DNA of 64,000 nucleotides, from contig MHOT01000010.1 of the NCBI GenBank assembly GCA_001820175.1, positions 8,578 through 72,577 on the forward strand, written 5' to 3'. The notes below the pieces were generated by a model. The model was given only the letters and a program-made list of their open reading frames with translations, did not search any database and was not told the DNA's origin. Positions 1 through 64,000 of this stretch are shown here, piece by piece (position 1 is the stretch's first letter; each line of letters starts with the position of its first letter). The stretch is from Candidatus Staskawiczbacteria bacterium RIFCSPHIGHO2_02_FULL_42_22 (GTDB taxonomy: Bacteria > Patescibacteriota > Minisyncoccia > Minisyncoccales > Staskawiczbacteraceae). The position numbers and the translations under genes were made by a program.

Positions 1-338
1 AGGTGGCACAGGCGCATATCCTCGGCTTCAATAAGATAGATGGTGTTTTTTCCTCGTTCTTTGCCCTGGACATTGTCATGAAACGAATCAATGCCTTGCA
101 CAAATACCCCCTTAACTTCATATTCTCCCGGGTTTTCTATTAAAAATGGAGTCCCCTTAATAGCTTTGGTTTCGTTGTGGTCCGCATGTCCATGGCTTAC
201 CAGCAAAATGTCAGCCGAAAAATTCGGCATTTTAAGGCCTATCTCGCCAAAGGGATCAATGACCACATCAGCTGAATGATCTTTTCCGTTTGACAGTGAT
301 ATATGGAAGCAGGACTGCCCCGCCCAGGTTATTTTCAT
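1..338 (-). CDS. MBL-fold metal-dependent hydrolase (UPF0173-like); C-terminal part lies outside the window
   Basis: Not in ORF track because it runs off the window. Hand translation from ATG (complement of 336-338): MKITWAGQSCFHISLSNGKDHSADVVIDPFGEIGLKMPNFSADILLVSHGHADHNETKAIKG...; HxHxDH metallo-beta-lactamase motif. Confidence 0.7.
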   Translation of the reverse strand, partial: MKITWAGQSCFHISLSNGKDHSADVVIDPFGEIGLKMPNFSADILLVSHGHADHNETKAIKGTPFLIENPGEYEVKGVFVQGIDSFHDNVQGKERGKNTIYLIEAEDMRLCH

Positions 339-344
339 AGAACA

Positions 345-420
345 TGGAACATGGAACATGGAACAAACGGAACATATTCGTTTGTTATGTGTTCTATGTT
401 ATGTGTTATATTCAACCATT
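345..420. repeat. Word-stutter hairpin (tandem GGAACAT words facing ATGTT-type words; apex aacaaacg/cgtttgtt)
   Basis: Read directly: gaacatggaacatggaacatggaacaaacggaacatattcgtttgttatgtgttctatgttatgtgtt. Confidence 0.6.
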
Positions 421-538
421 TTATCACACCATTTTTTATTATTCAACCATCATACATTTCTATCTATCCACACTTCCATGGTCATCCATCAAAGAAAGAC
501 ACGGGGGCGATAGAAGAAATACCGCTGAAAATTCCATT

Positions 539-574
539 TTCCACAAATTTTCACGATCGTGGAAATTTGTGGAA
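539..574. promoter_or_regulatory. 36-bp near-perfect palindrome centred on CGATCG, each arm carrying a TTTTCCACA word
   Basis: ttccacaaattttcacgatcgtggaaatttgtggaa; one mismatch between arms. Confidence 0.5.
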
Positions 575-585
575 AATAAATTTAA

Positions 586-619
586 ATAAAAAAATCCCGC
601 CGTGATTACACGAGCGGGA
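586..619 (-). terminator. Rho-independent terminator downstream of ORF 631-1242
   Basis: Stem tcccgc/gcggga with an A-run on + strand (T-run on - strand) directly after the stop. Confidence 0.65.
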
Positions 620-630
620 ATGGATCGGCC

Positions 631-1242
631 TTACTGGCCCCGCGGGGTGCCGATACCCTGTTTTTTTATAATATGCGAAATGAGCGCCGGCGTGGGGAAA
701 AAGACGTTGAACGCCCCTTGACCGTCGTGTTCAGGCACAGCATTGAGCAGGTTCCTGTCCAAAAGCTCACGGATGCCGGTAACCACATAGTCCGGCCCGA
801 ACAAGTAAATTCCACTAAAGGGAATGACTTCCGGTTGGTCAAGATCCGACTGACTGAATTTCGGTTTTTCGGCAAACCATCCCCAGATACCGAATGTCAG
901 AACATTCAGCCAGAACCAACGGTCCATCTGATTACCCCAGACGCGCCGACGGCCGGCATGCTTTTCCTTTGAAGCCGAAAATATTTCACAATCTCGCTTC
1001 ATCATTTCAACCAAAACTCTCCCGCTGACCCCGACCCACTGGTCGAGGTGTTGGGAAAACGAAATGATGCGGGCGGCGGCTTCCTCCTGTTCCGATCGCC
1101 CCAGCACACCGGCAATAAAGTAGTGTCCGATACGGATCTGGCGCGGAGTGCAGGGCATTTCTTCTTCTGCTAAATATAGACCGTCTTGAACACAACGCAT
1201 CGCAGTGTCTCCAAAAGGTACTGATTGGCAAAACGTCTCCAC
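631..1242 (-). CDS. Hypothetical protein (GC-rich orphan)
   Basis: 203-aa ORF with own terminator; no motif I recognise; GC visibly higher than neighbours. Confidence 0.5.
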   Translation of the reverse strand: METFCQSVPFGDTAMRCVQDGLYLAEEEMPCTPRQIRIGHYFIAGVLGRSEQEEAAARIISFSQHLDQWVGVSGRVLVEMMKRDCEIFSASKEKHAGRRRVWGNQMDRWFWLNVLTFGIWGWFAEKPKFSQSDLDQPEVIPFSGIYLFGPDYVVTGIRELLDRNLLNAVPEHDGQGAFNVFFPTPALISHIIKKQGIGTPRGQ

Positions 1243-1373
1243 ATTACTACATCAATTATTATTTGTCAATGTTGCACGATGCCAAAATTTAAGGTAGTAT
1301 TTTTGGTATTACTATTAATTAGCCAGCTGGGGAAATTTTAAAAATATTTTCCGCCTGGCTACATATATTTATT

Positions 1374-2525
1374 ATGAAAGAAGCAGTTTCCAAGCAAAAA
1401 ACGAGCGACTCGGTAATTCCCCCATCTATCGGTTCTATTGTAGAGGGAAAATTAATCGCCCGCGACCGGTCTTCTATTTTTATTGATTTAGGGCCGCAAG
1501 GAACCGGCATCATTTTTGGCCGAGAATTTTATGAGGTAAAAGATGCTATTAAAAACCTACAAATTGGCGATATTATCCACGCCAAAATCGTAGAACTGGA
1601 AAACGAAGAGGGCTACCGCGAATTATCACTGCAAGATGCCACTAAAGATATTAACTGGCAGAAATTACGCGAAATGAAAGATAATCAGGAAATTATCAAG
1701 GTGAAAATCACCGGGGTTAACAAAGGAGGACTGCTTACCAACATCAATAATATTGCGGCTTTCTTGCCGGTATCACAGTTATCTCCAGAAAATTATCCTA
1801 GGGTAACCGATGCCGATAAAGCCAAAATATTAAAAGAACTGCAAAAATTTATTGGCAAAACCTTGGAAGTAAAAGTGCTGGATTTGTTGGCTGAAGAAAA
1901 TAAGCTGATTTTGTCGGAAAAAGCCAAGACCGAACAGGCCATCAAGCAAATGCTCAATAACTACAAAAAGGGAGACGTGGTGGATGGAAAAATTACTGGC
2001 ATTGCTGATTTTGGAGTGTTTATTCGTTTTCCGCTCGCAGCGGAAAACGCGCAGAACAATGCGGAAATTAACCCTCCTTCGCCAGATGCTTCGGCGGGGC
2101 AAGGCGCGGAAAAACGCGGAAAAGACGATAGCATTGAAGGATTAATCCATATTTCTGAATTGGACTGGCAACTAGTTCAAAACCCCTCTGAAATTGTAAA
2201 AGTGGGAGAAATAATAAAAGCGCAGATTATTGATATTCACAATAACCAAGTATTTTTGTCGCTTAAATCGCTAAAAGAAAATCCTTGGGAAAAAATTGAA
2301 AAAGAGCATAAAAAGGGAGACATAATTAAGGGAAAAGTCATCAGTTTTAGCCCATTTGGCGCGTTTGTGGAAGTGATGCCAAAAATCCGGGGCCTCTGCC
2401 ACATTTCCGAATTTGCCAGCCAGAAGGAAATGGAGGACTCGCTAAAACCCGGCGAAATGTACGATTTTGAAATTTTGTTGATTGAACCAAAAGAGCACCG
2501 AATGAGCTTGAAATTGGTAAAATAA
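1374..2525 (+). CDS. rpsA: 30S ribosomal protein S1 (multi S1-domain)
   Basis: Repeated S1 RNA-binding domain signatures (G.IV.G.V..I....IFIDLG, GVFIRF...EGLIHISEL, FGAFVEV...GLCHISEF). Confidence 0.9.
   Translation: MKEAVSKQKTSDSVIPPSIGSIVEGKLIARDRSSIFIDLGPQGTGIIFGREFYEVKDAIKNLQIGDIIHAKIVELENEEGYRELSLQDATKDINWQKLREMKDNQEIIKVKITGVNKGGLLTNINNIAAFLPVSQLSPENYPRVTDADKAKILKELQKFIGKTLEVKVLDLLAEENKLILSEKAKTEQAIKQMLNNYKKGDVVDGKITGIADFGVFIRFPLAAENAQNNAEINPPSPDASAGQGAEKRGKDDSIEGLIHISELDWQLVQNPSEIVKVGEIIKAQIIDIHNNQVFLSLKSLKENPWEKIEKEHKKGDIIKGKVISFSPFGAFVEVMPKIRGLCHISEFASQKEMEDSLKPGEMYDFEILLIEPKEHRMSLKLVK
2031..2124 (+). repeat. In-frame repeat insertion inside an S1 domain (partner copy at 12258-12323)
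   Basis: Encodes AENAQNNAEINPPSPDASAGQGAEKRGKD between FIRFP and IEGLIHISEL; shares atgcggaaattaaccct and gcgcggaaa..cgcggaaaa with the copy in the MutY-like gene. Confidence 0.6.
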
Positions 2526-2578
2526 ATTTTAAGCCACCCACCAAAAAATCCGCTTCTGCGGATTTTTTGGTATAATGA
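2428..2578 (+). repeat. Direct repeat, left copy (authentic rpsA 3' end + terminator + TGGTATAAT)
   Basis: About 150 nt repeated at 3880-4029 with roughly 9 in 10 positions identical by eye. Confidence 0.85.
2543..2568 (+). terminator. rpsA terminator hairpin
   Basis: aaaaaatccgc ttct gcggatttttt. Confidence 0.75.
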
Positions 2579-2585
2579 TACATAT

Positions 2586-3446
2586 ATGAAAAATATTGTA
2601 ATTCCAAAGACAAATAACTCATCTCTTATTGCTCAATTAGGATCTTTTTATAATGCTTTTAAAAATATTACATTTGGAGAAAAAGTAATTATTGATGCAT
2701 CCTCATTGAATTGGGCACATCCTCTTTTAATATTACCTATAAGTGCTTATATTAACGAAACTCGAAGCGAAATCAATACGGATGACTGTAATGGTAATAT
2801 AAAATCATATTTAGAAATGATAAAATTCCCTAAGGGTGTGAATTCTATATCTTCTTTTCAAAAACAAATACAAAAATATAAGACATATATACCCATAAGC
2901 GTCTTACATAAGGAAAGCACTGTTGATAGGGAACGACTAGAATCACTATTTTCTGAAAAAATTTATGAAATTCTCGGGAATATACCAGGAGCCGAAAATG
3001 CAGTATTTTACCCAATATCAGAACTCATAACTAATATTTTTGAACATAGTAAAAAGGAACAGGGTTTTATTTTTGGACAATTTTATCCCAGTAAGAAATA
3101 TTTAGATGTCTGCATCGTTGATTGTGGCAGAGGATTTGCTAAGGCATACAAAGAAGAGCAAAACTTAGAATTATCAGATCAAGAAGCAATAATAGAAGCA
3201 ATGAAGGGTAATTCTATCAAAAAAGACAAAGAAAGAGGTTATGGTTTAAGAACTTCGAAAAACGTGATATGTAAGGCATTAAAGGGTGGAGGATTTATTC
3301 TTATTTCCGGTTCTTCTGCCCTTGTTTCTACAGAACAAGGGGAAAGATTAGTCTATTTAAAAGATTTCTATTGGCAAGGGACTATTATCGCCTATAGAAT
3401 ACCAAAACCCAATGGCCCCATTGACATATCTCCATACATAGAATAA
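2586..3446 (+). CDS. GHKL-type ATPase / RsbW-SpoIIAB-like serine kinase fold protein
   Basis: N-box ELITNIFEHS, G1 box DCGRGF, G2 box GYGLRTS in canonical order; about 27% GC over the first 60 nt. Confidence 0.65.
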   Translation: MKNIVIPKTNNSSLIAQLGSFYNAFKNITFGEKVIIDASSLNWAHPLLILPISAYINETRSEINTDDCNGNIKSYLEMIKFPKGVNSISSFQKQIQKYKTYIPISVLHKESTVDRERLESLFSEKIYEILGNIPGAENAVFYPISELITNIFEHSKKEQGFIFGQFYPSKKYLDVCIVDCGRGFAKAYKEEQNLELSDQEAIIEAMKGNSIKKDKERGYGLRTSKNVICKALKGGGFILISGSSALVSTEQGERLVYLKDFYWQGTIIAYRIPKPNGPIDISPYIE

Positions 3447-3489
3447 CAATATCTATTGTGGTATAATAACATTGAGCAATTAAAGATCT

Positions 3490-3858
3490 ATGAAAAATAA
3501 AAGCCATAATTTCATCACAATTAAGATAAGTAAATTATTGGCTCCTATTATAAGTTCTCGTGATGTAGCCAATGTATTGGAGGATAAAATAAATGAAACT
3601 GATACAACATCAGTAGTTTTGGATTTTAATAATATTAAATTCGTTTCTCGTTCAGCAACTCACTCATTGCTTGTATTGAAAGAAAAAATTGAAACCAATA
3701 TACCTAGGAGAGAATTGTCTTTCATTAATGCTAATAATGATGTTAAAGAAATGATTCGTACCGTAGCATCTAATAGGGCTTTCCCAAAAAAAGAAACGCC
3801 GGAATTTAATCCAGAAAAAACCGACATCGCTTCGCTATTAGAAGAAGCTGCCTTCTAA
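3490..3858 (+). CDS. STAS-like domain protein (DUF4325-like)
   Basis: SRDVANVLEDKI....VVLDFNNIKFVSRSATHSLL pattern typical of STAS-like DUF4325; sits directly after the GHKL gene. Confidence 0.55.
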   Translation: MKNKSHNFITIKISKLLAPIISSRDVANVLEDKINETDTTSVVLDFNNIKFVSRSATHSLLVLKEKIETNIPRRELSFINANNDVKEMIRTVASNRAFPKKETPEFNPEKTDIASLLEEAAF

Positions 3859-3879
3859 TTTTAGGACATTTTATTAAGG

Positions 3880-4029
3880 AGATGGAAGAATCCCTAAAAC
3901 CCGGCGAAACGTACGACTTTGAAATTTTATTGATTGAACCCAAAGAACACCGAATGAGCTTGAAATTGGTAAAATAATGCAATCCGCGCACCCAAAAAAT
4001 CCGCTTCTGCGGATTTTTTGGTATAATGA
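3880..4029 (+). repeat. Direct repeat, right copy (pseudo rpsA 3' end EMEESLKPGETYDFEILLIEPKEHRMSLKLVK* + terminator + TGGTATAAT)
   Basis: Aligns to 2428-2578; no upstream S1 coding sequence, so it is a gene-end remnant. Confidence 0.85.
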
Positions 4030-4033
4030 AACC

Positions 4034-4438
4034 ATGGAAAAAGAAATTATGTATACGGCAAAATTTGTAAGAGATCCTGAATTATTATTAAGAAAATTTC
4101 CACCAAAACATGTTCGTATATTTGCCCATCACTCCACAATTGCTTTTAAACCTAAAAATGTCGATGGCATAGAAATAGGTAGAAAATCGTTGATGAAAAT
4201 CATAGGCCGGGCTTACGATGAAAAAGGCGATGCCCTACTAGTTGAAAATCCCATATCAGAAAATGAATATCCCCACATTACTCTTTCCTGTGCCGATAAC
4301 GTGCCCCCTTTTTACTCAAATGAATTATTGAAAAAAGCTAGTGAAAATAACACGATAGAACATTTTGATGCACCGGAAGAAATTGAAGTGATTGAAGGAT
4401 ATTTCGATGGCAAAAACGAGGTTATTGAAAAAAAATAG
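4034..4438 (+). CDS. Possible 2H-phosphoesterase-like protein
   Basis: Two H-x-T/S-x motifs (AHHSTIAF and PHITLSC) spaced as in 2H/LigT-type enzymes. I start at ATG 4034 because the tracked ORF start (3977) lies in the duplicated terminator. Confidence 0.4.
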   Translation: MEKEIMYTAKFVRDPELLLRKFPPKHVRIFAHHSTIAFKPKNVDGIEIGRKSLMKIIGRAYDEKGDALLVENPISENEYPHITLSCADNVPPFYSNELLKKASENNTIEHFDAPEEIEVIEGYFDGKNEVIEKK

Positions 4439-4448
4439 TAAAATAATA

Positions 4449-4480
4449 CCCCGCCGATTCAACCGAATCAGCGGGGTTTT
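4449..4480. terminator. Bidirectional terminator hairpin between convergent genes
   Basis: ccccgc cgattcaaccgaatca gcgggg tttt. Confidence 0.6.
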
Positions 4481-4482
4481 GG

Positions 4483-5361
4483 TTACGAAACCTTCGAAAC
4501 ATTCACTATCTTGGGCGGGCTCCCATGCTTTTTGCCAAAGGAAACCGCTTCAAAGTAGGAGATCACGTCTCCCCTATGAAGTTGGACGATTCCTTCGGCA
4601 TCCGGCGGTTCCATGACGTCGATGCCATGAACCCATGTACTGGAACCGTCGTGGAGCTTGACAATGCCCTGGCCGGTTTGACCGCCAAAGCACGTATACC
4701 AATCCACGACTGCGAAACCACGATCGGGCACCGGCAGTGGCGGATCCAGTTCTTCGGCCACTCTTCTCCATGGCTGAAGTTCAGCGTCTTGCATAAGTTG
4801 CTGAAAATCAGGCACTTCCAAGATCATTTTACGGGATTCAAACGAACCCCACGTATGGTCTTTGGGCCGGCCGACGACACGAACGCCATCCTGGAAAAGC
4901 TTTCCCTTCCAGCGGTACTCACCGTGGAGCCGCCAGGTCTTGCCGTCGTCGTGGGTGATGATCCCTACTTGGAAAAGCCGGATTGAACCATCATGGTCCA
5001 AATGCCAGCAATCCAAACGGTTGGGATTGTCGCTATGCCAGTTGGTCCAGACGTTTTTTCCCGCGCGCTTGACCTGAATGGGATCGTGCATCATGCATAG
5101 ATCATACCGATCCACCAAATCAGGGAAGTCAGTCAAAGCGTTTTTACTGTAACCTCCCTTTTCCTGGCCGACGTTTTTCTGGACGACGACGGTTCTGCCA
5201 TGCTTTGGCAGGAGCACCGCCAGGTAGAACCCTGTGGGGTTGACACCCCTGGGGACCGAAATGATTCCCTGGTCGCTGACTTCAAGATACGTTTCGATCT
5301 TGTTGGCCAGCGAAACCGAAGCCCGAATATTTGGATCAGTAAAAAAGCGAATCGTTTCCAT
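4483..5361 (-). CDS. Hypothetical protein (GC-rich orphan)
   Basis: 292-aa ORF; about 57% GC in a 60-nt sample; no recognised motif. Confidence 0.5.
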   Translation of the reverse strand: METIRFFTDPNIRASVSLANKIETYLEVSDQGIISVPRGVNPTGFYLAVLLPKHGRTVVVQKNVGQEKGGYSKNALTDFPDLVDRYDLCMMHDPIQVKRAGKNVWTNWHSDNPNRLDCWHLDHDGSIRLFQVGIITHDDGKTWRLHGEYRWKGKLFQDGVRVVGRPKDHTWGSFESRKMILEVPDFQQLMQDAELQPWRRVAEELDPPLPVPDRGFAVVDWYTCFGGQTGQGIVKLHDGSSTWVHGIDVMEPPDAEGIVQLHRGDVISYFEAVSFGKKHGSPPKIVNVSKVS

Positions 5362-5484
5362 GGGAAACTCCTTAATGGCAAAAACTTTTTTGCAACAAGC
5401 AGAAAAGAATTTACCAAGCCAATTGTCAACGTGCTTTCATCCCCGCATTTGCATTTTTAAAAATGCAAACGCGGAGATGAAATA

Positions 5485-6453
5485 TTATGCCATATATCTG
5501 GGCAGGGCCTCTCTCATTGCCTCCTTAATTCTTGTAATAGAAATTTTAGTGGGCTCAACCCCTTTGGGATTGGCACCGCCATTCAGCAAGGAATTAGTTG
5601 CCCTATCATAGTACCATTCGGAAACACTTTCCAATTTCCCTGGTTTCATTAACTCAATTGGCGGATATTCTATATTTTTTCCCTTTAATTGCAACTCTTC
5701 GTCTCGTAAATAGGCCGCCAGCCATCGTAAATCAACTCTTTTAAATTGCTTAGTTAAAATATTAGTATAACCCGAAGTTTTTCTTTGGCACACCACATCG
5801 GCTTTTAACCCTATCGATGACTTAAGCCATCCGGGCATGCTTACATTATCGGATTCCAGTGCCACGATTTTTAATTTTTTCCCGCGTTGTTTTACCTCAA
5901 AAATTTCTGCCTTTCCAGCCCGTAAATATTTTTCGAATTCTTGAGGTAATTCGCTGGTTCTTTTTCTTTCTTCTAAGTAATGGGCCTCAAGCAACGGAAA
6001 AACGATATCAAGGATTCTTGCCGGACTTTCCGTGGTTTTATTTAAAGAAGAAATTAAACCCGATAATCCAAACGTTCTATCAAGCTGATCAGTAGAAATA
6101 GTCCCGACACCGTGCTTATCGTCTCGCTCAGCATATGCCAGCAATTTTAAAATGGCTGGATCTTCCATAACACCCACGTCCAAAGACACCAATTCAGAAA
6201 GTATTTTTCCTTTTTGGTGATGATCAAGATCGCCTCCGCCTACGTCCAAGCAGATAATACCCTTTTCTTTCAAAGAATCACTGGTTTCACCTTCTTGCAA
6301 TGCCTGACGTATTTCAATTTCCGCATTTTCAATTCCTGGATACTTGGTGCTACCAAATTTTTTTAGCAGGAAAATGCCCAAAATGGTATCGGGGTGTAGG
6401 GAGCTTGGAATAATGATTTTATAGTAATTGGGAACTGTCATATACTTTAACAT
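5485..6453 (-). CDS. MYG1/UPF0160-like metal-dependent hydrolase (tentative)
   Basis: SSLHPDTILGIFLL and CLDVGGGDLDHHQKG resemble the HxDE and DVGG...DHHQ motifs of the MYG1 family. Confidence 0.4.
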   Translation of the reverse strand: MLKYMTVPNYYKIIIPSSLHPDTILGIFLLKKFGSTKYPGIENAEIEIRQALQEGETSDSLKEKGIICLDVGGGDLDHHQKGKILSELVSLDVGVMEDPAILKLLAYAERDDKHGVGTISTDQLDRTFGLSGLISSLNKTTESPARILDIVFPLLEAHYLEERKRTSELPQEFEKYLRAGKAEIFEVKQRGKKLKIVALESDNVSMPGWLKSSIGLKADVVCQRKTSGYTNILTKQFKRVDLRWLAAYLRDEELQLKGKNIEYPPIELMKPGKLESVSEWYYDRATNSLLNGGANPKGVEPTKISITRIKEAMREALPRYMA

Positions 6454-6525
6454 ACTTTATCAAATAAAATTACTTTTGTCAATACCAAATTATTTGACAA
6501 TACCACTAATTAATTATACTATCAA

Positions 6526-7098
6526 ATGCAAAGAGGCGTTCTTTTACAATTTTTCTGGGGGCAAAAAGTGTCTAACAATATTGTTTTTCTGGGTGACTGG
6601 TCCAACCTCAAAAGAGGAGAACTGGACAATGATTACAAGCCAGCAGAGTATGATAAAGAGGCCGGTTTTAAGCGATTGAAAGATTTTCTTTTTGATATTG
6701 CTACGCCAACATTGTGTAGCATTTACACTCCGTTGCACGACATCTATGGCCATTTTGAGTTTTTGCGGGATCAGGGGTTTACCATTGTATTGTGCCCGAT
6801 AGTATGGTCAACCTCAACTGATACCACTGATCAAAAACTTACCATGGACGCTTTAAATTTAATAGAAAATTACGATATGCAATATCTTTGTTTGGGTAGC
6901 GGAGATGGTCACTTCAAGGATGTGCTCCAAGCCGCCAAAGCCAAAGGCATCAAAGTAGCGGTGGTATATGGAAGTGAACGATCGCTATCTGCAGAAATTC
7001 GGGCTATGGTAGACACATATCCCGAAGGCCATCCAAAAAAAGGGCAGAAAATGCTCCATATGTTTTCTCCCACCCGGCAGCCTTTATTGACAAGGTAG
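6526..7098 (+). CDS. NYN-domain (LabA/DUF88-like) putative ribonuclease
   Basis: TDQKLTMDAL and LGSGDGHFKDVLQAAKAKGIKVAVV motifs; true start may be GTG 6568. Confidence 0.6.
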   Translation: MQRGVLLQFFWGQKVSNNIVFLGDWSNLKRGELDNDYKPAEYDKEAGFKRLKDFLFDIATPTLCSIYTPLHDIYGHFEFLRDQGFTIVLCPIVWSTSTDTTDQKLTMDALNLIENYDMQYLCLGSGDGHFKDVLQAAKAKGIKVAVVYGSERSLSAEIRAMVDTYPEGHPKKGQKMLHMFSPTRQPLLTR

Positions 7099-7155
7099 CG
7101 AAATCGATACTCGCTGCTTTTTTTTGAAAAATATTACAAAAAATTGCACAGGGGA

Positions 7156-7184
7156 TTGACAAGTTATAAAATAAATCATAGAGT
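7156..7184 (+). promoter_or_regulatory. Sigma70-like promoter of the 590-aa orphan
   Basis: TTGACA, 17 nt spacer, TAGAGT. Confidence 0.5.
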
Positions 7185-7210
7185 GTACTTGGTTCTTTGA
7201 AATACTGTAA

Positions 7211-8983
7211 GTGGCTTGGCGCTACCTACAGTTTACACTGTTTTTTAGAAAGCGAAGGTGCTTGATGTCCAAACCGAAAATCCTGGCTGGTGGCCTGAAC
7301 AGCAACAATGGCAACATCCAGGAGGCCTATGACAGGGCCACCTCTGCTGGGGGTAACGCTCCAGTCAACGAGACCGTCTCTCCGCCGAACGGAAGCGTCG
7401 CTCCTACTCAAGGGGAGAGAACTGACACCCAACGCAAAAAAGGGGGTGCTCGCATCAGCGAGGCCCCGGTCTTCCAGATGGTGATTCCCAATATCTCCGT
7501 CACGGAGGATGGGAAAGCGGCATTCCAACTGGCCGCAGAGAAAATCCGACTCCGGGCCGAAGCCCGCGAGGAAGGGAAGCGACAGAAAAAGGCCTTCGTC
7601 CATCGTTTCATCGAATGGATGAATGCCCCTCTCCTGCTCGTCCTCGACATCCAGAACGAATGCAGGCGTCTCCGGGAGGAATACCCGAATCAGACCGCAG
7701 ACCAGGAGTTCCTGAACGAGGTCTACGAAGAGCACGAGAAGGATGGGAGGATGGTGACACTGACGTACCAGCAGCAGTGTGACGAAATCAACGGGGAGAT
7801 CGAGAGGAACGTCAACTGCGGCGACCCGATCATCGCTCTGCCGATCGTGGTAGCGCGAGAGGTCTTCTGGGTTTCGTTCCAGGTCCTGTCAATGAAGGAA
7901 CTGGTCCACAAGGTCCAGATGCTGGAAAAGGATGAAATCCTTCGGGATGATCCTCTGGGCAAGATCCGTCTGTCCGGGAAGCGGCGATTCTCTCTTTCCA
8001 AACGTCTGGAAGTACTAGACAAGGAGACCCAAGCAGAGCTGACTCTCGCCATCAACACAGCCATCCAGAACAAGCTTCTGGATATCCGGAAGAAGGCCGA
8101 ACAGAACAACAAACAGAAGATCGCCGATTGGCTCGCTCTCAAGGTGAGGCCGCTGGACATCTTCGACAATCACTGCGAGGGCAATGCAGATGGGAGCTAC
8201 TATCTGCCGCTCGCCGACAACGGTCATGTGCTCGTGGAGTTCACTCCCGAGTACCTTCACATCAAGGATGCTGTGGGTAGAGATGATCTGGTGGCTACGA
8301 TCCGAAGCCTCGAGGAGCACTACGAGATTCCGGTTCTCGTGGAGCGCCAGAGCATCAAAAACTCTTCGGGCCAACTCCGTCAAAAGAGCAACGCGCCCAA
8401 TTTCGGAGCGCCGAAGGCAGTCCACAGGGACGACCATCGGGACTGGGCGTCTGTCATGGAATTCACTTGGCACACGACCCGCGACGCGATCGAGAGGGTC
8501 CTGGGATACTCCATGAAGAACCCCAACGCCGCCCAGGACAACCTGTCGGATCCGGAGGCCAGTCGGCTCCTGGAACCGGTCAAGGTCAGGGACAAGCCGT
8601 CACCAGTCAAGGGAGGAGTGGCCGGTACTCCAGTGGTGGTCAAGAAAGACATGATCCAGACGCTCAAGGCCCACGAATTCCATGTCGCGTGCCTCGACGG
8701 ACGATACTCGGTAGAGATACCGGAGTGGAACTGGAGATTCGATGACAGTACTGAGGAAACTGTCAAGAATCTTCGAATGACCTTCGAACGGTTCGAAGAC
8801 AGTGACGGTGAGACCCGACTCAGGATAGTCGGATTCTCCCCGGAACACGAGAACTTCCTGAAAAAGGCCGGCTGCCTGAACAAGGACGGCTACCTGGACA
8901 AACCCAGGAAGTACGGCGGACGACTGAAGTTCTTTTCCAACCTACTGACTGCCGACTATAAACGGCACTGCGTAGGAAGATAA
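7211..8983 (+). CDS. Hypothetical large protein (GC-rich orphan); likely start ATG 7265
   Basis: 590-aa ORF; about 58% GC over 120 nt counted; several long antisense ORFs are the usual high-GC artefact. Confidence 0.55.
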   Translation: MAWRYLQFTLFFRKRRCLMSKPKILAGGLNSNNGNIQEAYDRATSAGGNAPVNETVSPPNGSVAPTQGERTDTQRKKGGARISEAPVFQMVIPNISVTEDGKAAFQLAAEKIRLRAEAREEGKRQKKAFVHRFIEWMNAPLLLVLDIQNECRRLREEYPNQTADQEFLNEVYEEHEKDGRMVTLTYQQQCDEINGEIERNVNCGDPIIALPIVVAREVFWVSFQVLSMKELVHKVQMLEKDEILRDDPLGKIRLSGKRRFSLSKRLEVLDKETQAELTLAINTAIQNKLLDIRKKAEQNNKQKIADWLALKVRPLDIFDNHCEGNADGSYYLPLADNGHVLVEFTPEYLHIKDAVGRDDLVATIRSLEEHYEIPVLVERQSIKNSSGQLRQKSNAPNFGAPKAVHRDDHRDWASVMEFTWHTTRDAIERVLGYSMKNPNAAQDNLSDPEASRLLEPVKVRDKPSPVKGGVAGTPVVVKKDMIQTLKAHEFHVACLDGRYSVEIPEWNWRFDDSTEETVKNLRMTFERFEDSDGETRLRIVGFSPEHENFLKKAGCLNKDGYLDKPRKYGGRLKFFSNLLTADYKRHCVGR

Positions 8984-8989
8984 CCCAAA

Positions 8990-9040
8990 GAGCGTTGCGT
9001 GCGCACACACAAGTGTGGCATGCAACGCTCTCTTTTTTTT
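8990..9040 (+). terminator. Terminator of the 590-aa orphan
   Basis: gagcgttgc...gcaacgctc stem followed by T8 run. Confidence 0.7.
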
Positions 9041-9210
9041 GCAAAAAATCGCCGAAACTCCTTCTTGAAATATATTTTTTAACGTGATACGATAATGCTA
9101 ATTCAAAATTTAAAAATCAAAATTCAAAGTTAATGCATCGCCTCCGGCGGTTATTTTTAATTTTACACTGCCATTTTGCATTTTGAGATTTGCATTTTGC
9201 ATTTATCATT

Positions 9211-11094
9211 ATGAAATTAAACCCTTTACTTAAAAATTTTATTTTCGTCATATTAATTCTGCTGGTCATCGGCGGTGTCTTTAGCTTGCTGTATTTACCG
9301 GCCGAAAAACAAAACCAAATATCCATTTCGCAACTAGTCCAAGACATTAATGCCGAAAAGGTGAAAAAAATCGATGTTTCCGGTGATGCCATTAAAATAA
9401 CCTATACCGATGATAAAACCGCCCAGTCCATGAAAGAATCGAATTCGGTCCTAGCCGATGTATTGACTAATTTGGGCGCCGACTCCGCCAAGCTGCAAAA
9501 AGTGGAAATAAGCGCTTCAACGGTTCAAGAAAGCGTTTGGTCATGGTTGCTTCCCGCACTACTGTATGGCATTTTGCCGCTGGTGTTAATTGGGTTTTTC
9601 TTGTGGACCATGATGCGACAGGCACGATCCGGAGCTGGCCAAGTATTTGACTTTACCCGATCAAAAGCTAGAATTTTTGGCGCGGATCCTAACAACAAAG
9701 AAAAAATCACCTTTAAAGATGTGGCGGGACTCAAAGAAGCTAAAGAAGAGTTAATGGAAATTGTGGACTTTTTAAAGTTCCCAAAAAAATACTTGGCCAT
9801 GGGAGCAAAGGTACCAAGGGGTGTTTTATTATTGGGTAGCAGCGGCGTTGGAAAAACAATGCTTGCAAGAGCAGTCGCCGGTGAAGCCAACGTGCCATTT
9901 TTTAGTATTTCCGGATCTGAATTCGTAGAAATGTTTGTGGGGGTAGGTTCGGCCAGAGTACGGGATTTGTTTTCCACCGCTAAAAAGGCCTCTCCTTCCA
10001 TTATTTTCATTGACGAACTAGATGCCATCGGCCGGCACCGCGGAGCCGGCATTGGCGGAGGCCACGACGAACGCGAACAAACCCTCAACATGATTTTAGT
10101 GGAAATGGACGGCTTCCAGAAAGATACGGGCGTTTTGGTGTTTGCAGCAACGAATCGCGGAGATATTTTAGACCCTGCGCTTTTGCGACCCGGGCGGTTT
10201 GACCGAAAAATTATTTTAGATAATCCTGATGTGCACGATCGCGAAGCTATTTTACAAATTCATTCAAAAGAAAAACCACTGGCTTCAAACATTAACTTTA
10301 AAGAAATTGCCGAACGCACACCTGGTTTTTCTGGTGCTGATTTGGCTAATGTAGCCAATGAAGCAGCATTACTAGCCGCGCGGCAAAATAAAACCCAGGT
10401 ATTCCAGGATGACTTTTTGGAAGCGATTGAAAAAGTGCTTTTGGGACCTGAAAGAAAAAGCCATATTTTATCCAAAAAAGAAAAAGAAATTACGGCTTAT
10501 CACGAAGCCGGTCACGCGCTGGTTTCTAGCAGCATTCCCGGAACCGACCCTATCAGAAAAATATCTATTATATCTCGAGGCATGGCGGGCGGATACACAT
10601 TTCAAGTGCCATCGGAAGACAATAAAATGCGCACCAAAACCCAATTTTTGGCTGAAATTGCAACGCTTATGGGAGGGTTTAGCGCCGAACGCCTGGTGTT
10701 TGGAGAAATGAGCACGGGGGCCAGCAATGACTTGGGGAAAGCGTCGCACCTGGCCCGCAAAATTGTCAAAGAATGGGGCATGTCTTCCCTGGGACCCATT
10801 TCATTTGGCGACAAAGAAGAAATGGTATTTTTGGGCCGGGAAATTTCAGAACAAAGAAATTACTCGGAAGCCGTGGCCGAAAAAATTGACAAAGAAATCG
10901 AAACCATTTTACGCAGCGCCGAAAAACGGGCGACTGAAATTGTGGCCAAGCGCCGTGATATGCTGGAAAAAATCGCCAAAATATTAGTGGAAAAAGAAAC
11001 GATAGAACGAGAAGAGTTTGAGAAGATTATCGGAAACGGAAAATCCCAAATTCCAAATCACAAATCCCAAATAAACTCCAAATCCAAAAAATAA
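9211..11094 (+). CDS. ftsH: ATP-dependent zinc metalloprotease FtsH
   Basis: Walker A GSSGVGKT, SRH region, HEAGHA zinc motif. ATG 9211 preferred over TTG 9190. C-terminal tail KSQIPNHKSQINSKSKK is encoded by word repeats. Confidence 0.95.
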   Translation: MKLNPLLKNFIFVILILLVIGGVFSLLYLPAEKQNQISISQLVQDINAEKVKKIDVSGDAIKITYTDDKTAQSMKESNSVLADVLTNLGADSAKLQKVEISASTVQESVWSWLLPALLYGILPLVLIGFFLWTMMRQARSGAGQVFDFTRSKARIFGADPNNKEKITFKDVAGLKEAKEELMEIVDFLKFPKKYLAMGAKVPRGVLLLGSSGVGKTMLARAVAGEANVPFFSISGSEFVEMFVGVGSARVRDLFSTAKKASPSIIFIDELDAIGRHRGAGIGGGHDEREQTLNMILVEMDGFQKDTGVLVFAATNRGDILDPALLRPGRFDRKIILDNPDVHDREAILQIHSKEKPLASNINFKEIAERTPGFSGADLANVANEAALLAARQNKTQVFQDDFLEAIEKVLLGPERKSHILSKKEKEITAYHEAGHALVSSSIPGTDPIRKISIISRGMAGGYTFQVPSEDNKMRTKTQFLAEIATLMGGFSAERLVFGEMSTGASNDLGKASHLARKIVKEWGMSSLGPISFGDKEEMVFLGREISEQRNYSEAVAEKIDKEIETILRSAEKRATEIVAKRRDMLEKIAKILVEKETIEREEFEKIIGNGKSQIPNHKSQINSKSKK

Positions 11095-11101
11095 AACATT
11101 C

Positions 11102-11209
11102 GTCATTGCGAGCCCGCAGGCGTGGCAATCTCCGTCGTTATGAGTGGAGATTGCTTCGCAGGGTGCAGTACTGTACCCTGCTTCGTCGCTGTGGCTCCTC
11201 GCAATGACG
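11102..11209. repeat. GTCATTGCGAG nested-palindrome repeat, copy R1
   Basis: cgtcattgcgag...gattgcttcg...ctcgcaatgacg. Confidence 0.8.
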
Positions 11210-11220
11210 AAAGTGAAAAT

Positions 11221-11292
11221 GCTCCCATAGCTCAACGGCAGAGCACCTCGCTTATATCGAGTAGGTTCCAGGTTCGAATCCTGGTGGGAGCA
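11221..11292 (+). tRNA. tRNA-Ile, anticodon UAU
   Basis: Hand fold: acceptor GCTCCCA/TGGGAGC, D GCTC/GAGC, anticodon stem CCTCG/CGAGT (one C-U pair), loop CTTATAT, T arm CCAGG-TTCGAAT-CCTGG; no encoded CCA. Confidence 0.7.
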
Positions 11293-11318
11293 CTATAACA
11301 ATTTTATCATTAATTATC

Positions 11319-11786
11319 ATGCCAGGAGAGAATCATAAAAACTTACCGGAGGAAAATCCACCAAACTCTGAATCGAGAATTGATGAATATGGACAAATAG
11401 TCCAAGAAGAAGAAAAGTTAGAAAAAAAAGATGAAAATCCGATTTTTAGATTATTGAACTTACGCGAAATAGTTCTTATTCAAAGCATACACCCAAACTA
11501 TGTAAAACAACCTGCCGACGCCTTATATTGGAGACCAGGGAGATTGGAACAAAATAAGAAAATTTTTGAGGAAATGAAAACGATAGCAAACCATTCTGGA
11601 ATTAATGCATTGACTCATCCTGCTACAGGCGAAAACATAGTTTTTAAGGATTTATTTAATCTTCTTGAAAAATCAATTGCATATTCAGAAGATATTAATC
11701 GGCAATTAATAACAGAGCCATCCGAACAAGCTGAAGGAAATACTGATCAAAAAGCCGCTCTAAGAAAAAAATTACTGGAAAAATAA
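11319..11786 (+). CDS. Hypothetical protein
   Basis: 155-aa ORF, no recognised motif. Confidence 0.4.
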   Translation: MPGENHKNLPEENPPNSESRIDEYGQIVQEEEKLEKKDENPIFRLLNLREIVLIQSIHPNYVKQPADALYWRPGRLEQNKKIFEEMKTIANHSGINALTHPATGENIVFKDLFNLLEKSIAYSEDINRQLITEPSEQAEGNTDQKAALRKKLLEK

Positions 11787-11788
11787 TA

Positions 11789-12676
11789 ATGCAAAAAGAA
11801 CGCATTAAAAAATTCCAGAAACTTGTTTGGGATTTTTATCAAAAAAACAAACGTGAGTTTGCCTGGCGCAAAACCCGTGATCCTTACAAAATCCTGGTTT
11901 CCGAAATCATGCTCCAGCAAACCCAGGCCGACAGGGTGATCAGATTCTATGAAAAGTGGATTAACCGCTTCCCTAACTTCAAGGTCCTTGCAAGTGCCAA
12001 ATTTAGCGAAATATACCCCTTCTGGCAGGGACTGGGTTACAACAGGCGCGCGCTTGCACTCAAGCGCGCGGCGGAAAAATCCGTCAAAGAATTTGACGGA
12101 AAACTACCGGCCGAAATTGAAAAACTGGAAGAATTTCCCGGCATTGGGCCATACACTGCCCGTGCCATCAGCATTTTTTCTTTTAATACACCTGTTGCTT
12201 GCATTGAAACGAATATTCGTCGGGTATTTATTCATCATTTTTTCGCTGAAAAAATATCGCGGAAAGATGCGGAAATTAACCCTTCGGCTCCGCTCAGGGC
12301 GAGCGCGGAAACGCGCGGAAAAAAGATAAACGACGAGCAGATTTTAGAAATTGCACAGCGGGCTTTGCCAGCTGGCAAAGCCCGTCAATGGCACTGGGCC
12401 TTAATGGACTACGGCGCTTATTTAAAGTCCACTGTGCCCAATCCCAACCGCCGCCATAAAAACTACAACGTCCAATCAAAATTCGAGGGCTCGTTACGCC
12501 AAATCCGCGGCACTGCGTTAAAGATACTTTCGGCCAAAAAAATGGACTGTGACGAGTTAGTTGAAAGATTAAAAAAAGCAACGTTGCAAACCAAGGAAAG
12601 AATCAAAAAAGTAATTTTAGCGCTAGAAAAAGAAGGGTTAATAAAGTCCCGTAAGAAAATTTATTCTTTAAAATAA
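11789..12676 (+). CDS. HhH-GPD DNA glycosylase, MutY/EndoIII-like
   Basis: DPYKILVSEIMLQQTQ, GLGYNRRA, FPGIGPYTARAI helix-hairpin-helix; no C-terminal Cys cluster visible. Confidence 0.75.
   Translation: MQKERIKKFQKLVWDFYQKNKREFAWRKTRDPYKILVSEIMLQQTQADRVIRFYEKWINRFPNFKVLASAKFSEIYPFWQGLGYNRRALALKRAAEKSVKEFDGKLPAEIEKLEEFPGIGPYTARAISIFSFNTPVACIETNIRRVFIHHFFAEKISRKDAEINPSAPLRASAETRGKKINDEQILEIAQRALPAGKARQWHWALMDYGAYLKSTVPNPNRRHKNYNVQSKFEGSLRQIRGTALKILSAKKMDCDELVERLKKATLQTKERIKKVILALEKEGLIKSRKKIYSLK
12258..12323 (+). repeat. In-frame repeat insertion (partner of 2031-2124)
   Basis: Encodes RKDAEINPSAPLRASAETRGKK; shares a 17-nt identical string atgcggaaattaaccct with the rpsA copy. Confidence 0.6.
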
Positions 12677-12680
12677 TAAC

Positions 12681-12809
12681 CCCTCACTCTCCTGCACGCA
12701 TCCGTCGTCATTGCGAGGAGCCACAGCAACGAAGCAATCTAGAGCAAAGCTATGCACATACCCTAGATTGCCACGCCTGCGGGCTCGCAATGACGAGAAG
12801 CGTGAGGGA
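12681..12809. repeat. GTCATTGCGAG repeat, copy R2 (outer arms ccctcac/gtgaggg)
   Basis: Read directly. Confidence 0.8.
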
Positions 12810-12824
12810 TTACTTAAAATAGGA

Positions 12825-12853
12825 TTGACAAGTACATATCCGTTGTATACACT
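12825..12853 (+). promoter_or_regulatory. Promoter of toxin-antitoxin operon
   Basis: TTGACA, 17 nt spacer, TACACT. Confidence 0.5.
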
Positions 12854-12881
12854 TATGGTATATTATAATTAACCACACATC

Positions 12882-12917
12882 ATACTCTAATTTTAACGAT
12901 CGTTAAAATTAGAGTAT
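12882..12917. promoter_or_regulatory. 36-bp perfect palindrome, probable TA operator
   Basis: atactctaattttaacgatcgttaaaattagagtat, 10 nt upstream of the antitoxin start. Confidence 0.6.
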
Positions 12918-12926
12918 ATCAAAACT

Positions 12927-13199
12927 ATGAAAACTACGATGCATATAAAAGTTGATAAGGATATTAAAGAAAAATCTGCCAAAATAGCCCGTAACTTGGG
13001 ATTATCTTTGAGTACTATTGTTAATGCCTCTTTGCGCAATTTCATTAAAACTGAAACTTTTAGCGTAAGCAATGCGGAACGAATGACTCCCTACATGGAA
13101 AGCTGGATTGCAGAAGTAGAAGAGGATATAAAACACAACAGAAATTTTAGTGGTCCCTTTCATTCTGTTGCTGAAATTAAAAAACACTTTGAAAAATGA
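12927..13199 (+). CDS. RelB/DinJ-family antitoxin
   Basis: N-terminal ribbon-helix-helix-like MHIKVDKDIKEKSAKIARNLGLSLSTIVN; ATGA overlap with the toxin gene. Confidence 0.7.
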   Translation: MKTTMHIKVDKDIKEKSAKIARNLGLSLSTIVNASLRNFIKTETFSVSNAERMTPYMESWIAEVEEDIKHNRNFSGPFHSVAEIKKHFEK

Positions 13200-13456
13200 A
13201 GATTCTATTCAACAAGAGGTTTGATAAAACATTTAAAAAGATGCCGCTAAAGCTGCGTATAAAATTCTATCAACAAATTGAATTATTTCAGGAAAATCCA
13301 ACCAACCAACAGCTAAACAATCACGCACTCTCGGGGCAATACTTTGGTTATCGAAGTATTGATGTAAGCGGTGATGTAAGAGCCATTTTTAAGGAAACAG
13401 ATATTAACACCGTCAGATTTATGGATATTGGCACCCATAGCCAACTATACGGATAA
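13196..13456 (+). CDS. RelE/YafQ-family mRNA interferase toxin
   Basis: 86 aa; F.K.FKK.P..L..K......F..NP....L..H.L.G....RSIDVSGDVRAIF pattern. Confidence 0.7.
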   Translation: MKILFNKRFDKTFKKMPLKLRIKFYQQIELFQENPTNQQLNNHALSGQYFGYRSIDVSGDVRAIFKETDINTVRFMDIGTHSQLYG

Positions 13457-13488
13457 AACTTACGGCTAATTCGTGCGAATTAGCCCAT

Positions 13489-13564
13489 GCGCGGTTAGCT
13501 CATTTAGCAGAGCGCATCGTTGACGTCGATGAGGTAATAGGTGCAATTCCTATACCGCGCACCA
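13489..13564 (+). tRNA. tRNA-Val, anticodon GAC (CCA encoded)
   Basis: Acceptor GCGCGGT/ACCGCGC, anticodon stem CATCG/CGATG, loop TTGACGT, T loop TGCAATT. Confidence 0.8.
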
Positions 13565-13584
13565 AAAAATATTTTTATAAAAAG

Positions 13585-14205
13585 ATGGAACACAATCTTT
13601 CAGAACCAAAATCAGAATTAGAAACACCGGAAAATTTCTTTTCGATAGATGAATTGGAAAAATTTCGAGAAGAGTTTTTTGAGAAAAATGACGTTCATTC
13701 GCAAGAGAATTCAAGAAAAGTGCATTTGGATTTCATAAAAGACCTCATTGATAATCGAGAAAGGTTTCAATACATTTTTGAAACGGAAAAGGGTTCCATT
13801 TATTTCGTTTTGCATTCAGGGGAAACAATGAGAATTAAAAAACACAAACCCGGTATTTGGCCAGGCGATTATCAAATTCAAAATTTCACGAAAAGAATAT
13901 TTTTTATTGATGCTTCAGAGGAAAATCGCTTAAAAGCAATGATATTGGAAGATAATAAAAAAGAAAACATCAACAAATTAGTCGGGAAAAAAATATTTTT
14001 AACAGAGCTGCGCGAAGGAGTTATCCCAATTGAAGTAGATGTAGTAGATTTATGGGAGGATGAAGAGCATGGAAGAAGGGCTATATTTGAATTTCGCGAT
14101 AATAAGATCGTTTTTAAGGGTGATAAAATCGGAGGTAGTATTAATGAAAAAAGCATTGGGCTTGTACACTTTGGTCATCCCATTTTTAAGATTATAAAAC
14201 AATAA
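13585..14205 (+). CDS. Hypothetical protein
   Basis: 206-aa low-GC ORF. Confidence 0.45.
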   Translation: MEHNLSEPKSELETPENFFSIDELEKFREEFFEKNDVHSQENSRKVHLDFIKDLIDNRERFQYIFETEKGSIYFVLHSGETMRIKKHKPGIWPGDYQIQNFTKRIFFIDASEENRLKAMILEDNKKENINKLVGKKIFLTELREGVIPIEVDVVDLWEDEEHGRRAIFEFRDNKIVFKGDKIGGSINEKSIGLVHFGHPIFKIIKQ

Positions 14206-14242
14206 GAAATATGTTAACCGGGTCGCAACAAATTAATATCCC

Positions 14243-14443
14243 ATGAAAACAACGTTTAAAAACCCAAAATTGGACTGGTGCAAGGATGAATTAAAGACAC
14301 TCTTAGAAAAACTAATCGAGAATAATTACCATACCACGGCGGAATTTGTGTTTGACCATATTGCCCACACCGGCGTGGACACTGACCTGCAGCCCGAATT
14401 AAAAAAAGAACCAGCGCTCGAAGAATTTTTAAAAAGCGAGTAA
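14243..14443 (+). CDS. Hypothetical small protein
   Basis: 66-aa ORF. Confidence 0.3.
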   Translation: MKTTFKNPKLDWCKDELKTLLEKLIENNYHTTAEFVFDHIAHTGVDTDLQPELKKEPALEEFLKSE

Positions 14444-14448
14444 GCACT

Positions 14449-14574
14449 ATGGATCTTCAAATACTATACGAAGATAGTGAAGCGATGGTAATATATAAGC
14501 CAGCGGGAGTGGTTTTTGAAGAAGGGGAAAATCCTTCGACAAACTTAAGTATAAACCAGGGGAAATTATTTTGA
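14449..14574 (+). pseudogene. Orphan 5' fragment of an RluA-family pseudouridine synthase gene
   Basis: Hand translation MDLQILYEDSEAMVIYKPAGVVFEEGENPSTNLSINQGKLF* parallels the N-terminus of the intact gene at 15860 (MELQIPYEDNDMLAIEKPAGVV). Confidence 0.6.
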
Positions 14575-14584
14575 CTCTAACTAT

Positions 14585-14746
14585 TAGACCTGTTGCGTAA
14601 TAAGATTAACAAGCGAAATGAAGCAATTTTGGCTAAAAAATCAGAAAAATAAGGAGGTTTGCCTAGAGGGCAAGCCGACGCATTTTTATGGTTTTTTAGA
14701 CGAAATTGCAAATTACAGCGTAAATTCTTATTACGCAACAGGTCTA
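14585..14746. mobile_element. MITE, TAGACCT family (A1)
   Basis: TIRs tagacctgttgcgtaataag / cttattacgcaacaggtcta; core gaggtttgcctagagggcaagccg shared in reverse with 19656-19862. Confidence 0.8.
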
Positions 14747-14764
14747 TTAAATAATAATTAAATT

Positions 14765-15682
14765 ATGAATCCGGAAAATCTAGAAACTAGAGACCGAAAT
14801 GAGTCCGACTTGGGGGTTATAGTATTTGAAATAGAAAATTTATTGCCTACTCAAAAATTTGATAAAAAAATATTTCCCAGGAACGAAAAACCGATTGGAG
14901 AAATGATGAAGCTTTCAAATGGACTAAGAGAATCAATACTGCCAGAGGGTGGGCTAAACATATCTTCTGCTGATCAGATAGATGAAATAACTTTAGACCT
15001 TTATAATTTATGGAGGGATGCCCAGTTTTCATTGGGATTTCAAAAAATATTAGAAAACAAAAAAATAATTCCACGGGAATCTTTTTTTATCGGAGATATT
15101 GGTTCAGCTCATTGCATATCAGTGGGATTGGCCATGATGAATAACAATATACCTTGTAATTTTGTTTTTAAAAAAGATATAGGACCCAGAGTAAAAGATA
15201 TGATGTTACTTATCGGTGACGAATTAAATAATAGAAATAAAATAACTGTTCCCGCAGGCGCCGCTACATTAACGGATTGCCATCGAAATGAACCCTATAA
15301 ACCGAGGGAGAAAAAATATAGTATTCAACCCTCGGATTTCCCTGCGCCAGAAGAATTAAAAAATAAGGGTATTACACAGATTGTGCTTCTTAAAGAAGTA
15401 GAAACTGGAAGGGAATTTCATAACTTTGAATATCCATCAGACGATAATTCGGTATTGAATCCATATAAATTAAGTGGAATGGAAATTATTACTATAGGAA
15501 TTGATGAGGTATGGCGATACAATTCCGTGCATGGCGGTGAAAAGGATCGCGAACTATTTGGAAGGGACATAAATTCACAGCGTTCTCTTAAAGAAGCATT
15601 AAAATCTATAATTACAGTAGGGGATCGCAAAAAATTATGTGATTTATTGTCTGGTAGAAATATTGAAAAAATTAATCCTTAG
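14765..15682 (+). CDS. Hypothetical protein (low-GC, bracketed by two MITEs)
   Basis: 305-aa ORF; stop codon lies inside the TIR of the next MITE. Confidence 0.5.
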   Translation: MNPENLETRDRNESDLGVIVFEIENLLPTQKFDKKIFPRNEKPIGEMMKLSNGLRESILPEGGLNISSADQIDEITLDLYNLWRDAQFSLGFQKILENKKIIPRESFFIGDIGSAHCISVGLAMMNNNIPCNFVFKKDIGPRVKDMMLLIGDELNNRNKITVPAGAATLTDCHRNEPYKPREKKYSIQPSDFPAPEELKNKGITQIVLLKEVETGREFHNFEYPSDDNSVLNPYKLSGMEIITIGIDEVWRYNSVHGGEKDRELFGRDINSQRSLKEALKSIITVGDRKKLCDLLSGRNIEKINP

Positions 15683-15840
15683 GCCTCGTCCGTAAATAAC
15701 GTCCACCTTTTCATCCAATCTGCCCGCCATCTTGGCTCCAAAAAATGCTCGGCATAACTTTATTATGCCTCACATTTTTTTGAGCCAAGGCGACAGGCAT
15801 CTTGGCGAAAATCCTGGACGTTATTTACGGACGAGGCCTT
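15681..15840. mobile_element. MITE (AGGCCTCGTCCGTAAATAACGTCC TIRs)
   Basis: aggcctcgtccgtaaataacgtcc...ggacgttatttacggacgaggcct. Confidence 0.75.
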
Positions 15841-15859
15841 AGATATTGAAGATATATAA

Positions 15860-16606
15860 ATGGAACTTCAAATACCATATGAAGACAATGATATGCTCGC
15901 CATAGAAAAGCCGGCGGGGGTGGTGGTTTTTAATGAAGCCGCCGCGCCCGCTGGCGCGGCGGCTAAAACAGTCATTGATATGCTTTTAGAAGCGCGTCCT
16001 AACCTAAAAAATGTAGGCGAAGCGCCGCGGTATGGGGTCGTGCATCGGCTCGATAAAGACACCTCCGGCATCCTTTTGGTGGCAAAAACGGCCGATGCCT
16101 TGATTTTTTTGCAAAAACAGTTTAAAAATAGAGAGGTAGAAAAGAAATACACCGCCTTGGTAGAGGGTATCATAAAAGAACCATGGGGTACCATTCATAC
16201 CTTGATGGGTAGGGCTAAAGGGGATCCGCGAAAGCAAAAGGCCTACGCATTGGAATTACCAATATCCAATACCCAATTTCCAAAAAATGTGGCGGGAAAA
16301 AGAGAAGCCATTACCGATTATAACGTATTGAAAAAATTTACTGGTTATGCGTTACTGGAAGTTAAGATAAAAACTGGCCGAAAACACCAGATACGCTGCC
16401 ATTTAGCGTATATTCATCATCCGGTAGCCGGAGACACATTGTATGGATTTAAAGATTCACCGGTGCCAAAGGGGTTAGCAAGACAATTTCTGCATGCATC
16501 ATATTTAAAAATTACATTACCAAGCGGAGAAACTAAAGAATTTAAGTCGGAATTACCAGAAGAGTTGCAAACAATAATTAAGAATATGGAATCTGGTATC
16601 TTGTAG
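15860..16606 (+). CDS. RluA-family pseudouridine synthase (no S4 domain)
   Basis: KPAGVVV, catalytic HRLDKDTSG, GRKHQIRCHL. Confidence 0.85.
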   Translation: MELQIPYEDNDMLAIEKPAGVVVFNEAAAPAGAAAKTVIDMLLEARPNLKNVGEAPRYGVVHRLDKDTSGILLVAKTADALIFLQKQFKNREVEKKYTALVEGIIKEPWGTIHTLMGRAKGDPRKQKAYALELPISNTQFPKNVAGKREAITDYNVLKKFTGYALLEVKIKTGRKHQIRCHLAYIHHPVAGDTLYGFKDSPVPKGLARQFLHASYLKITLPSGETKEFKSELPEELQTIIKNMESGIL

Positions 16607-16688
16607 CTGGAATAGAATGCGGAATAAAGAATTCTGAATTCAACATTCGATTCAAGCTACCAGATACAAGATTCAAGATACAAGTTTT

Positions 16689-17117
16689 ATGTCAATAAAA
16701 TTACAAACATTTAATAAGGCACAAGAAAAACAAATGCCGGATATCCGCCCTGGCGATACGGTTCGCGTACACCAAAAAATAAAAGAAGGCGACAAGGAAA
16801 GAATCCAAATTTTTGAAGGCATCGTTATTGCCCGAAAACATGGCAAGGGAATTTCCAGCACCATTACTGTGCGAAAAGTGGTTGACCAAGTTGGCGTGGA
16901 ACGGATTTTCCCAGTACACTCGCCATCGCTTGCCAAAATAGAAGTGACAAAATCCAGCAGCGTGCGCAGGTCAAAACTGTACTACCTCAGAACCGCCAAA
17001 GGCGCTAAAGGAAAATTAAAGAATAAAGAATTAGCCGCGGCTATTGCACCGGAAGAAAAACCGGTTATGGAAACACTTATGGAAGCTCCACAAGAATCAG
17101 CTCCAGAAACAAAATAA
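16689..17117 (+). CDS. rplS: 50S ribosomal protein L19
   Basis: [30 protein letters not shown]...T.TVRK. Confidence 0.9.
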
Positions 17118-17169
17118 ATAGCGGAGTCTGGTATACGCCGACACCTTGAGGTATAATAGAATAATATCT

Positions 17170-17814
17170 ATGAAACCTTTAGGAAAAGTTAAAATTATAT
17201 GGACGCCACAGTTTGCTTATGCGATAGGGTTATTGACTACTGATGGCAGTCTTTCAATTGACGGACGCCATATAAGTTTTACATCTAAAGACAAACAGCA
17301 GGTTGATAATTATAAGCTTTGCTTTGGTCTTGAAAATAAAATTGGAAAAAAGGCGAGAGGAGGAGAAACGGAAAAAAAATACTATGTATTACAGTTCGGA
17401 GATGTGAATTTTTACCGGTTTTTATTAGGCATTGGATTGACGCCAAACAAATCTAAAACACTTGGAAGTTTAAAGGTTCCCGAAAGATATTTCTTTGACT
17501 TTCTAAGAGGACATTTGGATGGGGACGGTTATTTTTATTCCTATTGGGATCCACGCTGGAAGTCGAGCTTCATGTTTTACATAGGTTTTATTTCTGCAAG
17601 TAAAAATCATATTGAATGGCTCAGGGATAATATTGCAAAAAAGTTGGGAATAAAGGGCCATATTACAGCGAGTATTAGTAGTTCAGTTTATCAGTTAAAG
17701 TACGCTAAAACTGAAACGCTAAAATTATTACCCAAATTATACTATAGCGAAAATGTCGTCTGTTTAGATAGGAAACGTAAAAAGATTGAAAAAGCTTTGT
17801 TGATTGTGAGATAA
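17170..17814 (+). CDS. LAGLIDADG homing endonuclease (free-standing)
   Basis: YAIGLLTTDGSL and LRGHLDGDGYF motifs; ATG 17170 preferred because GGTATAAT (-10) lies inside the tracked 5' extension. Confidence 0.8.
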   Translation: MKPLGKVKIIWTPQFAYAIGLLTTDGSLSIDGRHISFTSKDKQQVDNYKLCFGLENKIGKKARGGETEKKYYVLQFGDVNFYRFLLGIGLTPNKSKTLGSLKVPERYFFDFLRGHLDGDGYFYSYWDPRWKSSFMFYIGFISASKNHIEWLRDNIAKKLGIKGHITASISSSVYQLKYAKTETLKLLPKLYYSENVVCLDRKRKKIEKALLIVR

Positions 17815-17825
17815 AAATAAAATGC

Positions 17826-17910
17826 GCGCGGGTGGAGAAATTGGTAAACTCGCCAGCTTGAGGTGTTGGTGCCGCAAGGCATGCAGGTTCGACTCCTGTC
17901 CCGCGCACCA
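17826..17910 (+). tRNA. tRNA-Leu, anticodon GAG (CCA encoded)
   Basis: Acceptor GCGCGGG/CCCGCGC, anticodon stem CCAGC/GTTGG, loop TTGAGGT, long variable arm. Confidence 0.8.
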
Positions 17911-17959
17911 CGAATAGAACTTGGTACAATAAAGACACATGTTCTCCTATAAAATTTAC

Positions 17960-18032
17960 GGACGATTAGCTCAATTGGCAGAGCGACTGATTTACACTCA
18001 GTAGGTTGCAGGTTCGAGTCCTGCATCGTCCA
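17960..18032 (+). tRNA. tRNA-Val, anticodon UAC
   Basis: Acceptor GGACGAT/ATCGTCC, anticodon stem ACTGA/TCAGT, loop TTTACAC, T arm GCAGG-TTCGAGT-CCTGC. Confidence 0.85.
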
Positions 18033-18035
18033 CAA

Positions 18036-18162
18036 ATGCAGGAATCGAACCCAAATCACCCCGTGTAGGAAAATATTAAAAACCGAGGGTTTTTAAAGTC
18101 GGGGGTCGGGGTGATTTGAAAAGGTTCTAGCGAAGCGGAGTCCTGCATCGTCCACCCTTTTA
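18036..18162. repeat. Inverted-repeat element built from tRNA-Val T-arm/acceptor-like ends
   Basis: tgcaggaatcgaacccaaatcaccccg ... cggggtgatttgaaaaggttctagcgaagcggagtcctgcatcgtccac; the right end repeats the last 18 nt of the tRNA. Confidence 0.6.
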
Positions 18163-18215
18163 TTGTTAAACCGCTATGTTATAATATAAGCATAATATAA
18201 CTAACAGGTTTGATT

Positions 18216-18878
18216 ATGAAACTTGAAGAAAAAAATTTAGCAATACATTTACGAAAACTAGGATGGTCAATGAATGAAATCAAAAGTAAAATAGGGGTTT
18301 CCAAAAGTAGTGTTAGTTTGTGGGTAAGAGATATACAGCTCACCGATAATCAAAAAATGAAACTGTCCCAAAAAGGACTAACAAAAGAGTCAATTGAAAA
18401 AAGGAGAACAACCAGACTTGGCAGAGAAAACGCACGAAGACAAATTATTGTTGATGGTGCTAAAAAAGAAATACCTGGTTTATCAGACCAAGAGTTAAAG
18501 CTTGTAGGAATAGCTTTATATTGGGGAGAGGGAGGAAAAGCTAATCGTGGGTCGGTCCAATTATCAAACGGAGACCCCCGGATTATACAGTTGATGATGA
18601 AGTTTTTCAAAAGAGTTTGCAAAGTACCTAAAGAAAAATTTAGAGGACACATCCATATACATCCCCACCTTAACGTAAAAAAATCAGAACATTACTGGTC
18701 GTCCATCTCCGGCATTCCGTTAAACCAATTTTATAAAACCTACTCTAAGCCAAATAAAAGTAGTCAAAGCAAAAAGAATTCATTGCCATTTGGAACATTT
18801 GATATTTACGTACACAACACTGAACTATTTTTGAAAATTAAAGGGTGGATCGAAGCTGTATATGATAATGTTATTTAG
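18216..18878 (+). CDS. HTH + LAGLIDADG-like (GLYWGEGGK) endonuclease-like protein
   Basis: N-terminal HTH (LGWSMNEIKSKIGVSKSSVSLWV), LVGIALYWGEGGK motif; paralog at 52223-52912. Confidence 0.45.
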   Translation: MKLEEKNLAIHLRKLGWSMNEIKSKIGVSKSSVSLWVRDIQLTDNQKMKLSQKGLTKESIEKRRTTRLGRENARRQIIVDGAKKEIPGLSDQELKLVGIALYWGEGGKANRGSVQLSNGDPRIIQLMMKFFKRVCKVPKEKFRGHIHIHPHLNVKKSEHYWSSISGIPLNQFYKTYSKPNKSSQSKKNSLPFGTFDIYVHNTELFLKIKGWIEAVYDNVI

Positions 18879-18884
18879 AAATCC

Positions 18885-18956
18885 GCCGTGGTAGCTCATT
18901 GGTAGAGCAGACGCCTGAAGAGCGCCTGGTAGGGAGTTCGATTCTCCCCCGCGGCA
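18885..18956 (+). tRNA. tRNA-Phe, anticodon GAA
   Basis: Acceptor GCCGTGG/CCGCGGC, loop CTGAAGA, T arm GGGAG-TTCGATT-CTCCC; one A-C mispair in the anticodon stem. Confidence 0.7.
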
Positions 18957-19002
18957 CCCTTATTTTATAAGTGGATAGATTTATAAAAGAATTTTAGATA
19001 AT

Positions 19003-19073
19003 GCGGGTATAGCACAATGGTAGTGCATTTGGTTGCCAATCAAAGTACAGGGGTTCGATTCCCCTTACCCGCT
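19003..19073 (+). tRNA. tRNA-Gly, anticodon GCC
   Basis: Acceptor GCGGGTA/TACCCGC, loop TTGCCAA, T arm AGGGG-TTCGATT-CCCCT. Confidence 0.8.
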
Positions 19074-19174
19074 CAAAATTTTCCGAGAAAATTTTGAGCG
19101 AGGTTCGCCCTTTTTGGGCGACCCGCTCTCAATTAAAAAATTTGAGCACAAATTTTTGACCGAGAATTGTACTA

Positions 19175-19337
19175 TAGACCTACTGCGTAAAGATTTTTCT
19201 ACTGCGCCGCGCATATTTTGGCTGCGAAAAGCCAATCGCTCATCGACAGATTTAAGTTCAATATGCCTCTTCGCGCTTTGCTTTTCTCGCTACAAAATAT
19301 GCGCGGCTCGCTACGAAAACCTTTACGCAGTAGGTCT
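19175..19337. mobile_element. MITE, TAGACCT family (B1)
   Basis: tagacctactgcgtaaag...ctttacgcagtaggtct; reverse-oriented near-identical copy at 38291-38454 (both yield the same 40-aa pseudo-peptide in the ORF track). Confidence 0.85.
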
Positions 19338-19351
19338 TATCTATTTCCTGT

Positions 19352-19609
19352 ATGTTTTATATTTATATTCTCCAAAGTCTCAAAGATAGTAAAACTTACG
19401 TTGGATATACGAATAACCTGGAAAGAAGATTAGTTGAACATAATTCTGGAAAAAATATTACTACGAGAAATCGCACACCATTAGAATTGCTATTTTCTGA
19501 AAATTTTGAAACCTCAAAAGAGGCAAGAGAAAGAGAATTGTATTGGAAAAGCGGAGGCGGAAGAAGAAAGTTAAAAGAGTTTTTTGAAAAAGGTTTTCCA
19601 GTCACTTGA
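19352..19609 (+). CDS. GIY-YIG nuclease domain protein
   Basis: FYIYILQS..DSKTYVGYTNNLERRLVEHN. Confidence 0.8.
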   Translation: MFYIYILQSLKDSKTYVGYTNNLERRLVEHNSGKNITTRNRTPLELLFSENFETSKEARERELYWKSGGGRRKLKEFFEKGFPVT

Positions 19610-19655
19610 GTCGCCTTTTGGGCGATTTTTTAGTGGTTATTCTAAAATTTTACAA

Positions 19656-19862
19656 TAGACCTGTCCCTAAATAAGAATTTACGCTGCAATTTGCAGTTTT
19701 GGCCCGAGACGCAGGCGTAATTGGCCGCGGCCAATTCGCCCCGTCTGGAGCAAACCTGCTAAAATTCATCGGCTTGCCCTCTAGGCAAACCTCTTCATTT
19801 TATCAGATTTTCGCTCAAAACTGCTGCGTTTCGCTTGTTAATTTTATTTAGGGACAGGTCTA
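19656..19862. mobile_element. MITE, TAGACCT family (A2)
   Basis: tagacctgtccctaaataag...cttatttagggacaggtcta. Confidence 0.8.
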
Positions 19863-19983
19863 ATGTAAAACCGCGAGGCGCGACTTTTCGGAACGGACGG
19901 AACGGTTCCCCCCTTACAAAAACAATGGGCCGCGCTTCGCGCGGCCGTCCAACTCGTCGGTCGAAAATCAAAAAGTTTTATAG

Positions 19984-21539
19984 TGGAGTACATTTACAAC
20001 GAGGATCGAACCCATTTTATGGAGAACGAGTGAAGAACGCCGCGCGCCTGCGGGCGCGCGGCACGACGAACGAACGGCAACCGCACGGACAGGCAAAAAT
20101 TTTCTCCCCCAGACCAGAATTTTTGCGTGCTTGCCAAAAAACTTTTTGTGATTTTATGTTTTTTATGATAGTATCAAGGTAAAATTATGCCAGAAAATAT
20201 TGGGGAAAAATTGTCATCCGCGGACGAAAAAGAACCAACTACGAAAGAGTTGGAAATTCCAAAATCAGCTTCCGATGAAGTAAATCCGCGCAAAAAACGC
20301 ACAACCGATCTTGCCCCGCCCGTAGAAATACAGGCGAAATTGGAAAAGGAAGTAGAAGATCTTTCTAAAGAAGAAATAGAGAGGATTATGGAAAAGGTGG
20401 AAGACATTAATTCTATGGGAACAACGAGCCATGCAGTGCGAGAGGGTAGCGGTTATGTCTCAGCCAAATCTCCTGAGAGCAAAAAAAGGAGAAATTTTAA
20501 TATCCTTTCTAATATCCTTAACCATGGCATTATTGGTGGTCCAAGGAACTGGAATGATGCGGATTTTTTGAGTAACGAAAAAAGTATAAAAGCTATTTTT
20601 AAAAACCTATCATATGCTAGACGCGCGGGTCATGGTTGGCCTACTTTCGTTGTCGATATAAATGAATTGCCTTCCGATAGGCCATTTTCTAGAGTTGGGT
20701 GGATAGGAGAAAATGGTATTGCACTTATTGTTGATAAAGAATTTGCAAAAACCAAACGAGATAGGTTGTATAAAAAACGTATCTATAGTAGGGGTGGAAA
20801 GGAAAAGAGCGGTAATACTACAACTTCAACAAGAATTCCCCCGAGGTTTATTAAGGGTATTGTTATTAATCCCGTGGCCAGTGTTAAAGCTATAGAAGAA
20901 GAGTCAAAAATTTTAGAAAAACGAGAAAATATTATCAATGAAATATTGGAATTGCGAAAATTTCTGTATTCACAAGTAGAGAAGCAACTTGGAGATAAAA
21001 CAAAATTTATTGTATCTATCACGGATGAGGTCAAAAAAAGTCATAGTGATGTTATGTTGAAATTAAAGGAGTTAAATTTGCAAATTGCATTAGTTTATAA
21101 GGAAATTGAAAAGATTAACCCTGATCTCTATCATCAATTACATTATCCAAAAATTCTAAATCCGTTCACGCAGCCAGAAAATAAAGATGTACAGTCCTTT
21201 TTTGAGGAAGTTATAAAAACGGAACGACAAAGCAATGTACTGTTACCCATTTATAGTCTGGATGGTGATTTATTGTGGCCAAAAAAGATGAATTATGAAG
21301 AAGTAAAAAAGTTTGTTGAAGAAAGAGAAAAAGTAAAAGAGAAAGGCGAGCAGTAGAATAATTCCATAAAATCACAAAAAGTTTTTTGGCAAGCACGCAA
21401 AAATTCTGGTCTGGGGGAGAAAATTTTTGCCTGTCCGTGCGGTTGCCGTTCGTTCTTCGTGCCGCGCGCCCGCGGGCGCGCGGCGTTCGTCACTCGTTTT
21501 CCATAAAATGAGTTCGATCCTCGTTGTAAATGTACTCCA
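19984..21539. mobile_element. Single-ORF element bounded by 175-bp terminal inverted repeats (19984-20158 and 21365-21539)
   Basis: Arms differ at about 5 internal positions by eye; each arm holds the palindrome gccgcgcgcc(t/c)gcgggcgcgcggc; spurious ORFs 19835-20182(+) and 21293-21493(-) share the peptide ERQPHGQAKIFSPRPEFLRACQKTFCDFM. Confidence 0.8.
20187..21356 (+). CDS. Hypothetical protein carried between the 175-bp inverted repeats
   Basis: 389-aa ORF, acidic/lysine-rich N- and C-termini, no transposase motif I recognise. Confidence 0.55.
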   Translation: MPENIGEKLSSADEKEPTTKELEIPKSASDEVNPRKKRTTDLAPPVEIQAKLEKEVEDLSKEEIERIMEKVEDINSMGTTSHAVREGSGYVSAKSPESKKRRNFNILSNILNHGIIGGPRNWNDADFLSNEKSIKAIFKNLSYARRAGHGWPTFVVDINELPSDRPFSRVGWIGENGIALIVDKEFAKTKRDRLYKKRIYSRGGKEKSGNTTTSTRIPPRFIKGIVINPVASVKAIEEESKILEKRENIINEILELRKFLYSQVEKQLGDKTKFIVSITDEVKKSHSDVMLKLKELNLQIALVYKEIEKINPDLYHQLHYPKILNPFTQPENKDVQSFFEEVIKTERQSNVLLPIYSLDGDLLWPKKMNYEEVKKFVEEREKVKEKGEQ

Positions 21540-21571
21540 GTTTCTTTGTCATTTTACGATGAGGAAAAAAT

Positions 21572-21913
21572 ATGAAAATTCCAGAAAAAGTTCCACAAAA
21601 AGGTTTTTACTATCATTACAAGCACAATCAAAATGGCTTAGTGAATAACTACGCCTACGAGGTGATTGGTGTGGGTTGCCATACCGAAGATGAGTGTCGG
21701 CCAGAAGATGCCAATATGGTTGTTTATCGTCCACTCTACGAAACTTTTGTTTACACTGCAGGGAAATTGTTTGACCTGCGCCCCTTGGAAATGTGGATGG
21801 GTAATGTTTCCAAGGATGGAGCTACCGCTCCTCGATTCACAAAAATTACGGATCTTTCGGTAATTGGAAAACTTGAAGAAATAAAGAAACAAATGTACGG
21901 TTCTCATAATTAG
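21572..21913 (+). CDS. DUF1653-like protein
   Basis: GFYYHYKH......YEVIGVG.HTE.....MVVYRPLY pattern. Confidence 0.55.
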   Translation: MKIPEKVPQKGFYYHYKHNQNGLVNNYAYEVIGVGCHTEDECRPEDANMVVYRPLYETFVYTAGKLFDLRPLEMWMGNVSKDGATAPRFTKITDLSVIGKLEEIKKQMYGSHN

Positions 21914-22214
21914 ACCTGTTGCGTATTAAGGATTTGCTGCAAATTGCATATTGCACCTGCGGGGATGCCCTGCGGGTCAAGGGCTGAAAATTTGCTATAC
22001 CTAGTATAATTTGTCGCTCGTTCGAAAAAGAATAATTGCTATTCTTCTTTTTCTCTCTCGCTTAGCAAATTATAATTTTTCGGTCAAGATGTGGGTAAAT
22101 TTGTAGCAACAAATTTCCCCATCTCCGGGCCTATGGGCAAGCCGAAAAATTCTATCAAATTTGCAGCTCGAAATCTTGAATTTTCGTAACAAACCTTATT
22201 TAGGGACAGGTCTA
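21911..22214. mobile_element. Chimeric/nested MITE, TAGACCT family (A3)
   Basis: Left TIR of the gttgcgtattaag type, right TIR of the ccctaaataag type; carries an extra about 80-nt module that recurs inverted at about 44360-44440. Confidence 0.75.
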
Positions 22215-22223
22215 ATACTGTTT

Positions 22224-24911
22224 ATGAATACCATTTTCCCTCACACGCTTTCGGTTCCTGAAGTAATTGAGGCACTGCAAACTAATACCGCCACTGGGTT
22301 ATCTTCGCAAGAAACCCAATTACGGCTGGAAAAATTCGGCCCCAATCAACTGGTTGCCGCAGTTCGCGTTTCTCCCTTTGCGCTTCTTCTGGGGCAATTT
22401 AAAAATTCTCTTATCATTATTTTGCTAGCCGCTACGGTATTTTCAGGGGTTTTGGGGCACACCGTTGAAGCAATCGCCATAGGAGTCATTATTTTATTTT
22501 CCGTAATTCTGGGGTTTGTTCAGGAATTTCGGGCGGGGAGAGCCATGGAAGCCCTATCGAAACTTGCATCTCCCACAGCATTGGTGTTTCGCGATGGGCT
22601 TGAATTGGAAATCCTTGCTGGCGACATTGTTCCGGGAGATATTATTATTATTTCTACCGGAGACCGTTTTCCAGCCGATGCCCGATTAATTAAAAAAACA
22701 AATTTAAAAGCCGATGAAGCGTTGCTGACCGGAGAATCACTGCCCGTGGAAAAAGAAAGCGATATGGTGTGCAAAAAAGATGCTGCGCTGGGTGACCAGC
22801 GTAACATGGTATTTGCCGGCACCAGTTGCAGTTACGGCCGCGGTCTTGCGGTGGTTACCACTACCGGCATGCAGACGGAATTTGGACGCATCGCTGGCAT
22901 GCTGGAGAGCGTTAAAAAAGAAGAAACGCCACTGGAAAAAAACTTGGATGACTTAGTAAGATCGCTTACTAAAGTAGCTTTTGTGGTAGTAACCATCGTG
23001 GTGCTTCTGGGGGTGTTTCGGGGCCAGCCGCTCTTGGAAATGATCATATTTGGCATTGCCCTGGCCGTGGCGGTGGTTCCGGAAGCGCTACCGGCTGTGG
23101 TGACTATTTCCCTGGCTATTGGCGTTCAGCGCATGATTAGGCGCCATGCCTTGGTGCGGCATTTGCCCGCTGTAGAAACGCTGGGGTGCACCAGTATTAT
23201 TTGTTCTGATAAAACAGGAACGATCACCAAAGACGAAATGACCGTAAAAAATATTTTTGTGGACGGGAAGGTAATTATGGTTGGCGGCAGTGGATATGAA
23301 CCGGTGGGAGAATTTTTATTTGATAATGCCCCGTACCCTTTTACAGAAGCGTTCCGGCTACTGCTTCAATCAGCGGTTCTTGCCTCTGACGCCCGGGTTT
23401 TGGAAAAAGACGGTGTCTGGCATATAAACGGAGATCCTACCGAAGGCGCCTTGATAGTTGCCGCCCAAAAAGCGGGTATTAAAAAAGAAATTCTGGACGA
23501 ACAATTTGTGCGGCTTGCCGAAATATCTTTTACATCCGAAAGCAAACGCATGACGGTGCTATGCCAAGGAAAAGAGGAAACCGCAGCTTACTCAAAAGGA
23601 GCTCCTGAAATACTATTGCAATCGTGCAATCGCCACTACACCAATGATGGAGTACAGCCGCTCACTAAAGAAATGCGCGAGGCGGTTTTAGGGACCGCTC
23701 ATCAATTTGCCGGCCAGGCCCTGCGGGTTATTGGCGTGGCTTTCGCGCCGGCAGACGATATTAATAAAGCCCAGCACGATATGATTTTCTTGGGCCTGTT
23801 TGGAATGATAGACCCTCCGCGAAGCGAAGCCAAACCGGCCATTGCACTGTGCCGCCAAGCGGGGATAAAACTCATGATGATTACCGGAGACCACCCACTG
23901 ACCGCCAAGGCCATTGCAACCCAGGTAGGTCTTTTGTCTGAAGGAGGAAGGGTGATTACCGGCAGCGAATTATTCGATTTAACCGATGACGAGTTGGAGG
24001 AAGAAGTTGATCATATTGTCGTGGCCGCCCGGGTCTCGCCCGAACATAAGTTACGCATCGTGCAAGCCCTGCAAAAACACGGCCACATTGTGGCCATGAC
24101 CGGCGACGGGGTGAATGATGCGCCCGCCATTAAAAAAGCCAATATTGGAATAGCCATGGGAATTGCCGGAACCGATGTTTCGCGGGAAGCCGCCGCCATG
24201 ACACTGGTTGACGATAATTTCGCCTCCATCGTTGCGGCTGTGGAAGAGGGAAGGATTATCTTCGACAATATTAAAAAATACCTGATGTACCTATTATCTT
24301 CAAATATTGGGGAAATCGGGCTGATGGTGGCGGCCTCATTAGTTGGTTTGCCACTGCCCCTTTCTGCTGTGCAAATTTTGTATGTCAACCTTGCCACCGA
24401 TGGCTTGCCTGCTCTGGCCCTTGCCATGGATCCTCCCTCACACGATGTAATGAAAAAGTCCCCCCGGAAACTAGACCAAGGTATTTTTACGCGTTCCGTG
24501 GTATTGTTAATGGTAGTGGGAGGAGCGTGGTCTGCTTTAGTTAATGTGTTACTATTTGCATGGTCTTTACGCACCGGATACACCTTGAAAGAAAGCATGG
24601 CACTGGTGTTTGTTTCACTGATTTTAATTCAATTTTTTAAGGCCTATAATTTCCGTTCTGATAAAAATTCGGTTCTCCGCCGCCCCTTTGCCAATCATTG
24701 GCTTAACATGGCCATTGCTTGGGAATTACTCATATTAATACTGGTGATATATATTCCTTTCTTGCAAATACCTTTCAAGACGCACTCTTTTTCATATTAC
24801 GAATGGTTGCTGGTGGTTGGCATCGCCCTTACGATTATACCAGTATTAGAAGCAACCAAATGGTTTTTACGTAAAAAAACAAAAAACATGACCTTAATAA
24901 CAAAATCCTAA
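22224..24911 (+). CDS. Cation-transporting P-type ATPase (type IIA Ca2+-ATPase-like)
   Basis: CSDKTGTIT, MITGDH, MTGDGVNDAPAIKKA; ATG 22224 chosen because the tracked 5' extension lies in the MITE. Confidence 0.9.
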   Translation: MNTIFPHTLSVPEVIEALQTNTATGLSSQETQLRLEKFGPNQLVAAVRVSPFALLLGQFKNSLIIILLAATVFSGVLGHTVEAIAIGVIILFSVILGFVQEFRAGRAMEALSKLASPTALVFRDGLELEILAGDIVPGDIIIISTGDRFPADARLIKKTNLKADEALLTGESLPVEKESDMVCKKDAALGDQRNMVFAGTSCSYGRGLAVVTTTGMQTEFGRIAGMLESVKKEETPLEKNLDDLVRSLTKVAFVVVTIVVLLGVFRGQPLLEMIIFGIALAVAVVPEALPAVVTISLAIGVQRMIRRHALVRHLPAVETLGCTSIICSDKTGTITKDEMTVKNIFVDGKVIMVGGSGYEPVGEFLFDNAPYPFTEAFRLLLQSAVLASDARVLEKDGVWHINGDPTEGALIVAAQKAGIKKEILDEQFVRLAEISFTSESKRMTVLCQGKEETAAYSKGAPEILLQSCNRHYTNDGVQPLTKEMREAVLGTAHQFAGQALRVIGVAFAPADDINKAQHDMIFLGLFGMIDPPRSEAKPAIALCRQAGIKLMMITGDHPLTAKAIATQVGLLSEGGRVITGSELFDLTDDELEEEVDHIVVAARVSPEHKLRIVQALQKHGHIVAMTGDGVNDAPAIKKANIGIAMGIAGTDVSREAAAMTLVDDNFASIVAAVEEGRIIFDNIKKYLMYLLSSNIGEIGLMVAASLVGLPLPLSAVQILYVNLATDGLPALALAMDPPSHDVMKKSPRKLDQGIFTRSVVLLMVVGGAWSALVNVLLFAWSLRTGYTLKESMALVFVSLILIQFFKAYNFRSDKNSVLRRPFANHWLNMAIAWELLILILVIYIPFLQIPFKTHSFSYYEWLLVVGIALTIIPVLEATKWFLRKKTKNMTLITKS

Positions 24912-24982
24912 ATTCTAAACTCTAAATCCTAAACTCTAAAACGACGTTCGTTTAGAATTTAGATTTTAGTATTTAGAGTTTC
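24903..24982. repeat. Word-stutter hairpin (CTAAAYY words)
   Basis: aaatcctaaattctaaactctaaatcctaaactctaaaacgacgttcgtttagaatttagattttagtatttagagtttc. Confidence 0.75.
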
Positions 24983-25000
24983 TTTTACGAAGTAAAAGCT

Positions 25001-26038
25001 ATGGATAACAAAAAAATACGGCACTATTTTCTACTCACGCTATTGGGCGGCGCCATAATTGCCACGTTCTTTGTATTACGCCCCATTATGTATGCTACGA
25101 TATTGGCTCTGGTATGTGCCATCGTCTGCTATCCTGTCCACCAAAAAATATTGCATCTGGCGGGTAATCGCCAGCGCTTGGCGGCCCTTGTGACGACCCT
25201 GTTAATTGTTGTCATTGTTTTGGTGCCACTCATTTTTTTAGGGATAAAGGTGTTTGCAGAGGCCCAGCAGCTCTACCTGTTTCTTGCGCGGGGTACCGGA
25301 AAGCACGCATTGGTGAATATTTCAGAAGGCCTTTTACATGGCCTTAAAAACTATGTTCCTTTTGGGCAATGGGCCTCCGCTGATATCGACCAATACGTCC
25401 AGCAAGGATTGCGGTGGCTCCTTAACCACCTGGGGTATATTTTTGGGAGCGCCGCCAAATTATTGCTGAACTTTTTTATCTTTATCATGGTGGTCTATTA
25501 TGCGCTCAAAGATGGCCATATGTTTAAGAAAGGCCTGATGGAATTAAGCCCCTTAACTGCCGATGAAAACGCGGTGATTCTCAAAAAAATTAACTTGGCC
25601 ATTCACTCTGTTATTAAAGGCAGTTTGATTATTGCCCTTATCCAAGGGATATTGACGGGGATAGGGTTTGCGTTATTTGGAGTTCCTAATGCGATGCTGT
25701 GGGCGATCCTGGCCACCATAACCTCGCTGATTCCGGGTATTGGGACTACCATTGTATTATTGCCGGCGGTCGCCTTTGTATTTGCCACAAAAAGCATCTT
25801 TTTAGCGCTGGGTCTTCTGGCTTGGGGAGGGTTTCTGGTGGGCCTTATTGATAACTTTTTAAAACCCAACCTCATTGGCAAGGGGGCACATATCCACCCT
25901 TTAATCATCTTTCTTTCGGTATTAGGAGGCATAGCATTTCTAGGCCCGATAGGGTTTTTACTGGGCCCTTTAACCATAAGTATCCTCCTTGCGCTCTTGG
26001 AAATTTATACCTCGTGGAGAAATAACCAAGAGGAATAA
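25001..26038 (+). CDS. AI-2E family transporter (PerM/UPF0118)
   Basis: Multi-TM profile with the characteristic long C-terminal GxxG-rich TM bundle. Confidence 0.7.
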   Translation: MDNKKIRHYFLLTLLGGAIIATFFVLRPIMYATILALVCAIVCYPVHQKILHLAGNRQRLAALVTTLLIVVIVLVPLIFLGIKVFAEAQQLYLFLARGTGKHALVNISEGLLHGLKNYVPFGQWASADIDQYVQQGLRWLLNHLGYIFGSAAKLLLNFFIFIMVVYYALKDGHMFKKGLMELSPLTADENAVILKKINLAIHSVIKGSLIIALIQGILTGIGFALFGVPNAMLWAILATITSLIPGIGTTIVLLPAVAFVFATKSIFLALGLLAWGGFLVGLIDNFLKPNLIGKGAHIHPLIIFLSVLGGIAFLGPIGFLLGPLTISILLALLEIYTSWRNNQEE

Positions 26039-26064
26039 TAATTCTAAAATTTCATAAAATCACT

Positions 26065-26093
26065 AAAAAAAGCCCTAAATTAAGGGCTTTTTT
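26065..26093 (+). terminator. Rho-independent terminator
   Basis: aaaaaagccctaaattaagggctttttt. Confidence 0.75.
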
Positions 26094-26104
26094 AGGCAGT
26101 TTCG

Positions 26105-26292
26105 AGGGTAACCCCTCTGTTCACCACCGTCATTGCGAGGAGTCCTGAACCGGAGACGGGGCGAATTTGTTGCGACAAATTACGCCTCGCGTCTGGACAG
26201 TGAAGGGCGACGTGGCAATCTCGTCGTTGTGTACGGAGATTGCTTCGTCATCTGCGCCTTCCTCGCAATGACGGTAGGTGCGAGGGGGTTAC
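26105..26292. repeat. GTCATTGCGAG repeat, copy R3 (outer arms gggtaacccctc/gagggggttac)
   Basis: Read directly. Confidence 0.8.
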
Positions 26293-26353
26293 TTTTGAAG
26301 TAGTTGACACCTGTGGATAACCGTGGCATAACTATTGACAAGCTTGCTTATAT

Positions 26354-26917
26354 ATGCTAGTATTAAGGTATGCTCCAGAAATGGAGTTTTTAAGTGAAAA
26401 AGAGGCATTTGGTCATATTATTAATAGTAATTATATGTATAAATCCCTTATTATTCGCTCTATTATTACCAGCATTATATCCTTTATTGTTGTGGTGCTT
26501 GCGCTGGCTATTCCCCATACTATCCATGCCGACCTAAATAACCTAAAGCCCGAAGCAAAACAACCAACCCTGGTCCACAATGGCCATCTAACTCTTTGCA
26601 AGTTAAATAAGGAAAATTACCATGTGGTCAAAACCATTAAAACCATAGTGACCGCTTATTCAAGCACTCCCGATCAAACCGATGATACGCCATTTATTAC
26701 TGCTTCAGGAAAGCATGTGGCAAATGGTGTTATTGCCTATAATAAGTTACCATTTGGAACCAAGGTGAGGATTCCGGAACTCTACGGTAATAAAATTTTT
26801 ACCGTATGGGACCGGATGCACCAGAGGATGAAACACTTTGATATATGGTTTGCCGATACTCAGGAAGCAAAAAACTTCGGAGCTAAAATTACTACCATAG
26901 AAGTGGTAGAAAGCTAA
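26354..26917 (+). CDS. 3D (DPBB) domain protein, membrane anchored
   Basis: TAYSSTPDQTDDTPFITASG....G.IA.N.LPFGTKVRIP; start uncertain (ATG near 26436 also possible). Confidence 0.65.
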   Translation: MLVLRYAPEMEFLSEKEAFGHIINSNYMYKSLIIRSIITSIISFIVVVLALAIPHTIHADLNNLKPEAKQPTLVHNGHLTLCKLNKENYHVVKTIKTIVTAYSSTPDQTDDTPFITASGKHVANGVIAYNKLPFGTKVRIPELYGNKIFTVWDRMHQRMKHFDIWFADTQEAKNFGAKITTIEVVES

Positions 26918-27000
26918 GAATCAAATAAAAAAACCCGCTCAACATGCGGGTTTTTGGTTGCGAGAATCTTCAGAAACCGTGGGTGATTTCTGAAGATGCG

Positions 27001-27357
27001 CTAGAATTCTCTCAGGGCGTCTGCCTGAGTAGCGACGATCTTGAAGAGGTGGTGAAAACGAGTTATTTCAAAGACCTCATAGATTTGAGGAGGAATTTGG
27101 CACAATACCAATTTGCCTCCGCGATCCGAAATTCTTCTTTGAATCCTGATGAATTTGGCGATTGCGGCGCTGGACATGTATTCAATATTTTCAAAATTGA
27201 CCACCATTTCGTGGGCACCAACATCAATAAGTTTGACCAATTCTCGACCCATGGCGTCAATATCTTCCTTTTTCATGATTTGATTATCAGGAAAGATCAG
27301 GGTAACCAGAGCCACATTTCCATTAAAGGCACATTCGGTAAATCGTGGTGGCGCCAT
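27001..27357 (-). CDS. STAS-domain anti-sigma-factor antagonist (SpoIIAA/RsbV-like)
   Basis: VALVTL.........D.MGRELVKLID.GAHEMVVNFENIEYMSSAAIAKFIRIQRRI...GGKLVLC.I.PQIYEVFEIT. Confidence 0.7.
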   Translation of the reverse strand: MAPPRFTECAFNGNVALVTLIFPDNQIMKKEDIDAMGRELVKLIDVGAHEMVVNFENIEYMSSAAIAKFIRIQRRISDRGGKLVLCQIPPQIYEVFEITRFHHLFKIVATQADALREF

Positions 27358-27399
27358 GTACAGTACCTCGCTTTCTTGGTTGTTAAAGGACAGAGCTAG

Positions 27400-27471
27400 T
27401 GTCCTCAGCAGGATTCGAACCTACATTACAAGATCCGGAATCTTGCGTCCTATCCATTGGACGATGAGAGC
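27400..27471 (-). tRNA. tRNA-Arg, anticodon CCG
   Basis: Anticodon stem CAAGA/TCTTG, loop TTCCGGA, T arm GTAGG-TTCGAAT-CCTGC; one C-A mispair in the acceptor stem. Confidence 0.7.
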
Positions 27472-27499
27472 TGTTAAAATAAGAAATTTTTTTCTGAGA

Positions 27500-27585
27500 T
27501 GGTGCCGAGGGAGGGACTTGCACCCTCAAGAGCTTTCACTCGCAGGATTTTAAGTCCTGTGCGTTTTCTATTTCGCCACCCCGGC
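27500..27585 (-). tRNA. tRNA-Leu, anticodon UAA (CCA encoded)
   Basis: Acceptor GCCGGGG/CCTCGGC, stem CAGGA/TCCTG, loop CTTAAAA, long variable arm. Confidence 0.8.
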
Positions 27586-27602
27586 AATAATTTAAAATCC
27601 TG

Positions 27603-27673
27603 AGGCCCGGATGGGAATTGCACCCATGTACACGGTTTTGCAGACCGTTCTCTGGCTACTTGAGTACCGGGCC
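27603..27673 (-). tRNA. tRNA-Cys, anticodon GCA
   Basis: Acceptor GGCCCGG/CCGGGCC, stem ACGGT/ACCGT, loop CTGCAAA, T loop TGCAATT. Confidence 0.8.
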
Positions 27674-28438
27674 ATACATTTTTAATGTTTCGAGTATGTT
27701 GTTATCAATTTTTCGATTACGATTTTGAAAATACTTTATAAAATTATCTCTTTTTCTCTTAAGAAACAAAGTATCTCCTAATTGATTGCCATAAAAAACT
27801 TGAAACCATCGCATGCTTTCTGAGGTTGAGTATTTTAGACGATACGCTCGACTACCAAAATACATCTTTCCACTTCTAAATCCCATACTTTCAAATTTAT
27901 TACGTAATCCTTCTAAGAATACTTTGCTGCCACTGGTAAAAATAACTGCTAGTCCCCTAGAAATTTCTTGGCCGTACTTTCCCTTTCCTTTCATAATATG
28001 CACACAACCATCTCCATCAAAATATCCTCTGACAAAATGACTTAAGCAATCCACGGGAATATCGTGGGGGAACTCAGTTATTAAAGATTTTCTAGGTGTT
28101 AAACCTAGCTTTAATAAATCTGCAAACATTTCTCGACTGCCAATCCTTAACCTAAAAGCTTCTCTACTTTTGTATGCTCCATTTAAATGGACGGCTATTC
28201 TCTCGGGCTTAATTTGGATCTTGTGATTCGAAGACAATGCTATCTTTATCTTTTCTATAATCTCCTTATCGGCACTATCAAAACTTACATATTGGGTTCT
28301 GGAAATAACTGAATCCATAATATTTCCATCCGCATACATAAATCCTAAAACATACGCCATTTCTGGTGTCCATGTTTTGAAAAAATCCTTATTGAATTGA
28401 TAACGATTGTGACCTCCGCGATGGTCTAAAGAAAACAT
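27656..28438 (-). CDS. LAGLIDADG homing endonuclease (two motifs), 3' end overlaps tRNA-Cys
   Basis: MAYVLGFMYADGNI and VRGYFDGDGCV; the last codons GPVLK* are the tRNA-Cys 5' acceptor/D-arm. Confidence 0.8.
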   Translation of the reverse strand: MFSLDHRGGHNRYQFNKDFFKTWTPEMAYVLGFMYADGNIMDSVISRTQYVSFDSADKEIIEKIKIALSSNHKIQIKPERIAVHLNGAYKSREAFRLRIGSREMFADLLKLGLTPRKSLITEFPHDIPVDCLSHFVRGYFDGDGCVHIMKGKGKYGQEISRGLAVIFTSGSKVFLEGLRNKFESMGFRSGKMYFGSRAYRLKYSTSESMRWFQVFYGNQLGDTLFLKRKRDNFIKYFQNRNRKIDNNILETLKMYGPVLK

Positions 28439-28469
28439 AATAGTGTATTATATTTTCTTTAATTCTAAC

Positions 28470-28853
28470 TTATTTTTCCTCTTTTTTCAAGGTTGCTAAG
28501 ATTCCTTCAATCTTGGCGGCACTGGCGATTTGGGTGTCCTTTACAAACCTGATGCGTGGAATAGGGCGCATATTCAGCTTTTTATTAATCTGTTGCTGGA
28601 TATCGTACACCTGACCATTAAGTATCTTAATTACCTGGTCAGTTTTTTCCTCGGGTAATACAGAAATATACCCCTTAGCTTCAATTAAATTTGGGGTGGT
28701 TTCAACTTTAGTTAGGGTAATTATGGTTCCATGAAAATCCCGCCCATCTTTGGATGGGCGAGGCTCGCCAAGGGCGGCAAAATCCCGCACCATAATCTGG
28801 CTGATTTCTTGCTCCAGGAGGGAATTGACTTTGTCGGTGCGATTCCTTGACAT
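28470..28853 (-). CDS. rbfA: Ribosome-binding factor A
   Basis: R..KVNSLLEQEISQI......ITLTKVE.T.NL.EAKGYISV. Confidence 0.8.
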   Translation of the reverse strand: MSRNRTDKVNSLLEQEISQIMVRDFAALGEPRPSKDGRDFHGTIITLTKVETTPNLIEAKGYISVLPEEKTDQVIKILNGQVYDIQQQINKKLNMRPIPRIRFVKDTQIASAAKIEGILATLKKEEK

Positions 28854-28885
28854 ATAATGTAATTTATACTATAATTATATCGTGT
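28814..28885. repeat. Direct repeat, copy 1 (authentic rbfA 5' end + promoter region)
   Basis: ccaggagggaattgactttgtcg...tttgacata...attatat repeated at 29348-29417. Confidence 0.7.
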
Positions 28886-28929
28886 CAATTTTCGTCTGCT
28901 TTCAGGCACCTTCTGTGTAGGAAAAAGAA

Positions 28930-29289
28930 ATGAGTGAACTCAGGAAATGGATCGTAACGATCGGAATCGCACTGGGAGCGATTTTGATCTATGTGTTGTT
29001 CTGCACAACAATGATGTTGGCCCTAAGTTTTCATAAGGGTCACTGGATTATGGCGGCTTTGATGGTCGCTATAGCTGTGCTCATTGGATATCAGGGCTAC
29101 AGATACGCCATCATGACCTATGGGGCTTGGAGGGCAGAAAAATCGCCTGACTACGAGCCATGGATCTTCTACGCATCGTTCATTTTCGAAAAATGGTCGT
29201 GGCGGAAATGCCTCATGCGTGCCGTACTTTATAGCGCTGTGAGTGTGGTCATTATCGGACTTGCCGCTGCGCTGGTCATTTTCATGTAA
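28930..29289 (+). CDS. Small integral membrane protein (GC-rich orphan)
   Basis: 119 aa, about 4 hydrophobic spans; followed by hairpin gcccgagattggtatatctcgggctttt. Confidence 0.5.
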   Translation: MSELRKWIVTIGIALGAILIYVLFCTTMMLALSFHKGHWIMAALMVAIAVLIGYQGYRYAIMTYGAWRAEKSPDYEPWIFYASFIFEKWSWRKCLMRAVLYSAVSVVIIGLAAALVIFM

Positions 29290-29347
29290 CGAAAATTCTC
29301 CGCTCTGACCATTGCCCGAGATTGGTATATCTCGGGCTTTTCTTTTT

Positions 29348-29417
29348 CCAAGAGGGAATTGACTTTGTCGATACGGTTTGACATAATATTTAATTTTTGC
29401 TATTATATATCCGTGTT
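29348..29417. repeat. Direct repeat, copy 2 (pseudo rbfA 5' end: MSNRIDKVNSLLEKE on - strand)
   Basis: Aligns with 28814-28885. Confidence 0.7.
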
Positions 29418-29452
29418 ACACCCCTCCTTTCTCAATTTCGGAGTTCTGTATC

Positions 29453-29653
29453 ATGAAAACGATTTATGAAAACCGTCTCCTTTCGGTGAGAATTGAAGAA
29501 GATAATCCCGGCATTGTTTTCGTTCACACGGCCGGAAAGGAACAACTCTATGTGATGGTATGTGCTGTTCCCAATGGGCTAATGGTTCAGATACCCCAAG
29601 AGTCCAAGATGGAACAATTAAGTAAAACGCAGCTCATTATCGAAGAAAAATAG
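29453..29653 (+). CDS. Hypothetical small protein
   Basis: 66-aa ORF followed by hairpin gatccgtttcgctcgaacggatc. Confidence 0.35.
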   Translation: MKTIYENRLLSVRIEEDNPGIVFVHTAGKEQLYVMVCAVPNGLMVQIPQESKMEQLSKTQLIIEEK

Positions 29654-29794
29654 ATGATGCCAAAGTAAGATCCGTTTCGCTCGAACGGATCTTTTATATT
29701 ACTTGTCTAAATGTAAATTTTAAAGATTGCTTCGCTGCGGCTCGCAATGACGGTTTAGAATAATTAGGTCAATTAGTATAATTAGAATAATTCG

Positions 29795-31360
29795 CTACAA
29801 AACTCCCTTCTGCCTCTCCTCCACATACGCCACCAAAATATCTTGCGGTTCCACTTTTACGTTACCTTCAAATAAAATGCCGCATTCGTCGCCTTTGACT
29901 AGGCGATCCATATCTTTCTTATCGCGCTGTAAATTGATAATTCTGCCTCCGCCCACTTTTTCAACTCCGCGCATGACATCAAGTTTTAACCCTTTTTTAA
30001 TTTCACCCTCGGTAATTTTACCGCCCACAATCTGGCGGTTTTTTTCGGCAAAAAAGATGATAATCGCTTTGATTTTGCCAATATCGCGGCGCACCGTTTC
30101 GGCTTCCAGCGATTTTTCCATGCCACTGCGAATTTCCTGAATAAGTTCATAAATAATGTCAAATGTTTTAATTCTGACGCGCTTGGTAGAATCTTTGCTT
30201 AAAATTTGCGAAACCTTAGGTGTAATTTTGACCCTAAAACCAATAATCACCGCTTTTGAATATTCGGCCAATTTCACATCGGTTTCGTTAATATCCCCCA
30301 CTTCGGTTTTTAATATCCGCAAGATAACTTGGTCTTGGGGCAAACTTTTTAACATGCCTTCAATGGCTTCAATGGACCCAGCCACATCGCCTTTCAAAAT
30401 AACATTGACGATTTTTTTGTCACCGGCAACTTCAAGAACTGTTCCGGCACCAGCCCTTTTTTGCGCTTGATTTTTAAGGTGCAAAGCCGCATCTTCAGCG
30501 AATTTGTAAGTGGCAAATGTTTCCCCCACCGCCGGCACTTTTTCAAATCCAAGTACCACCACCGGTTGGCTTGGAAGTGCTTTGTCTATGATTTTACCCG
30601 AAAAATCCTGGAGTAATTTGATTTTGGCCATGGCCAAATCCGTGGCAATAATGTCTTTGCCATGCAAGGTGCCTTTTTCGACAATCACCGTGGCAATCGG
30701 GCCTTTTAGGGCGTCCATGCGCGATTCTATTACTAATCCTTGGGCCGGTACATCAAGGTCGGCGCTTAAGCCCTGCATGTCGGCTACCAGTAAAATCATT
30801 TCCAGTAATTCGTCAATGCCGGTTTTATCTTTGGCAGAAACCTCCACTGAAGGAATAACACCGCCCATGCTTTCTACTAACACATCAATTTTTGCCAATT
30901 CCCGTTTTATTTTTTCCGGATCGGCGGTGGGTAAATCAATTTTGTTGAGCACCACGATCATGGGAATTTCTGCTTTTTTAATGGCGTTAATGGCTTCTTT
31001 AGTTTGGGGCTGGACACTTTGGGCGGCATCAACTACCAGCAGGGCAATGTCGGCGACGGAAGCCCCGCGTGTGCGCATAGCCGAAAACGCTTCGTGACCA
31101 GGGGTGTCAATAAAGGTAATTTTTTTACCAGTGTGTTCTACTTCGTAAGCCCCAATATGCTGGGTAATCCCACCCGATTCTTTTTTGGTGATATTAAAAT
31201 CCTTAATGGCTTCCAGGAGCGAGCTTTTGCCATGATCCACGTGCCCCAAAACCACCACTACGGGTGGCCGTTGCCATACCTGCTCAATTATTTTTTTTTC
31301 CGTGGCAGTAGGACGTTTTGGTTTTGCTGCGGGTTTTTGTTTTACCTGTTTTTTAACCAT
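29795..31360 (-). CDS. infB: Translation initiation factor IF-2 (short form)
   Basis: G-domain VVVLGHVDHGKSSLL, DTPGHEAF, NKID. Confidence 0.95.
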   Translation of the reverse strand: MVKKQVKQKPAAKPKRPTATEKKIIEQVWQRPPVVVVLGHVDHGKSSLLEAIKDFNITKKESGGITQHIGAYEVEHTGKKITFIDTPGHEAFSAMRTRGASVADIALLVVDAAQSVQPQTKEAINAIKKAEIPMIVVLNKIDLPTADPEKIKRELAKIDVLVESMGGVIPSVEVSAKDKTGIDELLEMILLVADMQGLSADLDVPAQGLVIESRMDALKGPIATVIVEKGTLHGKDIIATDLAMAKIKLLQDFSGKIIDKALPSQPVVVLGFEKVPAVGETFATYKFAEDAALHLKNQAQKRAGAGTVLEVAGDKKIVNVILKGDVAGSIEAIEGMLKSLPQDQVILRILKTEVGDINETDVKLAEYSKAVIIGFRVKITPKVSQILSKDSTKRVRIKTFDIIYELIQEIRSGMEKSLEAETVRRDIGKIKAIIIFFAEKNRQIVGGKITEGEIKKGLKLDVMRGVEKVGGGRIINLQRDKKDMDRLVKGDECGILFEGNVKVEPQDILVAYVEERQKGVL

Positions 31361-31443
31361 GCCATCATATTACTTCAATGCGGACCAAAATTCAACCTTG
31401 AACTGCTCCCTCTCTGTAATAATGCATTTAGGGGCCTAAGAAT

Positions 31444-31478
31444 AAAAAAGCCCCTCTCTGTTTTAGTACAGCGAGGGG
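31444..31478 (-). terminator. Rho-independent terminator of ORF 31494-31817
   Basis: cccctc...gagggg stem with T-run on the - strand. Confidence 0.7.
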
Positions 31479-31493
31479 TCTGCTGGAGTATGT

Positions 31494-31817
31494 CTAGAAC
31501 AATCCATAGTTTTCTTTCCATGTGGTAAGTGACTCACCATCAAGAACGGTAATAACATCCATCCGCCTTTTTTTAAGGACAATTAAGTATATTGGGTATG
31601 GCTTCCCATTGCTTTGAAGAGTTGCTTTTATAATTACCGTGGATCTTTTGGGGGATGGAAACTCTCGGGTAGCATTACGGACAAGACCACGTATCATTCG
31701 TCGAATTTCTTCATTGGTGAGATCGTCACCACCAAGGCACTGAAACCTCTCGCGAAACCTCATAACGGCGTGATCTGAGACAACAATTCCTCTCGGGTGT
31801 CGCGGAATACTTCTCAT
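31494..31817 (-). CDS. Hypothetical protein (GC-rich orphan)
   Basis: 107-aa ORF with own terminator; SDHAVMRFRER is faintly DUF4258-like, not asserted. Confidence 0.4.
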   Translation of the reverse strand: MRSIPRHPRGIVVSDHAVMRFRERFQCLGGDDLTNEEIRRMIRGLVRNATREFPSPKRSTVIIKATLQSNGKPYPIYLIVLKKRRMDVITVLDGESLTTWKENYGLF

Positions 31818-31892
31818 TGGAACTCCCTACTGAGTTTGAAAGGGCTAAAACAACTATATAATAAAATTATAAATTAGTCAAATTGCTCGGCG

Positions 31893-33340
31893 GTAACTGC
31901 TCACAACCCCGAGTGAAATCACAGGCAAATATGTGGATAAAAAAACGTCATTTTCCCTCGTAAAACGTGGTAAAATGAAGCCATGCCACGAGGTAAATTA
32001 AGCAACGAAAGCAGGCTTCAAATCAGGGTTACCAGACTCCAGAATAGTGTTAGAATCCTCCAAGAAAAAGTATCAAACCTGCAACGTCAAAACAAAGTTA
32101 AGGATAGAAAAATCGAAATCCTGGAAGCATTGCTGGTCAACAAAGAAGCCCAGCGCAAGGAGTTGCTTTCGTATTTGTACAAACCAGGCAAGAAAGATGG
32201 CCCAGTCAAACCCAAAGGCAAAAAACCTGGCAGTCCCGCCCATCACCGCCCAATTCCCAAAGAAGAAGATGTCAGTGAGCGCCATGAGTACCGCCTTAAC
32301 AAATGTCCCATGTGCACCCACCCTGTTGGCGATGCGGTTGATACGGTAGTTAAGTGGGAAGAAGATATCGACTTAAAACCCCGGCCGATCATCAAAAAAC
32401 ATACCATCACTCGCCACTGGTGCGGCCACTGTGAAACATATGTGAAAGCCAAGAATATTCCCGACACCTCCCGTATCGGTATCAATGTGATGGGGTACAT
32501 TTTGTACGCAAGGTATAGGCTCCGCCTGCCACTCAACAAAATCCAAGAAAGTTTAAGGGATTTGTATAACTTCAAGATATCTGAAAATGAAATCGTCCAA
32601 AAACTCAAAGAAACCCAAACCCTGTTCGGTAAAGACTACGAAGCCATCACCATTTTAATCCAAGAGGCCACGAAGGTTTATGCCGATGAAACTGGTTGGA
32701 AGATGGAAGGAAAAAGCTGGTGGCTGTGGGTGTTTGTCACTAACCGGGGCGTCCAATACGTCATTGAAGACACGCGTGGCAAAGGCGTGGTTCAAAAAGC
32801 TTTGGGAGACAAGAAAGACCGAGTTATCATTTCTGACGGTTATGCTGCTTACCAAAACCTCCCCGGCGACAAACAGCAGTGCTGGGTGCACCTGTTGCGA
32901 AAAGCCAAACTGCATTCCTTGATGCTCTACGAAGATTTAGTGGTTTTGTACAAGAAACTACTCCTTGAATTGGAAAAACCGATACCAGAAAGACAATCTG
33001 AAAAATTACTCCAAGACTTCGACCTTCTTTTAAAAAAAGAGTATTCAGATATTGAAGTCCACCTAGTCAAACAACGAATGCAAAAACACCGGCCATTTCT
33101 TTTCACGTGCTTAAAGTACGAAGGAGTTTTGCCCGAAAACAATACAGCTGAACGTGCTATTCGATTGCAGGTGGTCATGCGAAAAATCTTTGGGAGCTCA
33201 CGTTCGCTGGCAGGCGTGCAAGCACATCAAGTCAATTCTTCGGTCGTTGAAACTCTGCGCCGCCAGAATCCAGACGCTTCTTTTTTCGATGTAGTCCTGC
33301 CCTTGCTTCAGAAACGTCGCTCGGGGTTGTGAGCAGTTAC
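31893..33340 (+). mobile_element. IS66-family insertion sequence (single-ORF type) with 8-bp target-site duplication
   Basis: IRL gtaactgctcacaaccccgag / IRR ctcggggttgtgagcagttac; gctcggcg at 31885-31892 and 33341-33348. Confidence 0.85.
31983..33332 (+). CDS. IS66-family DDE transposase
   Basis: Zn-finger CPMC...CGHC, YADETGW, ISDGYAAY, QQCWVHLLR, NNTAERAIR. Confidence 0.85.
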   Translation: MPRGKLSNESRLQIRVTRLQNSVRILQEKVSNLQRQNKVKDRKIEILEALLVNKEAQRKELLSYLYKPGKKDGPVKPKGKKPGSPAHHRPIPKEEDVSERHEYRLNKCPMCTHPVGDAVDTVVKWEEDIDLKPRPIIKKHTITRHWCGHCETYVKAKNIPDTSRIGINVMGYILYARYRLRLPLNKIQESLRDLYNFKISENEIVQKLKETQTLFGKDYEAITILIQEATKVYADETGWKMEGKSWWLWVFVTNRGVQYVIEDTRGKGVVQKALGDKKDRVIISDGYAAYQNLPGDKQQCWVHLLRKAKLHSLMLYEDLVVLYKKLLLELEKPIPERQSEKLLQDFDLLLKKEYSDIEVHLVKQRMQKHRPFLFTCLKYEGVLPENNTAERAIRLQVVMRKIFGSSRSLAGVQAHQVNSSVVETLRRQNPDASFFDVVLPLLQKRRSGL

Positions 33341-33365
33341 GCTCGGCGGTAACTGCTCACTGGCC

Positions 33366-33550
33366 AAATCGTCATTGCGGGGTGCACCGAAGCAGGGTAC
33401 AATACTGCACCCTGCGAAGCCAGGCATAGTATTGTGCCTGGCGAAGCAATCCCATCGTCACTCTTGTTTAGATTGCCGCGTCGTCCACGATTGCGATCGG
33501 GACTCCTCGCAATGACGGCCGGAAGGCGCACGAGGTGTGAGGGGTTACGC
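33366..33550. repeat. GTCATTGCGAG repeat, copy R4
   Basis: cgtcattgcgggg...cgaagcaatc...ctcctcgcaatgacgg. Confidence 0.75.
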
Positions 33551-33814
33551 TCGGCGGACGTTATCTTATTGAATTGTTTTCCACATAAATACTTTTCTTA
33601 TTGTAAAGGGTATGTGGTACAATTAATAAAAGTGGCGATCCGAATAATCCGAATTTGCATCCGAATGTTCCGAATACGTCGTTACGTTATTAGGATCATT
33701 CGGATGATATTCGTCCCGATGTCCCGACTTCGGTCGCGGACATACGGGATCCCGTATAAATTTAATGAAATTAAATTTATCGGGATAAATTAGGATCGCC
33801 CTCGCGAAGCGACT

Positions 33815-35569
33815 ATGAAGGTTGACCCTGACAAATTATTAAAATTTATTTTGGAAGCGGGCCTCATTACCGAAAAGCAGTTTGCCGATGTCCTGGCAAA
33901 GAGCAAAAAGTCCAACCAAGAAGTGGCAGACATCTTGGTTTCTGACAAATTAATTACCCAAAAAGAACTGATAAAAATAGAGGCCTATATTTTGGGAATT
34001 CCTTTTATCAATTTGGAAGGCGAAGTCATCGCCCCCGCTATTTTAAAAATTATTCCCGAATCCATTGCCCGGGCCCACAACATTGTGGCGTTTCGAAAAA
34101 ATGACAACAACTTGGAAGTGGCCATGGTAGACCCCGAGGATTTACGCACCATTGCCTTTATTGAAAAAACCATGCCGTCGATAAAAATTCTGCCCCGATT
34201 AACTACTCCAGAAAGCATTAAAAATGTCTTGGGCCAGTACCAAAAAACCCTGGAAACGGAATTTAAAGATATTATCCAGTCAAGCGACCAAACGGAAATT
34301 AAGCACATTAAGGAGGGGGACCTATACGAGGGGAAAGAAGAAATAAAAAAAGCGGCTGAAGATGTGCCAATTATAAAAATTGTCGATACCCTACTCAAGC
34401 ACGCTATTTTGCAAGATACCTCCGATATCCATATTGAGCCGCTCGAAAAAGAAGTAATCGTGCGTTACCGGGTTGACGGCATTTTGCACGATGTGATGAC
34501 TTTGCCCATTTCCACGGCGCTTGGCATTGTGGCCCGCATCAAAGTGCTTTCCAATTTAAAGCTCGACGAACATCGCCTACCCCAAGACGGCCGTTTTAAA
34601 ATTGAAACTAATGAATTTAAATATTCAGTGAGGGTTTCGGTATTGCCGGTGTTTAATGGTGAAAAAATTGTGATGCGGCTCTTGGCTGAAAACACCAAGT
34701 CCGCCTCGTTGGATAAATTGGGTTTTTCAGGGAAGGTATTAAAACAAATTCAGGATAACTTACAAAAATCCTCAGGTATGATATTGATTACCGGTCCTAC
34801 GGGGTCGGGAAAAACCACTACCTTGTATGCCATGATGGAAATTCTTAATACCCCCGAGGTGAATATTTCCACCGTAGAAGACCCCATTGAATACCGAATG
34901 CCTCGGGTTAATCAAACCCAGGTCAATGCCCAGATTGGCTTGACGTTTGCGGCGGGACTGCGTGTTTTGGTGCGGCAAGACCCGGATATTATCATGGTGG
35001 GAGAAATCAGAGACGATGAAACCGCGGGCCTGGCCATTAACGCCGCGCTGACCGGGCACCTGGTGCTTTCTACCCTGCACACCACTGAAGCGGCGGGTGC
35101 CATTCCGCGCCTGATTGACATGAAAGCTGAGCCATTTTTAATTTCCTCAACCGTGGATTTAATTATTGCCCAGCGACTGGTACGGAAATTCGCCGGTGAA
35201 AAAGAAAAATATACATTAAATGCTTCTGAATTAGCCAATGTGCAAAAATATTGCAACCTGGAAAAGATTTTGAAAATTTTAAAAGAGGATAAAATAGTAA
35301 AACCAAAGGCGGCCGTAAAAGACATTGAATTTTATCGGCCCAAGCCGGGAAAGGATTCAAGCGATGGATACAAAGGGCGGCTGGGGATTGTGGAGGTTTT
35401 GAGGGTGAGTGAGCCCATTCGCGAATTAATTATAAAAAGATCCAGCACCCGCGAAATTGCCAATCAGGCCATACAAGAGGGCATGCGTACCATGGTGGAA
35501 GACGGATTTGTTAAAGCGGCGCTGGGACTGACATCGATTGAGGAAATCTTGAGAGTGATCACCGAATAA
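33815..35569 (+). CDS. pilB: Type IV pilus assembly ATPase PilB/GspE
   Basis: Walker A GPTGSGKTTT, Asp box, His box, Walker B IIMVGEIRD. Confidence 0.9.
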   Translation: MKVDPDKLLKFILEAGLITEKQFADVLAKSKKSNQEVADILVSDKLITQKELIKIEAYILGIPFINLEGEVIAPAILKIIPESIARAHNIVAFRKNDNNLEVAMVDPEDLRTIAFIEKTMPSIKILPRLTTPESIKNVLGQYQKTLETEFKDIIQSSDQTEIKHIKEGDLYEGKEEIKKAAEDVPIIKIVDTLLKHAILQDTSDIHIEPLEKEVIVRYRVDGILHDVMTLPISTALGIVARIKVLSNLKLDEHRLPQDGRFKIETNEFKYSVRVSVLPVFNGEKIVMRLLAENTKSASLDKLGFSGKVLKQIQDNLQKSSGMILITGPTGSGKTTTLYAMMEILNTPEVNISTVEDPIEYRMPRVNQTQVNAQIGLTFAAGLRVLVRQDPDIIMVGEIRDDETAGLAINAALTGHLVLSTLHTTEAAGAIPRLIDMKAEPFLISSTVDLIIAQRLVRKFAGEKEKYTLNASELANVQKYCNLEKILKILKEDKIVKPKAAVKDIEFYRPKPGKDSSDGYKGRLGIVEVLRVSEPIRELIIKRSSTREIANQAIQEGMRTMVEDGFVKAALGLTSIEEILRVITE

Positions 35570-35570
35570 A

Positions 35571-35643
35571 ACATTTGACAATTGACATTTGACAATTGAC
35601 CAGCGTTTCGTTGGTCAAATGTCAATGGTTAATGGTCAATGGT
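35571..35643. repeat. Word-stutter hairpin (TTGACA/ATTGAC words)
   Basis: acatttgacaattgacatttgacaattgaccagcgtttcgttggtcaaatgtcaatggttaatggtcaatgg. Confidence 0.8.
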
Positions 35644-35651
35644 AGTTTAAC

Positions 35652-36866
35652 GTGCCCAACTATTTTTACACCGCCAAATCATTTGACGGCCAAACCAAAA
35701 CCGGAACCCTATTTGCCAACGATATTATGCAGCTTGCCAAGGCCTTAAAAGCCGAAAATATGCTGCTGATTAAGGCAATTTCTTCTGACCAAAAAAAGAA
35801 GGGGTCTTGGAATATGCTAATCCCCTCGTTTGGCGTAAGCACCAAGGAAAAAATCATGATGACAAGGAATTTATGGATCATGTTTTCAGCGGGACTGTCT
35901 TTGGTAAAAATTTTCGACATTTTATCGGCTCAAACAAAAAACACCAAGTTAAAAAATATTATGCTCAATGTGAATGTTATGCTTAATAAAGGGGAATCGT
36001 TTTCTGACGCTTTGGCAAGGTATCCCAAGGTCTTCAATGACTTTTTTTTAAGCATGGTAAAGATTGGGGAAGAATCAGGAACGCTTGAGGCAACATTTGA
36101 AATATTGTCCAACCACATGGACCGCGACTGGGAACTAAAATCGAAAATACGGGGGGCGCTCATTTATCCTTGCATCATTTTAATTGTCATGGGCGGAATT
36201 GGCATTGTGGTCTCAACTTTCGTGTTGCCGAAATTTTCTTCTTTTTTACTGGGCATGAATATCCCCCTGCCTCTTTACACTAGAATTTTAATTGGCCTTG
36301 GCACCTATTCACAGCGGTATTGGTATTTGTCGCTGGTGATTCCCGTGGTTTTGGCATACGCCTTTTTTATGGCCATGAAGACCCGGACGGGGCGATTGAC
36401 CCGGGATACCATACTCTTGCGCGTACCACTGCTTTCTTCTTTTATTAAAAAGTCCAACGCTACAATCATTATAAGATCCTTAAGTTCATTGAATAGTTCT
36501 GGCATTTCTTTGGTGCGGTCATTGGAAATTACGGGTGCTACGGCACCAAACATTTACTTTAAAAATGCCCTCAATAATGCCATAGAAAAAGTAAAAAAGG
36601 GAGAAAAATTATCCAATGCGTTAAAACCCTACGCAAAAATTTTTCCTTTTGGGGCGATTGATATGATGGAGGTGGGTGAAGAAACGGGAAAAACGTCACT
36701 GGTATTAAAAAAACTGGCTGAATTTTATGAGCAAGAAGTGATTGAAGAGACCAAGAATTTTTCTGTTATCATTGAGCCGCTCTTGTTGATTTTTCTGGGG
36801 CTCGTAGTGGCCTTCTTTGCCATTTCAATTATTGAACCGATGTATTCGTCATTAAAAAGCATTTGA
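35652..36866 (+). CDS. pilC: Type IV pilus platform protein PilC/GspF
   Basis: Two T2SS-F repeats, 3 TM segments, GTG start. Confidence 0.85.
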   Translation: MPNYFYTAKSFDGQTKTGTLFANDIMQLAKALKAENMLLIKAISSDQKKKGSWNMLIPSFGVSTKEKIMMTRNLWIMFSAGLSLVKIFDILSAQTKNTKLKNIMLNVNVMLNKGESFSDALARYPKVFNDFFLSMVKIGEESGTLEATFEILSNHMDRDWELKSKIRGALIYPCIILIVMGGIGIVVSTFVLPKFSSFLLGMNIPLPLYTRILIGLGTYSQRYWYLSLVIPVVLAYAFFMAMKTRTGRLTRDTILLRVPLLSSFIKKSNATIIIRSLSSLNSSGISLVRSLEITGATAPNIYFKNALNNAIEKVKKGEKLSNALKPYAKIFPFGAIDMMEVGEETGKTSLVLKKLAEFYEQEVIEETKNFSVIIEPLLLIFLGLVVAFFAISIIEPMYSSLKSI

Positions 36867-36935
36867 CCATTGACATTTGACTTTTGACTGACGAAAACGA
36901 GCAGCATTTGATAATTGACATTTGGCTTATGGCTT

Positions 36936-37310
36936 ATGAAAAAATTTAGATTCCGACAATTTCAAATCTATAAAGATGCCCTACAATTTCAAAAAGAATT
37001 AAAGAATTTGAGCCGGGAAAAATTTCCAAGGGAGGAGCAATTTTGTTTAACTTCTCAATTATGGCGCGCATTAGATTCTATTATTTTAAATATCGCGGAG
37101 GGCGCCGATAGAGGAACCGATAAAGACTTTGCGCATTTTTTAAATATTTCACATACCTCGCTAAATGAAGTTGTGGCTTGTTTGGACTTAGCAGTGAGTA
37201 ACAGTTATATTCCCGAAAATGAAAATAATATCTTCTTAATAAGAGCAGAGAATCTGGCAAATCAAATTACCGCCTTTAGAAGAAAATTATTAAAAGAACC
37301 CACTAAATAG
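36936..37310 (+). CDS. Four-helix-bundle protein (23S rRNA intervening-sequence protein family)
   Basis: F.IYKDAL.F......L.....FP.EE...LTSQL.RA..SI.LNIAEG...GTDKDF..FL.IS..SL.E. Confidence 0.75.
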   Translation: MKKFRFRQFQIYKDALQFQKELKNLSREKFPREEQFCLTSQLWRALDSIILNIAEGADRGTDKDFAHFLNISHTSLNEVVACLDLAVSNSYIPENENNIFLIRAENLANQITAFRRKLLKEPTK

Positions 37311-37358
37311 AAGATAACAATTGACGTTTAACTATTAACAGGTGACTAAAAAACATCT

Positions 37359-38276
37359 GTGAATAGTCAAAGGTCGATTGTCAAAGGTCAAATGTCAAAT
37401 GTCAAATGTTCCATGTTTTATGCGTCTGGTTTTACCTTACTTGAGTTAATGATTGTCTTAACTATTTTAGTCACGGTGGGGGCCGTTGTTATTCCTTCCG
37501 TCGCGCTGCTGCAAAAAAACCCAAAACTGACCAATACGGCCGAGGAGGTCATTGGCGCACTAACAACGGCTCAAAATAAAACCGTATCATCGGAGGGAAA
37601 TAGCCAATACGGTGTTTTCATTAAAACCACGGCCTCTCCTCACCAATATATTTTATTTAAGGGAGCAAGCTATGCTTCACGCGAGACCTCTTTTGATCAA
37701 CCGTTTTCTATTCCTGCCACAGTTGAATTTTATACGATTGACGGAGGAGTCGGGGAGGTGGTATTTGATAAATTAACTGGCGCTACTGCCAATGTTGGAA
37801 ATATTTCTTTACGCTTAAAGGATGCGCCCGCTCAAACCAAAATTATTTACATAAGCGAAGCAGGGACGACAAGTTATACGGCGCCTTCAATTCCCTTGGA
37901 TACCCGCACCAAGGATTCCCGCCATGTGGATTTTAATTATAGTCGAACTATCAATACTGTTACTGAAAATATCGTCCTAACATTCAATGGTAATTTTGTG
38001 CAAACTATTCCTGTGAATGATAACATAAACGATGGTCAGATTGACTGGCAAGGGACTTTTAATATTGGTGGACAAAACCAAACGGTGGTAATTCATACCT
38101 TAAGATTAAACAATCCCGACACCCGTTTTTCGGTATTTCGAGATCGAAGATTGAACACCAAAACCCTTGCTATAACCCTTTCTGGCGATGCAACAGGCAC
38201 TTTGGCAGAATATTCGGCCGATGGTTTAACCACCAGCTTCGATTCCATTTACGTTGATAATTTTGAGTGGCAATAA
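37359..38276 (+). CDS. Prepilin-type N-terminal domain protein (pilin-like 1)
   Basis: G|FTLLELMIVLTILVTVGAVV class III signal; real start probably an ATG in the word repeat (MSNVKCSMFYASG). Confidence 0.75.
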   Translation: MNSQRSIVKGQMSNVKCSMFYASGFTLLELMIVLTILVTVGAVVIPSVALLQKNPKLTNTAEEVIGALTTAQNKTVSSEGNSQYGVFIKTTASPHQYILFKGASYASRETSFDQPFSIPATVEFYTIDGGVGEVVFDKLTGATANVGNISLRLKDAPAQTKIIYISEAGTTSYTAPSIPLDTRTKDSRHVDFNYSRTINTVTENIVLTFNGNFVQTIPVNDNINDGQIDWQGTFNIGGQNQTVVIHTLRLNNPDTRFSVFRDRRLNTKTLAITLSGDATGTLAEYSADGLTTSFDSIYVDNFEWQ

Positions 38277-38290
38277 CACCATTTTTACTA

Positions 38291-38454
38291 AAGACCTACT
38301 GCGTAAAGGTTTTCGTAGCGAGCCGCGCATATTTTGTAGCGAGAAAAGCAAAGCGCGAAGAGGCATATTGAACTTAAATCTGTCGATGAGCGATTGGCTT
38401 TTCGCAGCCAAAATATGCGCGGCGCAGTAGAAAAATCTTTACGCAGTAGGTCTT
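38291..38454. mobile_element. MITE, TAGACCT family (B2), inverted copy of 19175-19337
   Basis: aagacctactgcgtaaag...ctttacgcagtaggtct, begins 15 nt after the pilin stop. Confidence 0.85.
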
Positions 38455-38553
38455 AAGTAAAAATGAAATTTCAAATTTCTAATTTCTAATTTCTAATAAT
38501 AAGGTGTCGAAATTTTCACAAAGGAAAATTTCGACGGATTTAATCATTTCAAA

Positions 38554-39069
38554 TTGATTTCAAATTTCAAATTTCAAATTACAAATTCCAGCAGAGGGTC
38601 TATTCTTTTGGAGGCGTTCATTGCCGTGATGGTCATCGGTATTGTTTTTGCGCTGCTGCTGGATGTCGCCGCCCTGTCACTTAAAACATCCACATTTGTG
38701 CGCCAGAGCAGCCAGGCCAATTTTATGGCCAAGGAGTCCATGGAAACCGTGCGGAGCTTTCGAGATGGAACAACTTGGGCCTCAAATGGTCTTGGAACTT
38801 TAAACACCGGAGCTGCCAATCCGTACTATTTTATCCTTAACACTGGGACAAACCCCGCAACCTGGACATTATCATCCGGAACAGAAACCGTAGGAATTTT
38901 TACCCGGAACATTGTTTTTGACAAAGTGTCGCGCGATCCTACCACTCAACACATTGAAAGCATCTATAATGCTTCTCATGATGACCCTAATACCCGGAGG
39001 GCTACCGTTACCGTCAGTTTTTTGTCAAAAACACTGACGTTAGTTAGCTATTTTACTAATTGGAAATAA
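38554..39069 (+). CDS. Pilin-like protein 2
   Basis: RG|SILLEAFIAVMVIGIVFALLL hydrophobic N-terminal helix with Glu5. Confidence 0.6.
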   Translation: MISNFKFQITNSSRGSILLEAFIAVMVIGIVFALLLDVAALSLKTSTFVRQSSQANFMAKESMETVRSFRDGTTWASNGLGTLNTGAANPYYFILNTGTNPATWTLSSGTETVGIFTRNIVFDKVSRDPTTQHIESIYNASHDDPNTRRATVTVSFLSKTLTLVSYFTNWK

Positions 39070-39070
39070 C

Positions 39071-39197
39071 AAAATAACCATTAACAATTAACATTTGACA
39101 ATTAACCATTAACCGAAAGCGAAGTCGGTGTTAAAGGTCAAATGTCAATGGTTAAATGTTTTAATGGTCAATGGTCAAATGTCAAAGGTTAAATGTT
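39071..39197. repeat. Word-stutter hairpin (TTAAC/TTGAC words)
   Basis: Left arm aaccattaacaattaacatttgacaattaaccattaacc; right arm ggtcaaatgtcaatggttaaatgttttaatggtcaatggtcaaatgtcaaaggttaaatg. Confidence 0.8.
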
Positions 39198-39697
39198 CAC
39201 AAAGCGGGTTTACCTTGCTGGAAATAATTATTTACTTTGCCGTTGTTTCATTGGTACTACTATTAACTAGTTCTTTTATCTTTTACTTTATGCGGGCCGA
39301 CTACCAAACTCAGGGCAATCGGGAAGTGCTGGACAACGCCAGGCGGGCCTTGGAGATAATATCCTTTGAAGTCAACGGCGCCACCGGCATTTATACCCCC
39401 ACTACCGCCGCCACCCAGCTTTCCCTGGAAACACCCCGCTATTTGCCCCAAGGAGAAACCACTACATACATTGATTTTTTTGTATGTGGCACACGCCTTT
39501 GTTTAAAAAAAGAGTCACAAAGTCCCATATTTTTAACTTCAGATACCGTCCAGGTCAACAGCATTGCCTTTACCCAAATTTCTATTAATGGCGCCATGTC
39601 AATTAGAACAAACCTTGCCCTTCAATACAAAAATACCCTCGGCGCTCTTCAACCAGCAGTAACGTTGTATTCGACGGCCTCGTTAAGAAAATATTAA
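39128..39697 (+). CDS. Prepilin-type N-terminal domain protein (pilin-like 3)
   Basis: MSKVKCSQSG|FTLLEIIIYFAVVSLVLLL. Confidence 0.7.
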   Translation: MLKVKCQWLNVLMVNGQMSKVKCSQSGFTLLEIIIYFAVVSLVLLLTSSFIFYFMRADYQTQGNREVLDNARRALEIISFEVNGATGIYTPTTAATQLSLETPRYLPQGETTTYIDFFVCGTRLCLKKESQSPIFLTSDTVQVNSIAFTQISINGAMSIRTNLALQYKNTLGALQPAVTLYSTASLRKY

Positions 39698-39698
39698 A

Positions 39699-39900
39699 TA
39701 GACCTGTTGCGTATTAAGGATTGTCGCGAAAATTGAAGATTTTGGATCAGAAATTTGATAGAATTTTTCGGCTTGCCTCCAGGCCCGGAGATGGGGAAAT
39801 TTGTTGCTACAAATTTACCCACATCTTGACCGAAAAATTATTGAAAATTTCTGGCCAAAAGATGCAATTTGCAGCAAATCCTTAATACGCAACGGGTCTA
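39699..39900. mobile_element. MITE, TAGACCT family (A4); inverted relative to A3 and lacking its nested module
   Basis: tagacctgttgcgtattaagg...ccttaatacgcaacgggtcta; starts 2 nt after the pilin stop. Confidence 0.8.
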
Positions 39901-39998
39901 ATATAGGACTTGCGCGCTTGCGCCGCTCCTTGAGATTGCTTCGCTGCGGCTCGCAATGACGCAAATACGCAAACCCCAAAATCGTAACATCGTGAATT

Positions 39999-41249
39999 AT
40001 GTTCAACAACACACTAAAAAATCAGCGAGGGTTTATTGCTTCTATTACCACCTTATTGGTTTTGATATTTATATTAAGCATTGCCACAAGTATGAGCGTA
40101 TTGGTGTTTGGCCGCCAACGAATTTCCACCAATACCGTAAACTCCACCCAGTCATATTACACCGCCGAGGCGGGTGTCGAGGATTCACTGTTGCGGCTAA
40201 AAAACAATCCCCAAATGTCCCCCTTGTCGTATAGTTTAACCATTAATAATTCGACGGCCAATGTGGTTATTCCCGCTATTGTGGGGGGGTCCCGAACCAT
40301 TTCTTCTCTGGGGAGCAAGATTGGCCTCACTAAAAAAACCGAGGTGGTGTATACCCTAGATAGCGAAGGCGTTTCTTTCTTTTACGGTGCTCAAATAGGC
40401 GAAGGAGGGTTGCAAATGTCCAATAGCAGCCGGATCAATGGCAGCGTATTTTCTAATGGCAACGTTGCGGGCTCGGGAAGCGCAACCATTGAAAATGATG
40501 TCATTGTTGCCGGTAATGGACACACCTTAAGCGGCATGCGCGTAAAAGGAAATGCCACGGTATACAGTTGCCTTAATTCTACGATTGACGGCAATTTAAC
40601 GTATGTCAGCGGAGGAACCAATACCTGTACCGTAGGTGGCAGCATTGTGGTGCAAAGCGATGAAATTGAGTCGCAGCCCATGCCGATTTCCCAGAGCCAA
40701 ATCACCGAATGGAAAAACGATGCCCTTGCCGGCGGCACCATGGGAAACGTCACCCTTTCAGGGAGCCAAACCATGTCGTTGGGCCCTAAAAAAATTAACG
40801 GCAATTTATCTATTAGCAATAGCGCGGTACTCACCTTGACGGGAACTGTGCATGTTACCGGTAACATTACCATAAGCAATAGCGCAAAAATAAAGTTAGC
40901 CAGTTCCTATGGCTCTTTGAGCGGGGTTATTATTGCCGATGGAACTATTTCCCCCAGTAACTCTTCTGCATTGCAAGGGTCCGGCCAAACCGGAAGCTAC
41001 CTATTAGTGCTTTCCACCAATACATCGAATTCAGCCATTGCGGTGGGCAATAGTGCTTCGGGAGCCATTTTTTACACCTCCGCCGGAGGCATTAGCGTAT
41101 CTAACAGTTTCAGCGCCCGCGAAGTAACGGGTTATAAATTAATTATGAGCAACAGCGCTACCATTACCTACGAAAGCGGACTAGCAAATGTCTTTTTCTC
41201 TAGTGGACCGACTGGCGGTTGGAAGGTCACTGATTGGCAGGAAAAGTGA
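39999..41249 (+). CDS. PilX-like minor pilin / pilus tip-associated protein
   Basis: QRGFIASITTLLVLIFILSIA N-terminus, YYTAEAGVEDSL, Gly/Ser/Asn-rich beta-helix-like C-terminus. Confidence 0.55.
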   Translation: MFNNTLKNQRGFIASITTLLVLIFILSIATSMSVLVFGRQRISTNTVNSTQSYYTAEAGVEDSLLRLKNNPQMSPLSYSLTINNSTANVVIPAIVGGSRTISSLGSKIGLTKKTEVVYTLDSEGVSFFYGAQIGEGGLQMSNSSRINGSVFSNGNVAGSGSATIENDVIVAGNGHTLSGMRVKGNATVYSCLNSTIDGNLTYVSGGTNTCTVGGSIVVQSDEIESQPMPISQSQITEWKNDALAGGTMGNVTLSGSQTMSLGPKKINGNLSISNSAVLTLTGTVHVTGNITISNSAKIKLASSYGSLSGVIIADGTISPSNSSALQGSGQTGSYLLVLSTNTSNSAIAVGNSASGAIFYTSAGGISVSNSFSAREVTGYKLIMSNSATITYESGLANVFFSSGPTGGWKVTDWQEK

Positions 41250-41298
41250 CATTCCCCGGATTTCTTTATCAAGTATTTTAATGGTACAATAAAAAGAA

Positions 41299-41483
41299 AC
41301 TCTAAATTCTAAATCCTAAACTCTAAACAAATCACAAATTCCAATGTTCTAAATTTCAAACCGTTTTAGAATTTAGAGTTTAGAATTTAGAATTTCGTTT
41401 TCTTTTTAGGATTTAGAGTTTAGAATTTAGAATTTCGTTTTCTTTTTAGGATTTAGAGTTTAGAATTTAGGATTTCTTTTACG
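41299..41483. repeat. Word-stutter hairpin whose right arm is a roughly 40-bp unit repeated three times
   Basis: ttagRatttagagtttagaatttagRatttc(gttttc)ttt x3 facing ctctaaattctaaatcctaaactctaaac. Confidence 0.8.
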
Positions 41484-41486
41484 AAT

Positions 41487-42578
41487 ATGGCTAGATTTTT
41501 ATCATTGGAAAAAGAAGTATTTGGGTTGGACATCAGTGATTTGTCGTTGAAAATTATAAAACTTAAAAAAAGGGGGGATTTTTTTAGTGTAACATCATAT
41601 AACCACATGGATATACCGTCCGGAATCATAGAAAAAGGGGTGATTAAAAAAGAAGACGACTTAGTGAAAATAATTATCGCGGCATGTAAAAACGCGAAGG
41701 GGCAAAAACTGAATACGCGCTACGTTATATCTTCCTTGCCGGAAGAACGATCTTTTTTACAGGTAATCCAGATGCCAACCATGGAGCCGGAAGAATTGCG
41801 TCTGGCTGTTCCCTTTGAAGCGGAAAATTACATCCCTTTGCCAATGGACGATGTGTACCTTGATTTTGAAATTACTACCCCTGCTAAAAATCACGTAAAC
41901 CACCTTGATGTGCTGATTGCCGCCATGCCAAAAAAAATTGTAAATTCGTACGTATCGTGCCTTAAAAAAGCGGGCCTGGTGCCCGTGGCGCTTGAGGTTG
42001 AAGGGGAAGCAATCGCTCGCGCCCTAATAAAAGATGACAACAGCATTGCCCCGGTAGTCCTCATTGATTTTGGAAAAAACGGTACCGATTTTATTGTCTT
42101 TGCGGGGCACTCCATACAATTTACCTGCTCAATTCCTATTTCAAGCCACCAACTGACCCAAGTCATTGCCAAAGCGCTGCAGATAGAAACCAGAAAGGCC
42201 GAAAAATTAAAAATGAAATTTAACCTTGATATACCGGCCAAAGATGCCCGATCAAAAAAAATCTTTCTTGCCATGGAGCCGATACTTAACGAATTAACAA
42301 ATCAGATTAAAAAATACCTTAATTTTTACCAGGAACACGCTTCCCACGGACACCGCGATGTGCCGGAAACAATACAAAAAATTTTTATTTGCGGTGGCGG
42401 AGCAAACTTGCAGGGCTTAACCGGATTCCTCTCCCAAAAGTTGCACGTTACTGCGGAGCTTAAGGATTTTTGGGCCAATGTTTCTTCTCGACAACTGCAA
42501 GACGGGGTAAATAAAAATTTTTTATCGTTTGCCACTGCGCTAGGGCTTGCCCTGCGGGGCTTCAAGAATAGCGAATAG
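41487..42578 (+). CDS. pilM: Type IV pilus assembly protein PilM (actin-like ATPase fold)
   Basis: FGLDISDLSLKIIKLKK start, size and position before the PilN-like gene. Confidence 0.75.
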   Translation: MARFLSLEKEVFGLDISDLSLKIIKLKKRGDFFSVTSYNHMDIPSGIIEKGVIKKEDDLVKIIIAACKNAKGQKLNTRYVISSLPEERSFLQVIQMPTMEPEELRLAVPFEAENYIPLPMDDVYLDFEITTPAKNHVNHLDVLIAAMPKKIVNSYVSCLKKAGLVPVALEVEGEAIARALIKDDNSIAPVVLIDFGKNGTDFIVFAGHSIQFTCSIPISSHQLTQVIAKALQIETRKAEKLKMKFNLDIPAKDARSKKIFLAMEPILNELTNQIKKYLNFYQEHASHGHRDVPETIQKIFICGGGANLQGLTGFLSQKLHVTAELKDFWANVSSRQLQDGVNKNFLSFATALGLALRGFKNSE

Positions 42579-42631
42579 TAAATTAGTGAGTAGTTTGTAC
42601 TCGTTCTACTCACTACCAACTACCAACTAAC

Positions 42632-43177
42632 ATGATCAACCTTCTTCCTCCCGGGGAAAAACAAAAATTAATCACCGAAACCAACCAGAAAGTGATTATT
42701 ATTCTGGGTCTTGTCGCCCTAGTGCCTTTAGTGTGCGTTATGTTGGTACTGTTATCACTGAACTTTTATCTGTTGGGAGAAATTAATTCAAAAAACATTA
42801 TTTTGGCTCAAGCCCAAAAAACCTACCAGACCCCGGATTTTTTAATGGTTACAAATGAGATGAAAAAAAAGAATGCCACCATGATTTGGTTATCATCTTT
42901 TTATAATAAAGAAATGAATATGTCAGATGTTTTACAGCAAGTATCGGGATTTGCTTTTCCCGAAGAAGTATACTTAACCAACCTTTCTATCATCCGTCAA
43001 GACGATGAAATATTAAAAATATCGGCAACGGGCTTTAGCCAATCCCGGGACGATCTTTTGGTATTCCAAAAAAAGATCCAAGAACATCCGGCCATTAAGG
43101 AACTCTCTTTTTCCCCTGAAAGCTGGGTAAACGCGCAAAACGCCACGTTTCAATTAACATTTCAAGTACAACAATAA
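42632..43177 (+). CDS. pilN: PilN-like fimbrial assembly protein
   Basis: MINLLP motif followed by a single TM segment. Confidence 0.65.
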   Translation: MINLLPPGEKQKLITETNQKVIIILGLVALVPLVCVMLVLLSLNFYLLGEINSKNIILAQAQKTYQTPDFLMVTNEMKKKNATMIWLSSFYNKEMNMSDVLQQVSGFAFPEEVYLTNLSIIRQDDEILKISATGFSQSRDDLLVFQKKIQEHPAIKELSFSPESWVNAQNATFQLTFQVQQ

Positions 43178-43215
43178 TTCTTTTTTCACTAATTGAGTTT
43201 GGTAGATAATGCGAT

Positions 43216-43306
43216 GTCGTCATTGCGAGGAGTCCCGATCGCAATCGTGGACGACGAAGCAATCTTAAGGGCGAACTGAGATTGCTTCGCTGTGGCTCGC
43301 AATGAC
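43216..43306. repeat. GTCATTGCGAG repeat, copy R5
   Basis: gtcgtcattgcgaggagtcccgatcgcaatcgtggacgacgaagcaatc...gattgcttcgctgtggctcgcaatgac. Confidence 0.8.
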
Positions 43307-43337
43307 AAGGAAAAACTATTATTTTAAGCCCATAATT

Positions 43338-43880
43338 ATGCGTACGTTATCGCTTAGTAAAATACGTATTACCTTGATTGCATGTTGCCTTGCAATGCTT
43401 CTTGCAGTGTTTTTTATTTGGCTACTGTGGATCAATGTTTCCAAGAACACCGGTCAGTTAGTTGCCATAAAAAATAGTACCGTAGAGCTGCAAATGCAAA
43501 ATGACGAAATTGAACGTTTTAAGAAAAATTACAACACCTATAAACCAAATCTGGATGCGATTGAAAAGTTGTTTGTGGATCCAAGAAATCCGGTGGATTT
43601 TATTGAATTCTTGGAAGATACTGCCGCGTCCTCCAATTTACAGTTTTATGTTTCCCTGGCAAAAGACGCCAAACTTGAGGCAAACGGCATTGGGTTTCGA
43701 ATTTCAGTGTCCGGTAATTTTTTTGATATAGTACGTTTTACCAATAACATGGAACATGGGCCGTACCTTATTAGTATTAAAACCGTCACTTTGGGCCAGC
43801 TTTCAGGCAAAGATGAGGCAACGCAGTTGTCGGGAAACATAGACGCTAATTTTTTAATACAGGTATTTACATCAATATGA
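43338..43880 (+). CDS. pilO: PilO-like pilus assembly protein
   Basis: TM + coiled-coil + C-terminal ferredoxin-like region, position after pilN; ATG 43338 chosen because the tracked start lies in repeat R5. Confidence 0.5.
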   Translation: MRTLSLSKIRITLIACCLAMLLAVFFIWLLWINVSKNTGQLVAIKNSTVELQMQNDEIERFKKNYNTYKPNLDAIEKLFVDPRNPVDFIEFLEDTAASSNLQFYVSLAKDAKLEANGIGFRISVSGNFFDIVRFTNNMEHGPYLISIKTVTLGQLSGKDEATQLSGNIDANFLIQVFTSI

Positions 43881-44188
43881 AATTCAACGTGTCAGAATTA
43901 TTTAAAGCAAAAAAAGATGCTATACGGAAAATTCCCTTTACTTTGGCATCCCATGCTTTTTTAATCATGGTATTTTTTATTTTTTTAGTTATAATGGTAG
44001 GAGCGCTTTTATTTTACCAACACGGCGTATGGTTGGCGCGAAAAGTACCGGAACCTGCCGGAACTATTGTTCGGTTCAACGAAGCGGCATACAAAGCCAT
44101 ATTGCAAGAATGGCAGGGTCGCCAACAATCCCTTGGCGAGCCCCTGGGCGAGAAATATATAAATCCTTTCTATAGCGTCACGCCATAA
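43877..44188 (+). CDS. Small membrane protein, pilus-cluster associated
   Basis: 103 aa, one TM segment, ATGA overlap with the preceding gene. Confidence 0.45.
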   Translation: MKFNVSELFKAKKDAIRKIPFTLASHAFLIMVFFIFLVIMVGALLFYQHGVWLARKVPEPAGTIVRFNEAAYKAILQEWQGRQQSLGEPLGEKYINPFYSVTP

Positions 44189-44261
44189 TAGAAAATCTAA
44201 ATCCTAAATTCTAAACTCTAAATTCTAAAACGGTTAGAGTTTAGAATTTGTTTGCAAACCG

Positions 44262-44498
44262 TGAATCACGAAATGCTTTCGAGGGATTTTCTCCAAATTT
44301 TGAGCGAAAATGTGATAGAATTCTGAGGCATAGCAAGCTCTGCCGAAGAATTATAATTTGCTAAGCGAGAGAGAAAAAGAAGAATAGCAATTATTCTTTT
44401 TCGAACGAGCGACAAATTATACTAGGTATAGCGCATTTGCAGCCAAAATTTGGAGAAAAGACCCGAAAAGTCTTTTCAAACTGGCATTTCGTGATTCA
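44262..44498. mobile_element. MITE (TGAATCACGAAATGC TIRs) sharing an internal module with 21911-22214
   Basis: tgaatcacgaaatgc...gcatttcgtgattca; the internal ataatttgctaagcgagagagaaaaagaagaatagcaattattc... is the reverse complement of 22000-22080. Confidence 0.75.
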
Positions 44499-44517
44499 AG
44501 GTTTAAGCAAAAGTATT

Positions 44518-44892
44518 ATGAATAAAGTCAATAAAAAAGTGTTAATTGTAGAAGACGATGAGGACTTCATTTTTATCCTTGAAAAAAAGTTTACCATGGA
44601 GGGGTTTTCGGTTCTGAAAGCAAAAGATGGCGAAGAAGGGATGGCGGTGGCTAAAAAAGAAAAACCGGATTTGGTTATCACCGATATCTTAATGCCTAAA
44701 ATGGACGGCATCGTTATGGCAAAAAAAATACGGGAAACAGATCCTGATGTACCCATTATTTTTTTAACCAACATTAAGGATGTTGACTACACTATCCCTG
44801 TGCAAAAGTCAGACAAATTTGAATACCTAATCAAGTCCGACACCCGGATTGACGACATCGTTGCCAAAGCAAAAGCCACCCTGAAAGTATAA
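44518..44892 (+). CDS. Single-domain response regulator (CheY-like receiver)
   Basis: VLIVEDDED....DLVITDILMPKMDG....K; ATG 44518 because the tracked 5' extension is MITE sequence. Confidence 0.8.
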   Translation: MNKVNKKVLIVEDDEDFIFILEKKFTMEGFSVLKAKDGEEGMAVAKKEKPDLVITDILMPKMDGIVMAKKIRETDPDVPIIFLTNIKDVDYTIPVQKSDKFEYLIKSDTRIDDIVAKAKATLKV

Positions 44893-45174
44893 CAAAAAAG
44901 ACATTCGCAAAATGTCTTTTTTGGTACATGGCCGGCGGACTTTGTCTGTCGAGCCCACTATGGCAGTCGAAGGCGGAGAGTAGTGGATGACGTTAGAACC
45001 TATTTCCAAAGCACCACCGACCGCTTCTTTATTCCAATGCTATCATTGGAAACAGCTAAAATCAATTAGAATTTTTACTATCCTACGCTACTACTCACTA
45101 TTGTTTTGTAATAAAAAGCCCCAGAAGTCCAAAGGACGACTGGGGTCTATTGTTTTTATTATTTTGAAAGGACT

Positions 45175-45402
45175 TTATTTGCTCTGCTGCATTTTTTCCT
45201 TCGCCTCTTTAAGGTAGCCATCGTAAGTGGCAAGTTCAATGGTGCTATACAGAGTTGCGGAAACTTCGGGCAGCTCATTCTTAATCAGAGTGAGCATAGC
45301 AATGAGGCAGGCTTCGGGGTTTTCTCGTGCCTTTTTCATTTTTTCTTCACCAAAGTGTCCCATCACTTCTTCCACCAGTTGAGCTGTCGCTTTGGTAAGC
45401 AT
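45175..45402 (-). CDS. Hypothetical protein (third gene of GC-rich 3-gene operon)
   Basis: 75 aa; followed by - strand terminator ccccag...ctgggg with T-run near 45115-45150. Confidence 0.45.
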   Translation of the reverse strand: MLTKATAQLVEEVMGHFGEEKMKKARENPEACLIAMLTLIKNELPEVSATLYSTIELATYDGYLKEAKEKMQQSK

Positions 45403-45436
45403 AGCGTTCTCCTTTCAGAGTGGGTTGGAAACCTGA

Positions 45437-45823
45437 TTAAACAGGTTTGGTCGGTTTGACCACATTCAACACTAAATCAAACAAGCTCGTAACCCAGATT
45501 TCGTCTTCTCTCATTTCCTCTCTCACTACCCTTTTCCAAAAATTCCTAACAAGGTAGCAAAAGACGAATATCTCCCGATTGTCTAACCACTTACCCGTTT
45601 CAATCGCAATGTCGGGGTAGTATTTTTTAGCAAAGATTTCTTTCTTTTTCGGCCAAGGCTTGTGCCTTGCCATAAACTGGGCTTGTTCCTCTTTGCCCCA
45701 CACCTTGTGGTCATAAAGACGACCGTGCTGGGAGATAATCCAGAAGAGAATGGCTCGCAAAACATCAGAGCACTCTTCGTCAGCCGCTTGCTTGGCGAAC
45801 GAACTCTCAAAGCGGAACATCAC
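45437..45823 (-). CDS. Hypothetical protein (second gene of the operon)
   Basis: 128 aa, no recognised motif. Confidence 0.45.
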   Translation of the reverse strand: MMFRFESSFAKQAADEECSDVLRAILFWIISQHGRLYDHKVWGKEEQAQFMARHKPWPKKKEIFAKKYYPDIAIETGKWLDNREIFVFCYLVRNFWKRVVREEMREDEIWVTSLFDLVLNVVKPTKPV

Positions 45824-45855
45824 CCGAACTACTTGGGTCGCCTCCTCTATGAGTT

Positions 45856-46218
45856 CTACCGGGTTTTACTTTCGTCAAACCATACGCCGTCAACGGAGTA
45901 GGTTGACCAACCCGTGAAAGGAGATTTATACATCTCAATTCTTTCAAGGGCTTCGTCCACAGAGGGCAAGGTGCGACTAAACTTAGGAAAAGTATAGCGA
46001 CTGGGCTTGAACAAATCGGGAAAAGCCTGAAATTCATTTATCAGTTTTTCCACATTGTCTTGCAAATATCTTTTGACCAGATTTTCGTCGTGTCCTTTGC
46101 GTAGAGCATTAAAGATTGCTCCGTAGTAAGCCGCTCTCTTGGGAAAGTAAATTTCAACAAACAATCCTCGTTCGCTTGAATTGAAGAAATAAACCTTTTC
46201 TGGTGCTGGCATACACAC
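45856..46218 (-). CDS. Hypothetical protein (first gene of the operon)
   Basis: 120 aa; upstream on the - strand TTGACT, 17 nt spacer, TATAAG and an AAAGGA RBS. Confidence 0.45.
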   Translation of the reverse strand: MCMPAPEKVYFFNSSERGLFVEIYFPKRAAYYGAIFNALRKGHDENLVKRYLQDNVEKLINEFQAFPDLFKPSRYTFPKFSRTLPSVDEALERIEMYKSPFTGWSTYSVDGVWFDESKTR

Positions 46219-46302
46219 ATCCTTTCTTTGGGAAAAGTGAATTTCACTATGTCAAAGACCTGCCTGTCTTATATCAATTTTATAGCATAAAGTCAAAAAT
46301 GG

Positions 46303-46716
46303 CTATGCGATTTTATTTAAGTCGCCATTTAGAACCATATTGGTCATAGCACTGATTTCATCGGAATAAGAAAGGTATGGCACAGGATTAAGTAAAAATA
46401 CTTTCTTGTTATGGACGTGAGCAAACCCCATTTCCATTAAAGAATTTCCACCGATATAGTTTTTAACACCTTTTTTATCGTAATTTAACACTAAAATAGC
46501 ATCTGAATTAGTTATGAGTTCATAATGCTTACGGATAAAATTATTGGCTATTTTCCTTTCTGCACTTTCAGAACCGCTTACTTTTTCCATTTTGCCTTCC
46601 GCATAGTTATCAGTGCTTTCGGGGATAAAACAAATATGCCCCAGTTTTTCTAATTGGTTTTTTGTGTCCAACATTTCTTTAGCAAAAGCCATACTACCGC
46701 AAATGGTTATTTTCAT
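46303..46716 (-). CDS. Nucleoside 2-deoxyribosyltransferase-like protein
   Basis: ITICGSMAF N-terminus and IGGNSLMEMGFAHVHNKKVFLL C-terminal motif. Confidence 0.5.
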   Translation of the reverse strand: MKITICGSMAFAKEMLDTKNQLEKLGHICFIPESTDNYAEGKMEKVSGSESAERKIANNFIRKHYELITNSDAILVLNYDKKGVKNYIGGNSLMEMGFAHVHNKKVFLLNPVPYLSYSDEISAMTNMVLNGDLNKIA

Positions 46717-46724
46717 AGTTTCTT

Positions 46725-47174
46725 TTAGCTATCCAGAGATTTATTAGCGTAAAATTTTACCGCATTATTGATATTAAATTCTGCTTTTTCTAAATCATCC
46801 TTGCTAAACCAGCGAATATCGTTATGCTCTTCTTTGTTATGGATAAATTTATCTGATTTGGCTTTTGCAAAATACACCAGCCCGATGTGCTTGTGGGTGT
46901 CTGATATTTTATGGATGTCTAAAAAGGATGGTGTGTATAAAAACTTAGTATCTTGTGCTTCAATCGTTGGTTTTTCATTTAATACTTCTATTTCTAATCC
47001 GCATTCTTCCTGCACTTCCCTAAATAGTGCTTGGTCAGTATCTTCATTAAGTTCTATGTGCCCGCCGATTGCCAGCCATCTGTTGAGTTTCTTGTGGTGT
47101 ATCAAAAGAACCTTATCGTTGTAGATGATAAATACATTAACCACAAAATCTATTTGCTCGTGGATGTGTGCCAT
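46725..47174 (-). CDS. NUDIX hydrolase
   Basis: Nudix box GGHIELNEDTDQALFREVQEECGL. Confidence 0.85.
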   Translation of the reverse strand: MAHIHEQIDFVVNVFIIYNDKVLLIHHKKLNRWLAIGGHIELNEDTDQALFREVQEECGLEIEVLNEKPTIEAQDTKFLYTPSFLDIHKISDTHKHIGLVYFAKAKSDKFIHNKEEHNDIRWFSKDDLEKAEFNINNAVKFYANKSLDS

Positions 47175-47223
47175 ATATTGTTTTACTATACTATAACAAA
47201 AATCTCCCGTTTCTGGGAGTTTT

Positions 47224-47446
47224 TATGGAGTAGCACTCTTGGTGCACCCGTAAGCCACCGCCCTTTGCGGAGGGTGGGATTTCCCTCCGGTAAATTTCCT
47301 GACGGAAATTTCCTTCGGGTCTGCCCTCACAGCCCTCGCCTTTCGTCCCGTCCCCAGGCGGGACTCAAACTCGCGCTTTGCTCCGGGCTTCAAATCCCAC
47401 CAATTTAAAATGTTAGCCAGAAAAAATCTGGCTAACATTATTAAAG
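47224..47446. other. GC-rich structured non-coding segment containing a pseudo 3' end of tRNA-Ser
   Basis: gcggagggtgggatttccctccgg (47268-47290) mimics the tRNA-Ser 3' end; ggtgggattt/aaatcccacc long-range pairing; hairpin aatgttagccag...ctggctaacatt. Confidence 0.4.
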
Positions 47447-47531
47447 CGGAGAGGGTGGGATTTGAACCCACGAGACCCTTGCGGGCCATAGTTTTCGAAA
47501 CTATTCCGTTAAGCCGCTCCGGCACCTCTCC
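47447..47531 (-). tRNA. tRNA-Ser, anticodon CGA
   Basis: Acceptor GGAGAGG/CCTCTCC, stem ATAGT/ACTAT, loop TTCGAAA, long variable arm, T arm GTGGG-TTCAAAT-CCCAC. Confidence 0.8.
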
Positions 47532-47602
47532 ATTATCATAGATAATACTACATTGTTAACAAAAAACGGCAGAGAGCCGTATTTTTGTTGAAAATTCGAA
47601 AT

Positions 47603-47992
47603 TTAATTTGTAGCGGTTTCCTCTTTTTTTGTAATTACCTTATACCAATCGTTGTAGTCATAAATATCCTGAATAATAATGCCAGAAATAATTCCTAAAA
47701 GAAATGTGGGCAGGTAATAGCGATCAATAACCCATATAATTCCCAAAAGGACAATTCCAATGATCCAGTGGTGGAGGTGAATTTCCCATTTGCCAAAGTC
47801 CAAAAATATTCCGTCTATTTTGCCATTGTGAACAAACGCGGTGCAAAAAACCTTGCAAAGGAGATATCCGATGATAACCCCCCCCGTAAAAGATAGAGAG
47901 TAGTAAAAAGAGGTGACAAGAACGACGGCCGGCAGCATCATTTTAACTTTCGGCCGCTTATTTTCAGAAGAATAATGATTGAGTTCGGTCAT
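47603..47992 (-). CDS. Small integral membrane protein
   Basis: 129 aa, 4 hydrophobic spans. Confidence 0.5.
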   Translation of the reverse strand: MTELNHYSSENKRPKVKMMLPAVVLVTSFYYSLSFTGGVIIGYLLCKVFCTAFVHNGKIDGIFLDFGKWEIHLHHWIIGIVLLGIIWVIDRYYLPTFLLGIISGIIIQDIYDYNDWYKVITKKEETATN

Positions 47993-48251
47993 AATTATTG
48001 CTTTGTTGATCTCCTAAAAATGCTGTAAATTAATCTATTTTAAGCTCAAAATCGAGTATTTTCAAGATATCCACTATTCCTTAATGATACTCATTTTTGG
48101 GGACTAAGTCAATATTGGCAAGATCACTTATCCACAAGGCCAAAAACCCCGCTTTTTTGGTAAAAAAACGGGGTTTTTAGGATAGCAAATGACATTAAGA
48201 GTTGTGCCCGAGTCCAAATCTTATCACGATTTTTAAGGACCTAAACCATAT

Positions 48252-48312
48252 ATGGAACAAACATTATGAAACCGCACTAAAGTTGCCCGCGGTTTCATAA
48301 TGTTTGTTCCAT
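48252..48312. repeat. Perfect 24-bp-stem hairpin with GAAACCGCACTAAAGT core
   Basis: atggaacaaacattatgaaaccgc / gcggtttcataatgtttgttccat. Confidence 0.85.
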
Positions 48313-48365
48313 AGCTATAGTAAAGGAGAAGTTGACTGAAATAAGGCAATTGAGAGTTTAATTTC

Positions 48366-49748
48366 TCACAATCCTTCATAATCGGGATCATCAGTAAAAA
48401 ATCTTTTTCTGACTTCCTGATTTGGCATTGAGAAAAGCTTTTCCCATTTTTTTATTTTACTCAAATCTACTTTCAAAGCCCACTCATACCCACGTTGATG
48501 AATTAAAGCTTCTGATCGTCTGTCGCGCACCATCTGGATTACTCTTTCTGCCTTGATAATATTAGGATCATTTTCCGACATTGATTGCTTCCAGTCGCCC
48601 ACAATATCTTCCATAAGCTCGGCATTTTTACGTAAGGCTCCTGTTAATTTTAGGGCTTGTTTTTTTGGCATGACCTTTCTTTGATTATCTTCATACATTG
48701 CTAAGCTAGAATGATCTTTTACTGATTGTTCGAATAGTCTTCTGCCCAAAAAACCAAAGAACTCTTCGGTTATTAGTTCATCAGTTACCTTATCTGATTC
48801 AGGACGAAGATGCTCTCTATAAAAATGAGCTAACTCTTCTGACATTGAACTACCTCTCACTATATCTTCCAGATCTCTCGCGGCAATGATATTTGCTTCC
48901 ACTACTTCGCCAGTATCTCTGTCCATACCCTTTCTTGCATACATTGTTCGTCCTTTTGCATTAGCTTCATTTTTTGAATCAACAATAACTCTTGGTAAAT
49001 CTTCAGCGGAAAATGAAAAACCATAACGTTCAGTGAAATCCATATTAATTTGATCTATAACAATTGTTCCCACCTGACCAGATGCGGTATCAACATCGAT
49101 TCCTCGGCTTTCAGATTCTTTTCTAATTTTTTCAACAAGTAAAGACTGTAAAGGAGATAGCGGCTCTTCCCCATAATCTTTCTCAATATCAGTGCTCATT
49201 CTTTCTATTTTTGCACTTTGATTTTGCCACTCCTCAAGTTTTGATTTTTTATCTTTTTCTCTAACTATTACTGGTTCTTGTTCCAATACCTTCACCTCTC
49301 CCTTATTTTTCATTGCTTGAACTACCGTCTCGTTTCTATCATCAATATCCTGTCTCTCCTCATCAGTTAATCCTTGATACCAATCATAGTATTTATTAAT
49401 TTCTTCTTGAGTCGCATTTTCATTAAGACCCAATCCTAAAGCAGCTCTTCTGCGCGATTCCTCCCTATCCGCATCAACTCGCTGCCTATCCTCATCGGAT
49501 AAATTCTTATACCACTCAAGCGTTTTATTGATTTGTTCTTCGGTTGCATTTTTGTAGAGACCGAACCCCAGAGCTTTTTCCCTGAACTCATTTTCAGCTT
49601 GTTCTTTTTCAATTCTTTTTTTAATTTCTTGTGGGATTTCCTCATTTTCTGCGTTTGCAGCTATCTTCTTCAATTCTTCCGATATTTTTCTTTGTTCAGG
49701 CGTTTCTTCTTCATGGCCTTCATTTTCTAATTTTTCTATATTTATCAT
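48366..49748 (-). CDS. Hypothetical protein with internal tandem motif
   Basis: 460 aa; repeated GLG(L/F)..NAT.E.INK...WY..L.DE.RQ..D unit twice in the N-terminal third. Confidence 0.5.
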   Translation of the reverse strand: MINIEKLENEGHEEETPEQRKISEELKKIAANAENEEIPQEIKKRIEKEQAENEFREKALGFGLYKNATEEQINKTLEWYKNLSDEDRQRVDADREESRRRAALGLGLNENATQEEINKYYDWYQGLTDEERQDIDDRNETVVQAMKNKGEVKVLEQEPVIVREKDKKSKLEEWQNQSAKIERMSTDIEKDYGEEPLSPLQSLLVEKIRKESESRGIDVDTASGQVGTIVIDQINMDFTERYGFSFSAEDLPRVIVDSKNEANAKGRTMYARKGMDRDTGEVVEANIIAARDLEDIVRGSSMSEELAHFYREHLRPESDKVTDELITEEFFGFLGRRLFEQSVKDHSSLAMYEDNQRKVMPKKQALKLTGALRKNAELMEDIVGDWKQSMSENDPNIIKAERVIQMVRDRRSEALIHQRGYEWALKVDLSKIKKWEKLFSMPNQEVRKRFFTDDPDYEGL

Positions 49749-49826
49749 ATTCCTATATTATTACTTTCATTGAAATTATACCAAAAAATCGCCCGAAAGG
49801 CGATTTTTATACTAACAATCAGGTGA

Positions 49827-49898
49827 TGCCCTCGGTAGGAATCGAACCTACATCAGAGATTTAGGAAACCTCCGTCCTGTCCATTGAACGACGAGGGC
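49827..49898 (-). tRNA. tRNA-Arg, anticodon CCU
   Basis: Acceptor GCCCTCG/CGAGGGC, stem GAGGT/ATCTC, loop TTCCTAA. Confidence 0.8.
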
Positions 49899-49910
49899 CA
49901 GTTATGATGG

Positions 49911-50086
49911 AATTATTCTAATTGCTCTAATTAACCTAATTATTCTAATCAATCCGCCGGCTGGCGGACCAAATAAGTGAATGCCTAATTTCTAAACCGT
50001 TTTAGAATTTAGAGTTTAGAATTTAGAGTTTCAAACTTGGGATTTGATTAGGTCAATTAGTATAATTAGGTTAATTAGAAATTAAC
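49911..50086. repeat. Nested word-stutter hairpin (AATTAG words outside, CTAAA words inside)
   Basis: aattattctaattgctctaattaacctaattattctaatc ... gattaggtcaattagtataattaggttaattagaaatt. Confidence 0.8.
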
Positions 50087-50156
50087 TATACTCTATCCCA
50101 AAAATTGTATATTTTCAATAAAGTTGATAAAATATAAGTAATCCAAAGTAAATAGT

Positions 50157-51191
50157 ATGTCAAGATTTCCCATTATAAAAATTGCCAAGAAAGTGTGTCC
50201 GGCGGTAATTAGCGTTATCGTTTCCAAAGATCTTCCCAAGGTGGAGGACTTTTACAGTTTTCCCTATGGCGGCAAAGAGTACATTATGCCCATGATCCAA
50301 AAAGATGGTTCCGGGGTGGTGGAAAAAACTCAAATTGGCGGCGGTTCGGGGTTTATTATCTCTTCCAACGGCTATGTATTAACTTCAAATCATGTGGTGG
50401 CCGATATGACCGCTGAATACACGGTAATTGTTGATCCGGAACACAAATATCCGGCCAAAATTTTGTCACGAAACCCCATTAATGATGTGGCAGTGTTAAA
50501 AATAGAAGGAAAGAACTTTCCGTTTATCCCGCTTGCTAATTCCGACCATATTCAAATAGGTGAAGACGTGGTGGCCGTAGGTAACCCTTTGGGAGAATTT
50601 ACCGATACCTTGTCGGCTGGCATTGTTTCTGGCCTTTCCCGCTACATTACCGCTTTTGGGGGAACTGATCACCAAATGCAAAACCTGCGGGGATTAATAC
50701 AGACCGATGCGGCTATAAATCCTGGTAATTCTGGAGGGCCGCTGGTAAACATGAAAGGGCAGGTCATTGGCATTAACACCGCCATGATTATGGGTGCGCA
50801 AAATATTGGTTTTGCTATTCCTATTAATTATGCCAAAAAGGATTTAGACCAAGTAAGAAAATATGGCAAAATTGTGGTGCCTTTCCTAGGTATAAAATAC
50901 GTGATTATTTCCAAGGAAATGGCCAAGGCCAACAAATTATCTGTTGAGGATGGCGCTTTGGTGGTACGCGAGGCCTTGGGTGAGCATCCGGTCATTAAGG
51001 GTTCGGCTGCTGATAGGGCTGGCATTAAGGAATTTGATATTTTAGTGGAATGCAACGGAGAAAAAATTACGACTCAAAATCCGCTGATGCAAGCATTACA
51101 AAAATGCAAAATTGGGGAAGAGACCGTATTTAAGGTCTTGCGCGATGGGAAGGAGTTAATACTGAAGGCGGTGCTTTCGGAAAAGGAGTAG
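50157..51191 (+). CDS. HtrA/DegP-family serine protease with PDZ domain
   Basis: GSGFIISSNGYVLTSNHVV, D.AVLKI, GNSGGPLVN. Confidence 0.9.
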   Translation: MSRFPIIKIAKKVCPAVISVIVSKDLPKVEDFYSFPYGGKEYIMPMIQKDGSGVVEKTQIGGGSGFIISSNGYVLTSNHVVADMTAEYTVIVDPEHKYPAKILSRNPINDVAVLKIEGKNFPFIPLANSDHIQIGEDVVAVGNPLGEFTDTLSAGIVSGLSRYITAFGGTDHQMQNLRGLIQTDAAINPGNSGGPLVNMKGQVIGINTAMIMGAQNIGFAIPINYAKKDLDQVRKYGKIVVPFLGIKYVIISKEMAKANKLSVEDGALVVREALGEHPVIKGSAADRAGIKEFDILVECNGEKITTQNPLMQALQKCKIGEETVFKVLRDGKELILKAVLSEKE

Positions 51192-51200
51192 AAAGGTTTT

Positions 51201-51252
51201 AGGCCAGCCGAGGCAAAGAAATGTTGCAACATTTCTTTGCCTCGGCTGGCCT
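51201..51252 (+). terminator. 24-bp perfect hairpin after the protease gene
   Basis: aggccagccgaggcaaagaaatgt tgca acatttctttgcctcggctggcct. Confidence 0.6.
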
Positions 51253-51295
51253 TTGCAAACCTTGGTGGCTCATTAACAATGAAAGAGGGTTAACT

Positions 51296-51790
51296 GTGAT
51301 ACAAAATCTCAAAAGGGCGCCGTATATTTGCGGAGGATTAACCGGATTACGCGAGGGAATAAAAAAATCAGCGAAAGTATTTTACGAAAGAGTCGCAGAG
51401 GCGCTTGAGGACATTACCGGACAAAGGCCGTTTGTGCCCCATAAGCATTATGATCCCGAAGAACATAAGGATTTTACTCCGGCCCAAGTGGATGCGGCAG
51501 AGCGGCAACAGGTATGCTGTCATACTTCGGTGGTAATCGCCGTAACTCTGGCGCCTTCATGGGGTGGTGGCATTGAGGTGGAAATGGCCAATCACGCCGG
51601 AGTACCGGTCATTTTGCTATGCCAGGAATACATGCTCGACCAACGGTTAATTTCGCGGCTCTTGCGTGGAAACCCCGCCGTCAAAATGGTTATATTATAC
51701 GCCAACGAAAGTCAAGCGATTGCCAAGTTGCTACTTGCCCGAGAAGAAATAAACGCCCTTATCAATCACAACAATGCGGTAGTTATTTAA
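51296..51790 (+). CDS. Nucleoside 2-deoxyribosyltransferase-like protein (GC-rich)
   Basis: APYICGGLTG and SWGGGIEVEMANHAGVPVILL; GTG 51296 with GAAAGAGGG RBS; the tracked 5' extension is the hairpin. Confidence 0.45.
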   Translation: MIQNLKRAPYICGGLTGLREGIKKSAKVFYERVAEALEDITGQRPFVPHKHYDPEEHKDFTPAQVDAAERQQVCCHTSVVIAVTLAPSWGGGIEVEMANHAGVPVILLCQEYMLDQRLISRLLRGNPAVKMVILYANESQAIAKLLLAREEINALINHNNAVVI

Positions 51791-51914
51791 ACAAAACAGC
51801 CCAACCGAAAGGTCGGGCTATTTTTTGGATAATTCTTTATACTCTATACCTTGAATTACGAAATTCCAAACGAAATTGTCATGCCGCCCGCCGCGGCGGG
51901 CGGCTCGCAATGAC

Positions 51915-52098
51915 ATATGGACATCACATCCAGAAACCGCACTAAAGTCGCCGGCGGTTTGGCAATCTTGGGCGGCTTGGAACAAAAAATATGCGAGGCG
52001 TAGCCGAATCTACGCCGAACATATTTTTTGTGAAAACTGCCCAAGATTGGCAAATCCGGCAAGAGTTGGAGTGCGGTTTCTGGATGTGATGTCCATAT
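51915..52098. repeat. 184-bp nested palindromic element with GAAACCGCACTAAAGT core
   Basis: Outer 28-bp perfect arms atatggacatcacatccagaaaccgcac / gtgcggtttctggatgtgatgtccatat; inner nested inverted repeats. Confidence 0.85.
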
Positions 52099-52148
52099 TT
52101 ACCTAAATCAACCAAAAATCGCCTTAAAAAAGGGCGATTTTTTATTTG

Positions 52149-52220
52149 AGCGGGTAAGGAGAGTCGAACTCCTATCTACTGGTTGGAAACCAGTAGTAAT
52201 GGCCGTTATACTATACCCGC
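52149..52220 (-). tRNA. tRNA-Gly, anticodon UCC
   Basis: Acceptor GCGGGTA/TACCCGC, stem ACTGG/CCAGT, loop TTTCCAA. Confidence 0.8.
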
Positions 52221-52222
52221 AA

Positions 52223-52912
52223 TTATGTTATATTTAATTTATTTACTTGATTTAAACTAGATTCTATCCATCCCATTATTCGTCTATGAAGCATTCTCCC
52301 AAATTCTTTTTCGCCACAACTTCTGATACATACATGCATTGTTCCATAAGGCAAGGTTTTTCTTTTTACCGTTGATTTATTATCCCTCCTATCAATGTAG
52401 ATTTTGGCGAACTGTTTTTCATGAATTCCGGTTACCCTTGACCAATAATTAAGGGTTTCTTCGATATTGTTATCTGGATAACAATGAATAGCTAGACTGA
52501 AATTCTCATCTTTTAGTTTGCAAATTTCCCTAAACCATACCATAGCAACTTTTATCATTTCTGGGTTAGAATTAGAAAACCTAATCTGCTCAAACGCTTT
52601 AGTTCCTTCTCCTAAATAAAGCCCGATCCCTAAAAGCCACAAATCTCTTTTTGTTAATGTTCCCAGTTCCTCACGAGCCAATTCTCTCATTTCATTTATT
52701 TCTGAAATCTTCTGATTGTGCTTAAATGAAGCTGACTTTAATTTTGCCAACCCGATTCTTTTTATAAGTTCTGCATTGGGAGAAAAGGGGATTCCACTGA
52801 GCCAATTGCTCAACGTACTTTTATTTACCTCTATTTTACTGCTAATCATGTTATAAGAATAACCCTTTTTCCTGTAATATATAGCCTTTTCTTTAATGCT
52901 TAAATTTTTCAT
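52223..52912 (-). CDS. HTH + LAGLIDADG-like (GLYLGEGTK) endonuclease-like protein, paralog of 18216-18878
   Basis: KGYSYNMISSKIEVNKSTLSNWL HTH, LLGIGLYLGEGTK; stop codon 2 nt from the tRNA-Gly 5' end. Confidence 0.45.
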   Translation of the reverse strand: MKNLSIKEKAIYYRKKGYSYNMISSKIEVNKSTLSNWLSGIPFSPNAELIKRIGLAKLKSASFKHNQKISEINEMRELAREELGTLTKRDLWLLGIGLYLGEGTKAFEQIRFSNSNPEMIKVAMVWFREICKLKDENFSLAIHCYPDNNIEETLNYWSRVTGIHEKQFAKIYIDRRDNKSTVKRKTLPYGTMHVCIRSCGEKEFGRMLHRRIMGWIESSLNQVNKLNIT

Positions 52913-52977
52913 GGTTGTATTAAACCTACAACTATATTATATCAAACAATGCATAGGGGTTCAATCCACAACCCTTC

Positions 52978-54507
52978 CTACAACTCTTTGGCCGTTAGAT
53001 ATTCTACCGGGGAAAAGTCGTCGGTCAGCAAGGGAAACAGCGAAAGGTCAAATTGACCGATATTAATCTCTTTTTGAGATAAACCGGCGATGATGGGGTT
53101 TGAATTGCCCCGTACCCTTGACGAGGCAACATCTATCTTCTCCGTGCCATTATAACCAATAAAAATGATATTTTGCAAGTCCGTGCCGTGGGGCGAGCGG
53201 ACGGCAAAAAAGTAACTGTTATCAAACACCCTTTTAAATGTTTTTATTTCGGACAACAATAAAGAAGGTGGGGTTTTCGATAAACTTCCAATGACATTAG
53301 CCACAAATACGCCGTTGGCGCTTAATTTACTTTTGGCAAGAGAAAAAAATTCCCGGGTAGTCAAATGGCTGGGCGTTGAATACACCGAAGAAAAAGCGTC
53401 GGAAAATATGAGATCGTATTTTTTTGGGGAATCATGTAACAACCTTCTGCCATCCTCGACCACATTATGAATCCTTGTATCATCGGGTACGCTAAAGTAT
53501 TGCCGGGCCAAATCAAACAGCGACGGTTCTATTTCAGCCACATCAATTTGTACATTTGGCGCATCTTCCAACAATGCTTTCGGCACAGAATATGCCCCGC
53601 CCCCTATCATGAGCGCATTTTGTATATTAGGATTAAAAATTTTATACGCTGCGTAATATTTAGTGTATTCAAACACCAGATCATCTGATGTTAAAAACCC
53701 TGCCGCGGAGGGATTGCGATCTTGCATCAAAAACCTGGCGCCTTGGCCGCTATATAATCCGTCGTATATGACAATTCGTTGGTAGAGGCCGTCTTGGCTA
53801 TACACCGCATTTTGTATTGTAGGCCCACTCAACGAAATAGTGCGGTGCAAGTAAAAAAAGAAGCTGGTAAGCAAAAGAACCAAGAGTATTTTATACCAGA
53901 TAGATATCTTAAATAAAAAAATGAGGCCCAGGCACATCAGTAAAAAACCCACCCCTATCATGATGGTATTAATTCCCAGGCGCGGAATCAGAAAAAACCC
54001 GGCCGACAAGCTGCCGGCAATACTCCCCAGGGTTGACCAAAAAAATATCACTCCCGATGCGCTCCCCACGCCAATGCTTTCTTGGCGCATGGTTTGGAGT
54101 TTTATGGCAAAGGGAGACAACATACCCAATAAAAAACTTTGGAAAAAGAATAGAAGGAGCGAAGAAACCATAGGCCCTTCTACCATGGAAAGCGAGTAAC
54201 CAAAGGTTGGTAAGAAAAGAGCGCCCACAAGGTGTAAAAAAATAATACTGGCGCCACTGACAACAATAATACCGTAAAATAGTGTTTCGCGGGGATATGT
54301 GTCAGACAGTTTGCCGCCCACATAGTACCCCAAACTCAACGCCGCTAATACCACGCTAATGACGCTGGAAACCGCAAAAATGGTGTTGCCAAAATAGGGA
54401 GCCAAAATACGGATGGCCAATATTTCGACAATCAACACACAGGCCCCGGTAATAAATACCACAAAAGGGAGGGTGGATTTTTTAAAAAAAAGAGAAAAAA
54501 AATACAT
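52978..54507 (-). CDS. Fused membrane domain / spermidine synthase-like aminopropyltransferase
   Basis: About 7 N-terminal TM segments; GGGAYSVPK, DVAEIEP, DLIFSDAF methyltransferase-fold motifs. Confidence 0.7.
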   Translation of the reverse strand: MYFFSLFFKKSTLPFVVFITGACVLIVEILAIRILAPYFGNTIFAVSSVISVVLAALSLGYYVGGKLSDTYPRETLFYGIIVVSGASIIFLHLVGALFLPTFGYSLSMVEGPMVSSLLLFFFQSFLLGMLSPFAIKLQTMRQESIGVGSASGVIFFWSTLGSIAGSLSAGFFLIPRLGINTIMIGVGFLLMCLGLIFLFKISIWYKILLVLLLTSFFFYLHRTISLSGPTIQNAVYSQDGLYQRIVIYDGLYSGQGARFLMQDRNPSAAGFLTSDDLVFEYTKYYAAYKIFNPNIQNALMIGGGAYSVPKALLEDAPNVQIDVAEIEPSLFDLARQYFSVPDDTRIHNVVEDGRRLLHDSPKKYDLIFSDAFSSVYSTPSHLTTREFFSLAKSKLSANGVFVANVIGSLSKTPPSLLLSEIKTFKRVFDNSYFFAVRSPHGTDLQNIIFIGYNGTEKIDVASSRVRGNSNPIIAGLSQKEINIGQFDLSLFPLLTDDFSPVEYLTAKEL

Positions 54508-54514
54508 TTTTTTG

Positions 54515-54585
54515 TCGGGGTGCCGAGATTCGAACTCGGACTAAATCGTCCCAAACGATTCGTGCTACCGTTGCACTACACCCCG
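54515..54585 (-). tRNA. tRNA-Pro, anticodon UGG
   Basis: Acceptor CGGGGTG/CACCCCG, stem AATCG/CGATT, loop TTTGGGA. Confidence 0.8.
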
Positions 54586-54687
54586 TATTTTTGAAATCCT
54601 AAATCCTAGATACTAAATCGCTTTAATACTATCTAAAAAAACGTAACTTGTCAAAGGGTAAAATTCGTGATAGGATTCCAGTTGATT

Positions 54688-54764
54688 GTCCCCGTAGCTC
54701 AACTGGATAGAGCGACTCTCTTCTAAGGAGTAGGTTGTGTGTTCGACTCACACCGGGGACACCA
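54688..54764 (+). tRNA. tRNA-Arg, anticodon UCU (CCA encoded)
   Basis: Acceptor GTCCCCG/CGGGGAC, stem ACTCT/GGAGT, loop CTTCTAA. Confidence 0.8.
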
Positions 54765-54827
54765 CCTCAGATTTATTCCACAGATTGATTGATTGCCCTT
54801 CCCTGACTGGCATAATATAATAATCCT

Positions 54828-55325
54828 ATGCCAATAGTTAAATGTAAAAAATGCCAAAAGGAATTTTATGCAAAACCCCATTGGTTAAAAAGGGGGTGGG
54901 GGAAATACTGTTCTCGCAATTGCCAATACAAAGGTCAATTAACAGGAGAATTTGTAAAATGCTACATTTGCAAAAAGAAGACTTGGAAAACCCCGCGCCA
55001 ATTAAAAAACTCCAAAAGTGGTAAATATTTTTGCAATAAATCATGCCAGACCTTATGGCGCAATAGCATCGTTTATGTCGGCCAAAACCACCCTAATTGG
55101 AAAAACGGCGATAGTGTGTACAGGAAAACTTTAAAAAGAAGCCAAAGAAAAGAAGTTTGTTCTTTATGTAAGACAGTGGATAAGCGAATACTAGCAGTTC
55201 ATCATTTGGATAAAAATAGAAAAAATTCCAAATTAGAAAATCTTATATGGCTTTGCCATAATTGTCACTTTTTAGTTCATCACGACCCAGAAACAACAAA
55301 AAAACTTATGGAGGCCATAGTGTAG
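54828..55325 (+). CDS. HNH endonuclease with N-terminal zinc ribbons; 3' end overlaps tRNA-His
   Basis: CKKC..., CSLCK...VHHLDKNRKNSKLENLIWLCHNCHFLVHH. Confidence 0.8.
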   Translation: MPIVKCKKCQKEFYAKPHWLKRGWGKYCSRNCQYKGQLTGEFVKCYICKKKTWKTPRQLKNSKSGKYFCNKSCQTLWRNSIVYVGQNHPNWKNGDSVYRKTLKRSQRKEVCSLCKTVDKRILAVHHLDKNRKNSKLENLIWLCHNCHFLVHHDPETTKKLMEAIV

Positions 55326-55384
55326 CAGCAACACAACACTCTGTGGCAGTGTTATCGGGAGTGCAACTCTCCTTGGCCTCCCCA
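55310..55384 (+). tRNA. tRNA-His, anticodon GUG, with G-1 and encoded CCA
   Basis: 8-bp acceptor GGAGGCCA/TGGCCTCC, stem ACACT/AGTGT, loop CTGTGGC, T loop TGCAACT; the D loop lacks GG, so somewhat atypical. Confidence 0.7.
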
Positions 55385-55474
55385 AAAGCACAGTTACAAA
55401 GACACCTATCTTTTAAAAGATGGGTGTTTTTGTTATAATAAGATACAATATAGATATATTAATATACACGACCT

Positions 55475-55990
55475 ATGAATGAATTTAATGCACTCTACGA
55501 ATTTATCAATTTAGCCCAGAAAAATAGGAAATATCCCGCCAATACCGCCCATGGGAGGAGGGCGGCTTTAAAGTTATTTGAAACAGTATTGCATCCCGAT
55601 GAACTAGAAGACCTGCGCTTAATAGAAGAAAAAATGAAGGAGATTTATCTGGATTTAATCAGTAAACACAGAGACACTTTTAGCATTGCATCGTTAAATA
55701 CCTACAAAGGAAGATTCTTAAAAGTTATATCTGACTACAAAAAATACGGTAATCCTCAATCTTTTGCCCATTGGGAAACAAAAATCCGCAGGTACAAGAA
55801 TAAAAACACAGAAAAAGATAGTAAAAAAGATATATATTTATCTGACGTATCTTTGCCAATTCACAGCCCTGTGAATAAGATTAAGATATCTTTTGATAGC
55901 GAAAGAAATTGCGTCATAGAATTACCACCTAAGCTCACCAAAGAAGATGCCTCTATCATAATAAAGATTATCGAATCATTGGCCGATTAG
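55475..55990 (+). CDS. Hypothetical protein
   Basis: 171-aa low-GC ORF. Confidence 0.4.
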   Translation: MNEFNALYEFINLAQKNRKYPANTAHGRRAALKLFETVLHPDELEDLRLIEEKMKEIYLDLISKHRDTFSIASLNTYKGRFLKVISDYKKYGNPQSFAHWETKIRRYKNKNTEKDSKKDIYLSDVSLPIHSPVNKIKISFDSERNCVIELPPKLTKEDASIIIKIIESLAD

Positions 55991-56087
55991 ATAATCTGTG
56001 GAAAACTTTCTTTAATTTAAATTGACAAATGAGGAAAATATGATAAATTACTTATAGTTCGTTGACATCAGGATATCACCCGTTTCA

Positions 56088-57197
56088 ATGGAGGAAAATA
56101 TGGAAAACTTCCATGACATTCAAGACACATGGAAAAAATTGAAAGAGCAGGAGCAACGCATCGCCTCCCAGCAAGGTAATCTGCACCACGAACTTTCCAA
56201 GATTGACGGTAATCAGCATGCCATTGAAAAAAGGCGACTGAAAAAAAGCTGCAAAGAACTGCGGAATCAAATTGATCACCACGAAGAGTGCATCCGCCGA
56301 AGGATTGTCTTTATCAATCGATGGGATCGTTTCTTTGGGGAAATGTGGAGAGCTTTCATATTTTCCTTTGTGTACATTCTGGAATGGATCAAAGGAAGCG
56401 CAGAAAATGTTGTGAACGAACAATGTGATGACTTGATTGTAGCCCAGCAAGTAGCCGCCTACAAAAGAAAGAATGCAAAAGAAAGAAAAGAAATAGAAAA
56501 CCTGACAGCCGTGCTTCATGCTGCCGTAGAAAAAATCGCTGAAATTGATAAAACCCAAGATCGAGCGCGAGAATCTTTAGAAAAAACGCTACTAGAGGTT
56601 CGCCAAGCAATGGCAATACACCGAGAAGCTATGCTGCAATGGGCAACCGAATATGAAGAAAATCTTCGTTGGGTGCTCGAACACAATCCTTCTTGGCGCC
56701 AGGCGCTTGAAAATCATTGGCGACAATTCAGAGGCGGCAATTTACCCGGGTTCCTCTTAAAAGGTATTCCCGAGCCACAAAGCTCAAAAATGGCGCCCAA
56801 AAAACCTGTGAGAAGGAACGTGAAACCTGAAAACAGCCGCGTAAAAGATGATGTAAAGCTACAGCAACAACCATGGACGTTTCTTGTAGCGGTTAACACA
56901 CAGGAAAACTATTTCCTATTAACCCAAGACCGCGCTCAGTTCACCGGGAAATTAAGCGCGATGTTCCAAAAAAATAACTACCATGGACTCGGGGCTAACA
57001 CGGTGTATAAAAAAATCATTGCCATCAGCAATATGGGCGTTCAGCGGCGCCAACACATAAAAGAGGTTTCCCACAACCCCGAATTTGCAGGTTGGAAAAT
57101 TGTAAGAATCGGCCGGCATCGTATTTTATTTTCCATTGATGAAACGAATCGCCAAATACGTCTGGTCATCCGCCCTCGGAAAAAGGCATACGATTGA
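56088..57197 (+). CDS. Coiled-coil protein with RelE/ParE-like C-terminal domain
   Basis: The C-terminus WKIVRIGRHRILFSIDETNRQIRLVIRPRKKAYD matches the RelE/ParE beta-sheet signature; the N-terminal 270 aa are charged and helical. Confidence 0.5.
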   Translation: MEENMENFHDIQDTWKKLKEQEQRIASQQGNLHHELSKIDGNQHAIEKRRLKKSCKELRNQIDHHEECIRRRIVFINRWDRFFGEMWRAFIFSFVYILEWIKGSAENVVNEQCDDLIVAQQVAAYKRKNAKERKEIENLTAVLHAAVEKIAEIDKTQDRARESLEKTLLEVRQAMAIHREAMLQWATEYEENLRWVLEHNPSWRQALENHWRQFRGGNLPGFLLKGIPEPQSSKMAPKKPVRRNVKPENSRVKDDVKLQQQPWTFLVAVNTQENYFLLTQDRAQFTGKLSAMFQKNNYHGLGANTVYKKIIAISNMGVQRRQHIKEVSHNPEFAGWKIVRIGRHRILFSIDETNRQIRLVIRPRKKAYD

Positions 57198-57301
57198 ACC
57201 AATCCACAACACCAATTTATTTTGGTGTTTTTTTATACAAACGCCGCGGGCTGCAGCCCGCGGCGTTTTGGTTCTATTCACTACTCACTATCAACTACAA
57301 A

Positions 57302-58834
57302 CTAGCGCGCGTACTCCACCACCCGGTTTTCCCGAATCACCGTCACCTTAATCTCTCCTGGATACTTTAATTCTTCTTCAATATTGGCGGCAATTTGACG
57401 GGCCATTTTTTGCACAGCTAAATCATCTACTTTGTCGGCCTTCACAAACACGCGAATCTCCCTGCCGGCCTGAATGGCATACGCCCGGTCTATTCCTTCA
57501 AATTTATTAGCAATGTCTTCAAGGGCTTTTAATCGTTGTAAATAATTTTCGATGCTATCTTTGCGGGCCCCCGGACGGCTAGCCGAAATAGAATCCGCCA
57601 CAATCACAATGGCGCCTTCAACCGAATCCACCGGATAGTCGCCATGATGGGCTCGCATGGCATGAATAATTTCTTCTTTTTCGCCAAACTTTTCTAAAAT
57701 TTTAATACCAATTTCAATGTGACTTCCCTCCATTTGCTGATCCAGGGCCTTTCCAATATCGTGAAATAACCCTGCACGTTTGGCAATCGGAGCATTAGCT
57801 CCAATTTCTTCAGCAATGGTCTCGGCAATTAATGCCACCTCCATGGAATGCTGCAAGACATTTTGGCCATACGAAGTCCTATAATAGAGCCGTCCTAAAA
57901 TTTGCACCAATTTATCTTGTACGCCCAAGATATTCATGTCATATAGGGTTTTTTCCCCTGCATCTTTTATCACCTTTGAAATCTCCTGCTTTGCCTCTTC
58001 TACCTTTTCCTCAATTTTTGCCGGCTGAATTCTACCATCCTGGATTAATTTATTAAGCGCCATGGTGGCAATTTGACGGCGCACCGGATTAAAGCAGGAA
58101 ATGACCACGGAATCGGGCGTATCATCAATTAATACTTCGACTCCCGTTATTTTTTCAAAGGTTTTAATATTCCGGCCTTCCTTGCCGATAATTCTTCCTT
58201 TAATATCTTCGCTGGCCAAGTGAATGGTGGTGGTAGAAAGTTCCAAGGTGTGATTGATCGCGCATTTTTGAATGGCCAGCGTTACAATTTCCCGGGCCTT
58301 TACAGCCAAGGCATCCTGTCCCGACTGCTCTAATTTTTTTATTCTTTCCAAAATGTCTTTTTCTGAGTCCTTTTCTACCAGCACCAGCAATTCTTTTTTA
58401 GCATCTTCGCGGGATAAGCTGGCCACTTTTTCTAATTTCGTTTCGGCTTCCTGGCGCAACGCTTCTAAATTTTCTTTTACCGTTTTTAATTTTTCAACTT
58501 TTTCTTCAAGCTCGACTTCTTTTTTATCAAAACCGGCTATTTTTGTTTCCAGCAGTTTTTCCCGGTCCAATAATACTTGCTGGGCTTTCAAAAATTCTCG
58601 TCGCCGCTGGTCAATTTCTTTTTGGGCGGCCTCGATAATTTGAGCGGCCTTGGTTTCAGAGGTCTTTAGCAATTCCGTGGTTTCTTCTTTGGTTTGCTGG
58701 ACTTTTTTGACAAGTTTAGCCTCCAAAGAACCGGCCCGTTTTTTGGCCAGTGATTGACGCACATAGTAGCCAGTAATACATCCGATTATCAGCGCCACCG
58801 TGGCACCGATAAATGTGATAATTATTTGATCCAT
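57302..58834 (-). CDS. rny: Ribonuclease Y
   Basis: N-terminal TM, coiled coil, KH (IIGKEGRNIK), HD domain (HDIGKA). Confidence 0.9.
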   Translation of the reverse strand: MDQIIITFIGATVALIIGCITGYYVRQSLAKKRAGSLEAKLVKKVQQTKEETTELLKTSETKAAQIIEAAQKEIDQRRREFLKAQQVLLDREKLLETKIAGFDKKEVELEEKVEKLKTVKENLEALRQEAETKLEKVASLSREDAKKELLVLVEKDSEKDILERIKKLEQSGQDALAVKAREIVTLAIQKCAINHTLELSTTTIHLASEDIKGRIIGKEGRNIKTFEKITGVEVLIDDTPDSVVISCFNPVRRQIATMALNKLIQDGRIQPAKIEEKVEEAKQEISKVIKDAGEKTLYDMNILGVQDKLVQILGRLYYRTSYGQNVLQHSMEVALIAETIAEEIGANAPIAKRAGLFHDIGKALDQQMEGSHIEIGIKILEKFGEKEEIIHAMRAHHGDYPVDSVEGAIVIVADSISASRPGARKDSIENYLQRLKALEDIANKFEGIDRAYAIQAGREIRVFVKADKVDDLAVQKMARQIAANIEEELKYPGEIKVTVIRENRVVEYAR

Positions 58835-58840
58835 GGTCGT

Positions 58841-58982
58841 GAATTTGAAATTTGAAATTTACAATTTGAAATCAATACTAAATGTTTCAATGTTTTAATT
58901 TGAAAACACGACGTATTTAAACATTTTAAATTTCAAATATTTCAAATTGACTTCAAATTTCAAATTGTAAATTTCAAATTTT
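58841..58982. repeat. Word-stutter hairpin (GAAATTT/CAAATTT words)
   Basis: gaatttgaaatttgaaatttacaatttgaaatc ... gacttcaaatttcaaattgtaaatttcaaatt. Confidence 0.8.
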
Positions 58983-59054
58983 AATATTTTGTAAACAAAC
59001 AAAACTCAACTAACATGGTGAGTTTGACATACTTTCACGAATCTTAGAAAGATT

Positions 59055-59639
59055 TTATTTACTAGCTCCTATAACTTCATCAATAAGCCCGTACTTCTGG
59101 GCTTCAACAGCGGTCATATAAAAATCGCGGTCGGTATCTCTTTCAATCGTTTCCTTTGGCTGACCGGTGTGGCTGGCCAAAATCTCATTTATCTTGCCTT
59201 TGATTTTTAATATTTGCTTAGCCGCAATTTCAATTTCCGTAGCTTGACCTTGGGCTCCGCTAGAAACTTGGTGGAGCATTATTTCGGCATTTGGCAGAGC
59301 AAATCGCTTGCCCTTACTGCCGCACGCCAACAAAACCGCACCCATGGAAGCCGCCAAACCTATGCAAATGGTTGACACCGGACACTTGATAAACTGCATG
59401 GTGTCGTAAATTGCCAAGCCAGCCGTAACCGAACCGCCGGGGCTGTTGATGTAAAGCTTAATGTCTTTTTTCGGGTCCTTTGATACCAAATACAGCATTT
59501 GTGCAATAACCACATTTGCATTCATATCGGTAACGGAACCCGCCAAAAAAACGATCCGCTCTTCTAAAAGCCGTGAAAATATGTCATATACGCGCTCACC
59601 GCGTTGTGATTTTTCTACAATAGTTGGTACTATTGGCAT
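59055..59639 (-). CDS. clpP: ATP-dependent Clp protease proteolytic subunit
   Basis: [15 protein letters not shown], catalytic GLAASMG, MLHQ. Confidence 0.95.
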
Positions 59640-59646
59640 CTTTGTA

Positions 59647-59777
59647 AATTATTCTAATTATTCTAATTTCTAATTGACCTAAATAAATCCCAAAAAACTA
59701 AGCCCCGAAACGTCTTAGAAATTAGACATTTTCGCATTGGGATTTGATTAGAATAATTAGGTTAATTAGTATAATTA
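59647..59777. repeat. Word-stutter hairpin (AATTAG/TTCTAA words)
   Basis: aattattctaattattctaatttctaattgacc ... gattagaataattaggttaattagtataattagaa. Confidence 0.8.
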
Positions 59778-61043
59778 GAAATTCGAAAGATTTTCCAAAA
59801 ATTTGAAAATCTTTTCGTTAAATATCGCACCTTTACTATACTCCTTTAACTGATTGATGTCAATTTTCGCCAATTGTTCTTGGGTGTAATTTTTTATGAG
59901 TTTTGGCAGATCTTGGGCTATTTCCTCTTGGGTTACTTCAATATGTTCGGCTTTGCCAATTTGGCGCAATACCAAGAAGTTTTTAATCCTTTTTTCCGCT
60001 TCCAGACGATACGATTTTTTAATTTCTTCCTCGGTTTTTTTTACCTGGGCCAAATATTCTTCAAAGGGAATTTTAAATTGGCTTTGCACCTGTTGTTTCA
60101 ATTCTTCAAATAGCCGCGCCTCTTCAAAATCCACCATTTTTTGCGGAATATCAAATGTAATTTGGCTAGAAATCTTTTCCAACATTTCACCCCGAACACG
60201 CTGTTTTTCTGTTTCTTTTTTCTCCAACGCTATGCCTTCTTTTAAGTTTTCCTTTAAAGCAACCAAGGTATCGAATGCCCCCAACGCCTTGGCGAATTCA
60301 TCATTTAATTCGGCTAATTCCATCTTTTGCACCGATAGCATTTTTACCTTAAAGTTTCCTTCCTTTCCACCTAAATTATTTGGGGTATTTTCGGGGAATT
60401 TAGCCATGAAGTCCTTTTGATCACCGGCTTTCATACCCAAAATGTTATTTTCAAAATCCGGTAAAAATCCGGCTTCACCTAAAATAAAGCGATCTTTAAT
60501 AACTTTACCGCCATTAATGTGTTCGTTTTGGTATTCAATTTCCACAAAATCCTTATCTTCAGCACCGCGCAGAACTTCTGAAAACTTCGCGCGGCTTTTT
60601 TGCAAATAATCCAAGGTGTCTTGCAGTTCTTTTTGGTCAACCGAAATTTCTTTACTCTTCACCTTGCCGGCAATTCCTTTGTAATCGGGTAACTTAATAT
60701 CCGGCAGCACCGTCACCTTCACGGTAAACAAAAATTCACTGCCTTTTGCTATCTTTTTAATTTGCACTTCCGGATCGCCAATGGGTTCTAGTTTTTGCTC
60801 TTCAATAAATGCGGGGTAAACAGCTTTTACGGCAATATCTCCGGCTTCCATGAGCACATTTTCTTTGCCAATTCTTTCTTCCACCATATTAGCTGGCACG
60901 TGTCCCTTGCGAAATCCATCCATTTTTACATGGTCCTTTAAATGCAGCAATGCCTTCTCAAAATGCTTAGCAAACTCTTCGGCCGTTAATTCAAATTCAA
61001 TCCCAATTTCCGAATTCTTAAGTTTTTTTAGTTCAGTTTTCAT
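59775..61043 (-). CDS. tig: Trigger factor
   Basis: N-terminal ribosome-binding GFRKGHVP motif, FKBP-like middle domain, C-terminal arm. Confidence 0.9.
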   Translation of the reverse strand: MKTELKKLKNSEIGIEFELTAEEFAKHFEKALLHLKDHVKMDGFRKGHVPANMVEERIGKENVLMEAGDIAVKAVYPAFIEEQKLEPIGDPEVQIKKIAKGSEFLFTVKVTVLPDIKLPDYKGIAGKVKSKEISVDQKELQDTLDYLQKSRAKFSEVLRGAEDKDFVEIEYQNEHINGGKVIKDRFILGEAGFLPDFENNILGMKAGDQKDFMAKFPENTPNNLGGKEGNFKVKMLSVQKMELAELNDEFAKALGAFDTLVALKENLKEGIALEKKETEKQRVRGEMLEKISSQITFDIPQKMVDFEEARLFEELKQQVQSQFKIPFEEYLAQVKKTEEEIKKSYRLEAEKRIKNFLVLRQIGKAEHIEVTQEEIAQDLPKLIKNYTQEQLAKIDINQLKEYSKGAIFNEKIFKFLENLSNF

Positions 61044-61091
61044 ATAAAAGTAAAACTCAGATAAATCTGAGGCATGAATAATTATTGCTAA

Positions 61092-61454
61092 CTATTTCTT
61101 TAAAGAAACGATACTTGCGGGAAAATTAATTGTCAGAATATAGCCAAATTTTTTCAATAATCCAACTCCAATAATAGGCATTCCATCACTAATGAGAACT
61201 TCCATCGTTTTTTGAGTGCCTTCCATGGAAACCAAAGCTAGTCCCGCAGCCATATCCACCATTTTTTCGTCAGCTAAAGTTACCGGTTCAGTATGGGTAA
61301 CCTGAACGCCTAGTTCGTTAGCTTCTTTTTGAGATATCTTCAACTCTCCTGTAAAGCCGGTATCTATTAACGCGGTAACATCTTGAGTTTTTGACTTCCA
61401 ACCTATGGTCAAGGATACTAGGGGCCTATTATTGTAAACTGCTCCATGAATCAT
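61092..61454 (-). CDS. Retropepsin-like aspartyl protease
   Basis: ALIDTGFTG (D-T-G active-site motif), IIGVGLL flap-like motif, 120 aa. Confidence 0.65.
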   Translation of the reverse strand: MIHGAVYNNRPLVSLTIGWKSKTQDVTALIDTGFTGELKISQKEANELGVQVTHTEPVTLADEKMVDMAAGLALVSMEGTQKTMEVLISDGMPIIGVGLLKKFGYILTINFPASIVSLKK

Positions 61455-61723
61455 ACATTATCTCTCTTTAATCTAGAAAAAATTTCGTTCACAGAAAAGC
61501 CAATTTTTACCACATAAAAAACTTTGCGGGGATATTTCTTTTTTGCGGTTTCCACGGCCTCGACACTTGAGTCCGCCAAAAAAACATCTTTGCTATCAAC
61601 CTCTATGGCCAAAAACTTACCATTATATTGTGGTTGATATTTAGATTTTATCTTTTTGTATATCCTCTTCCCCTTATCGGCGATTTTCCCTATATCAACA
61701 GTTTTTACTAAATTTTCTTCCAT
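61451..61723 (-). CDS. DUF5678-like small protein
   Basis: YNGKFLAIEVDSKDVFLADSSVEAVETAKKKYPRKVFYVVKIG; ATGA overlap with the protease gene. Confidence 0.45.
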   Translation of the reverse strand: MEENLVKTVDIGKIADKGKRIYKKIKSKYQPQYNGKFLAIEVDSKDVFLADSSVEAVETAKKKYPRKVFYVVKIGFSVNEIFSRLKRDNV

Positions 61724-61732
61724 AATTATTTT

Positions 61733-61870
61733 CTAAATTAATTGAGTTTTCGATTTTTCAAATTCCTTGAGAATGGAAAATTCTTTCGCATTCCAACGAT
61801 TATCCCCACCCATTTTATGGGGTTTGCATAAGGGACAACTTCTTTTTTTATGTTTTAATCTTTTACGCAT
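61733..61870 (-). CDS. Possible 45-aa basic protein with CPLCKPHK motif
   Basis: Hand translation MRKRLKHKKRSCPLCKPHKMGGDNRWNAKEFSILKEFEKSKTQLI*; below the ORF-track cutoff; 9 nt upstream of the next gene. Confidence 0.3.
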   Translation of the reverse strand: MRKRLKHKKRSCPLCKPHKMGGDNRWNAKEFSILKEFEKSKTQLI

Positions 61871-62182
61871 GACTAATTTAATAGTATAACTTACGACGTT
61901 AAAAATCAAACTTAATTACCATTAGACCTGTTTTTGCCTTATCTTTTTTGGGCACTCAGATCATTTTCCCGACGTCGGGAAAATGATAATTTATATCGTT
62001 TTGTTGGCGTCGGCAAAACGATTAAGGGCGTGGCACAATCCTCAAAATTTTTATGTAATTTGACGATTATTTCCTTGTCCATACATTTTAGCCAACTATT
62101 TTAAAATGGTGGCTGTCCCCCATTTACCATTTACTTGTCCCCATTTACTCCATTTACTCGACTTCATTTTCCTTTTAATCTT

Positions 62183-62605
62183 TTATTTTTGTTTAACTGG
62201 AAATCTTTTAGCTAACCAAAAACCAAGCAAAACACAGAGAATGCCAAATATAAAAGTAAAAATTAGAGAAACTACTGCAATCTGCCAATTCTCAGATAAA
62301 CGATAAAACCAGTTTGCAATAACTTCAAATAGCCATGAACAAAGTGAGAATATTTCTTTCCGATATATAATGACAAGCAATAGAGCGTAGAATTCAAAAA
62401 TTAAAAAAATAATTCTATTAATAGTCCTTAGTAAATATTTAAATGTATTATCAATCCAATCAAAGCGGTCCCCAACTCTACTTGTAAATGTTTCCATAAT
62501 GCTAACCATTTCACTAGTTACTTCAACGTGCTTCCCCGTCGCCTCAATAGTTGTTTCAGCGGCTTTTTCTAGTATTTTTATTCTTTCTTCGTAACTATTT
62601 TCCAT
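62183..62605 (-). CDS. Hypothetical membrane protein
   Basis: 140 aa, soluble N-terminus followed by 3 TM segments. Confidence 0.45.
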   Translation of the reverse strand: MENSYEERIKILEKAAETTIEATGKHVEVTSEMVSIMETFTSRVGDRFDWIDNTFKYLLRTINRIIFLIFEFYALLLVIIYRKEIFSLCSWLFEVIANWFYRLSENWQIAVVSLIFTFIFGILCVLLGFWLAKRFPVKQK

Positions 62606-62609
62606 AAAT

Positions 62610-62954
62610 TTACCAACTTAATATCTTTATAATCGCCATAATCCAAATAATAAAATTTCCTGTAGCAGCTATATAAAACTTAACTTGTTCTTTTTTTAAA
62701 ATTTTATTTGCTTCTTGAATATCATCTGAATCCATTGAGTTATCCTTCCCTTCAGAGATTTTCCCGTACATAAAAAATATTTGTTTCGCACTATTAAGAG
62801 CGACACCTGCAAATCCCTGATTAACGCTAGACCAAATTATAACCAATACAGCCACAACAACAATTTCAAAGTAGCCATCGAATTGATTCATTAAACCTAT
62901 TGAGAAAAGGACAGAAACTATTGTCCAAATAATTGTGCCAATATATTTCACCAT
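62610..62954 (-). CDS. Hypothetical membrane protein
   Basis: 114 aa, 3 TM segments. Confidence 0.45.
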   Translation of the reverse strand: MVKYIGTIIWTIVSVLFSIGLMNQFDGYFEIVVVAVLVIIWSSVNQGFAGVALNSAKQIFFMYGKISEGKDNSMDSDDIQEANKILKKEQVKFYIAATGNFIIWIMAIIKILSW

Positions 62955-62997
62955 ATTAAGTTAAGCGGCGGGCGAGAGCCCGCCGCAGAAATAATTA

Positions 62998-64000
62998 CTA
63001 GACTAAGAACGTGACAATAAGCAGGGCGACAATATTCAACACTTTAATCATCGGGTTAATGGCTGGGCCGGCGGTGTCTTTGTATGGGTCTCCCACGGTA
63101 TCTCCTGTAACCGCTGCCTGGTGCGTGAAACTGCCCTTCCCGCCGTGGTTGCCTTCTTCAATGTACTTTTTAGCATTATCCCAAGCAGCTCCTCCCGTGG
63201 TCATAGAAATGCCTACAAACAGGCCCGTAACCGTGGCTCCAATTAATAGCCCCCCGAGCGCTTCAACCCCCAAAAAGAGGCCCACTAAAATGGGTGCGGC
63301 CACGGGAATTAACGCCGGAACCATCATTTCTTTAATGGCGGCCTTGGTTACAATATCAACGCATTTTCCGTATTCTGGTTTTGCGGTGCCCTCCATTAAA
63401 CCGGTAATCGTTTTAAATTGTCGGCGCACTTCTTCCACTACTTTGCCAGCCGTTTTTCCTACCGCGCCCATTAAAAAGCTGGCAAATAAATAGGGGAGCA
63501 GTCCTCCGATCAACAACCCCGCAACTACTTTAGGATCAGATAAAATAAAGGTTGCGACGCTACCTGATATATTGGTAACTTCTTGAGTATAAGCAGAAAA
63601 TAATACCAATGCCGCCAATCCCGCCGAAGCAATGGCATACCCTTTCGTTACGGCTTTAGTGGTATTACCAACCGCATCCAATGCATCGGTAATTTTTCTG
63701 ACCTCTTCTGGCATACCGGACATTTCGGCAATTCCACCGGCATTATCGGTAATGGGCCCGTAGGCGTCAACTCCTACAACAATACCCGAAATTGACAACA
63801 TGGATACAACAGCAAGCGCTACGCCATAAATTCCTGCCAGCCAAAAACTGATAATCGTGCCAAAAGCAATTAATAAAATAGGAAAGGCCGTGGATTGCAT
63901 GCCAAGTCCAATGCCGCGGATAATATTAGTGGCGTGCCCCGTTTCAGAGGCCTTGGCAATTGACCGCACCGGCATATACTTTTTTGAGGTGTAGTATTCG
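62998..64000 (-). CDS. hppA: Membrane-bound proton/sodium-translocating pyrophosphatase, C-terminal part (N-terminus outside the window)
   Basis: [34 protein letters not shown]; the reading frame continues past 63975 to the window edge. Confidence 0.9.

Follow-up and report, generated by a model that had tools for sequence, protein, structure and literature searches.

The window analysed here is the whole 64,000-nt stretch of Candidatus Staskawiczbacteria DNA, in which positions 46296-45113 of the minus strand very probably form a single promoter-to-terminator transcription unit of two genes, AB and C, the first of which is broken (Table 1). Three minus-strand open reading frames (ORFs) are present at this locus, A (46218/46212-45856), B (45823/45820-45437) and C (45402-45175). 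An earlier sequence-only reading had described them as a three-gene operon with a TTGACT-17-TATAAG promoter, an AAAGGA ribosome-binding site and a strong terminator. All of these signals were found at the places it had given and the shared transcription unit was retained; the number of genes was not, because A and B belong to one gene and the unit therefore consists of AB and C.

Table 1. Features of the AB-C transcription unit and of the element that follows it, in window positions.
Feature	Position	Strand	Description
Cassette promoter	46268..46296	-	-35 TTGACT 46296-46291, 17-nt spacer, extended -10 TGaTATAAG 46276-46268
Ribosome-binding site AAAGGA	46220..46225	-	7 nt upstream of ATG 46212
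AB pseudogene, 5' part	45856..46212	-	120-aa ORF of the earlier reading; 118 aa counted from the ATG
Frameshift site	45861..45863	-	CCC here, CCCC in intact relatives
AB pseudogene, 3' part	45437..45865	-	frame open from 45865 (NPVELIEEATQVVRV...)
Gene C	45175..45402	-	intact, 75 aa, predicted four-helix protein
Intrinsic terminator	45113..45145	-	hairpin 45145-45119 and U run 45117-45113
Conserved ~100-nt element	44959..45060	-	just past the terminator; nhmmer E 2.7e-22 in the window

Read from the sequence, the hexamer TATAAG (46273-46268) is preceded by TG and forms an extended -10 box, and both the -35 and the -10 boxes were conserved in an alignment of eight loci. The block conserved with relatives has the promoter as its left end, nucleotide similarity beginning at 46299 for locus L011 and at 46257 for locus L029, and the terminator (-20.3 kcal/mol, z -4.2, conserved in relatives) is the right end of the block common to the window and L029, where similarity stops at 45113. 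In relatives the ATG equivalent to that of AB gives rise to proteins beginning with MPAPEKVYFF. The conserved element past the terminator, which shows no notable folding (z -1.5), is present in one copy in the window and accompanies the cassette in L011; L029 has three copies of it, lying on both sides of the cassette. AB and C are adjacent and co-directional and have one promoter and one terminator in common, which is the two-gene operon arrangement of type II toxin-antitoxin (TA) modules; the gap between the two genes measures 34 nt in the window and ranges from -58 to 65 nt across at least 24 relatives. The description of the unit as GC-rich applies only against its AT-rich neighbours (0.433 vs 0.34-0.36 in the NDT-like and NUDIX genes); the window mean is 0.412, and 30% of equal-sized windows match or exceed the GC content of the cassette.

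On comparison with their homologues, ORFs A (118 aa) and B (127 aa) are the halves of one gene of about 259 aa. Relatives carry a single protein of 258-260 aa that spans the A/B junction (intact copies in L008, L011, L013, L016 and L029), and in tblastn searches family residues 1-113 aligned to the frame of ORF A and residues 114-255 to that of ORF B. The window is one C short of a CCCC run, reading ACC CG at 45863-45861 where P0026, L011 and L029 have the intact ACC CCG. The 5' part of AB covers strand 1, the first helical insert and strand 2 of the predicted fold, after which a premature TAG resulting from the frameshift ends the frame. ORF B, counted as 128 aa in the sequence-only reading, has its first start (GTG/ATG, 45823/45820) downstream of a conserved EEATQVVR motif. 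Since an independent assembly of the same strain (L071) carries the identical 1-nt deletion, a sequencing error is excluded. Inactivation of AB by a recent 1-nt deletion, with C left intact, is assigned with high confidence, as is the anatomy of the unit.

That A and B are both working polypeptides, or that a programmed frameshift yields full-length AB, is very unlikely. Two assemblies keep the same split, the window copy compared with the intact L011 copy still gives a low dN/dS (0.057) and a GAGGAGG lies upstream of ORF B; however, an X XXY YYZ slippery heptamer is absent from the frameshift site (45867-45859) and the first canonical start of B falls past the nearly invariant EEATQVVR strand, so that the motif would be lost. 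Moreover, other lineages are broken elsewhere in the gene by different lesions, and the closest relatives carry the additional C in a single reading frame. Two other ideas were discarded. The impression that every copy is broken, which stemmed from a first, word-limited homologue search, was dropped after intact copies turned up, and a reassignment of stop codons, prompted by three in-frame TAGs of which two lie at the conserved Q29 codon, was ruled out because the neighbouring genes are long standard-code ORFs ending in TAG stops.

By homology, AB is a member of an undescribed protein family. The family comprises 233 clusters at 50% identity from Patescibacteria and several other phyla, and a strict search pattern recovered 54 AB loci among 185,579 species genomes; its spread across phyla is patchy, and two copies were present in four genomes. 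No match above threshold to Pfam, NCBIfam, PADLOC or PHROG was obtained for the window ORFs or for 76 family members. DUF3574 gave weak matches to four AB family members (best E 0.0018), PADLOC gave scattered single matches among the 76 (E of at least 0.0025), and searches of PDB sequence profiles with two alignments returned nothing meaningful. The family was not found in IMG/VR, phage or plasmid collections, and a literature search revealed no described cassette of this kind. The earlier reading, which recognised no domain in the small proteins and knew of no such described system, was borne out by the domain libraries and PADLOC.

A full-length AF2 model of AB was built with P0035 from a deep homologue search. 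The model is confident (pLDDT 93, pTM 0.89) and predicts a ferredoxin-like beta-alpha-beta-beta-alpha-beta core with two large helical inserts of ~70 and ~90 residues, in the order E13-23, helices, E98-111, E118-131, helices, E237-246. Glu, Lys, Arg, Ser and Tyr are invariant in the family at positions on the sheet, so that AB, if it is an effector, would probably be an enzyme. Gene C, whose product matches an NCBI Staskawiczbacteria protein at 100% identity and which has 16 homologue clusters, was modelled as four helices (pLDDT 82), with no recognisable DNA-binding or antitoxin fold and no match in the PDB. Structure prediction followed by Foldseek had been proposed as a way to identify the small proteins, and gave no match at E<=0.001 either for AB (PDB, BFVD) or for C. 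Like A and B, C had no Pfam, NCBIfam, PADLOC or PHROG match above threshold. It evolves at a dN/dS of 0.08-0.26, directly follows AB in at least 24 loci and is the only conserved neighbour of AB; AB members outside the candidate phyla are without C.

Judged by gene neighbourhood, the AB-C unit is without a functional tie to the adjacent NUDIX, NDT-like or tRNA genes. The NUDIX gene itself was confirmed (PF00293, E 1.7e-16), whereas the NDT-like call rests on a sub-threshold match to PF05014 (E 0.003, 18 bits vs a cut-off of 28.8). A tRNA-Ser(CGA) is present at 47447-47531 on the strand of the cassette. What had been taken for a pseudo 3' end copy of this tRNA is a 13-nt exact repeat (47270-47282 = 47451-47463, 181 nt apart) that makes up the stem closing a strongly folding, RNA-like intergenic region near the tRNA and is not an island boundary; beyond this tRNA-derived repeat no att-type boundary was found at tRNA-Ser. 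Rfam searches at gathering and permissive thresholds returned tRNAs only. As the 64-kb window contains 15 tRNA genes, adjacency to one of them is unremarkable as a sign of an island.

The proposal that a three-gene operon together with the NDT-like and NUDIX genes makes up a nucleotide-modifying conflict island at tRNA-Ser is extremely improbable. The genes are co-stranded and close, with no terminator between the NDT-like gene and the cassette, and NUDIX and NDT genes recur in unrelated contexts. The NUDIX protein also gave a weak match to the generic PADLOC candidate PDC-S07, the sole match in a PADLOC check in which A, B, C and the NDT-like protein had none. Nevertheless, neither AB nor C was near any of 80 NDT-like loci, and in the NDT-like relatives closest to the window similarity stops exactly at the NDT stop codon. 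Conversely, no NUDIX or NDT gene was found near AB in ~60 AB loci except in L071, which is from the same strain. A promoter and a terminator of its own delimit the cassette, and there is neither an integrase nor an island-scale repeat at the tRNA. It is the lack of co-occurrence that largely refutes the idea: the small proteins do recur together, A and B as one gene with C directly downstream, but not with NUDIX or NDT-like genes. What survives of the island is an accessory, inserted behaviour (varied contexts, flank duplications, repeated inactivation), but not an integrase, an att-type boundary or a PADLOC system. No integrase, recombinase or transposase domain was detected in AB, C, the 76 family members or the window flanks, and a syntenic search via the NDT-like gene found no empty site for the window cassette.

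In relatives the neighbours of the cassette differ and include the housekeeping genes fusA at L018, mltG/YceG at L005 and rpsR at L033 and a His_Phos gene at L002. Similarity to L029 and L011 (~84% nucleotide identity) is limited to the cassette, the flanks being unrelated. Within L071, one tract matches the L029 cassette at 100% identity, which may reflect real recombination or a chimeric assembly. AB members outside the candidate phyla show locally stable synteny, like ordinary chromosomal genes. Varied context is weak evidence, however, because candidate-phyla genomes are generally poor in synteny and the NDT-like gene likewise recurs as an isolated gene.

Flanking duplications of 45-128 nt of the end of a neighbouring gene were found at six of 31 cassette loci (L002, L005, L018, L026, L029, L033), compared with 10 of 402 random segments (2.5%; Fisher p = 4e-4). 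An apparent flanking repeat in L024 was left out of the count, as it corresponds to two tRNA genes. The direct repeats, 83-100% identical, are copies of one end (3' or 5') of the adjacent gene, which is itself intact, and they bracket units of 1.15-1.47 kb containing AB and C only. Their sequence and length differ at every locus. In these relatives the insert starts 0-19 nt upstream of the -35 box; the junctions hug promoter and terminator and display neither a conserved core nor terminal inverted repeats. The window copy of the cassette has no flanking duplication. Codon differences between repeat copies were 30 synonymous vs four non-synonymous, indicating that each copy evolved inside a working gene. 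This bias would suggest that the cassette was imported along with a gene end; alternatively, the gene may later have been swapped for a diverged allele. From these comparisons, the AB-C unit is probably, though far from surely, an inserted accessory cassette.

AB is under strong purifying selection, with a dN/dS of about 0.05-0.09 and saturated dS. With dS saturated between copies, old and mostly vertical inheritance is as good a fit as mobility. About a quarter to a third of the AB copies in candidate phyla are independently broken, while C usually survives; in the genome set, broken AB was found in 5/23 candidate-phyla copies vs 0/~27 elsewhere. Independent nonsense, frameshift and 5'-deletion alleles are present in the window, L002, L005, L006, L007, L022, L025, L032, L040 and L042. 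A frameshift in L014 and a disruption in L021 were left out as artefacts of N runs.

The best overall explanation, which we put forward tentatively, is that AB-C is an inserted accessory module of an effector-plus-neutraliser kind that has decayed at this locus. AB would be an effector that is costly or useful only under some conditions, and C would neutralise or regulate it, as happens in toxin-first TA or conflict modules. Taken by itself, this assignment of functions to the two genes is doubtful; it would explain the strong long-term constraint as well as the frequent recent knock-outs of AB in which C is kept. Counting against an effector or an inserted module are the members outside the candidate phyla, which are without C and in locally stable synteny, a C protein without antitoxin fold and an AB protein unlike any known toxin. 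The missing flanking duplication and empty site of the window copy, and the negative searches of IMG/VR, phage and plasmid collections, count in the same direction. Rather unlikely is an ordinary, vertically inherited AB enzyme of metabolic or housekeeping function with C as a small subunit or chaperone specific to candidate phyla, in which case the varied contexts would reflect poor synteny and the broken copies genome reduction or dispensability in some habitats. Such an enzyme is consistent with the very strong purifying selection and saturated dS, with the stable synteny outside the candidate phyla, with housekeeping genes as neighbours and with a family that has no hits in phage, plasmid or viral collections and matches no defence model. 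It accords poorly with a family so rare and patchy, at 54 loci under the strict search pattern and twice present in four genomes, and with duplications of host gene ends far commoner than chance. Relatives at ~84% nucleotide identity that share the cassette but not its flanks, and the independent knock-out of five of 23 candidate-phyla copies, likewise argue against it.

The duplicated gene ends could also be read as attL and attR of a minimal autonomous integrative element that carries a surrogate gene end, with AB as a recombinase of new fold and C as an excisionase-like helper. The direct repeats of host gene termini around AB and C, the coding-type conservation in both repeat copies, the invariant Ser, Tyr, Arg, Lys and Glu positions and the tract shared by L071 and L029 are in line with this reading, which is nonetheless improbable: the repeats are different at every locus, the junctions lack a conserved core or terminal inverted repeats, and AB proteins that are 75-80% identical would need unrelated target sites. 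Furthermore, there are no multi-copy bursts, outside the candidate phyla the family consists of single syntenic genes that have no C beside them, and no similarity to recombinases or transposases was found in Pfam, NCBIfam or the PDB. A bolder pair of ideas also has little chance of being correct, namely that AB-C is a mobile cassette of ~1.2 kb with an undescribed route or, independently, that AB is a SAM-lyase-related effector checked by C. Mobility could be provided by AB itself as a recombinase of new fold, or by natural uptake of DNA followed by Campbell-type insertion-duplication of a circular unit reaching from promoter to terminator; landing beside a housekeeping gene would duplicate 45-128 nt of its end, so that the host gene survives. 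In the other case AB would be a chromosomal relative of phage SAM lyases that depletes a metabolite, with C restraining it.

Genomes of candidate phyla (Patescibacteria) are small and encode many proteins of unknown function. Here, three anonymous ORFs were turned into one widespread, definable family with a confident structural model and a small partner, which gives biochemists something concrete to work on. Taken together, strong constraint, recurrent knock-outs and insertion by essential genes with duplicated ends suggest a conflict or addiction module, and may point to an unrecognised acquisition of single transcription units by these naturally DNA-importing bacteria. For annotation, the locus is a warning that neighbouring small ORFs in such genomes can be the halves of a frameshifted gene and that closeness to NUDIX, NDT or tRNA genes is no evidence of a shared system.

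Among known folds, the predicted AB core has the beta-alpha-beta-beta-alpha-beta arrangement of the trimeric, ferredoxin-fold GlnB-like proteins CutA, PII and the phage SAM lyase Svi3-3. The best partial Foldseek matches were to CutA (probability 0.99, target TM 0.47) and to the SAM lyase 6zm9 (probability 0.85, E 0.039), and small uncharacterised proteins of T7-like phages were matched at probability 1.0 and target TM 0.57, the best of them at E 0.0018. The likeness is weak, with all E-values >0.001 and query TM <=0.27; the two helical inserts have no counterpart in GlnB-like proteins, and no PDB chain was matched by sequence profile. The conserved catalytic residues of Svi3-3 are G56, Y58, E69, Q104 and E105 (PMC7877911). 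The Gly, Tyr, Glu and Gln on the predicted sheet of AB recall these few residues, as a general resemblance and not as a residue-by-residue mapping.

As one- or two-gene units in many contexts, AB-C cassettes resemble integron gene cassettes, but they carry their own promoter and terminator, have neither an attC-like site nor an integron integrase nearby, and adjoin housekeeping genes instead of standing in an array. Integrative elements such as phage 21 and e14 at icd and the tRNA-targeting islands carry a surrogate end of their target gene. The six AB-C loci with flanking repeats share with them the imperfect direct repeats of the adjacent gene's end, the intact gene and a displaced gene-end copy that is still coding-like, whereas they are only 1.15-1.47 kb long, have no recognisable integrase, and possess a repeat unique to each locus in place of a conserved att core; the window copy is without such repeats.

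Toxin-first type II TA modules are exemplified by higBA, hicAB and darTG. AB-C differs from them in having no sequence or fold similarity to a known toxin or antitoxin, in a C protein without recognisable DNA-binding domain, in the size of AB (259 aa), which is large for a type II toxin, and in AB members outside the candidate phyla that have no partner gene. It is like them in being a co-directional gene pair, 15-65 nt apart, with its own promoter and terminator, in its patchy distribution with occasional second copies at scattered chromosomal sites, and in the repeated inactivation of the larger gene while the small downstream gene is kept.

The unit consists of two genes between a promoter and a terminator, the first of which (AB, about 259 aa) is frameshifted in the window. 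The three minus-strand ORFs, the promoter, the ribosome binding site and the terminator described by the sequence-only reading are all present (see table); the proposed three-gene operon is not, as ORF A and ORF B are the halves of AB, followed by the 75-aa gene C. Among the homologues of ORF B, proteins were found that span the A/B junction (...SVDGVFFD..G.PIEEATQVVR.MFRFESSF...). In tblastn, residues 1-113 of the reconstructed full-length protein mapped to the ORF-A frame and residues 114-255 to the ORF-B frame, which is open upstream of the annotated start and there encodes NPVELIEEATQVVRV. The closely related protein P0026 and loci L011 and L029 carry ACC CCG (reading ESKTP(V/I)ELIEE) where the window has ACC CG; the CCCC run is therefore one C short. 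The deletion is real, because L071, an independently assembled near-identical strain (99.7% identity over 12 kb), carries the same 1-nt deletion. The frameshift site has no slippery heptamer, and B has its first canonical start only downstream of the nearly invariant EEATQVVR strand; the split copy is therefore most likely a pseudogene of recent origin. Across the 12 kb, the window and L071 differ by 39 substitutions, all confined to 232 nt of ORF A, a tract in which L071 matches the cassette of L029, a different Staskawiczbacteria genome, at 100% identity. This tract stems either from recombination between copies of the cassette or from chimeric assembly of the metagenome. A CTTTGAC(A) box between the -10 element and the ribosome binding site is conserved at the equivalent position in eight related loci, even in L013, which is without the upstream promoter. 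The palindrome GTGAAATTCAC follows it in the window, and the box may act as an additional promoter or as an operator.

Features of the cassette, its surroundings and the repeats flanking related cassettes
Feature	Position	Strand	Details
Cassette promoter	46296-46268	minus	TTGACT-17-TATAAG with TG extension; sequence
RBS AAAGGA	7 nt before ATG 46212	minus	sequence
Terminator	hairpin 45145-45119	minus	hairpin, then U run; -20.3 kcal/mol, z -4.2
Missing C of CCCC run	45863-45861		AB frameshift
Tract differing in L071	45934-46165		within ORF A
CTTTGAC(A) box	46233-46256
NDT-like gene	46303-46716
tRNA-Ser(CGA)	47447-47531
tRNA clusters	17826-19074, 27399-27673, 54514-55384
Structured region	47200-47445	minus	GC 0.57; -109.6 kcal/mol, z -6.5
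Multi-stem domain	47401-47272	minus	about 130 nt, closed
Intrinsic terminator	47219-47204	minus	in structured region
Repeated element, about 100 nt	44959-45060		L029: 3823-3915, 5125-5231, 5681-5786; L011: 6351-6459
L002 repeat			90 nt, 87% identical; 5' end of His_Phos gene; seen in 13 contigs, several samples
L005 repeat			61 nt, 85%; 3' end of mltG/YceG
L018 repeat			128 nt, 87.5%; 3' end of fusA
L026 repeat			46 nt, 100%; terminator of upstream gene
L033 repeat			45 nt, 89%; overlapping 3' ends of rpsR and convergent TPR gene
L029 repeat			70 nt, 83%, three copies; related to window 45060-44959

AB is an undescribed protein family, and no described system matches the AB-C unit. Intact AB of 258-260 aa is encoded in L008, L011, L013, L016 and L029, and 233 clusters at E<=0.001 emerged when 1.84 billion representative proteins were searched with a profile. 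Scanning one genome per species yielded 54 AB loci, with two copies in four genomes; about half belong to Patescibacteria (Parcubacteria, Saccharibacteria, Peregrinibacteria) and the remainder to Acidobacteriota, Acidimicrobiia, Cyanobacteria, Chloroflexia, Planctomycetota and Bacteroidota. The family was not found in IMG/VR, phage or plasmid collections, and neither the window ORFs nor 76 diverse members matched Pfam, NCBIfam, PADLOC, PHROG or PDB sequences. Nearly invariant positions are E19, P23, K24, Q29, G100, S102, Y104, G108, E120, E121, Q124, R127, W206, E233, E235 and W237. The window stems from a candidate-phyla bacterium; a protein 100% identical to ORF C is deposited at NCBI from Candidatus Staskawiczbacteria.

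All-against-all ORF clustering of 61 loci identified C as the only conserved neighbour of AB. C lies directly downstream of AB in at least 24 loci, all in or close to the candidate-phyla subfamily, which confirms that A, B and C occur together elsewhere. AB members from other phyla are without C; their neighbours are mutually unrelated (NRPS-like reductase, DUF7133-HEAT-cytochrome c protein, sigma-54 activator, class I tRNA synthetase, arginine deiminase), with local synteny inside clades nonetheless. The surroundings of the window cassette include pilM/N/O-like genes. Of the proposed partners, the NUDIX gene matches PF00293 (E 1.7e-16), and the NDT-like gene is present with only a sub-threshold match to PF05014; the label "GC-rich" holds for the cassette (0.433) only relative to these AT-rich genes (0.34-0.36), the window mean being 0.412. 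By the criterion that the sequence-only reading itself set, the suggested functional link to them is refuted: AB-C adjoins both genes in the window and L071 alone, AB and C are absent from all 80 NDT-like loci drawn from metagenomes, and in the closest of these (84-87% nucleotide identity) the match to the window breaks off exactly at the NDT stop codon. The window's 64 kb hold 15 tRNA genes, some of which form clusters, so tRNA proximity says little in this genome. The AB-C unit is unrelated to the NUDIX, NDT and tRNA genes; this and its two-gene anatomy are secure.

The NDT-like gene likewise looks like a stand-alone unit (L072, L073, L075, L077): loci at 84-85% nucleotide identity share the gene alone, with unrelated flanks, and many genomes carry tandem paralogues. 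In L077 a unit of this gene and one for an 86-aa membrane protein is bracketed by a perfect direct repeat of 126 nt whose second copy is at the contig end. Between tRNA-Ser and NUDIX lies a GC-rich, very strongly folding intergenic stretch that is a candidate for an unannotated small RNA. It comprises a hairpin directly after the tRNA, a multi-stem domain closed by a stem in which the T-arm sequence of the tRNA is used again, and an intrinsic terminator. It has no match among Rfam families, and L074 conserves only the last 80 nt or so.

The relatives give good support for the unit being inserted accessory DNA, as the window copy may also be. At about 84% nucleotide identity, the window shares only 46257-45113 with L029 and only 46299-44970 with L011. 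Direct repeats of host sequence bracket the cassette in 6 of 31 candidate-phyla loci, compared with 10 of 402 random 1.15-kb segments (Fisher p = 4e-4). Where repeats flank the cassette, the left junction falls in every case 0-19 nt upstream of the -35 box and the right one shortly past the terminator; no conserved motif or inverted repeat was found at the junctions. Copies of the three coding repeats differ by 30 synonymous and 4 non-synonymous codons (P = 0.0015 for so few non-synonymous changes if half had fallen on a neutrally decaying copy); therefore both copies evolved inside working genes, which points to the cassette having been imported along with a gene end from a diverged genome, or to the host gene having been replaced later by another allele. 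No flanking duplication was found at the window copy. Just past its terminator, however, the window copy carries an element of about 100 nt that is also found on the flanks of the L029 cassette and downstream of the cassette in L011. On its opposite strand it resembles the first 25 or so codons of a gene (MRDVVNNVRT..EYIYIPDL), never joined to a full-length ORF.

Pairwise dN/dS is 0.05-0.09 for AB, with dS saturated, and 0.08-0.26 for C. Many candidate-phyla AB copies are nevertheless independently inactivated, by frameshift (window, L002, L042), nonsense codon (L005, L007, L022, L032, L040) or 5' loss (L006, L025), copies with N runs being omitted. In the unbiased genome set, AB is broken in 5 of 23 candidate-phyla copies and in none of about 27 elsewhere, and most loci with broken AB retain intact C. 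The lesions are recent, because comparing a broken with an intact copy gives just as low a dN/dS as comparing two intact ones. An in-frame TAG at the nearly invariant Q29 occurs in two unrelated genomes (L022 codon 27, L032 codon 23). Stop-codon reassignment was excluded, since neighbouring genes follow the standard code, and the TAGs look like independent CAG-to-TAG nonsense mutations.

AB-C is regarded as a two-gene accessory module, and among the readings of its function a pair in which AB would be the effector and C its neutraliser, as in toxin-antitoxin-like or conflict modules, appears to fit best, given the tight pairing with a small partner, the patchiness, the strong constraint and the frequent recent loss of AB with C kept. 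A serious rival is that AB is an ordinary enzyme and C its small subunit. AB might also be a recombinase with a new fold that makes AB-C self-mobilising, but conserved ends are absent.

An AlphaFold2 model of AB from the 76-sequence alignment (pLDDT 93, pTM 0.89) predicts a ferredoxin-like core, ordered as strand 13-23, a helical insert of about 70 residues, strands 98-111 and 118-131, a helical insert of about 90 residues with a 43-residue helix, and strand 237-246. C is modelled as a four-helix protein (pLDDT 82), for which no structural match was found. Foldseek searches with the AB model against PDB and BFVD gave no match at E<=0.001; the best partial matches, limited to the sheet, were CutA, the phage SAM lyase 6zm9 and small uncharacterised T7-like phage proteins. 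SAM lyases are ferredoxin-like enzymes that form trimers, and very few of their residues are conserved (Gly, Tyr, Glu and Gln-Glu; PMC7877911). AB would resemble them in its ferredoxin-like sheet, by a partial match below significance, and we take this predicted likeness as a lead and not as a test.
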